Shown: positions 1-32,000, counted from the first letter of the stretch. The stretch is 32,000 bases of DNA from Planctopirus limnophila DSM 3776 (GCF_000092105.1 NC_014148.1:750001-782000), one strand, 5' to 3'. Notes: generated by a model from the letters alone, not told the origin. A program made the numbers and translations.

Positions 1-451
1 GATCGCGCTGCAAAGGCGTGTGATCCTGGAAAGTCGCGCCACCTGCGAAATTCGCAGCCCCTGCGACATCTTCGATCTCTTTGAAAGCTTCAACAGAAAT
101 AAAATAACCTCCCTGAGCAGGGGTCACGCTGATGTAAGCTTTGCGGCGGATCGATTGTAGTGTGCTTTCCCAGCGGGAGTAGCCATCTGCCGAATCACGA
201 TGCCAGGGCTCAAGAATCCCTGCGCCGGTTTTAAATTTGGTCTCAATCACCCCATCGATACGACTTTCCCGTTCGATTTCGAACAGGTAATCGTGTACGA
301 CATCGACGGTAGTTTCCCACGCCTGCTCTTCATTCTGAGCCCGGACGAACAGCGGATTGCCCATCGGTTGGGCGGCTGTCTGCGGACCTCCAGCACAGCC
401 TGCAATCAGTAGCAGACCCCAAATCGCGAGGAAGTATCTGGTCGCATCCAT
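1..451 (-). CDS. Lipoprotein of unknown function (3' end cut by window edge)
   Basis: Minus-strand frame is open from the ATG (complement of 449-451) to the left edge. It is absent from the ORF track because no stop lies in the window. My translation starts MDATRYFLAIWGLLLIAGCAGGPQTAAQP, which is a signal peptide plus a canonical lipobox (L-I-A-G|C). Confidence 0.6.
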   Translation of the reverse strand, partial: MDATRYFLAIWGLLLIAGCAGGPQTAAQPMGNPLFVRAQNEEQAWETTVDVVHDYLFEIERESRIDGVIETKFKTGAGILEPWHRDSADGYSRWESTLQSIRRKAYISVTPAQGGYFISVEAFKEIEDVAGAANFAGGATFQDHTPLQRD

Positions 452-762
452 GCTGAACAATTTCCGTTTCCGCCTGGCAGATCCTTTGCGAAGCGACTGA
501 ACTGTGGGAAATCATCACAGAATCTCGCAAAGAAGGCCAAAACCAGCAAGACGAGTTCCACCGGCAGGCATCTCCCAGGAGAAACAAAGCGGAATTCGAT
601 AGATCACCTCAAAGCAAGGCTGCTCAATCACATAAGCAACGAGGGCCAGCCCCTATGGGACTGACCCTCGTTTCGTACCCAAATTGATTCAAGAACAAAA
701 ACTCGACGAAATCTCAGGAGAGATCTTCGTAAGGTGTTTTCGATCAGGAGTTTAGCGAGATT

Positions 763-1161
763 TCAGAATGTCACGGATTCAGTGGCAGCTGCATTGGCAG
801 GAACCAGTGCCGAAACTGGCTGCTCGATCTCGACAGTTGCCAGTGCGGCAGCGCGGCCCTTCATACTGCAGCAGCTCTGCTCTTCAGCCGTCCCCAGCAT
901 GGCCATGGCTTCTTCGTGGTTCTGGCTCAGTGGGCAGCAACCGCCACTGCTCTTCATGGAACAGGGAGAACTTTCAACGGGTTTGCCACTGATGGCGGCA
1001 ACAATATTGGCCTGTTCGCTCCAGGCCAAGGTCCCTGCAACACCTAACCCGAGGGCTGCGAGAACGAGCAGAAAGGGCTGGCTCTTCCGGGGAGCCGTGG
1101 CTGCGGGCGATTCCACGTAGCTCAAGGTGTCGTCTGTGGGAAGATTCTGTTGATCTGACAT
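763..1161 (-). CDS. Small single-pass membrane protein with duplicated Cys-rich C-S-M-K motifs
   Basis: 132-aa ORF with GGAG about 8 nt upstream of the ATG. One hydrophobic helix (PFLLVLAALGLGVAGTLAW). The C-terminal part has PCSMKSSGGCC and SCCSMK clusters separated by a His/Met-containing spacer (NHEEAMAML). The overlapping + strand ORFs lack such features. Confidence 0.55.
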   Translation of the reverse strand: MSDQQNLPTDDTLSYVESPAATAPRKSQPFLLVLAALGLGVAGTLAWSEQANIVAAISGKPVESSPCSMKSSGGCCPLSQNHEEAMAMLGTAEEQSCCSMKGRAAALATVEIEQPVSALVPANAAATESVTF

Positions 1162-1484
1162 GGCTCACTCCGAAGGGAAAGGAACGGGATTAATTCATGA
1201 AGAGGGTTTAAGCTACCGCAGATAAACCGCCTTAAGTGACTGTAATTAAGAGACTTGCGCCGTGGGGGGTAGAGTCTTTTTCGGTCTTGGTTTCAGAGAT
1301 CGTTATCACGCACACAGGAGTTACCTCGGGATTGTACCAGTGAACCCGCAGAAAACCAAAAAGCATTATTTGTGAATAATCCTGTGCAGAGCCATAAGCA
1401 CACCTTTGTCGACGAACTCATGTTTCTGGGAAGAGATCAGCGGCGTGGAAAAAAAGACCTTCCGAAGATAACCGCCTGTCACAC

Positions 1485-1514
1485 TTGGCGCTGCTCTCAC
1501 TGTTGAGATATCCT
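1485..1514 (+). promoter_or_regulatory. Putative sigma70-type promoter for tRNA-Ser
   Basis: TTGGCG (1485-1490), an 18-nt spacer, then TATCCT (1509-1514). A start about 7 nt downstream would coincide with the mature tRNA 5' end at 1522. This is a motif match only. Confidence 0.3.
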
Positions 1515-1521
1515 TCGCGGT

Positions 1522-1609
<88 letters not shown>

Positions 1610-1916
1610 TCCTATTGCAGTGGCATTGGGTTCATGTTGCGACCGCGTTGATTTCGGGGGCGAGGTACGATTGAACTTATCAAACGACGTGGGCTCCATA
1701 AGGCGATGTTGACCGCATTTGCCGAGAATTGCGTCCTGACGACCACCAAGAGATCTGAAAGCGGGGTCGATTCAACGCAATCCGATGGCCCAATGTAGAT
1801 TGACACGCGGGTGCCGACTGTTCTCGTCAATGTCCGCGGATCGATTCATTAGAAATTCAGTGACGGAGGCAAGGCGTGCGCCCCCGGGAGGGCGAGTGGG
1901 TTCAGGGAACTCGTGA

Positions 1917-2528
1917 ATGAGTCTCAGCAATTCGCCGGTACTCAAGTGTTCTCCGTCTGTGCGTCCTCGCTTCCTGTACCCTTTTCTGGTGATCGTTGTC
2001 GGGCTGTGGACTGTCGTGTTCGTTTCCACAGCGTTGGGTTTGGCAGTTAGCGCGTTCGAACGCAGGGTTCCAGACCAGGGTGCATCTTCCGGCCTATTCT
2101 GCACATGCATAGGGTTCTTACCTGCGTTGTTCGCAGTTAGTTTTCTCCAGAAAGGCCGACGGGTGTTCTGGATTGACCGCGAACACGGCAGTCTGACTTG
2201 CCTTCGCGAGCGATGGCGGTTCGATCGCGTCGAGTGGACGTTGCCGCTGACGGACGTGACGGAAGTCGCCTGTTACGACCTTCCGGCGCACTCGGATCAG
2301 GGGAATGATCGCGGGGTCTTCGTAATCCTGTGCACCGGTCAACCCGTGCTGGTCAGCCAGAGTATCCAGCACGGCGAAGTCATCTCAGCAGTTATTGGGT
2401 GCCCTTTCAAGCAAGTGACACGAGGGTTTGGCCTTTTAAACGATCAGACTGAATCGGTGATCAGCCGGATGCGCCCGCCACCAGAGGTGATCAGAATGGT
2501 CGGAATAGAATTTGAAGACGAGCGATGA
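1917..2528 (+). CDS. Hypothetical membrane protein (two N-terminal TM helices plus a soluble C-terminal domain)
   Basis: 203-aa ORF. Hydrophobic segments are FLYPFLVIVVGLWTVVFVSTALGLAV and LFCTCIGFLPALFAVSFL. I recognise no catalytic motif. First ORF downstream of the tRNA. Confidence 0.5.
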   Translation: MSLSNSPVLKCSPSVRPRFLYPFLVIVVGLWTVVFVSTALGLAVSAFERRVPDQGASSGLFCTCIGFLPALFAVSFLQKGRRVFWIDREHGSLTCLRERWRFDRVEWTLPLTDVTEVACYDLPAHSDQGNDRGVFVILCTGQPVLVSQSIQHGEVISAVIGCPFKQVTRGFGLLNDQTESVISRMRPPPEVIRMVGIEFEDER

Positions 2529-2966
2529 TTCCTCAAACCCGCATCCACGATGAAGCGCTATGGGTGGCGTTGGCGACACAGGCCAAACAAACACTTCCGT
2601 GCTTATCCGTTCGTATGGTTCAGTTCTCTTCCTCAGGAGCCGTGAGGACTCGCCGCCAATCGGCTTCCCACCCCCGAACCCCAGCGATAAAAAGTTCAAT
2701 TGGCGTCCTGTCCTCTCCGCTTTCTCGGCCCACACGGCCGAAAACGCAGATCAGTGGAGCATGAGAGCAGTTGATCAGTTGACAAGGAGTATTGCTCCAC
2801 TGCAGTTCACTGATCCTCTCCTGTTCTGGACGTTCTTTCTTTCTGTTCAAAGCCTTCGCGACTCAATTCCCCAAGAGATGGTCTTCATTCAGAGTGCTGG
2901 AGTGACCCTCTGCTGAGTGGTCCTCTCGGTTGAGTGATCTTCCCATTTGAGTAATCGTCTCAGTCG

Positions 2967-3284
2967 CCGCAGCCTTGGCCCCGGTTGAAATTCTGATTTC
3001 GACCGGAATGGTGGAGCAACAGCTGGTATGCTTTCCGGGCAACTCCAATTCTGACTCAGACTGGTAAGGGAGCAACAGGATCGCTCTCCGCGAGTTCCAA
3101 AATGCGATTGTCAAAATTGCGGCTTAGCGTAGTGTCAAAAAGTGCAATGCGGTGTGGAGGTTCGTTCGATGATCCGTCGCAACTCCTTGGATTGTCGAAC
3201 TCATCAAAATTGAAGAGTTCAATCCCCACCGACCAAGTAAGTTAATTCTCTGCAGCCGTTCGGCGGTCGAACAATTGCTATGTT
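2967..3284 (+). repeat. Composite intergenic repeat, copy 1 (full length)
   Basis: Shares three blocks with copy 2 (6167-6472). (a) A 35-nt core at 2983-3017 that matches 28/35 to copy 3. (b) The block GCGATTGTCAAAATTGCGGCTTAGCGT at 3104-3130, 23/27 identical to 6299-6325. (c) The 3' block GCAGCCGTTCGGCGGTCGAACA...ATGTT. All alignments were done by eye. Confidence 0.7.
3102..3135 (+). promoter_or_regulatory. Promoter-like block inside repeat copy 1
   Basis: Two readings fit: ATGCGA-N17-TAGCGT (3102-3130), or TTGTCA-N16-TAGTGT (3108-3135). The same architecture is conserved in copy 2. It lies about 180 nt upstream of the ATG at 3312. Confidence 0.3.
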
Positions 3285-3311
3285 GCCAAGCCGCGAGAAA
3301 CAGAGTTCCCG

Positions 3312-3731
3312 ATGCCACGCCTCGCCCAACTTGCTTTGATACTTACGCTGCTCACAATTGGCTCGTGCACTATGCAGAAAGAGATCCGGCCCGCGATCAT
3401 CTCCGACATTCGCCTCGATATCGAACGCTGTCCTGTTCACGACGAACCGCTGATCGAGGCCACAAACAGCGTCGATTTTGAACGCGGAAGTTACATGCCG
3501 TCATACTACAAAATCCGTCTCGCTTTATTTCCCTGTGCGTTCGACGATCCATACTCTGAGGGCGAAATGGCGATGGTCACCTATTGTTCAAAATGCAGGG
3601 CCGCGAAAAACATGTATTTGCTTGATTCACAACGCTCGAATCGAGAAGAAAAGTGGACTCAGGATCAGGATGTCGATGGATTGATAGAACGCCAGCGACA
3701 CGCATTGGATTTTCAAGACTCGAAGGAGTGA
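3312..3731 (+). CDS. Lipoprotein with CxxH...CxxC pattern, unknown function
   Basis: 139-aa ORF. N-terminus MPRLAQLALILTLLTIGSC gives a signal peptide plus lipobox I-G-S|C. It has CPVH and a later YCSKC, a possible zinc-ribbon-like pair. Confidence 0.6.
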   Translation: MPRLAQLALILTLLTIGSCTMQKEIRPAIISDIRLDIERCPVHDEPLIEATNSVDFERGSYMPSYYKIRLALFPCAFDDPYSEGEMAMVTYCSKCRAAKNMYLLDSQRSNREEKWTQDQDVDGLIERQRHALDFQDSKE

Positions 3732-3841
3732 ATCGTCTCCTAAGTCGAGTCTGCAAGATCGCTTTCGGCATCAGAAATGTGAGCTGAAGAGAAACCATGA
3801 ATTCACGAGCCCTGAGCCTGTCAGCTGCATGAAAAAGGGAA

Positions 3842-4267
3842 ATGCGAATGTCCGATAGATCTATTGCCGACGCTCCATCGACGACATTTTTTCAGAATCC
3901 CACTCGCGTTATTGCCTGCGTTTTACTTGCGGTGATTGGAATCGGGATGTCGGCATGGGCGTATCAGCTGAGTCCTGGTGGCCCGATCCTTACCTGGGGG
4001 ATACTTCCTGGTGCGCCGTTTGTGATTCTGGCAGGCCTGTCGCTCGTAATGCGAATTCCACTTCGTGTGACGATCGGAGCATACGTCGGAGGCTTGTTCG
4101 CCGTTTCCATTCCGTATGGGGCGATCTGGTACTCGTCTCTGAATTACAATGGCGGTGGTGCTAATATCGGTCTTGGGCTGCTGCTGATTGCAACACTGGT
4201 TCTTCTGCCGATTCCAATGCTGATCGGTGGGTTCCTTGGCTGGGTGGTCGGTGCGACACACAAATAG
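3842..4267 (+). CDS. Small integral membrane protein (about 4 TM)
   Basis: 141-aa ORF, almost entirely hydrophobic and Gly-rich helices (VIACVLLAVIGIGMSAWAY, APFVILAGLSLVM, GAYVGGLFAVSIPYGAIWY, GLGLLLIATLVLLPIPMLIGGFLGWVVG). Confidence 0.6.
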   Translation: MRMSDRSIADAPSTTFFQNPTRVIACVLLAVIGIGMSAWAYQLSPGGPILTWGILPGAPFVILAGLSLVMRIPLRVTIGAYVGGLFAVSIPYGAIWYSSLNYNGGGANIGLGLLLIATLVLLPIPMLIGGFLGWVVGATHK

Positions 4268-4406
4268 TCGCTCTCGAGTGCGGCGAACAAGGCAGTTAAA
4301 CCGAACGGCGGATCGGGCGGATTCTGATATCAAAGGTTCTGGACGCTGCCGGGTATTCTTTGGTGTTATGGGGCTGGTGAGAGCCCGTTCCTCGTAAGGA
4401 GGATCT

Positions 4407-5531
4407 ATGAGAGTGTGCACACACGTCGGTATTGGGTTGGTTGTGGTGGCGGCTGTGTTGGGCGGGTCAGCAGCATCGATATCGGGTCAGGTACTGCGGT
4501 CTTCTGAAGAAGCAGCGGAGTTTCCGCACGCGTCACTGGCGTGCAAGCTGAAAATGGGCTCAATCACCGAGCGGGAAGTTGGTTCACCTTCCGGGACACT
4601 GTGTGACGCGACATGCAGCGTACTCGCGACTTTAAAGGGCCATCTGGGGAAGCAGGTGCAGATTACGTTCAGGCATCATGCGAATGGGCCACATAATCCA
4701 GGTATGGATACGGTCAAGGAAGGCGAAGTCTACGTTGTGATGTTGCGTGGTAAGACTTCGCCCTACGAGATGTTCGCAGTGATTAAGGCGGTAGACGCGG
4801 TCGTCGAACCGACATTTGGAACCAGGCCAGGGGAACGGTTGTTAGCAGAGTTGGTGGCGATGTGGAAGTCGAATGATCCGAAAATGCGCATCGCGGCAAT
4901 CGAGCAAATGGGAATAATTCGGGACAGGCGGGTGAGCGAAGAAGTGATCGCGGCGGCAAAGGATAAGGATGCGGAAACCGCGCGCGCTGGAGTCATCGCG
5001 CTATATCGCATGAAAATCGCCCCGGATGCGAAGCGGGTAATGGAGTTGTTCAACGAGCAGATTATGGAGGTCTGGTATCAGGAATCCGGCGAGCCACAGG
5101 AGGACGACAAGGGAGAGAAGATCTGGCGTCGCGATGCGGGTCACACTTTCCTGGAGCGCGGGTTGCCGGACTTTGACTACGCGACATACGTGCGGGAGGG
5201 AATCAAAAAGGAGTGGGTACGCAAGGATGATCAAACGCTGTACATGTTCTTCGGTGTCCCGTGGAAGGTGCAGCGGAAGGAGTGCGTTCCGGAATTGGTG
5301 AAACTTCTGGATGATCCGGACAAGAGGGTGCGGTGGTGGGCGGTACTTTGTCTGACGCATACAGTCGACGATGTGGATCGTCCGCAGTGGGAAGAGTACG
5401 AGCCACGGGAAGGCGAAGAATTGGCAAAGTGGCGGAAGTGGTGGAAGGAAAAAGGGGATGACTTTATGGCTGACACCGCCACTCAGCGGAGCAAACCTGA
5501 CATATTCCTTCGGCATGGTCATTCCCCATAA
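4407..5531 (+). CDS. Secreted HEAT-repeat protein
   Basis: 374-aa ORF with a strong SD (AAGGAGG) 6 nt upstream. N-terminal signal-like helix GIGLVVVAAVLGGSAAS. HEAT/PBS-lyase-like repeats: DPKMRIAAIEQMGIIRDRR, DKDAETARAGVIALYRM, DPDKRVRWWAVLCLTHT. Confidence 0.7.
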   Translation: MRVCTHVGIGLVVVAAVLGGSAASISGQVLRSSEEAAEFPHASLACKLKMGSITEREVGSPSGTLCDATCSVLATLKGHLGKQVQITFRHHANGPHNPGMDTVKEGEVYVVMLRGKTSPYEMFAVIKAVDAVVEPTFGTRPGERLLAELVAMWKSNDPKMRIAAIEQMGIIRDRRVSEEVIAAAKDKDAETARAGVIALYRMKIAPDAKRVMELFNEQIMEVWYQESGEPQEDDKGEKIWRRDAGHTFLERGLPDFDYATYVREGIKKEWVRKDDQTLYMFFGVPWKVQRKECVPELVKLLDDPDKRVRWWAVLCLTHTVDDVDRPQWEEYEPREGEELAKWRKWWKEKGDDFMADTATQRSKPDIFLRHGHSP

Positions 5532-5569
5532 CATAGCCTTGGAGCAGAATCGCGATAGCGATCGGTGAT

Positions 5570-6139
5570 ATGATGAGATTGTTGGCTGCGAACTTCTCAA
5601 GTTTTCGTTCAGCGGAGGAGGGTAGACACATTACTTATCCGATGGACTTGCGAGAGTTGTTCGAGGCCCGAGACGGCCGGCCGACCGAAGATCAGGCGGC
5701 TCGAAAGATCGCTACCTTCGCCGTCATCCCGGCGGCAATCGTTGGTCTGCTTGCCAGCACCCGACTGGTCGGTCTAGCCGATCCCATCGGACGACTTCTG
5801 TGGGTCTGCACGGCGGCCGCGTTGGCATCCGGGTTATGCATCGCGTTTCTGGTGTTGGGTATCTACTACCTGTTTGGATTCCGTCCGGTTGCCGTACTCG
5901 CAGACGCCCTGGTGGGTGTTTTCTATAGCTTATTGTGCGCTGCCACTTTAACCTTGCTGCTCATGTCGCTGAAGGTTGTCCCTCCTGGTTATGCGTTGTC
6001 CCCCTTGCTCCTGATCCCGTGCGCTGCCGTCGCAGTTCCACTCTTCCGGGCAAGGAGGGGAACGAAGCGCGACCGCAAAGCCGTCAGGGAGGCCGCAGAG
6101 TCCCACACCGCCGAACCAAGGGGTAAACCGGATTCATAG
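5570..6139 (+). CDS. Integral membrane protein (about 4 TM), unknown function
   Basis: 189-aa ORF starting 38 nt after the HEAT gene. It has a cytoplasmic N-terminus, four hydrophobic helices and a basic C-terminal tail (RARRGTKRDRK). Confidence 0.6.
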   Translation: MMRLLAANFSSFRSAEEGRHITYPMDLRELFEARDGRPTEDQAARKIATFAVIPAAIVGLLASTRLVGLADPIGRLLWVCTAAALASGLCIAFLVLGIYYLFGFRPVAVLADALVGVFYSLLCAATLTLLLMSLKVVPPGYALSPLLLIPCAAVAVPLFRARRGTKRDRKAVREAAESHTAEPRGKPDS

Positions 6140-6166
6140 CTGATGCGGGTTTTAAAACCTGGTTTT

Positions 6167-6472
6167 AGCCAGTAATCCAGGTTGAAGATCTGATTTCTAT
6201 CGGGGTGGTGAAGCAGAAAGAGGTTTGGTTTCCTCTTCGTGGCAATTCTGATTCAGGCGGGTTGGCGAGGAACGGTGTAGCTCACTGAGTTTCCGATTGC
6301 GATTATCAAAAGTGCGGCATAGCATATATGTCTAGAGCGGTGTAGCAAGGGAATCCGGTCAGCGCTCCGTTGTAACTTGTTTCGCGGTGTGACAAATCAA
6401 TTTCGACAAATTCATACTACACCGCCGAAGTACGGCAAAATTCTACCGCACTTCGGCGGTCGAATACATGTT
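6167..6472 (+). repeat. Composite intergenic repeat, copy 2 (full length)
   Basis: The 35-nt core at 6180-6214 is identical to copy 3 (7681-7715) at 33/35 positions. GCAATTCTGATTCAGG lies at 6242-6257. The promoter-like block is at 6297-6330. The hairpin at 6421-6460 has an 11-bp perfect stem ACCGCCGAAGT/ACTTCGGCGGT plus 3 more bp after one mismatch. The element ends at the conserved ATGTT (6468-6472). Confidence 0.75.
6297..6330 (+). promoter_or_regulatory. Promoter-like block inside repeat copy 2
   Basis: Two readings fit: TTGCGA-N17-TAGCAT (6297-6325), or TTATCA-N16-TATATG (6303-6330). It is positionally homologous to 3102-3135. Confidence 0.3.
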
Positions 6473-6956
6473 ATGCGAACATATCATGAAGACCACAGAA
6501 GTTCGACTTGAGGATCTCAGCAACGTCCGCTGTCGGTACTTCATGGCGGAGATTCCTGGACTTGAGCACCTACCAACGCTCATTGTCGAGTTCAGCGGGG
6601 AATGTGGCTTTGGTTCGGGCAGCAACGCTGATGCCTGCTACATGAACGGAATGATTGCCGCCGGATTTAAGGCGTGGGATCCCTCATGCTTCATTCTTGA
6701 TTTGCGACGCCTGAAATACGAATGGGGCGACATGATGACCGCGATCTTCGCGCCGCCGCATGAGCTCATTTCAATGAACGATGAAGAAGTTGAGTTTCCC
6801 TTTGCCGCTATCGTTTCCGACCTAAACCGAGACGGACTCACCAGCCTCGTAAAAGAGGAGATGCGGGGCAACCCCGAAGCTCTCTTGTTCGAGACATTTG
6901 ACGATGCTCAAGAGCGAGTGACTGCAATCGCAAAACAAACATATCACATCGCATAA
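6468..6956 (+). CDS. Small acidic cytoplasmic protein, unknown function (immunity-protein-like by context)
   Basis: 162-aa ORF with no signal peptide or TM segment. An alternative start is ATG 6486 (MKTTEV...). The ATG at 6468 belongs to the conserved end of the repeat. Confidence 0.6.
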   Translation: MLCEHIMKTTEVRLEDLSNVRCRYFMAEIPGLEHLPTLIVEFSGECGFGSGSNADACYMNGMIAAGFKAWDPSCFILDLRRLKYEWGDMMTAIFAPPHELISMNDEEVEFPFAAIVSDLNRDGLTSLVKEEMRGNPEALLFETFDDAQERVTAIAKQTYHIA

Positions 6957-6961
6957 CAATC

Positions 6962-7046
6962 GGTTCAACCGCAGCCGCAGGCCGCGCGGTTTCTGAAATC
7001 AATGTCATTCGCCGCGGCCGGGTGAACGCTGTCGTTCGGCAGTAGT
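6962..7046 (+). repeat. Short degenerate relative of the intergenic repeat (copy 4)
   Basis: CCGCAGCC..GGCC..CGGTT..TCTGA (6969-6996) resembles the left end of copy 1 (2967-2996). GCTGTCGTTCGGCAGT (7028-7043) matches 13/16 to GCAGCCGTTCGGCGGT of copy 1. It contains a GC-rich stem GGCCGCG/CGCGGCC. The GGTTGAA core is present only inverted (GGTTCAACC, 6962-6970). Confidence 0.3.
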
Positions 7047-7065
7047 ATCGGATACCAATCGCCAG

Positions 7066-7632
7066 ATGATTTTCGGGAATCCAGAAGACTTCGCGATCGA
7101 GGCAATGACGGAACCGCATTTGATAGCTCCGTCGGCCGTGTGGAGCCGAATGTGTCTGCATATTGATGATGTTACGCTAGGGGATTTCTCGGACGAACAT
7201 TGTGGACTGTACGGCGCTTACTGTGGGTTCAAAGAACTGCTCAACACGAGCGCTCGACTATGGGACGAATCATTTGATGGGCTATCTCTCGAGCAGATCC
7301 ACGATCTCGTTCGCAATGCAATTTATGGGGACGATGACAGGACCATGTCGGCGATCCTCGAAGACTCGCAGCGATACCGTCGTTTTGATTTCCTCACAAA
7401 TTGGGGTGAGCAATTCGACGGATTTGCATCTGTGATAATCCAAGAAGATGAAGAAACAACGACGATTCTGCATCGACCGCATTCCGCATTTGCACGTCAA
7501 CGAGAGCCGGGGCCATTTGTTGTCGCGACTTGCAGTACTATTAGATTTCAGAATGCCTGTGCCTCGCTGGTTCAATGGTTTGACCAAGAAACTGAAAGGC
7601 TCGCACTGATTGAAGGCAGAACCAAGCCGTGA
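7066..7632 (+). CDS. Small cytoplasmic protein, possibly Imm42-like immunity protein
   Basis: 188-aa ORF. The N-terminus MIFGNPEDFAIEA resembles, from memory, the N-terminal signature of Imm42-family immunity proteins (MI.G[DN]P..FAIE). This has not been verified with an HMM. No signal peptide or TM segment. Confidence 0.6.
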   Translation: MIFGNPEDFAIEAMTEPHLIAPSAVWSRMCLHIDDVTLGDFSDEHCGLYGAYCGFKELLNTSARLWDESFDGLSLEQIHDLVRNAIYGDDDRTMSAILEDSQRYRRFDFLTNWGEQFDGFASVIIQEDEETTTILHRPHSAFARQREPGPFVVATCSTIRFQNACASLVQWFDQETERLALIEGRTKP

Positions 7633-7633
7633 A

Positions 7634-7658
7634 CCGGAGCACGCGATCCGGCGTTTTT
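7634..7658 (+). terminator. Weak intrinsic terminator after the 7066-7632 gene
   Basis: Stem CCGGA/TCCGG (7634-7638 with 7647-7651), an 8-nt loop, then CGTTTTT. It starts 2 nt after the stop codon. Confidence 0.4.
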
Positions 7659-7674
7659 GAAGTGGACGCAGGGT

Positions 7675-7760
7675 GGCCCCGGTTGAAGATCTGATTTCTA
7701 CCAGGGTGGTGAAGCCACAAGGGATATTCTTCCTGCCCTGCCGCAATTGTGAATCAGGAA
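7675..7760 (+). repeat. Intergenic repeat, copy 3 (5' module only)
   Basis: GGCCCCGGTTGAAGATCTGATTTCTACCAGGGTGGTGAAGC followed by GCAATTGTGAATCAGG (7743-7758). The GGCCCCGG lead-in is shared with copy 1. I could not align the promoter-like and 3' hairpin blocks downstream. Confidence 0.7.
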
Positions 7761-7905
7761 TGTTTTCATGCGAGCAACGGGCAGGGCGTGCTGGTTGTTA
7801 CGAAAGCCTGCTCTCCCTCTGGCACGTAAGTCACTCGCTGGCGAACGATCTTTGCCGCCTTAGGAAATACGAGACCTGGCTCGAACGCTTTTCAGCGAGA
7901 TCTCC

Positions 7906-10900
7906 TTACTTTTTGGTGGCGAGCCAGTCGTCAACGACGACTTCCAGTTCTGCCAGTGGGATGGCTCCATTCTTGAGAATGACATCGTGGAATTCGCGTA
8001 GGTCGAGTTTTTCGCCCAGTTGAGCCTTGGCCTTCTTGCGAAGTTCCTTGATCTTCAATTCGCCAATCTTGTAAGCCAGAGCCTGACCGGGCCACGAAAT
8101 ATAACGATCCACCTCGTTCACTATATCGAGTTCCGTCTTGGCCGAGTTATCTCGGAAAAACTGGATGGCCTGTTCCCGAGTCCAGCCTTTCGAGTGAATG
8201 CCGGTATCGACCACCAGACGGATCGCACGCCACATCTCATACGTGAGTTGCCCGAATTTGGCATAAGGGTCGTCATAGACACCTAATTCTTCGCCGAGGC
8301 TTTCACTATAGAGTGCCCAGCCTTCGACGAAAGCCGTAAATCCAGCGAAGCGGCGGAAGTTGGGGACGCCTTCGAGTTCGGTTGATAACGCAATCTGCAG
8401 GTGATGCCCGGGAACGGATTCATGGAGCGACAACGCGGGAATCTCGTACTTGGGTCGCATTTGGGGCTGATAGAGATTCACAAAGAACATTCCGGCACGA
8501 GAGCCATCGGCCGATGGTGGGTAGTAATAGGCCGCTGTGGTATCTGGCGCCATATTGGCGGGGATCGCCTTCACGCCATAAGGAATTCGCGGCAACGTCT
8601 TAAAGAGTTTCGTGAGTTGCGGGTCTACCCGTTTACAAAAGGCTTCGTATTCAGTGAGAAGTTCTTTTTCATTCTGGAAGTAGAACCTGGGATCAGTGCG
8701 TAAGGATTCGAAGAAGGCCTTCAGATCGCCCTGAAATTGAACCTGCTCGCGGATCTTTTCCATTTCGGCACGAATGCGCGCGACTTCATTCAGGCCTATC
8801 TGATGAACTTCATTAGGGGTCATATCGAGAGTCGTAAATTCACGGACTCGAAACTTGTAGACTTCGTCGCCGCCAGGAAGATTCGAAACGCCAGCTCCTG
8901 CATAGCACGCCGGTAGATACTTGTTCGTAAAGAAATCGAGGAACTTCTGATAGGCAGGGACAATCTTGGTACGAATCGCTTCCTGAGCGGCCTGCTGGAG
9001 CTCATCCCGCTGCGGAGCGAGATCTTGAGGAATGCTGGTAAAGGGCTTATAGAACAGGCTTTGTGTCGGATCTTTGACAATTTGTCGCTCAATCTGCTTG
9101 ACGACCCGCTGCATGGTGATCTTCGGTTGCAGGCGGCCTGCGCGAATCCCTTCTTCCATCAAGGCAATTGTCTGATCCATATAGACAGGAAAACTGTTGA
9201 TGCGCGCAATCCAGTTCTGATAGCTGGCAAGATCGCCAAACTGAATCGAGTCAGTGATGGAGTTTTCATCCTGGATTCCTTCCCGCTGAGTGAGAGGGAC
9301 GAGGTACCATTTGGTTTTCGTTTCTTCGATGTTCATCGCGAGTTGGCGGGCATAGAGCCTGGCGTTGAACTGAGCTTTGGCCGAGAGTGGCTTCCCGCGA
9401 ATCTGTTCCAGCTTTTCGGCAGAGATCTTCATCTGCTCGTGACGCTGCTTGATGGCAGGAAGCGAGATGTCTGGCCAGAGGGCATCGTAGCGGGTATCGC
9501 CTAGATATGAGGCAAATGTGGGCGAGTTCTTGAGTGTCTGTTCCCACTCCTGATCGAAGAAGGCTTCAAGCTCGGCATCGGCGACAGTTTTCGAGCAGAC
9601 CGGCAATTCTTGTGACGTTGATCCACCGGAAGGTCCTGCACCTTGTGTGTATTTCAGCAGAAAGGCGAGTTCGATCGCGAGATCTTCGATGGTCTTACTG
9701 ACAGGCCGGGCACCGGTGTGTCCCAGCGCATCATCGTACATCAGGAAGATCGGTCGCTTGAGCGCGGGGACGGCTTGCAGCCGGGCAACCATCTTGCGGG
9801 CATGGTTGGGATCAACTCGCGTATCCGCATCTCCGGTAATGAACATGGCCGCCGGGTAGTTCACGTTCGGGTCGATGTGGTGATAGGGCGAATACGACTT
9901 GAGAATGGGATACATTTCGGGATCTTCGCTGCTGCCGTACTCGGGGACCCAGAAACGAGCCACGAGGAACTGGTGATAACGGAGCATATCGAGCAGCGGG
10001 TAGGAACAGACGACCGCTGCAAAGAGCTCGGGTCGCTGGGTCATGGCGGTGCCCACGAGGAGACCACCGTTACTGCCACCATTAATGGCCAGATGGGCGG
10101 GCGATGTGTACTTGTTGGCAATCAGGTATTCGGCAGCCGCATAAAAATCATCAAAGACGTTCTGCTTCTTTTTGAGATAGCCGGCCGTGTGCCAGTCTTC
10201 GCCAAACTCGCCGCCACCCCTCAGGTTGGCGACGGCATACACACCACCCAGTTCCATCCAGAGGGCGGCTTTGGTGGAGAAGCCGGGGGTGAGATTGACC
10301 GCGAAACCTCCATAGCCATAGAGCAAAGTGGGGTTCGTGCCATTGAGTTCGAGGCCTTTGCGATGAGCGATAAACATGGGGATGCGCGTTCCGTCTTTGG
10401 AGGGGAACCACACCTGCCGGACAGTGAACTTTTCGCTATCGAAGGGGATCTCGGATTGATGCCAGACAGTCGTTTTCTGTGTGGGAATATCGAACTGATA
10501 GATTGTCCCCGGAACAATATAGCTGCTGAAACTATAGTAGAGTTCGGATTGATCCCACGCCCCTGAGGCGCCTGAGATCGATCCCAACGTCGGAGGATCG
10601 ATTGAGAAAAGTTCTTTCCCGGTGAGATCGTAGGCTTTGAGTTCTGAGACCACGTTTCGCAACCAGCGGATAAAAAGCTTCCCCCCAACGAGTGAGATCC
10701 CTTCGAGTGATGCCTCAGACTGAGGGACAATGACGGGGCATTGATCAAGGACCGGTTGACGAAGATCTGCGAGAAGCAGCTGGCCTCGGGGTGCTTTCCA
10801 GGTGGTCCGGACAATCGCACGATGATCAATGGCATCGACTTCAAACTCGGCCTCAAGACCGACAGCGAAGGGAAGGATCGGCTCGTTGGGCTTGGCGAGC

Positions 10901-11757
10901 GACTGAATGTAGACATCATTCTGCGAGGAGGCCCCGAGATAAACATGATAAATGAGCCATTGGTCATCTTCTGAGAGACGCACACCGAGAATCTTCTCCG
11001 GGCCGAACTTCTCGCCAAACAGGAGTGTTTCCTTTCCAGTAGCGAGGTCGCGAACGTACGCGCGGGGGCCGATCTTCTGATCGTGACGCGAAAGATAGAC
11101 CTTCTGGCCATCGCGTGAGAACGACAGGCTGGAATAGCGACCTTTCGGGAACTCGGTCTTTGCAAACGATTTGGTGGTGACATTGAACAGGCGAGGGGTG
11201 ACTTCGTCCTCGCCACCAGTGCGAACACCACAGATGAGCAGGTTGCCATCGTGAGTGACGTCCATCAGATTGACAGTCGTTTTTCCATCCGACGAGAGCT
11301 TCTGCGGATCAATCAGGAGTTCATCGGGAGCATTCACCGATGGCCTGTACCAGATGCTGGGGACATCGGCAGAGGCGGTGCGTTTCGAGAAGAAAGCGCG
11401 ACCTCCACGAACGACCGGCATGCCGACACTGTCCACTTTGAGAAGCTCGGCTAACCGGGCCTTGAGTTCAGGAATTTGCGGCCAGCTACTGGCAGAACTT
11501 GTGATGTACTGAGCCTGCTCGCTGAGCCATTCCCGAGTGGCGGGAGCTTTTTGATCTTCGAGCCAGCGGTAGGGATCGACGATCGTTTCGCCATGAAAGA
11601 CTTCGGGAACGTTATCCGTTTTTGCCACGGGTGGTTTCAACAAGATCTCTTCAGCAGCAGCAATCGACATGAATTGCATTCCCGAAAGACAGAGCATTGC
11701 CAGAGAAAGAAATGCGAGGATATGGCATTTTGTATCTCGTCGAGAGGCTGTCGGCAT
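7906..11757 (-). CDS. Secreted prolyl oligopeptidase (S9A) fused to a DUF885-type putative metallopeptidase domain
   Basis: 1283-aa ORF with a signal peptide. The N-terminal half has the POP hallmarks DPYRWLED, GGSNGGLL (nucleophile Ser), GDADTRV and GHTG. A Gly/Ser linker (GAGPSGGSTS, about 9610-9645) follows. The C-terminal half has the DUF885-typical LHESVPGHHLQ and NSPTFASYLGD. Confidence 0.9.
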   Translation of the reverse strand: MPTASRRDTKCHILAFLSLAMLCLSGMQFMSIAAAEEILLKPPVAKTDNVPEVFHGETIVDPYRWLEDQKAPATREWLSEQAQYITSSASSWPQIPELKARLAELLKVDSVGMPVVRGGRAFFSKRTASADVPSIWYRPSVNAPDELLIDPQKLSSDGKTTVNLMDVTHDGNLLICGVRTGGEDEVTPRLFNVTTKSFAKTEFPKGRYSSLSFSRDGQKVYLSRHDQKIGPRAYVRDLATGKETLLFGEKFGPEKILGVRLSEDDQWLIYHVYLGASSQNDVYIQSLAKPNEPILPFAVGLEAEFEVDAIDHRAIVRTTWKAPRGQLLLADLRQPVLDQCPVIVPQSEASLEGISLVGGKLFIRWLRNVVSELKAYDLTGKELFSIDPPTLGSISGASGAWDQSELYYSFSSYIVPGTIYQFDIPTQKTTVWHQSEIPFDSEKFTVRQVWFPSKDGTRIPMFIAHRKGLELNGTNPTLLYGYGGFAVNLTPGFSTKAALWMELGGVYAVANLRGGGEFGEDWHTAGYLKKKQNVFDDFYAAAEYLIANKYTSPAHLAINGGSNGGLLVGTAMTQRPELFAAVVCSYPLLDMLRYHQFLVARFWVPEYGSSEDPEMYPILKSYSPYHHIDPNVNYPAAMFITGDADTRVDPNHARKMVARLQAVPALKRPIFLMYDDALGHTGARPVSKTIEDLAIELAFLLKYTQGAGPSGGSTSQELPVCSKTVADAELEAFFDQEWEQTLKNSPTFASYLGDTRYDALWPDISLPAIKQRHEQMKISAEKLEQIRGKPLSAKAQFNARLYARQLAMNIEETKTKWYLVPLTQREGIQDENSITDSIQFGDLASYQNWIARINSFPVYMDQTIALMEEGIRAGRLQPKITMQRVVKQIERQIVKDPTQSLFYKPFTSIPQDLAPQRDELQQAAQEAIRTKIVPAYQKFLDFFTNKYLPACYAGAGVSNLPGGDEVYKFRVREFTTLDMTPNEVHQIGLNEVARIRAEMEKIREQVQFQGDLKAFFESLRTDPRFYFQNEKELLTEYEAFCKRVDPQLTKLFKTLPRIPYGVKAIPANMAPDTTAAYYYPPSADGSRAGMFFVNLYQPQMRPKYEIPALSLHESVPGHHLQIALSTELEGVPNFRRFAGFTAFVEGWALYSESLGEELGVYDDPYAKFGQLTYEMWRAIRLVVDTGIHSKGWTREQAIQFFRDNSAKTELDIVNEVDRYISWPGQALAYKIGELKIKELRKKAKAQLGEKLDLREFHDVILKNGAIPLAELEVVVDDWLATKK

Positions 11758-12186
11758 AACGTGATTCCTGAGTTTGCGGGAGACCGATGCAGAGCGTCTG
11801 ATGAACGCTGAACTCTCCGCATCAGGATCGTTGTGAGGAACAAAAAGAGTAACCGCTTAAGTCAAATTCTGCCTGAAAATTATCGGTTGTTTTGGCTTCC
11901 TGAGAAGTGATCTTCTTAAGGAAGCCGTAATGCATGACGAGTATTTGGTACAAGGAAATGACGTTTTCCACAGTGCAAGATCATGACAGAATAGCGTTGC
12001 TCTGCAAAGTGAACCGGGCGGATGAGAGATGATTTTGCGACGGTTGATGCTGAAGGGGCAGCAAGTCAGAAAGTGATGTGGAGGGGCTCGCGCGAAGCCG
12101 CGAAGATCTCGAAGGGAAGGCCAAGGTGATTGAGTGAGGCAACGAGATCCGATAGATCGATCTCAGAAAGTGAATGAACCAACTTC

Positions 12187-12672
12187 TTATATGGGCAAAA
12201 GGATTTCCCACCAGTATCTGGTGGGACCCTGAGAGAGAATTTTGCCCTGGCCAGCCTGTGCCCAGAAGGGTTGCTGATTGGATTCAGACCAGAATTCCAT
12301 CGTCTGAAGATCGATACTGGCGATGACTTCCCCACGAGATTCGATCCAGACGCGGCAATCAGGAGGATCACTTCGGCGGATTGTGGCATACCAAACGTCG
12401 AGCGCGTGGTGACCATTCACGACAAACTCTTGTCGATGACCCGCCGGTGATGTGACAAACAAGATCTCGTCAGTCTCTCGGCCAATACGACGACACTTAA
12501 GCTGTAGCTGCCAACCCTCTTGTAAAGCAGCATCTAATGGTGGGCCCCATGGGCCGGGGAGTTCTAACGCGATCCATACAAGTGGGCGAAATACAAAGTA
12601 CCAGACGAGTACCCTTATACCGACCGAGCGGATGTAACTTCGGGTTTGAGGGGAGATAGATCGCATGATCAA
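12187..12672 (-). CDS. Hypothetical protein with one N-terminal TM helix
   Basis: 161-aa ORF starting 52 nt downstream of the DinB-family gene on the same strand. No recognisable motif. Confidence 0.45.
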   Translation of the reverse strand: MIMRSISPQTRSYIRSVGIRVLVWYFVFRPLVWIALELPGPWGPPLDAALQEGWQLQLKCRRIGRETDEILFVTSPAGHRQEFVVNGHHALDVWYATIRRSDPPDCRVWIESRGEVIASIDLQTMEFWSESNQQPFWAQAGQGKILSQGPTRYWWEILLPI

Positions 12673-12724
12673 TGGCCACTCTCTGGGCTCACAAATCGTC
12701 CGGTTCGAGTGGAGTTGCGATCAA

Positions 12725-13225
12725 TCAGCCATGAGTCGCTTTATAGAGATTGAGGGCGGCGTGGGCCTGGCCCTGGTGGTGGGCTTCGTGCCAGGCGAGA
12801 ACCTGGAGGACTCGTTCGAGATTCCAGCCGCGATCGCGGAGGGGTTCCGGAATCACACCCAGATCATCATCATTGAATGTCGAGAGAGCGCTGAAGAGGT
12901 GCTGACGAGTTTCGCTGAGGACATTGCGAATCAGTTCGGCTTCCGGAATCTCTTCATCCGGAGTGCTCCCTCCTTTGAAGCGTGGTACGAGATCGGCAAA
13001 GGCAGCCGGGCGGGCCATGAGACGCTCTGTGGCGAAGAGTTCTTCCGTAATCCCCACATGAAGAATTTGCCAGGCGAAGTGAGCACGTCCTTGGCCAGGC
13101 CGCCAGCCGAGAATTCGACCTGTAGGATCGGTCTTGAGTAGCTCATCCAGCGTGGCAAGCGTTTTTGTGCGGGCAAAGACAAGTTGTGACTGATAAACCT
13201 GGATGGCACTGGTCGGCGTTCGCAT
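12725..13225 (-). CDS. DinB-family (DinB_2/YfiT-like) metal-dependent protein
   Basis: 166-aa ORF with a DinB-type four-helix pattern. The conserved His residues include the C-terminal WHEAHHQGQ. Confidence 0.8.
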   Translation of the reverse strand: MRTPTSAIQVYQSQLVFARTKTLATLDELLKTDPTGRILGWRPGQGRAHFAWQILHVGITEELFATERLMARPAAFADLVPRFKGGSTPDEEIPEAELIRNVLSETRQHLFSALSTFNDDDLGVIPEPLRDRGWNLERVLQVLAWHEAHHQGQAHAALNLYKATHG

Positions 13226-13379
13226 GGTGAGATGTCCTTTGCTGTGTTGCCCTTATCTTGTGATGATCATGGGATAAACTCAAGCCGTCCGAAGGAATGA
13301 GTCTTTGGTCGATGTGATTGCGACGATGGGATTCGTTGCATCGACAGGAATGATGGAAGTTTCCAGCGACAGGTAGACC

Positions 13380-14804
13380 GTGCACGATTACGACGCAGCA
13401 ATCCAGTTTCTGCTCCATCGCGTGAATTATGAGCGGGCTCATGCCGACTCATTGCGGGGTGAAACATTGAAACTTGGCCGGATGCAGCGGCTGCTGGAAA
13501 GGATTGGTCATCCCGAGAAGAAGATTCCCGTCGTGCATATTGCCGGCACAAAGGGAAAGGGCTCAACTTCGACGATGGTGGCCAACCTGCTCAGGGGAGC
13601 AGGGCTCTCTGTGGGCCTGTTTACATCGCCTCATATTCACCGGCTCGAAGAGCGTTTTACTGTTAATGGCGAATTGCCCTGTGAGGAAGAAGTTCGACAA
13701 CTGGTCGAAGATCTTGTTCCCGTGATTGAGCAGATGGATCGCGAGGGCCCCGAGTGGCATGTCACATTTTTTGAAGCGGTGACGGCCATGGCCTGGATGC
13801 ACTACATCCGCAAGCAGGTACAGATCGCAGTGCTGGAAGTGGGGTTAGGTGGGCGGCTCGATTCAACAAATATTTGCCAGCCGCTGGTCTGCGTGATTAC
13901 GAACATCAGCCGGGATCACACACAGATACTCGGTGCGACGACGGATCTGATTGCCAGGGAAAAAGCGGGGATCATTAAGGCAAGTGTTCCTGTGGTGAGT
14001 GGTGTACTGGATGAGTTGGCCCGGCCTGTGATCGCGGCAATTGCGAAAGAACGTGATGCTCCTCTATGGCAATTGGGAGAGCAGCTTTTCTGCCGCAGCC
14101 TCGATGAAAGATCGCCGGATGATCCTGCCAGGCGACAGATCGCAGTCTCTGCGACGAATGCTCCGTGGGGTGACGGTGAAGTCTTGAGCCAGGTTCCGCT
14201 GTTGGGGAAACATCAGGAATTGAACACGACCCTCGCCTTGTTTGCCGGTCTGCTGGCTTGGGAAAAATGGCGAGGCACTCATGACGGGCAGAATTGGCTG
14301 GCTGTACGAGAGAATTCCGATGACGGAAATCGTGATCGAATGGTGGCTGGCCTCGAAAGATCGGTCTGGCCAGGGCGGATTGAACGGATCCCCGGGAAGC
14401 CACCCATTATTCTCGATCCAGCACATAACTGGGCATCGATGAATGCGCTCTTTGATACGCTGCAGGACGAGTTCAAAGACTGCCGACTCACGGTGATTTT
14501 TGGAACCACACGCGATAAGGATGTCTCGGGGCTGATGCGATTGGTACGGCATCATGCGGATCGACTGATCCTGACGAAATATCAGGAGAATCCGCGAGGA
14601 GTCAGCGTGCAGGAACTTTCGATCGTCGCCCGCACGATCAGCGACCAGCCCTTTCTGACGGCTGCGACACCGATGGAAGCCCTGGCGATGGCTCGAAACG
14701 TTTGTGGCCAGTCCAGTGATCATCAATTCAACGACCTGATTGTGATTACTGGTTCCTTTTATCTGATTGCCGAGGTTCGCGGATCGATTCTTGCTGGTCA
14801 ATAA
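13380..14804 (+). CDS. folC: Folylpolyglutamate synthase / dihydrofolate synthase
   Basis: 474-aa ORF with a GTG start. It has the Mur-ligase P-loop HIAGTKGKGST and the FolC-typical N-terminus (AIQFLL...) and TSPH motif. Confidence 0.9.
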   Translation: MHDYDAAIQFLLHRVNYERAHADSLRGETLKLGRMQRLLERIGHPEKKIPVVHIAGTKGKGSTSTMVANLLRGAGLSVGLFTSPHIHRLEERFTVNGELPCEEEVRQLVEDLVPVIEQMDREGPEWHVTFFEAVTAMAWMHYIRKQVQIAVLEVGLGGRLDSTNICQPLVCVITNISRDHTQILGATTDLIAREKAGIIKASVPVVSGVLDELARPVIAAIAKERDAPLWQLGEQLFCRSLDERSPDDPARRQIAVSATNAPWGDGEVLSQVPLLGKHQELNTTLALFAGLLAWEKWRGTHDGQNWLAVRENSDDGNRDRMVAGLERSVWPGRIERIPGKPPIILDPAHNWASMNALFDTLQDEFKDCRLTVIFGTTRDKDVSGLMRLVRHHADRLILTKYQENPRGVSVQELSIVARTISDQPFLTAATPMEALAMARNVCGQSSDHQFNDLIVITGSFYLIAEVRGSILAGQ

Positions 14805-14832
14805 TCTCTCGATCGGACATTGACGATCAACG

Positions 14833-14869
14833 AAAAAGCGGTACATGACCAAAGAGGCCATGCACCGCT
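14833..14869 (-). terminator. Intrinsic terminator of the His-rich lipoprotein gene
   Basis: Imperfect hairpin AGCGGT-A-CATG-A-CC / GG-C-CATG-C-ACCGCT at 14837-14869. On the minus strand it is followed by TTTT (complement of 14833-14836). Confidence 0.5.
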
Positions 14870-14924
14870 GAAGATCATTGTCGATTGTCGAGATCCATTG
14901 CCAGAAGGCTTTTTTGAAGCGAGG

Positions 14925-15500
14925 CTACTTCTTCTCTTCTGGGGCTTTTTCAGCCGGGGCTTTTTCTTTGCTGTCATGATCATGGTCGTGATCGTGATCC
15001 ATGTGGACATCGAGGAATGGACTGTAGACCTTTTCATCGATGGTGATCTTGGCTGTCCCGTGAATGAAGCCAGCTTCGATCAGTTCATGAATTTTTGCTT
15101 CGTCAACGAGCTCATAGCGAGAGGTTTTGCCATCGGCCTCGCCTTCGAGTGGAGCGGCCTTGAGCACGAGCTTATCGCCCCCTTCGCCAGCCAGCTCCAC
15201 TTCGGTGGCGGTGGTGGTGTAAGGAGTCTTGCCGTCGCTGCCCAGAAGGAAAATGATCAGTGCATGGCGTTTGCCATCGACCACAATTTCACCCTGAACA
15301 TCTTTGAAATCTTTGGCGAGCGAGAACAGGCTGCCACCATTCGGGCCGGCAGGGCCATGTTCGTGGCCGTGATCGTCGTGACCAGTTTCCTGCTTTAACT
15401 GAGTTGCTGTTTTGTAATCGCCACTGCCACCACAGCCGAGAGTGAAAGTTGTCAGCACGCAAAGTGCAGCCGCCAGTTTGAATCCATTGAAAGTTTGCAT
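14925..15500 (-). CDS. His-rich (HD-repeat) probable lipoprotein, putative metal-binding
   Basis: 191-aa ORF. The signal peptide ends FTLGCGG. It has HDDHGHEHG near the N-terminus and HMDHDHDHDHD plus a Lys/Glu/Pro-rich tail at the C-terminus. The antisense ORF 14820-15398 has no such features. Confidence 0.75.
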   Translation of the reverse strand: MQTFNGFKLAAALCVLTTFTLGCGGSGDYKTATQLKQETGHDDHGHEHGPAGPNGGSLFSLAKDFKDVQGEIVVDGKRHALIIFLLGSDGKTPYTTTATEVELAGEGGDKLVLKAAPLEGEADGKTSRYELVDEAKIHELIEAGFIHGTAKITIDEKVYSPFLDVHMDHDHDHDHDSKEKAPAEKAPEEKK

Positions 15501-15614
15501 CGAAGCTTCCAGTCTGCAAAAGAGAAAGAGGTGTAAGACGCGTTGTTCAAGCCCGTTGGGAGTTCGTCAATCTAACTGCTGGAAACAATATTGCAATTGA
15601 ATTGCGAAAATTAA

Positions 15615-16565
15615 TCAGGATTCGAAAGTGTCAATTTTTTGGGGATATCGCTCGACGTGGATCCCGTCGCGACCATGCCTTTTCACATGATACATGGCTT
15701 GATCAGCCAGCGACAGGCATGTCAGCGGATCGGGGGCCATCTCGGAAAATAAGACTACTCCCACGCTGAAAGTCGTAGCTGTTCGCGCGTTGGTAATCTG
15801 AGCCCGCAGGTTCGCCAGAAGTTTCTCGACGAGACTCAAGACCTGAATTTCATCCATATCAGCCATGAGAATGGCAAACTCATCACCACCTAATCGAGCG
15901 GCGGCATCTTCCTGGCGGACGTTCTGGCTCAAGACTTCGCCGACGATTTTAAGGAGAGCATCGCCCACCTGATGGCCTTGTTCATCATTCACTGTCTTGA
16001 ATCGATCGCAGTCGATATAGACCACAGCAAAGGGATGTTGCTCTTTCCGCGAGATCAGAATCCACTCTTGAAGTTGCTCTTCAAATCCACGGGCATTCAG
16101 CAAACCTGTGACAGGATCCCGGCGTGAGCGAACCTGTTCGGCAATCAGTTGATTGCGAAGATGTTGACCCCATACAGCGCTTAACAGGCAGACTGCCAGC
16201 AGCGAGATTGTACTACTGGTGGAGACGCCCGGCCGCCAGATCGATTGAAACGTCATGTAGGCAGTCCCCAGGCCTGCAAACAACCATGGCCAGATGGCTG
16301 TGGCGTAATAAGCGATGGCTGCAAATGCGACAGGAAAGATCCAGCGGAATTCCCCGGGGGCAGCAAAGAGGCAGCGCAAAAGAATGGCGACGACAATCAC
16401 CCAGACAACCAGTTGGTGAATCCAGGGATGGCTGGTCTTCAAACGCGAAACACTTTTTTCTCGCGACTTACCCGACCGGTTCCACCACGAGAAAGGCTCA
16501 CGATGCCCATGTTGATCCTGAGCATCGAGAGCGATTTTCGGTTCGGTGAATGAACTGGGAAGCAT
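15615..16565 (-). CDS. Membrane-anchored diguanylate cyclase (GGDEF)
   Basis: 316-aa ORF with about 4 N-terminal TM helices. It has DPVTGLLNARGF and RLGGDEFAIL, and an RxxD I-site (RQED) five residues upstream of GGDEF. Confidence 0.9.
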   Translation of the reverse strand: MLPSSFTEPKIALDAQDQHGHREPFSWWNRSGKSREKSVSRLKTSHPWIHQLVVWVIVVAILLRCLFAAPGEFRWIFPVAFAAIAYYATAIWPWLFAGLGTAYMTFQSIWRPGVSTSSTISLLAVCLLSAVWGQHLRNQLIAEQVRSRRDPVTGLLNARGFEEQLQEWILISRKEQHPFAVVYIDCDRFKTVNDEQGHQVGDALLKIVGEVLSQNVRQEDAAARLGGDEFAILMADMDEIQVLSLVEKLLANLRAQITNARTATTFSVGVVLFSEMAPDPLTCLSLADQAMYHVKRHGRDGIHVERYPQKIDTFES

Positions 16566-16650
16566 AAAGTCTCAAGCAGCCAGACGTGGAGTGATCCGCT
16601 TGTCCAGAAGTCCGTTCGGCAGAACCGGACAAGCACAGGGCACGTAACGG

Positions 16651-17682
16651 CTACTTTTTGGAAGTGTTGGTTTTGGTGGTGTTTTTTCTGCTGTTCTGGC
16701 TGGAGGTTTTGGGGGCAGAGTCGGTTTTATAATCAGCATCAGGGCCGTTGTTATCTGACCAGAGCCAGCGCATGGCGTCGGGGAAGATGACACCGCCGTG
16801 ATTGCCGTTGTGGGCACCTTTACCTTCGACGATCTTGTAATCGTAGCCTTTATATTTAAAAGAACTGGCCATCTGCTTATTGGCGAGATACCAGTTGCCG
16901 AACTGATTATCGACATCGAACTCGTTGGCTTGCAGAAAGACTTTAATCGGCTTTTTCTCAGTTTTGCGGATGAGCGTGGGATAGACATAACCGCCGCGGA
17001 TATCGGTAAAGCTTCCGACCTGTGTCATGACTTTGCGGAAACTGTCGGGGCGTTCCCACGCGACGGTGAAAGCACAAATCCCTCCCGAAGAAATGCCACA
17101 GATGGCACGCTGGTTAGGATCATCCGTAATGTTGTACTTGGCTTTGACACGGGGAAGGACATCCTCGTGCAGGAAGCGGGCATAGGTGTCGCCCAGTGAA
17201 TCGTATTCCACGCTGCGGTGATCAGTTTTCCAGGGAGTTTCGGGGAGTTTGCCCTTATTGCCAGGATTGATGAAGACGGCAATGATAGGTGGCAATTCTT
17301 TGGCGTGAATCAGATTGTCGAGGACGACGGGAACTCGGAAATCACCTTTCTCACCCAGGTAGGTATGTCCATCCTGAAAGACCATGAGGGCTGTCGGTTC
17401 GCCCTTGTATTGAGTGGGAACGTAGATCGCGCACTCGCGAAATGTGCCGGGATAGACCTTGCTGTCATTCAGTTCGAACTTTTCAATCTTGCCGCGAGGG
17501 ACGCTTTCTTTACGCTCGGAATCAGGCCCGTGCTCGTACTTTTGAGGCTCTTCCGCTCTCAATACGGATACGTGGCTCAACAGGAGGCACAAAATGACTC
17601 CGTATGAAAGTGCCGAGGCGATTCCCCACGGACGGGAACGGAGCGATGAATGTGGAGAAGTCGTGGTGGTCGTCAGGTTCAT
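16651..17682 (-). CDS. Secreted esterase (esterase D / enterochelin-esterase-like alpha/beta hydrolase)
   Basis: 343-aa ORF with a signal peptide and the nucleophile elbow GISSGG in AICGISSGGICAF. Its architecture is typical of the putative-esterase family. It has a low-complexity Ser/Thr/Lys tail. Confidence 0.8.
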   Translation of the reverse strand: MNLTTTTTSPHSSLRSRPWGIASALSYGVILCLLLSHVSVLRAEEPQKYEHGPDSERKESVPRGKIEKFELNDSKVYPGTFRECAIYVPTQYKGEPTALMVFQDGHTYLGEKGDFRVPVVLDNLIHAKELPPIIAVFINPGNKGKLPETPWKTDHRSVEYDSLGDTYARFLHEDVLPRVKAKYNITDDPNQRAICGISSGGICAFTVAWERPDSFRKVMTQVGSFTDIRGGYVYPTLIRKTEKKPIKVFLQANEFDVDNQFGNWYLANKQMASSFKYKGYDYKIVEGKGAHNGNHGGVIFPDAMRWLWSDNNGPDADYKTDSAPKTSSQNSRKNTTKTNTSKK

Positions 17683-17995
17683 GGGGATTCTCCGCGATGG
17701 AACTCGAAGTCAGGATGTGGCGTCGAAGGTGACTGAAAAATGATCACACTGGAGATGTCATTCAAGAGACTGAAGATCTCGTCGATCGACCTCCCCAACT
17801 GATAGTCTTTTACGGAAGCATGGAGAAGTTTTGATTGACTTTCCAGAGGACAAACGAGGAATTTGAGTCAGAGGCAGAATTCAATCTGGCTTTCTCGCGT
17901 AGGGAACTGGGACGGTGCACTTGACGATCAGGCCGGGCGAACAAACGATATGGAGAGATAACCGACTTATTCGAACCGCAATTTTCCAAGGATGA

Positions 17996-19522
17996 TTGAT
18001 GTCCAGCATTGCTGCAGCACCTGCCGGCCCTTATGACGAACTTTGTCAGCAACTTCGAGAAGTCGCAGTGTTGAGTTCATGCAATGCCGTCCTGTCGTGG
18101 GATGAACAGACTGGTATGCCTGCTGAAGGTTCTGCGTTTCGTGCCGAGCAGGTGGGGATGATTGCGGGGCTCGTGCATGAAAAAGCCACCCATCCTCGTG
18201 TGGGGGAATTGCTGCAGGAGTTGTCTCAGGCCACTGCCGATGAAGACTCGGTTGCCGCAGCCAATGTTCGCGAAGCACGTCGCAATTACGAGAGATCAAA
18301 GAAGCTCCCAAGGAGGCTAGTCGAAGAGTTATCCAAGACCACGAGCCTGGCTCAACAAGCCTGGATCAAGGCCCGCAAAGATCAGGATTTTCCGGCATTT
18401 CTGCCCTGGCTCGAGAAGATGGTTCTCTTGAAACGGGAAGAAGCTCAAGTTGTGGGCTACGGCAACGGGCACCCTTATGACGCCCTGCTCGATGAATACG
18501 AACCGGGGGCCACAGCTGCCTCGATTCAGGAAGTCTTTGGAGCCTTGCGACCAAGGCTTGTCGATCTGATCGGGCGTATTCAAGGTTCATCGACCAAACC
18601 CGGCAAAGAAATCGCGGAGCGGCATTATCCCAAAGCGGCCCAAAAAGTGTTTGCCGAGGCAGCGGCTCGATGTATTGGCTTCAGCTTTGAGCGAGGCCGG
18701 CTCGATGAATCGGCCCATCCATTCTGCTCAGGGGTGGGGCCTGGTGATGTGCGGTTGACCACAAGATATCTGGATCATCATTTCAACTCGGCATTTTTTG
18801 GTGTCCTGCATGAAGCGGGGCACGGCATTTACGAACAGGGATTGCCTGAAGATCAGTTTGGTCTGGGATGTGGGACAGCCTGTTCGCTGGGAGTTCACGA
18901 ATCCCAATCACGGCTTTGGGAGAACTTTGTGGGCCGAAGTATGGCCTTCTGGAATTACTTTTATCCTGGGGCAGTGCAGGCATTTCCCACGGCGCTGAAG
19001 GAAGTCAGCCAGGACGAGTTTTATCAGGCGATTAACGTCGTGGAGCCTTCATTCATTCGAGTCGAGGCCGATGAGGCGACGTATAATCTCCACATCATGC
19101 TGAGGTTTGAAATTGAACTGAAGCTGATTTCTGGTGAATTGAAGCCTGCCGATCTGCCATCGGCCTGGAACAGTGCTTTCCAGCGGGATTTCTCGATTGT
19201 GCCTCCTAACGATGCAGTGGGATGCATGCAGGATATTCACTGGAGCGCGGGGCTGTTTGGTTACTTTCCCACATACGCACTGGGCAATCTTTATGCAGGG
19301 ATGCTGTTTGAAGCGGCCAGTCGAGATCTGGGCGAACTGCAGGCTCAGTTTTCCCGTGGTGAATTTCTGCCATTGAAGGAATGGCTCAAGGAAAAAGTTC
19401 ATCAGTGGGGACGCCGATACACCGCCCCGGCCCTGATCGAAAAAGCCACAGGGCAAAAACTGACGCACGAGCCGCTTTTGCGGCATCTGGAAGCGAAATA
19501 CAGTGCGATCTATTCACTTTAG
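17996..19522 (+). CDS. Carboxypeptidase Taq-type metallopeptidase (M32)
   Basis: 508-aa ORF with HEAGHGIYEQG (HExxH), GVHESQSRLWEN, IRVEADEATYNLHI, DIHWS and GYFPTYALGN. All are M32 signatures. Confidence 0.9.
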   Translation: MMSSIAAAPAGPYDELCQQLREVAVLSSCNAVLSWDEQTGMPAEGSAFRAEQVGMIAGLVHEKATHPRVGELLQELSQATADEDSVAAANVREARRNYERSKKLPRRLVEELSKTTSLAQQAWIKARKDQDFPAFLPWLEKMVLLKREEAQVVGYGNGHPYDALLDEYEPGATAASIQEVFGALRPRLVDLIGRIQGSSTKPGKEIAERHYPKAAQKVFAEAAARCIGFSFERGRLDESAHPFCSGVGPGDVRLTTRYLDHHFNSAFFGVLHEAGHGIYEQGLPEDQFGLGCGTACSLGVHESQSRLWENFVGRSMAFWNYFYPGAVQAFPTALKEVSQDEFYQAINVVEPSFIRVEADEATYNLHIMLRFEIELKLISGELKPADLPSAWNSAFQRDFSIVPPNDAVGCMQDIHWSAGLFGYFPTYALGNLYAGMLFEAASRDLGELQAQFSRGEFLPLKEWLKEKVHQWGRRYTAPALIEKATGQKLTHEPLLRHLEAKYSAIYSL

Positions 19523-19612
19523 GGCCTTATGAACAACCAGATCGTGGCCAGCCATTTCGGTTAAGCGCGATGATCAACTGGCGGTAATCACCGCTGACTG
19601 AGGAGTAGAATT

Positions 19613-20134
19613 ATGTCTCAGCGAGCATTTTTATATACGCTGGCCGGTGTGGTGATCGCTGTGGTGATCTTCACTCGCATTTACTTTCCCACAAAAACCG
19701 GGGGAGAGTTCCAGAGACAGGGAGCCTTACCCGCATTTGCGGAGGAAGGCTGGATCAATGGGCCCGGCCCGACGGCCGAAGAACTGAAAGGAAAAGTTCT
19801 CGTTATTGATCTCTGGGCATTCTGGTGCGGGCCCTGTAAGCGGGCTGTGCCAGAAATCATTGCGCTGAAAGAGACGTTTGCTCCTAGGGGTGTGGTCTTT
19901 CTGGGAGTGACCAATGAGGGAAAAGAGCGACTGAAAGAGAGTGAAGCGTTTGTCAAAGAGACAGCCATTCCGTGGCCGAACGCTTATGGTGCCGAGTCGT
20001 TTTTTGATGAGCTGTCGGTCGAGGGAATCCCGACTATTCTTGTGGTGGGACGTGATGGGCAGATTGTCTGGCGGGAACATCACCCTGAGGGAATCGAGAA
20101 AGCTATCGAGACAGCACTTGCTGAGGTGAAGTGA
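19613..20134 (+). CDS. TlpA/ResA-like membrane-anchored thiol-disulfide oxidoreductase
   Basis: 173-aa ORF with GAGGAG 6 nt upstream. It has an N-terminal TM helix, the WCGPC active site and a cis-Pro region GIPT. Confidence 0.85.
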   Translation: MSQRAFLYTLAGVVIAVVIFTRIYFPTKTGGEFQRQGALPAFAEEGWINGPGPTAEELKGKVLVIDLWAFWCGPCKRAVPEIIALKETFAPRGVVFLGVTNEGKERLKESEAFVKETAIPWPNAYGAESFFDELSVEGIPTILVVGRDGQIVWREHHPEGIEKAIETALAEVK

Positions 20135-20136
20135 CT

Positions 20137-21210
20137 TCAGGCGCGATCCCAGGCAAAGCTCATGACGTCGGCAATCGTACTCGTGCCCAGTGCCAGCATG
20201 ACGAGTCGATCAAAACCTAACGAGACACCCGTGGCTGATGGGAAATTGGCAGCCATGGCCGACATGAGACGTTGTGGTGGGTTGATGGGAGGAAGACCAG
20301 CCTTCTCGCGCAGGCGGGCATGTGTTTGAGCGCGGTGAGCCAGCTCGACTGGATCAGTCAGTTCGTGGTAGCCATTGCAGAGCTCCACACCATCGATGTA
20401 AAGCTCGAATCGATTGGCCACTTCTGGCCCGGCAGGATAGAGCGGCCTCGTCGTAGCCAACCCGGCCTGTGAAGCTGGATAATCCATCAAAACAACCGGT
20501 CGATCAAAGCCGAGCCGAGGTTCAATAGCATTCACGAGTAGATCATTCAGCCAGCCATCGCGGTCATCTTCATCGAGGCCGGGCAGATCCAATTGCAGTT
20601 GCCGGGCTTTGGCAATCAGTTCGGCCACAGGAACATCCAGAGCAGCCAGACCCAGAAATCTCTCGAACGCGGCACTATAGGTTAATCGCTCGAATGCCGT
20701 TGAGGGGAGCAATCGGCCGCTGCTGACCGGTCGTGAAAAATCATGGGTTCGGGGTGCCGTTTGAATTCTCAGTCGGGTCGCTTCAGAGAAGAAGAGCCGG
20801 ATGAAGTTCTCGACAAACTGGATCTGATCAGTGAGTTCACCTTCAGGAAAGTACCATTCCAGTAGGGTGAATTCAGGATTATGTCTGGGCCCGAAATCTC
20901 CTTTGCGGAACCCTCTGCTGAACTGAAAAATGGGCCCTGAGCCAGCAGCGAGCAATCGCTTCATGTGTGCTTCGGGAGACGTCTGCAGAAACAGAGGTCT
21001 TTCCGTCACGGCATCTGTCGTGATAAAGGGATCACTCCAGCTGTCGAGCACCATTTCTGATGACAGAATGGGCGTGGTCACTTCCCAGTACCCCGCCTGC
21101 AGAAAAAACTGACGTGCTGCTGCCATTAAGCTGGAACGTAGCTTCAGGAGACTCATCGAAGCCGAAGGGAGATAGTCATCAGCCAGCACGTCGGTTGTTC
21201 TTTCCATCAC
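20137..21210 (-). CDS. epmA: EF-P--(R)-beta-lysine ligase-like protein (LysRS class II catalytic core without anticodon-binding domain)
   Basis: 357-aa ORF. Motif 2 is FRKGDFGPRHNPEFTLLEWY and motif 3 is GVSLGFDRLVML. It begins directly at the catalytic core, as in EpmA/PoxA/GenX. Confidence 0.75.
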   Translation of the reverse strand: MMERTTDVLADDYLPSASMSLLKLRSSLMAAARQFFLQAGYWEVTTPILSSEMVLDSWSDPFITTDAVTERPLFLQTSPEAHMKRLLAAGSGPIFQFSRGFRKGDFGPRHNPEFTLLEWYFPEGELTDQIQFVENFIRLFFSEATRLRIQTAPRTHDFSRPVSSGRLLPSTAFERLTYSAAFERFLGLAALDVPVAELIAKARQLQLDLPGLDEDDRDGWLNDLLVNAIEPRLGFDRPVVLMDYPASQAGLATTRPLYPAGPEVANRFELYIDGVELCNGYHELTDPVELAHRAQTHARLREKAGLPPINPPQRLMSAMAANFPSATGVSLGFDRLVMLALGTSTIADVMSFAWDRA

Positions 21211-21221
21211 AAAGCGGAAGT

Positions 21222-22547
21222 TCAGTTATTGGCCAGATTATAGACCATCAAAACATCCTGATCACGCAGGTAGAGTTTGCCGCCAACAACCACGGGATGC
21301 GACCAGCAGGGTTCGTTGGTGACATTGGGGCGGAAGGAGCCTTTGAGGTTGTAGCCATCGGGAGTGGCTCCCACGAGAGCGACTTCTCCAGACTCATAAC
21401 GGAAGATGATATTGCCATCCGCAGCGACAATTGCCGCCGAGCGTGAACCAGCACCGCGCTGACGGCCACCCCAGACGATCTTGCCAGTTTTCCATTCGAC
21501 ACAGACCGGAAAACCATTGTTATGGCCATGGCCCATGTAGACGTAGTCGCCCAGCATGACCATGCCGCCGTGATGGTTCTGTAGTTCATTGGCAGGTTTG
21601 TAATAGACTTCGTCGGCAGAGAATTTTGTTCCTTTTTTGGTGATCTTCAGCAGAGCGGTGCCACCTTCGCTGTAACCTGAGGAGGCGAAAACATAGTCGC
21701 CACTGGCAATGGGTGTGGGGATGTTGGCCGTCGGGTTGGCAACACGGTTGTAGCCCCACAATGGCTGGCCATTGGTGGCACGCACACCGATGACACCTCG
21801 ACCCACGAGCTGAACATACTGCTTCACACCGCCTGCTTCGCTGACAATGATCGACGAGTAACCAGCGCCGGAACCACCCGATTCGCCAAAATCGGGAACG
21901 GCTGACTTCCACATGAGTTTGCCAGTGCTTTTCTGCAGGGCGATGATCATCGCACTATTGCTGCCCGGTGTGCAGAGGACGCGCTCTTCGTCAACGAGTG
22001 GGGACTCGGAGAAGCCCCAGCTGGACATCATTTTGCCGCCGAACTCTTTGACGAAATCCTTGCGCCAGAGAGGCTTGCCATCGGCAGCATTCAGGCAGAC
22101 GAGAGCCCCGTTCGAAGCGACCGCATAGACCTTGCCATCGGAGACTGCGGGAGTTGTTCGTGAGCCTTCGTACCCATGCTTGGGGACTTCATTGGTAATG
22201 GGGGTAGCCCACTTGATTTTTTTCGTTTTGAGATCGATAGCAAAGACCGATTGTGTGGAGCCTTTATTGCCAGAGGTATACAGCACATCATCGACAATCG
22301 AGACACTCGCGTAGCCTGCCCCCAGGCCTTCGACCTGGTAGAGCAGTTCGGGCTGATTGGTTTCCCAATTGGGTATGAGATCTTTATCGGTACTGATGGC
22401 ATCACGATTGGGACCACGCCAACCGGGCCAGTCAGTTGTTCGTTCAGCAGCCAGAGCGAGTGGGGCAGCGATCGATAACATTGAGAAGCTCAGAGCCGAT
22501 CTCCAAAGAGCTGCCCACTTGATGTTCCGCAATTGTCCATGAATCAT
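21222..22547 (-). CDS. Secreted PQQ-like (BamB-type) beta-propeller repeat protein
   Basis: 441-aa ORF with a signal peptide and DWPGWRGPNRD at the mature N-terminus. It shows the repeated propeller-blade pattern (G.VY...G.L.ALD..TGK..W). Its stop lies 11 nt before the epmA-like start. Confidence 0.8.
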   Translation of the reverse strand: MIHGQLRNIKWAALWRSALSFSMLSIAAPLALAAERTTDWPGWRGPNRDAISTDKDLIPNWETNQPELLYQVEGLGAGYASVSIVDDVLYTSGNKGSTQSVFAIDLKTKKIKWATPITNEVPKHGYEGSRTTPAVSDGKVYAVASNGALVCLNAADGKPLWRKDFVKEFGGKMMSSWGFSESPLVDEERVLCTPGSNSAMIIALQKSTGKLMWKSAVPDFGESGGSGAGYSSIIVSEAGGVKQYVQLVGRGVIGVRATNGQPLWGYNRVANPTANIPTPIASGDYVFASSGYSEGGTALLKITKKGTKFSADEVYYKPANELQNHHGGMVMLGDYVYMGHGHNNGFPVCVEWKTGKIVWGGRQRGAGSRSAAIVAADGNIIFRYESGEVALVGATPDGYNLKGSFRPNVTNEPCWSHPVVVGGKLYLRDQDVLMVYNLANN

Positions 22548-22712
22548 GTGCTTCCTCTTTCCGGAGTGGCTCGCGTGATTTTGAAATCAACCTGTGTTGA
22601 TGTTGTCTTCTGTTCAACCGGCGAGATCAAGAGGCCTCAGGATGGTTTTTTGATGAAACTGAAATACTGCACATTTCATTAACCGTGCGAGGCAATCGCG
22701 ATCAAAACGAGC

Positions 22713-23894
22713 TTACCAGATGGAACACAGCCACTGTTCGAGTTCGGCTGGCGAGATCGGACGCGGATTGCCTTGCAGGCTGTTTCCTTGAGAGAGCTCG
22801 ACAAGTTGTGGGATCATCTCCTGGGTAACACCAAGATTCCGCAATCGCTGGGGGATCTGGCACAGGTGTACCAGATGAGTGATCCGCTCAATCAACTGGG
22901 TTGCTGCCGAGGTGTTGGGTGTTGCAGAGAGACCTGCGGATCTGGCCATGATTTCAAGTGCTGACTGACTGGTCGAAAAATTGTAAGCCAACGTATGAGG
23001 CAACATCACAGCACAGGCGAGACCATGGGGCACAGGGAGTATCGCTCCCAGACCGGCGGCCACACCATGTGCAGCACCCAGACCGGAGTTCGCCAATGCC
23101 ACACCAGACAGATAAGCGGCCGAGAGCATTTTGCCGCGAGCATCGAGATTCTCGGGCTCCTGCAACAATTGCTCGAAAGCGGGGAGCCCCCAGGCCAACC
23201 CCTGCTGGGAAAGCATGAACGTGTAGGGCGTCGCCCGACTGCTGATGGCACTTTCGAGTAGTTGAGTTAAGGCATCAAGCCCTGACGAGATGGTCACTTG
23301 CCGGGGGAGTGAGAGTGTCCATTCGGGATCGAGAAAGACCGCTTGTGCGTAAAGTTCGTCGGAGCGAAAGCTCTTTTTAAACGGCGTGCTGGTAGAAGAG
23401 TCGTCTGAAGAAATGACGGCATTGCGAGTGGCTTCGGATCCGGTTCCAGCAGTAGTTGGTAATGCGATCCAGCGGAGTGGGGCCTGAATCAGTTTGGCAC
23501 CTGTGCCGACACCTTCCAGATAATCCTGGCAGGATCTCACTTCCTTTTGTGTGGCCAGACCACAGGCGGCTTTCACCATATCGATGGACGAGCCACCACC
23601 CACGACAATCACGACATCGTCCGGCCCGGCAGACAATTCTCGAAGTGAGTGGGCCAGGTGATTGACATCATCAACCTGAGGCTCTCGTGCAGGCAATTGC
23701 AGACTGCACTCGACGGGCAACTGCTTCTGGAAATCTTCGAGCCACTGCTGGCAGAGAGAAGATTGTCTTAGTGTCCGACTTCCCACAAGAACAATCGCTC
23801 GACGGGCAAGAGCTTTGGCGAGCGGGATGACCTCATTTCGCACCCTGGGCCCAAACTTGACGAGTTTAGGGCCATTTAACTGCCATGACTGCAT
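22713..23894 (-). CDS. Iron-containing (group III) alcohol dehydrogenase family protein
   Basis: 393-aa ORF with GGGSSIDMVKA (the GGGSxxDxxK motif) and the metal-ligand His region GAAHGVAAGLG...PHGLACAVMLPH. Confidence 0.85.
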   Translation of the reverse strand: MQSWQLNGPKLVKFGPRVRNEVIPLAKALARRAIVLVGSRTLRQSSLCQQWLEDFQKQLPVECSLQLPAREPQVDDVNHLAHSLRELSAGPDDVVIVVGGGSSIDMVKAACGLATQKEVRSCQDYLEGVGTGAKLIQAPLRWIALPTTAGTGSEATRNAVISSDDSSTSTPFKKSFRSDELYAQAVFLDPEWTLSLPRQVTISSGLDALTQLLESAISSRATPYTFMLSQQGLAWGLPAFEQLLQEPENLDARGKMLSAAYLSGVALANSGLGAAHGVAAGLGAILPVPHGLACAVMLPHTLAYNFSTSQSALEIMARSAGLSATPNTSAATQLIERITHLVHLCQIPQRLRNLGVTQEMIPQLVELSQGNSLQGNPRPISPAELEQWLCSIW

Positions 23895-23950
23895 GTTGAC
23901 TGCTCCCGAAACGACAATCCTGACTATGGATTGTACGGCTCGGGGGAGTT

Positions 23951-25405
23951 TTAGCGAGTGGCCTTACCCGATGTGCCTGAAGCTACATGGGGAGCTTCTG
24001 CAAAGTGCAATGGCTGTGCCTGGTACTTCACCACATCAGCACCGGGATAGTAATGCTGCACAATGCCTTGAGCGGTAAGACCTGTTTGCGCCATGCCACG
24101 CGCCCCCCATTGGCAGAAACCCACGCAATGACCGCTCCCCTGGCCTTCGATTTCGATCTGATCGTTGGTGAGCTTCAGCGAAAACTGAGGACTGGGAAGC
24201 TCGCGATTTCCGAGCATACGACGCAGTTCAATCGAAGATAACTGCTGGAAGTTGCGACCATCAGTCAAGGTAAACGTGGGTAAACTCCCTTTGCTATCCT
24301 GCCGCATACGAATGGTCATGAGAGTCGCGAGGTTCGCGGAAGACATCGTCGAGAGGTCAGCAGATTTTCGAGAATCTGAGAGTTTCTGCAACAGATCCTG
24401 CCCCGAGATACTGGCCTGCCAGCGGTAAAGAGGTGCATTGCGGCATCCCTCGCAAACAACACTCTTCAGGCACGGTGCGGTGCGTTGGGACATTGTCTGT
24501 CCATCGAGAGTTCTGCCACCGCAAACGGCTGAATAATAGCTGGTGATGATCTGCCCTTCATAGGTCACGACCATGCCGGCCGTGCTTTGTGCGGCAGCAA
24601 TTCCGGCAGCCGTTTCTCCTTTGAGGCGACGACCTTCGCGATTGATGTATTCCGCCCCGAGATACTTCTGGCTGCGGGTTGAGGCGTAGACATCAAACAA
24701 AGCCGAAGGCAGAGCGGTCTTATGCCGGGCAATGGCATAGGTGCGTGCGACAATCGCTTGTGCGCAGCGGGCCTCCTGAGGAAAAGTGGCGGGCATTTCA
24801 CTATCGACGACGGTCGCCACATAAGTTTCCAGGGGAACATGATTCACGAGAGAGAACGTGGGTTTAAGTTTCAAGCCTTGTTCAGAGCCAGTGCGATGAA
24901 CTGTCATCGAGCCGCGATAGAAATGATTGTCGAAGCCCAGCAAGGCATTTCCCTGAGGAAGAATGCGGATAGCGGATGTATCGAGCAGATGCGGCCCAAC
25001 TCGTAAACCCGTGGGCATAGCCTCAATAGTGGCGGCTCTCAAAAGTTGACCGTGGGCCAGTGGCCGACCGGAGACGAAATCGTGAATGATGTAAGGTGCG
25101 GTACATTCCACAGTGGCTGACGAGAGCAGACCCTCGTGTAAAACAACACGAATCTGCTGCGGTTCAAAGCGGGAAGCTGGTGCAGAACCAGGGATCCCTC
25201 CGGAGGTGAAGCTACTGCGGCGAACATCGACATCGACTAAAGGCCCCAGTTCTGGTGACCGACTGCGTAACTGATGGAGGCCAGCCAGCATGACAAGGAG
25301 AAAGATGCCGGGAATGATCATCAAAACAGCGGCTGTCGAATCCTTACGATGGCGGATCTGAGCTGGCATGACGCATCCTTGCGAGTGACCGGCAGGGCAA
25401 AACAT
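23951..25405 (-). CDS. SpoIID/LytB domain protein
   Basis: 484-aa ORF with an N-terminal TM helix. SpoIID-typical motifs are YSAVCGGRT and GHCVGFCQWGA. An alternative start, ATG at 25369, has AAGGA 7 nt upstream. Confidence 0.85.
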   Translation of the reverse strand: MFCPAGHSQGCVMPAQIRHRKDSTAAVLMIIPGIFLLVMLAGLHQLRSRSPELGPLVDVDVRRSSFTSGGIPGSAPASRFEPQQIRVVLHEGLLSSATVECTAPYIIHDFVSGRPLAHGQLLRAATIEAMPTGLRVGPHLLDTSAIRILPQGNALLGFDNHFYRGSMTVHRTGSEQGLKLKPTFSLVNHVPLETYVATVVDSEMPATFPQEARCAQAIVARTYAIARHKTALPSALFDVYASTRSQKYLGAEYINREGRRLKGETAAGIAAAQSTAGMVVTYEGQIITSYYSAVCGGRTLDGQTMSQRTAPCLKSVVCEGCRNAPLYRWQASISGQDLLQKLSDSRKSADLSTMSSANLATLMTIRMRQDSKGSLPTFTLTDGRNFQQLSSIELRRMLGNRELPSPQFSLKLTNDQIEIEGQGSGHCVGFCQWGARGMAQTGLTAQGIVQHYYPGADVVKYQAQPLHFAEAPHVASGTSGKATR

Positions 25406-25542
25406 GGACGGGACTGGTTCTGCTCAAAGAATTTATCGAGCCAAACGAGGCCAAGCCGCGGTCAAGATTAGGCGTTTTTGCACTTTTGAACCAGACAAGT
25501 TTGGTCGATGGCCAGGATGGATGATCGCTGTCTGGATGCGAA

Positions 25543-25576
25543 ATCAGCCCGCGAAGAATTGTCTTCGCGGGCTGAT
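25543..25576 (-). terminator. Strong hairpin downstream of the TPR/alpha-CTD gene (terminator-like, poor U-tract)
   Basis: Perfect 15-bp stem ATCAGCCCGCGAAGA/TCTTCGCGGGCTGAT with loop ATTG, 50 nt past the stop at 25627. On the minus strand only TT follows, so it is not a canonical intrinsic terminator. Confidence 0.5.
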
Positions 25577-25626
25577 CTGGCAAATGGTCTGGCTCTGTTC
25601 TTTCGATGAAGAGCAGGGCTCAGAAA

Positions 25627-27072
25627 TTAGTCGTTTCGAAGCTTGAGGTTGTGTTCCGTCAGCTGAGCCCGAATTTCGTTCAGTGACGTCACCCCGAAGT
25701 TCTTGGTAGCAAGGAGTTCGTCGGCACTCTTCTGCACGAGTTCGCCGAGAGTACCAATCTGAAGTCGGGCCATACACTTGCGGGCACGCACCGAGAGATT
25801 CAAATCGGAAACTGGGCGACTGAGCAGTGCCTGCTCCTGTGGCGAAAGGTCATTACCAATCGGAGCAAATGCCGAAGCTGGCATCCCGGCCCAGCTGGCG
25901 TCGCGAGCCTTAGTGGGCTGCAGATTCTGGCCAACTTTGAGGCCATGCTGCTGCATGAGATCGCGGATTTCCACCAGCGATGTTTCACCAAAGTTCTTGC
26001 CCTGGAGAAGATCGCTTTCGCTGACGCGGGTCAGGTCGCCCAGCGTATGGATATCCATACTGGCCAGGCAATTGCGGCTACGAACTGAAAGCTCAAAATC
26101 GGTGACAGGACGGCTGAGCAACTGTGCCATACGGGCCTCGTTGCGAGCCATGTCGTCGTCGTAATACATTTCCTGGGTGGCTTCGATATCTTTCATGTAC
26201 ATGCGGGCACGCACATGATTGGGGTCGAAGGCTAGAATCCGACGGAAACAGAAAGCAGCCGAAGCGTAGTTGCCACGGTCTTCGTACAGAAGGCCCAGGT
26301 TCAGCATAGCTGAAAGATGATAGGGCGGACGGGAAAGAGCCTGCTCGTACAAACGAATCGCTTCAGTGTCGTTGCCGTAGAGAGCATTCTGTTCAGCAAG
26401 GCGGAAGAGTGCCTGGCTGTGGTGAGGATCCATATCGACAGCACGCTCGAAATACTCGATCGCACCGTAGGTGTCACCTCGATCTGAGAGAATGCAGCCC
26501 ATCTGATACGAATACTCAGCGCGGCGGGCACCTTCGGTCCCGGATTGACGGACAGCTTTTTCGGCTTCATCGAGCTGACCAGCCAAACGAATGGCACCGG
26601 CACGTTTCAGGGTACATTCGACGGGGTCGAAACCAGCCTTTGCTGCAGCAGCGAACTTTTCAGCAGCGGCCTCGAATTGATCGAGTGCTTGCAGAACATG
26701 CCCATGGGCATAAAGGGCCACAGGGTCGGTCGTCAAACGGGAAAGAATTTTGTCAGCAATCGCATGCTGCCCGAGCAGCCACGCACCAATCCCGGCACGT
26801 GAAGCGGGCCCGATATCTTCTTTGCCCGCTTCCACTTCACGGATCAGGGCTTCCAACTCAACTCGGGTGGAAGCCACCTGGTCACCGGCAATCGCCCGGC
26901 GAAGCTGAGCCAGATCGTCAGCACTTAAGGAATTCTTACCACTCAGAATTGCACGAACGTCAACCGCTTCCAAAGACTTCAAGGTCGCCTCGCACTTTTT
27001 CACATGTATTACGGCTAATGGCAGAATTGCCACGAACACGAAAGAATAAACAATCCGAACTGCTGACTGCAA
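25627..27072 (-). CDS. TPR-repeat protein with two C-terminal RNA-polymerase alpha-CTD-like (HhH) domains
   Basis: 481-aa ORF with an N-terminal hydrophobic helix and central TPR repeats (AIEYFERAVDMDPHH, AIRLYEQALSRPP, AAFCFRRILAFDPNH). It carries two copies of the alpha-CTD signature: LSRPVTDFELSVRSRNCLASMDIHTLGDLTRVSESDLLQGKNFGETSLVEI (about 25927-26124) and LSRPVSDLNLSVRARKCMARLQIGTLGELVQKSADELLATKNFGVTSLNEI (about 25630-25830). Confidence 0.85.
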   Translation of the reverse strand: MQSAVRIVYSFVFVAILPLAVIHVKKCEATLKSLEAVDVRAILSGKNSLSADDLAQLRRAIAGDQVASTRVELEALIREVEAGKEDIGPASRAGIGAWLLGQHAIADKILSRLTTDPVALYAHGHVLQALDQFEAAAEKFAAAAKAGFDPVECTLKRAGAIRLAGQLDEAEKAVRQSGTEGARRAEYSYQMGCILSDRGDTYGAIEYFERAVDMDPHHSQALFRLAEQNALYGNDTEAIRLYEQALSRPPYHLSAMLNLGLLYEDRGNYASAAFCFRRILAFDPNHVRARMYMKDIEATQEMYYDDDMARNEARMAQLLSRPVTDFELSVRSRNCLASMDIHTLGDLTRVSESDLLQGKNFGETSLVEIRDLMQQHGLKVGQNLQPTKARDASWAGMPASAFAPIGNDLSPQEQALLSRPVSDLNLSVRARKCMARLQIGTLGELVQKSADELLATKNFGVTSLNEIRAQLTEHNLKLRND

Positions 27073-27403
27073 CTCTGACCAATGAATGCGCGATAGCCGA
27101 TCAGCAACATTCGGTTGGCCAAGTGAGAGTTTCCGTCGCCAGAATCGCCTGGAATCAAGCTTCTTTCAGGAGATACGCTGAACTGACAGGAGAGTGTGTG
27201 TTCGTGTGTATATGTGTTTAGCGAGGGCGAGGAATTCAAAAATCCTGTCGAAAGAAGATTGTCTTTCCTAACGTTTCAATTCTCTGGTATCTCGCACTCT
27301 TCAAAAAAGCTCCACTCATGGCATGGAACTTGAGTGTTTGAAATTGATTTTGCTGGTGCTGGGCGGGGTTTTGTTCGTCAACAAAAATGGTGCGGAAAGT
27401 TTT

Positions 27404-27598
27404 ATGAAATGTCCTCGATGTAAAACAACAGATGTTTATCGCAGCCGCTCGGCACAAGCGGGCGTGTTGTCGCTCGTGACGACCATGGCTCGCTGCCACA
27501 GATGCTGTCATCTCTTTCGAGTGGCCGCGTGGAATAACGTTCCAGACGCTCCGCCGGCCCAGGAAAACCAGACATTTCGGAATCGTAGAGCTGCCTGA
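27404..27598 (+). CDS. Small zinc-ribbon protein (CxxC...CxxC)
   Basis: 64 aa counted from ATG 27404: MKCPRCKTTDVYRSRSAQAGVLSLVTTMARCHRCCHLF. The CPxC-x5-YRSR ... CxxC-x2-F pattern resembles a widespread family of small zinc-ribbon proteins. The ORF track extends it to 27323, which seems less likely. It lies between divergent and convergent neighbours. Confidence 0.45.
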   Translation: MKCPRCKTTDVYRSRSAQAGVLSLVTTMARCHRCCHLFRVAAWNNVPDAPPAQENQTFRNRRAA

Positions 27599-27705
27599 AG
27601 ATTTCAAAGTCGTCGAATTTTGTTGTCGATTTCGCTGGCCGCAGTTTCCATCAATTAATTGAAGAGAGTTTCTTCTCTCGTTAATCAACCATACTCTGCT
27701 AACAA

Positions 27706-27739
27706 AAAAGCTGCCAAGCCCAGGGACTTGACAGCTTTT
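27706..27739. terminator. Bidirectional intrinsic terminator (clpC and the zinc-ribbon ORF)
   Basis: Hairpin AAAAGCTG-C-CAAG / CTTG-A-CAGCTTTT with an 8-nt loop. The minus-strand reading gives a GC core stem followed by TTTTTTGTT, 29 nt after the clpC stop. The plus-strand reading gives the stem followed by TTTTG. Confidence 0.65.
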
Positions 27740-27767
27740 GAAATGTCGGTTTGCCACCTTGCTGAAA

Positions 27768-30326
27768 TCAGACAGTCGCTTCACCAGTGGCGACTTCGGC
27801 GACTGCCACAGCAGCTTCTTCCGTCTCGGCGCGGGATGGTTCGAACTCAAGATGCTTGAGTTCTCCCACTTCCTTGACGATGACTTCCACTCGATTACTC
27901 CCCTCAAAAGAGCCTTTGAGTAACTCTTCGGCGAGTGGATCTTCGATGTAGTTCTCGACAGCACGGCGAAGTGGACGAGCACCGTACTCGGTGGCGTTCC
28001 CCTTCTCGACGATAAACTCGCGGGCAGCATCCGTCATGACGAGTTGAATGTTCTTCTCGGCAAGACGTTCGCGAACCTTCGAAAGTTCAATATCGACAAT
28101 CGATTTGAGATGGTCTCGAGTGAGTGGCCGGAAGACGACGAGTTCATCGAGACGGCCCAGGAACTCGGGCTTGAACTCATGCTCGATCTCGTGCATGAGC
28201 CGCTGCTTCATCCGCTCGTAACTCGAATCTTCATCCTGCTTGCCAAAGCCAAATGTATTCCCCTGGCTGATCACCTTGGCACCCGCATTGGTCGTCATGA
28301 TGAAGATCGTGTTCTTGAAATCGACCTTGCGACCAAAGCTGTCGGTCAAATGGCCTTCTTCCATAATCTGGAGCAGCATGTTGAAGACATCAGGATGCGC
28401 CTTTTCGATTTCATCGAGCAGGACAACAGCATAGGGTCGGCGGCGAATTTTCTCAGTGAGCTGGCCACCTTCTTCGTAACCGACATAACCGGGAGGTGCC
28501 CCGATCAAGCGGCTCACGTTGTGCTTCTCCATGTACTCAGACATGTCGATCTGCACGAGGGCATCCTGCTCGCCGAACATGAATTCGGCCAGCGTCTTGG
28601 CTGTCAAAGTCTTGCCGACACCGGTGGGCCCTGCAAACAGGAAGACACCAATCGGTCGCTTGGGGTCTTTGAGACCCGAACGACTGCGGCGCACTGCCTT
28701 GGCCACCTGCTTAATGGCTTCTTCCTGGCTGACAACCCGCTTATGCAGCTCGGCTTCCATCTGCAACAGACGAACTGCGTCTTCACTCGAGAGACGTGTC
28801 AGTGGGATCCCAGTCATCTTCGAGACGACTTCGGCCACGACTTCCGCATCGACGACGCCATCTGTCTCTTTGGACTTTTCACGCCATTCACGATTCAGAT
28901 TTTCTTTTTTCTTTTTGAGCTTGTCGGCCTGATCACGCAGGGCGGCTGCCTTCTCGAAATCCTGATTCGCAACGGCTTCTTCTTTCGCTTGATTGAGCCG
29001 TTCGACTTCGTCTTCGAGTTCCTTCAGATCGGGTGGACGCACCATGGATTTCAGCCGAACGCGAGCACCGGCTTCATCAATGACGTCGATGGCCTTATCA
29101 GGCAGGCAGCGAGATGTGATGTACCGGTTGGAAAGTTCGACGGCCGAGGCCAGCGCATCGTCGGTAATCTGCACGCGGTGGTGCTGTTCGTAACGGTCTC
29201 GAAGGCCCTTGAGGATTTCGACGGTTTGTGTGGCACTGGGCGGCTCGACATCCACACGCTGGAAGCGTCGTTCCAGAGCACCATCCTTCTCGATGTATTT
29301 GCGGTACTCATCGAGAGTGGTCGCTCCAATGCACTGAAGTTCGCCACGGCTAAGTGCGGGCTTCAGCACGTTCGAGGCATCGATAGCCCCTTCGGCACCG
29401 CCAGCACCCACCAGTGTGTGCAATTCATCAATGAAGAGAATGGTGTTCTTCGCACGCTTCACTTCATTCATGACCGCTTTAATGCGTTCTTCAAACTGAC
29501 CGCGATATTTCGTCCCTGCGACCATCATGGCGAGGTCGAGAACCACAATCCGCTTGTCGCGAAGAAGTTCGGGAACAGCACCATCCACCACCATCTGGGC
29601 AAAGCCTTCGACAATGGCGGTCTTGCCGACACCGGCTTCACCCAGCAGCACAGGGTTGTTCTTCTGACGTCGGCAAAGAATCTGAATGACGCGTTCGATT
29701 TCGTTCTCACGGCCAATCACCGGATCGAGTTTCGATTGCCGCGCAAGTTCTGTCAGATCGCGGCCAAAGCTGTCGAGTGCTGGCGTTTTGCTTTTAGAGC
29801 CTTTGCCAGAGGTCGAGCCACTCGTTGACGAGCCAGCGCCGGCGGTCGCAGGGTTGCCGCGTTCGCTGGTCCCTTCGCTCCCTTCAATCCCATGGCCCAG
29901 AAGATTCAGCACTTCTTCGCGGACATCTTCGAGCTTGAGCCCGAGATTCATGAGCACTTGAGCAGCAACACCTTCCTGCTCGCGGATGAGGCCCAGCAGC
30001 AGGTGTTCGGTTCCCACATAGTTATGGTTGAGGTTGCGCGCCTCTTCCATGGCGTACTCGATGACCTTTTTGGCACGAGGTGTCTGGGGAAGCTTCCCCA
30101 TGGTGACGAGTTCTGGGCCGCTTTGGACGATCTTTTCAACTTCGAGCCGAATCTTGCGAAGATCGACATCGAGATTTTTCAGAACGTTTGCCGCAACACC
30201 CGACCCTTCCTTGACCAAGCCGAGAAGGATGTGTTCAGTCCCGATGTATTCGTGATTGAACCGCTGAGCTTCCTGATTGGCAAGCTGCATGACTTTTCGA
30301 GCGCGATCCGTAAAACGTTCGTACAC
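27768..30326 (-). CDS. clpC: ATP-dependent Clp protease ATP-binding subunit ClpC
   Basis: 852-aa ORF with a GTG start and GGAG 8 nt upstream. It has Clp_N repeats ([33 protein letters not shown]), two AAA+ modules with Walker A GEAGVGKT and GPTGVGKT, and a UVR-like linker ([29 protein letters not shown]). Confidence 0.95.
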
Positions 30327-30739
30327 AGCGATTCTCCGATAGTGGAGGGTAGGTCTCCAGTGTCACGTGGCCAGAGCTGGCAACCTGCAAGTCGCCTGCG
30401 AATGCAGGCTGGCAGACAAGTTATACCTTTTTCTGCGACCACTCATAACGATTCCATTAATAATTCAGCAGTTTGCATGCCATGAATCGTGGTTGGGAGT
30501 CGTTCTGACGTGTTTTTGATTCTAGTGGTGGCCAGTGAGTCAGACAAGCTAGACCTTGCCGGTTGTTGAACGACGGAAGTGTAATGCCGATTTTGATATA
30601 AGACTGTTTTCGGCTGGGTGTGCACTGATTGCTCGGGAGAGTCTTCGCCTGGATTTGCAGAAACGATTCTCCTCCTCTGAAAAATTGTTTCGACAATTCC
30701 CGAATTCCAAATGTCCAAACCGAAGGGTTTCTGCCTGCC

Positions 30740-32000
30740 ATGGAACACTTTCTGACAGCCGCTGCCCTGCGTGTCATCGAAGCGGCTCGCGGTCTGACTG
30801 ATGCAACGGTTATGGCTCCTGTGATGCCTGAGGTCTTTTCGCCACATGCCTCAGCGACCCGGTTAAACTCAATGGCCCGGTTAAACAGTGACCAGGTGGT
30901 GGAAGCGGCTTTGTTCTGGGCACTTCTGGAAGAAGAATCCGTCGCCCATCTGAGGATGATCGAACAGGGGCTTGAAATTGATGACCTGCGTCAACGCATG
31001 GAGCGTTTTCTCCCCAGCATGTCGAGTTCCGTCGGCGATGAAACAGATCTGCAGTCGTCGCTCTCGACCGCTTTCGACCGCATGATCCGCCAGGCCCGCC
31101 ACGAGGCGCACAAAGTTTCGCGATCAGAAGTGGGGACTGAACATCTGCTGAGAGCACTGTTTGAAGCGAATGGCTGGCTGACGGCGTGGCTGGCTCAAGA
31201 ACAGATCGCACTGGCGAAACCTGTCGAGGAAATCTCGGGCCCCGCCACTTCTGCCAGCGGGCCACCTCTTGAGCACGAACAAATTTTATTGCCTGAAACC
31301 GCACCGCCTGAAAATCTGACAGCGGTTTACCGTCTGCTCGATGCTTCCGGCAATCGAGCTCGTGAGGGATTGCGTGTCATTGAAGATGCCGTCCGCATGG
31401 TGCGCAACGATGGCTGGTTCTCTCGTGAACTCAAAGAACTCCGGCATCGGCTGACCACAGCTTTACGCATGCTCCCCGAAGAGGCTCTCCTCGCCAGTCG
31501 AGATACCCCCAATGATGTCGGCACACAGATCACGACCATGTCCGAAACCATGCGGGGTTCTGCCAACGATGTGATTGCGGCTGCTTTCAAACGTTTGCAG
31601 GAATCGCTGCGGTCGCTCGAAGAATACGGCAAGATCATCAATGGTTACTTTGCTTCGCGGATCGAAGCGATTCGCTATCAGTCATACACACTCGAAAAAG
31701 CAGTGCGAATCGGGCAGTTCTCCCAGAAAACGCTTGAAGGTCGCGTGCTTTATTTATTGCTGACCGAAAAGCTGTGCCATCGCCCGGTGGGACAAACTTT
31801 ACGGGAAGCATTGCGTGCCGGTGTGGGAATTGTGCAGATCCGTGAGAAATCGATGTCGGATCGCCGCCTCCTCGATCACACTCGTCTCGTGCTGGATCTG
31901 GCCCATGAATACGATGCCCTTGTGATCATGAATGATCGTCCTGACCTGGCCGCTCTGACTCAAGCCGATGGGATCCACGTCGGGCAGGAAGAGTTGACCA
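30740..32000 (+). CDS. thiE: Clp_N-like domain / conserved middle domain / thiamine-phosphate synthase (ThiE) fusion, 3' end cut by window edge
   Basis: The frame is open from ATG 30740 to the window end by my own translation. It is absent from the ORF track because there is no stop. The N-terminus MEHFLTAAALRVIEAARGL ... EVGTEHLLRALFEANG gives two Clp_N-like repeats. From about 31745 the ThiE pattern appears: VLYLLLTE...GVGIVQIREKSMSDRRLL...ALVIMNDRPDLAAL..ADGIHVGQEEL. Confidence 0.8.
   Translation, partial: MEHFLTAAALRVIEAARGLTDATVMAPVMPEVFSPHASATRLNSMARLNSDQVVEAALFWALLEEESVAHLRMIEQGLEIDDLRQRMERFLPSMSSSVGDETDLQSSLSTAFDRMIRQARHEAHKVSRSEVGTEHLLRALFEANGWLTAWLAQEQIALAKPVEEISGPATSASGPPLEHEQILLPETAPPENLTAVYRLLDASGNRAREGLRVIEDAVRMVRNDGWFSRELKELRHRLTTALRMLPEEALLASRDTPNDVGTQITTMSETMRGSANDVIAAAFKRLQESLRSLEEYGKIINGYFASRIEAIRYQSYTLEKAVRIGQFSQKTLEGRVLYLLLTEKLCHRPVGQTLREALRAGVGIVQIREKSMSDRRLLDHTRLVLDLAHEYDALVIMNDRPDLAALTQADGIHVGQEELT

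Follow-up and report, generated by a model that had tools for sequence, protein, structure and literature searches.

Architecture of the locus

The window, i.e., the whole stretch of 32,000 nt that was analysed, originates from Planctopirus limnophila DSM 3776. It contains a variable region between two conserved anchors, in which small genes alternate with non-coding repeats. Its features are as follows (related loci are referred to by L-numbers):

1522-1609, + strand: tRNA-Ser(CGA), conserved left anchor of the variable region (synteny with L006)
2967-3290, + strand: repeat copy 1, long variant (nhmmer E=3e-16)
3312-7632, + strand: six co-directional small genes with repeats between them
3312-3731, + strand: lipoprotein-like gene
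3842-4267, + strand: membrane protein gene
4288-4362, + strand: short repeat, member 1, directly after the ORF end at 4267
4407-5531, + strand: HEAT repeat gene
5570-6139, + strand: membrane protein gene
6165-6480, + strand: repeat copy 2, long variant (nhmmer E=1e-14; 5' module 6169-6224)
6468-6956, + strand: gene for a STAS-like fold
6962-7036, + strand: short repeat, member 2, aligning with 4288-4362
7066-7632, + strand: gene with a sub-threshold Imm42 match (18.2 vs. a cut-off of 27.2 bits)
7668-7863, + strand: repeat copy 3, complete canonical element of 196 nt (5' module E=6e-19, 3' module E=6.5e-14)
7906-11757, - strand: S9 peptidase-DUF885 fusion gene, conserved right anchor of the variable region

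The GC content inside the island (0.50-0.56) is the same as outside. Beside tRNA-Ser, at the head of the array, lies a 1.1-kb insert with a 203-aa ORF that lacks a Pfam or NCBIfam match. As to immunity genes, the remaining array genes of the window gave no matches, and the array of L001 comprises an Imm-NTF2 match above cut-off.

The initial annotation proposed a composite intergenic repeat family, and this family is genuine. The top repeat family of the window is an 84-nt core found three times on the + strand (2976-3059, 6173-6256 and 7674-7757), and a 22-nt core, if up to 3 mismatches are allowed, hits exactly three sites in the window, while 0.00 are expected from 100 shuffles. The three clear copies are real and far above chance. 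On re-reading the sequence, the reported core identities of 33/35 (copies 2 and 3) and 28/35 (copies 1 and 3) hold, as does the count of 23/27 between copies 1 and 2 (3104-3130 vs. 6299-6325). Placement of the repeats after + strand ORF ends was likewise borne out for 6139, 6956 and 7632.

Copy 3 had been described as 86 nt long (7675-7760), whereas its real extent is 196 nt. It comprises a 5' module (7668-7724), a variable middle and a 3' hairpin module (7796-7861), is bordered by ORF 7066-7632 on one side and by the convergent peptidase gene on the other, and can be aligned in full length with 10 other elements. Its 3' module is absent from copies 1 and 2. These two, said to be alignable over about 300 bp, are so over ~320 nt, right up to the next gene, and are long variants of that size, composed of the 5' part plus a different, shared tail. 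In copy 1, the 5' module spans 2971-3027 and the extended 5' part reaches to ~3060, with a second TTCTGA motif at 3048-3053; the 230-nt tail, common only to copy 2, ends ~20 nt upstream of the start codon at 3312. The tail of copy 2 contains a strong hairpin (6421-6460; -23.8 kcal/mol, z=-6.0), and its ortholog in L011 is 94% identical. The proteins encoded downstream of copies 1 and 2 are unrelated to each other. Both copies might represent a derived subfamily, in which the right half was replaced by another shared sequence of ~230 nt. The left and right ends of copy 1, previously taken for imperfect direct repeats of each other, resemble each other at chance level (score 12 vs. 11.9).

The stretch 6962-7046, formerly regarded as a degenerate fourth copy, does not belong to the family: its local alignment to the 5'-module consensus reaches a score of 13, the mean of shuffles being 13.1, and nhmmer gave no match. 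However, it is significantly similar to 4288-4362 (local alignment score of 32 vs. 14.9 +/- 2.3, reached in 0 of 500 shuffles) and therefore constitutes, together with that sequence, a second, shorter repeat with a GC-rich stem and TTCTGAWATCAA in the loop. Synteny with L011 breaks at 7039, just 3' of the short-repeat member 6962-7036.

An undescribed repeat family

With nhmmer, the 5' module (57 nt) yielded 22 significant matches at 11 independent loci, and the 3' module 14 within the same set. At least 22 copies of the 5' module, as a lower bound, are hence present in the 4-5 Planctopirus/Planctomyces genomes and metagenomes that served as source. Besides P. limnophila, carriers are Planctomyces sp. 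D1_MAG_00040, Planctomyces sp. DS3.3.33, Planctopirus hydrillae and two metagenome assemblies. Copies lie on 11 unrelated contigs of several genomes, so that the family extends beyond this locus. A purely local duplication or chance resemblance of no wider meaning would fit the distribution of the tail of copies 1 and 2, which was otherwise seen only in their orthologs and at L006:4770-4916. Nevertheless, given zero expected chance matches of the core and the copies on unrelated contigs, we consider this reading refuted and its residual probability negligible.

Rfam, plasmid, phage and literature searches revealed no match to the element. At gathering scores, Rfam matches in the window and in L001-L008 were to tRNA only, and at E<=10 nothing relevant was found within 2900-7950 of the window. 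As stated in the initial annotation, the sequence does not fit attC. The repeats represent an undescribed family of ~195-base palindromic non-coding elements that is confined to Planctopirus-like planctomycetes.

The canonical unit has 193-196 nt, and the elements counted as canonical measure 182-196 nt, mostly 189-196 nt. A near-invariant 5' module and a 3' hairpin module enclose a variable middle, and the termini are complementary. The 5' module carries its GGTTGAA..TCTGATTTC core within an imperfect hairpin, and 17 of its 62 alignment columns are invariant, while the middles of different subfamilies are 45-57% identical. Conserved ends around a free interior are the pattern of non-autonomous transposons. 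Terminal inverted repeats, as in MITEs, are found in type-1 elements (10 nt, GCAGGGTGGC/GCCACCCTGC) and in a second element type of L011 (~35 nt, near-perfect with 1 mismatch by eye). Foldback accompanies the complementary termini: L001:1094-1286 forms a rod of -87.8 kcal/mol (z=-5.6). Type 2 retains the scaffold (AGGGTGGCC-hairpin-GGTGG-N-GCCACAAGA) around a different hairpin. The boundaries of the elements are sharp: L001a, L001b and L010 are 89-92% identical across all 193-196 nt (middles 85-90%), whereas the identity of their 60-nt flanks drops to the random level (46-58%). Non-coding copies thus recur with the same boundaries although their surroundings are unrelated, as expected of MITEs. 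In one subfamily, both hairpin units read GGTAG-stem-loop-stem-CAACC. The GTAG of the 3' module occurs only in L001a, L001b, L008 and L010, where it lies inside the stem; other 3' modules read GTCG, GTCA, CCAG, ATCG and others at this position.

Genomic distribution and synteny breaks

The elements form clusters within arrays of small genes that lack annotation and share one direction; single elements are also found beside housekeeping genes, namely an aminotransferase, a DUF1990 gene, squalene-hopene cyclase and lepA. In other taxa, homologues of one cassette gene lack the element. As initially suspected, the gene content between copies differs among close relatives, and the breakpoints fall at the repeats or within them. 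For example, synteny between the window and L007 begins at the 5' end of copy 3, and L001 and L010 have the lepA anchor in common, yet possess different arrays. Against L006, synteny breaks ~90 nt into copy 1: the 5' 90 nt of copy 1 are 84% identical to the orthologous L006:4091-4283, then similarity collapses. This breakpoint, the only precisely placeable one, lies ~60 nt 3' of the conserved hairpin core and outside it. The elements accordingly mark synteny breakpoints between close relatives. Copy 3 shares only 74% identity with its ortholog in L007, compared with 91% for the adjacent gene; hence, the elements either evolve fast or are replaced.

Footprints of insertion are of different kinds. 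An exact duplication of 25 nt flanks L009:11701-11919 and leaves intact both the stop codon of the preceding gene and the start codon of the following one. The type-1 element at L011:2855-3298 carries an insertion of ~250 nt, and a type-2 copy is nested within a type-1 3' hairpin. In 20 of 21 elements no flanking direct repeat of >=8 nt was detected, and no target consensus is visible in the left flanks (AACG, TTCC, GGCC, GATC, ATGA, TTCG, GGAC and others). No domain of a tyrosine recombinase or of any transposase was found in the island of the window, the 6.7 kb upstream and ~45 ORFs of related loci. Neither an autonomous partner or transposase was seen in ~250 kb of related loci, nor a Y1 transposase in the same loci.

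Interpretation of the repeats

The elements of the family are probably mobile. In particular, they may well represent a lineage-specific, non-coding and non-autonomous mobile element of the MITE, BIME or ERIC kind, a reading to which we attach roughly even confidence. In the unit of ~195 nt, a freely variable interior would be enclosed by a 57-nt left-end module and a right-end hairpin module. The former might be the recognition site of a putative mobilising protein, which would explain its near-invariance. Copies would insert into short spacers after genes and pile up in dispensable arrays of small accessory genes. There, the 60-120 nt of shared sequence could provide a substrate for homologous recombination, by which genes between copies would be deleted, inserted or swapped; such exchange would account for the elements at junctions where strains differ. 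In favour of this reading are the range of the family, the sharp unit boundaries, the conserved ends around a free interior, complementary termini and foldback, the footprints of insertion, the position at junctions and a selection that looks directed at DNA. The data show the family with its anatomy and distribution, the sharp boundaries, the nested insertions and the coincidence with synteny breaks, from which mobility, the role in recombination and a trans-acting protein are inferred. Counting against the reading are the lack of target-site duplications in 20 of the 21 elements examined, the left flanks without a visible target consensus, the ~250 kb of related loci in which no autonomous partner or transposase was seen, the low identity of copy 3 to its ortholog, the seven copies retrieved with a strict pattern in the one MAG searched (a small number for REP-type repeats), and the orientation of the elements. 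In 7 of 8 tandem arrays, all but L009, they point the same way as the genes. This bias, which symmetric MITEs do not display, may indicate a mechanism specific to one strand or a constraint at the RNA level.

Orientation also speaks for a different reading, according to which the repeat is a cis-acting RNA element, co-transcribed with the upstream gene and folding as a 3'-UTR or intercistronic structure. As established for REP, ERIC and Correia repeats, this structure would terminate transcription, protect mRNA 3' ends or direct processing; such a role would be compatible with a mobile origin. The elements start 0-8 nt past the upstream stop codon in ~6 of 13 cases, once even with the TGA of GGTTGAA serving as this stop codon, and five copies reside between convergent genes. 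Several copies fold strongly (z -4 to -5.3), 4 of 10 pairs of the 3' hairpin show compensatory changes, and the type-2 element exchanges the whole 5' hairpin while keeping the scaffold. However, Rfam yields no match even at E<=10, neither hairpin is followed by a U-tract, and both L009 copies are antisense to their neighbours. The termini pair, and some copies fold as rods (z -4 to -5.6), but about half of the elements (z -1.9 to +0.5) are no more stable than shuffles. The same holds for the hairpins of copies 2 and 3 of the window. The - strand folds equally well, the + strand RNA being the more stable one in only 7 of 12 elements. Covariation is weak and without strand asymmetry: only 3 of 16 pairs of the 5' hairpin changed in a compensatory manner, and G.U and C.A mismatches are about equal in the outer stem (4 vs. 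5, counted by eye). Selection thus looks to act at the DNA rather than the RNA level. We regard the RNA reading as unlikely.

Two readings at the DNA level are less probable still. One might envision an integron- or rAID-like recombination site, where an unlinked site-specific recombinase uses the 12-6-12 inverted repeat of the 5' module (CCCCGGTTGAAA TTCTGA TTTCTACCGGGG) as its core site. By inserting and excising circular cassettes of gene plus site, it would leave several 5' modules but one terminal 3' module. The counts of 5' and terminal 3' modules fit (window 3/1, L011 3/1, L003 2/1), 1-4 co-directional small ORFs lie between modules, and array content varies among close relatives at the tRNA-Ser/peptidase and lepA anchors. 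Arms and TCTGA centre are nearly invariant, as expected of a protein-binding site, and the arrays harbour immunity-type genes (an Imm-NTF2 match above cut-off in L001, a sub-threshold Imm42 match in the window). Yet no recombinase lies in or beside any array, the placeable breakpoint misses the core and another one falls at the different, short repeat, the GTT/AAC boxes have the reverse polarity of those in attC, and no attC reaches the length of the element. Moreover, the island lacks a GC deviation, different arrays have no cassette gene in common, and many solitary copies lie beside housekeeping genes. We deem this reading improbable. A regulatory DNA appears quite improbable, too. Its palindromic core (GGTWGAAAT-N4-ATTTCWACC) would be the operator of a dimeric regulator and the tail of the long variants promoter and leader of the next gene, making the repeat a shared control region. 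In favour, 16 of 22 core positions are palindromic, sequence rather than structure is conserved, and in copies 1 and 2 the conservation of the tails reaches as far as the start codons of the next genes, which are unrelated. The tails contain -35/-10-like hexamers that were read off the sequence (TTGTCA-16-TAGTGT in copy 1, TTATCA-16-TATATG in copy 2). However, a consensus promoter scan returned neither of these sites and its count was not above that of shuffles, 4-5 complete elements lack a co-directional downstream gene, and 215-330 nt separate the core from the next start codon.

Comparison with known systems

Like attC sites in CALIN arrays, the repeats are imperfect palindromes 3' of promoterless-looking small ORFs in co-directional arrays whose content varies between strains. 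In contrast to attC, they lack RYYYAAC...GTTRRRY boxes (no AAC within the 5' 30 nt, no GTT within the 3' 30 nt) and read 5'-GGTTG...CAACC-3' on either strand, i.e., with opposite polarity. They are 182-196 nt long, or ~320 nt as long variants, while attC sites span 57-141 nt, and their sequence conservation is much stronger than the structural conservation of attC. With respect to IntI, no Phage_integrase or other recombinase domain is encoded in the island, 6.7 kb upstream or in the ORFs of L001-L011. The rAID-1 polyimmunity clusters of Bacteroidales are defined by a 5' XerD-like recombinase and low GC (Ross et al., bioRxiv 10.1101/471110). They resemble our arrays in that co-directional small genes, some of which may be immunity-like here, are separated by repetitive intergenic sequences. 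However, the array of the window is headed by tRNA-Ser and the 1.1-kb insert instead of a XerD-like recombinase, low GC is absent, the phylum differs and the repeat sequences are unrelated.

Asymmetric ends with subterminal hairpins, absence of target duplications and a strand or orientation bias are shared with IS200/IS605-derived PATEs. Nevertheless, a conserved 4-5 nt left-flank target is lacking here, no TnpA was found, and the termini are complementary, which those of IS200/IS605 are not. ERIC/IRU and the Correia elements of Neisseria are bacterial MITEs or foldback repeats that are transcribed with neighbouring genes. As in our family, these are non-coding imperfect palindromes of 100-200 nt with complementary termini, sharp copy boundaries and subfamilies, located after genes or between operon cistrons. 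What sets ERIC and Correia elements apart is that their ends are symmetric and their target duplications are TA; here, 20 of 21 copies lack a duplication, the ends are asymmetric and the orientation is biased. A target-site duplication of fixed length, as in MITEs, was not found, the only duplication being that of 25 nt in L009.

BIME or REP-REPIN elements consist of GTAG-tagged REPs with RAYT transposases (Di Nocera et al., 2013, PMC3733652). The repeats described here are similarly extragenic and built as modular mosaics of two inverted hairpin units around a variable linker, the whole of which can fold back in some copies; copies are clustered without target duplication, and one subfamily shows GGTAG...CAACC in both units. 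Differences concern unit size (57 and ~50 nt vs. 20-40 nt), the dissimilarity of the two units, an apparently low copy number and the REP tag: instead of standing unpaired at one end as GTAG or CGTC, GTAG lies in the stem and is absent from most 3' modules. The initial annotation had likened the locus to both integron or rAID arrays and REP/BIME-type elements. Because no recombinase was found in the loci covered, the breakpoint lies off the core, GC does not deviate, homologues of one cassette gene are element-free in other taxa and solitary copies exist, the former half is unsupported and the latter, extended to MITEs, fits better.

Repeat copies in the window

A repeat search recovered 84 nt of shared sequence at 2976-3059, 6173-6256 and 7674-7757, and these three copies, all claimed by the initial annotation, form the largest direct-repeat family of the window. 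Extended to their full length, they are placed as follows:

1522..1609, tRNA-Ser(CGA)
2967..3290 (+), copy 1, long variant
3312..7632 (+), array of co-directional small genes
6165..6480 (+), copy 2, long variant
7668..7863 (+), copy 3, complete element
7906..11757 (-), S9 peptidase-DUF885 gene

The 22-nt core GGTTGAAGATCTGATTTCTACC occurs with up to 3 mismatches at exactly these three sites, always on the + strand (expected number 0.00, 100 shuffles), and a second motif, GCAATTCTGATTCAGG, is present in copies 1, 2 and 3. All copies lie within 4.9 kb, while the other 24 kb contain none. Copies 1 and 2 can be aligned, as was proposed before, and this holds over their whole length as far as the next start codon. 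Since the proteins encoded downstream of the two copies are unrelated to each other, what the copies have in common is a non-coding repeat rather than a piece of a duplicated gene.

Other details of the initial annotation had to be revised. Copy 3, earlier placed at 7675-7760, is a complete element of 196 nt (7668-7863), and the direct repeat proposed between the left and right ends of copy 1 was found to be at chance level in a shuffle-tested alignment. The stretch at 6962-7046, regarded as a degenerate copy, is unrelated to the family (alignment score 13 versus 13.1 in shuffles). It resembles the intergenic sequence 4288-4362 (score 32 versus 14.9 +/- 2.3; 0 of 500 shuffles) and thus belongs to a second short repeat, distinct from the main family:

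4288-4362 and 6962-7036, short repeat, about 62 nt, GC-rich stem with TTCTGAWATCAA in the loop

Both of its copies are located directly 3' of ORF ends, and no further copies besides orthologs were found in the fetched loci. The idea that TTCTGA marks hairpin loops throughout the arrays was rejected, as no enrichment of the motif is seen beyond the 5' modules and the two copies of the short repeat.

Distribution and anatomy of the repeat family

The proposed search of related genomes was productive: pattern scans of species-representative genomes and JGI metagenomes yielded 11 loci with further copies (L001-L011), comprising six contigs of Planctomyces sp. MAG D1_MAG_00040, one locus each of MAG DS3.3.33 and Planctopirus hydrillae JC280, and three metagenome contigs. 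With profiles, 22 independent copies of the 5' module and 14 of the 3' module were identified in the entire fetched DNA. The canonical unit (type 1) is 193-196 nt long and consists of four parts:

Parts of the canonical element
Part 1, 57-nt 5' module with a TTCTGA-centred hairpin: GCAGGGTGGCCCCGGTTGAAATTCTGATTTCTACCGGGGTGGTGAAGCCACAGGAGG
Part 2, middle of about 70-80 nt: unalignable between subfamilies (45-57% identity), often with its own hairpin
Part 3, 3' module with the right-end hairpin: ends in ...GGCACACAGGTAGCTCGCGGACGAGCAACCTGTGCCACCCTGC
Part 4, termini: complementary across 10 nt

Across 19 copies, 17 of 62 columns of the 5' module are invariant, including GGTTG.A, TCTGA and TTC. 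The copies fall into subfamilies (suffixes a and b denoting separate copies in one locus): among L001a, L001b and L010 full-length identity is 89-92%, L005a and L005b share 77% identity, and L006a, L007 and window copy 3 share 66-74%. Window copies 1 and 2 belong to the long variants together with the copies at L011:1161 and L006:4770; these keep the first approximately 90-120 nt, and the remainder is another shared tail of about 200-230 nt.

Locus L011, a relative of the window array, in addition harbors a type 2 element, in which the type 1 scaffold (AGGGTGGCC-hairpin-GGTGG-N-GCCACAAGA) carries a wholly different hairpin, CAGACGTGGCTTTGCACGTCTG. This element is about 380 nt long, has near-perfect terminal inverted repeats of about 35 nt, and is found at two positions:

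L011 3806-4183, type 2 element
L011 about 4826-5243, type 2 element

Elements are nested in this locus: a type 1 element carries an insertion of about 250 nt, and one type 2 copy is located inside the 3' hairpin of a type 1 element.

Rfam searches returned tRNA matches only, at gathering as well as permissive thresholds. The canonical element had no blastn match among PLSDB plasmids and INPHARED phages, nor did a pattern scan of IMG/VR give one, and a protein search for additional copies via spurious ORFs (a concatenated peptide of the three open 5'-module frames) delivered no candidate. In the searchable literature we found no description of the core sequence or of planctomycete repeats or MITEs.

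Genomic setting and array genes

The elements are oriented like the genes in seven of the eight tandem arrays (L001, L003, L004, L005, L006/window, L010 and L011). In L009, by contrast, both copies run antisense to the genes; five copies between convergent genes are uninformative in this respect. The upstream stop codon is separated from the element by no more than 0-8 nt in about 6 of 13 cases, and at L006:4770 the stop codon of the upstream gene is the TGA of GGTTGAA itself. The distance from the element to the next start codon is about 20-60 nt. The copies are clustered: at least three are present in L011, four in L005, and two each in L001, L003, L006 and L009.

Array genes are mostly small and unannotated, and for the proteins of the window island, whose GC content is unremarkable, PADLOC and NCBIfam gave no match. 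One gene of L001 (2994-3434), within the element-bearing array adjoining lepA, encodes an immunity protein of the NTF2 fold (39.8 bits versus a cut-off of 25 for Pfam Imm-NTF2), which hints at orphan immunity genes of polymorphic toxin systems in some arrays. Window 7066-7632 gave an Imm42 match that is only sub-threshold. The 162-aa protein encoded at 6468-6956 belongs to no Pfam family; its homologues, about 20, come for the most part from very short contigs of metagenomes. Its structure model (pLDDT 91) resembles a STAS or anti-sigma-factor-antagonist-like fold (4qtp_B, E=5.7e-5, TM 0.51/0.64). Solitary copies of the element adjoin ordinary genes, such as those for an aminotransferase, DUF1990, squalene-hopene cyclase, 3-keto-disaccharide hydrolase and lepA.

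The gene beyond copy 3 (7906-11757, -) encodes a protein of 1283 aa in which a prolyl-oligopeptidase (S9) is fused to DUF885, with only two close clusters (97% and 85% identity) before identity drops to 55%.

Strain comparison

Gene content between the repeats was expected to differ among relatives, and this is what we observed. The window matches L006, a syntenic MAG locus, from 1 to 1610, as far as the 3' end of tRNA-Ser, and again from 2712 to 3053 (L006:3822-4174). Within copy 1 similarity falls after about 90 nt from 84% to about 40%. L006 contains a complete element, then the gene of a 157-aa membrane protein, then a long-variant element; copy 1 looks like a recombinant of these two elements, with the crossover some 60 nt beyond the hairpin core on its 3' side. 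At the other end of the array, window 7674-12913 matches L007 at 91% from the 5' end of copy 3 onward, with no similarity upstream of copy 3 on DNA or protein level. With L011 the match covers window 5010-7039 (94%) and is lost just past the 6962-7036 copy of the short repeat; beyond this point L011 continues with two different small ORFs, and a 5' module comes after each of them. The lepA anchor is common to L001 and L010, whose arrays differ in content. Judged by these sequence comparisons, the synteny breaks and the differing L001 and L010 arrays mark at least two loci, one of them the stretch from tRNA-Ser to the peptidase gene, as variable arrays with junctions that coincide with the repeats. 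Orthologs of the peptidase anchor comprise only two close clusters, and in MAG DS3.3.33 uvrB comes after this gene and there is no element. Exact matches to window proteins were obtained only from the same strain context.

Directly 3' of tRNA-Ser(CGA), a 1.1-kb segment (window 1611-2711) is missing from L006. On both sides it is bordered by the last 10 nt of the tRNA, CCTCTCCGCT, in direct repeat (1601-1610 and 2712-2721). It contains a 203-aa ORF (1917-2528) without Pfam, NCBIfam or PADLOC match and appears to be what remains of an element that integrated at the tRNA gene.

Same-strain short-read assemblies (L012-L014, L025) start or stop in or beside copies 1 and 2 (window about 3187 and 6438-6877). 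Thus the repeats break assemblies, and such breakage may hide similar arrays in MAGs.

Nature of the element

Mobility, recombination and recognition by a protein are all inferred here from comparing sequences, and we give about an even chance to the interpretation that the family is a MITE- or BIME-like mobile repeat. The repeat would be a non-autonomous mobile element, and its copies in accessory gene arrays would secondarily serve as substrate for homologous recombination. In favor of mobility are the sharp copy boundaries inside unrelated flanks, the conserved ends with free interior, the complementary termini, the long near-perfect inverted repeats of type 2 and the nested insertions in L011. 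A further argument is a clean insertion in L009 (11676-11944), where an element with about 85 extra nt lies antisense in the approximately 10-nt spacer that separates the squalene-hopene cyclase gene from the following one. An exact 25-nt duplication, GCTTGAGAGCAGCTTTCATGAAATC, borders the insertion; it includes the cyclase stop codon as well as the start codon of the following gene, so that both are preserved. For a transposon this duplication is unusually long. Against mobility speak the absence of a regular target duplication and of a target consensus, as well as the orientation bias, which is left unexplained. No transposase was seen in the fetched loci.

The bias toward gene orientation would be accounted for if the 5' module were the recombination site of a gene-capture system so far undescribed in planctomycetes, with an unlinked recombinase or a strand-specific HUH-type enzyme acting at or near the invariant GGTTGAA..TCTGA hairpin and single-gene cassettes, immunity-type included, strung in front of a resident complete element. 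Such a system would also explain arrays with several 5' modules and one terminal 3' module, and strain-variable content at conserved anchors (tRNA-Ser/peptidase, lepA). However, we regard this proposal as improbable: the linked tyrosine recombinase that the initial annotation suggested looking for was not found in the arrays examined, nor was any other recombinase, the breakpoints fall outside the core, attC sites have the reverse polarity, and different arrays have no cassette in common. Moreover, homologues of the 6468-6956 protein in other taxa have no elements beside them, so gene and repeat are not a travelling unit. Somewhat less doubtful, yet still unlikely, is a role on the RNA level. 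The 3' hairpin shows a little more covariation (4 of 10 pairs), whereas the 5' hairpin, although 90% paired, has compensatory changes in only 3 of 16 pairs, with G.U and C.A mismatches balanced in the outer stem. The + strand is more stable than the - strand in just 7 of 12 elements (z from -5.3 to +0.5), the hairpins of window copies 2 and 3 fold no better than shuffles, and no U-tract follows the hairpins. Least probable of these four seems an operator or promoter role; interpreting the TGGCCCCGGTTGAA start as a sigma-54 or ECF promoter was rejected on account of the spacing and of copy 2, where TGGC is missing. The mobile, RNA, cassette and operator readings are not fully exclusive.

Significance and comparison with known systems

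Among planctomycetes, Planctopirus limnophila serves as the main genetic model, and neither Rfam nor the searchable literature yielded an interspersed repeat family described for it. The repeat defined here explains short-read assembly breaks at these loci in this lineage and marks hypervariable accessory-gene arrays of the genus, which are natural sites for strain typing or neutral insertion. In its present form it is clearly delimited yet of an ordinary kind, a palindromic and probably mobile repeat specific to one lineage. It matters moderately within the genus and holds little surprise in general, unless it does delimit gene cassettes, which would point to a new way of assembling them outside the integron paradigm.

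Among known systems, the misfit to attC stated in the initial annotation extends to box polarity, length and IntI, and the arrays differ from rAID-1 in recombinase and GC content. The element lacks the target motif of IS200/IS605 PATEs. GTAG-tagged REPs were considered as well; the tag occurs in one subfamily only and is not conserved in the family. With MITEs the element has in common terminal inverted repeats, its size, the lack of coding capacity and the sharp boundaries of its multiple copies; a regular target duplication is missing. Closest in working to the Planctopirus element are palindromic repeats of the BIME/REPIN, ERIC and Correia type.
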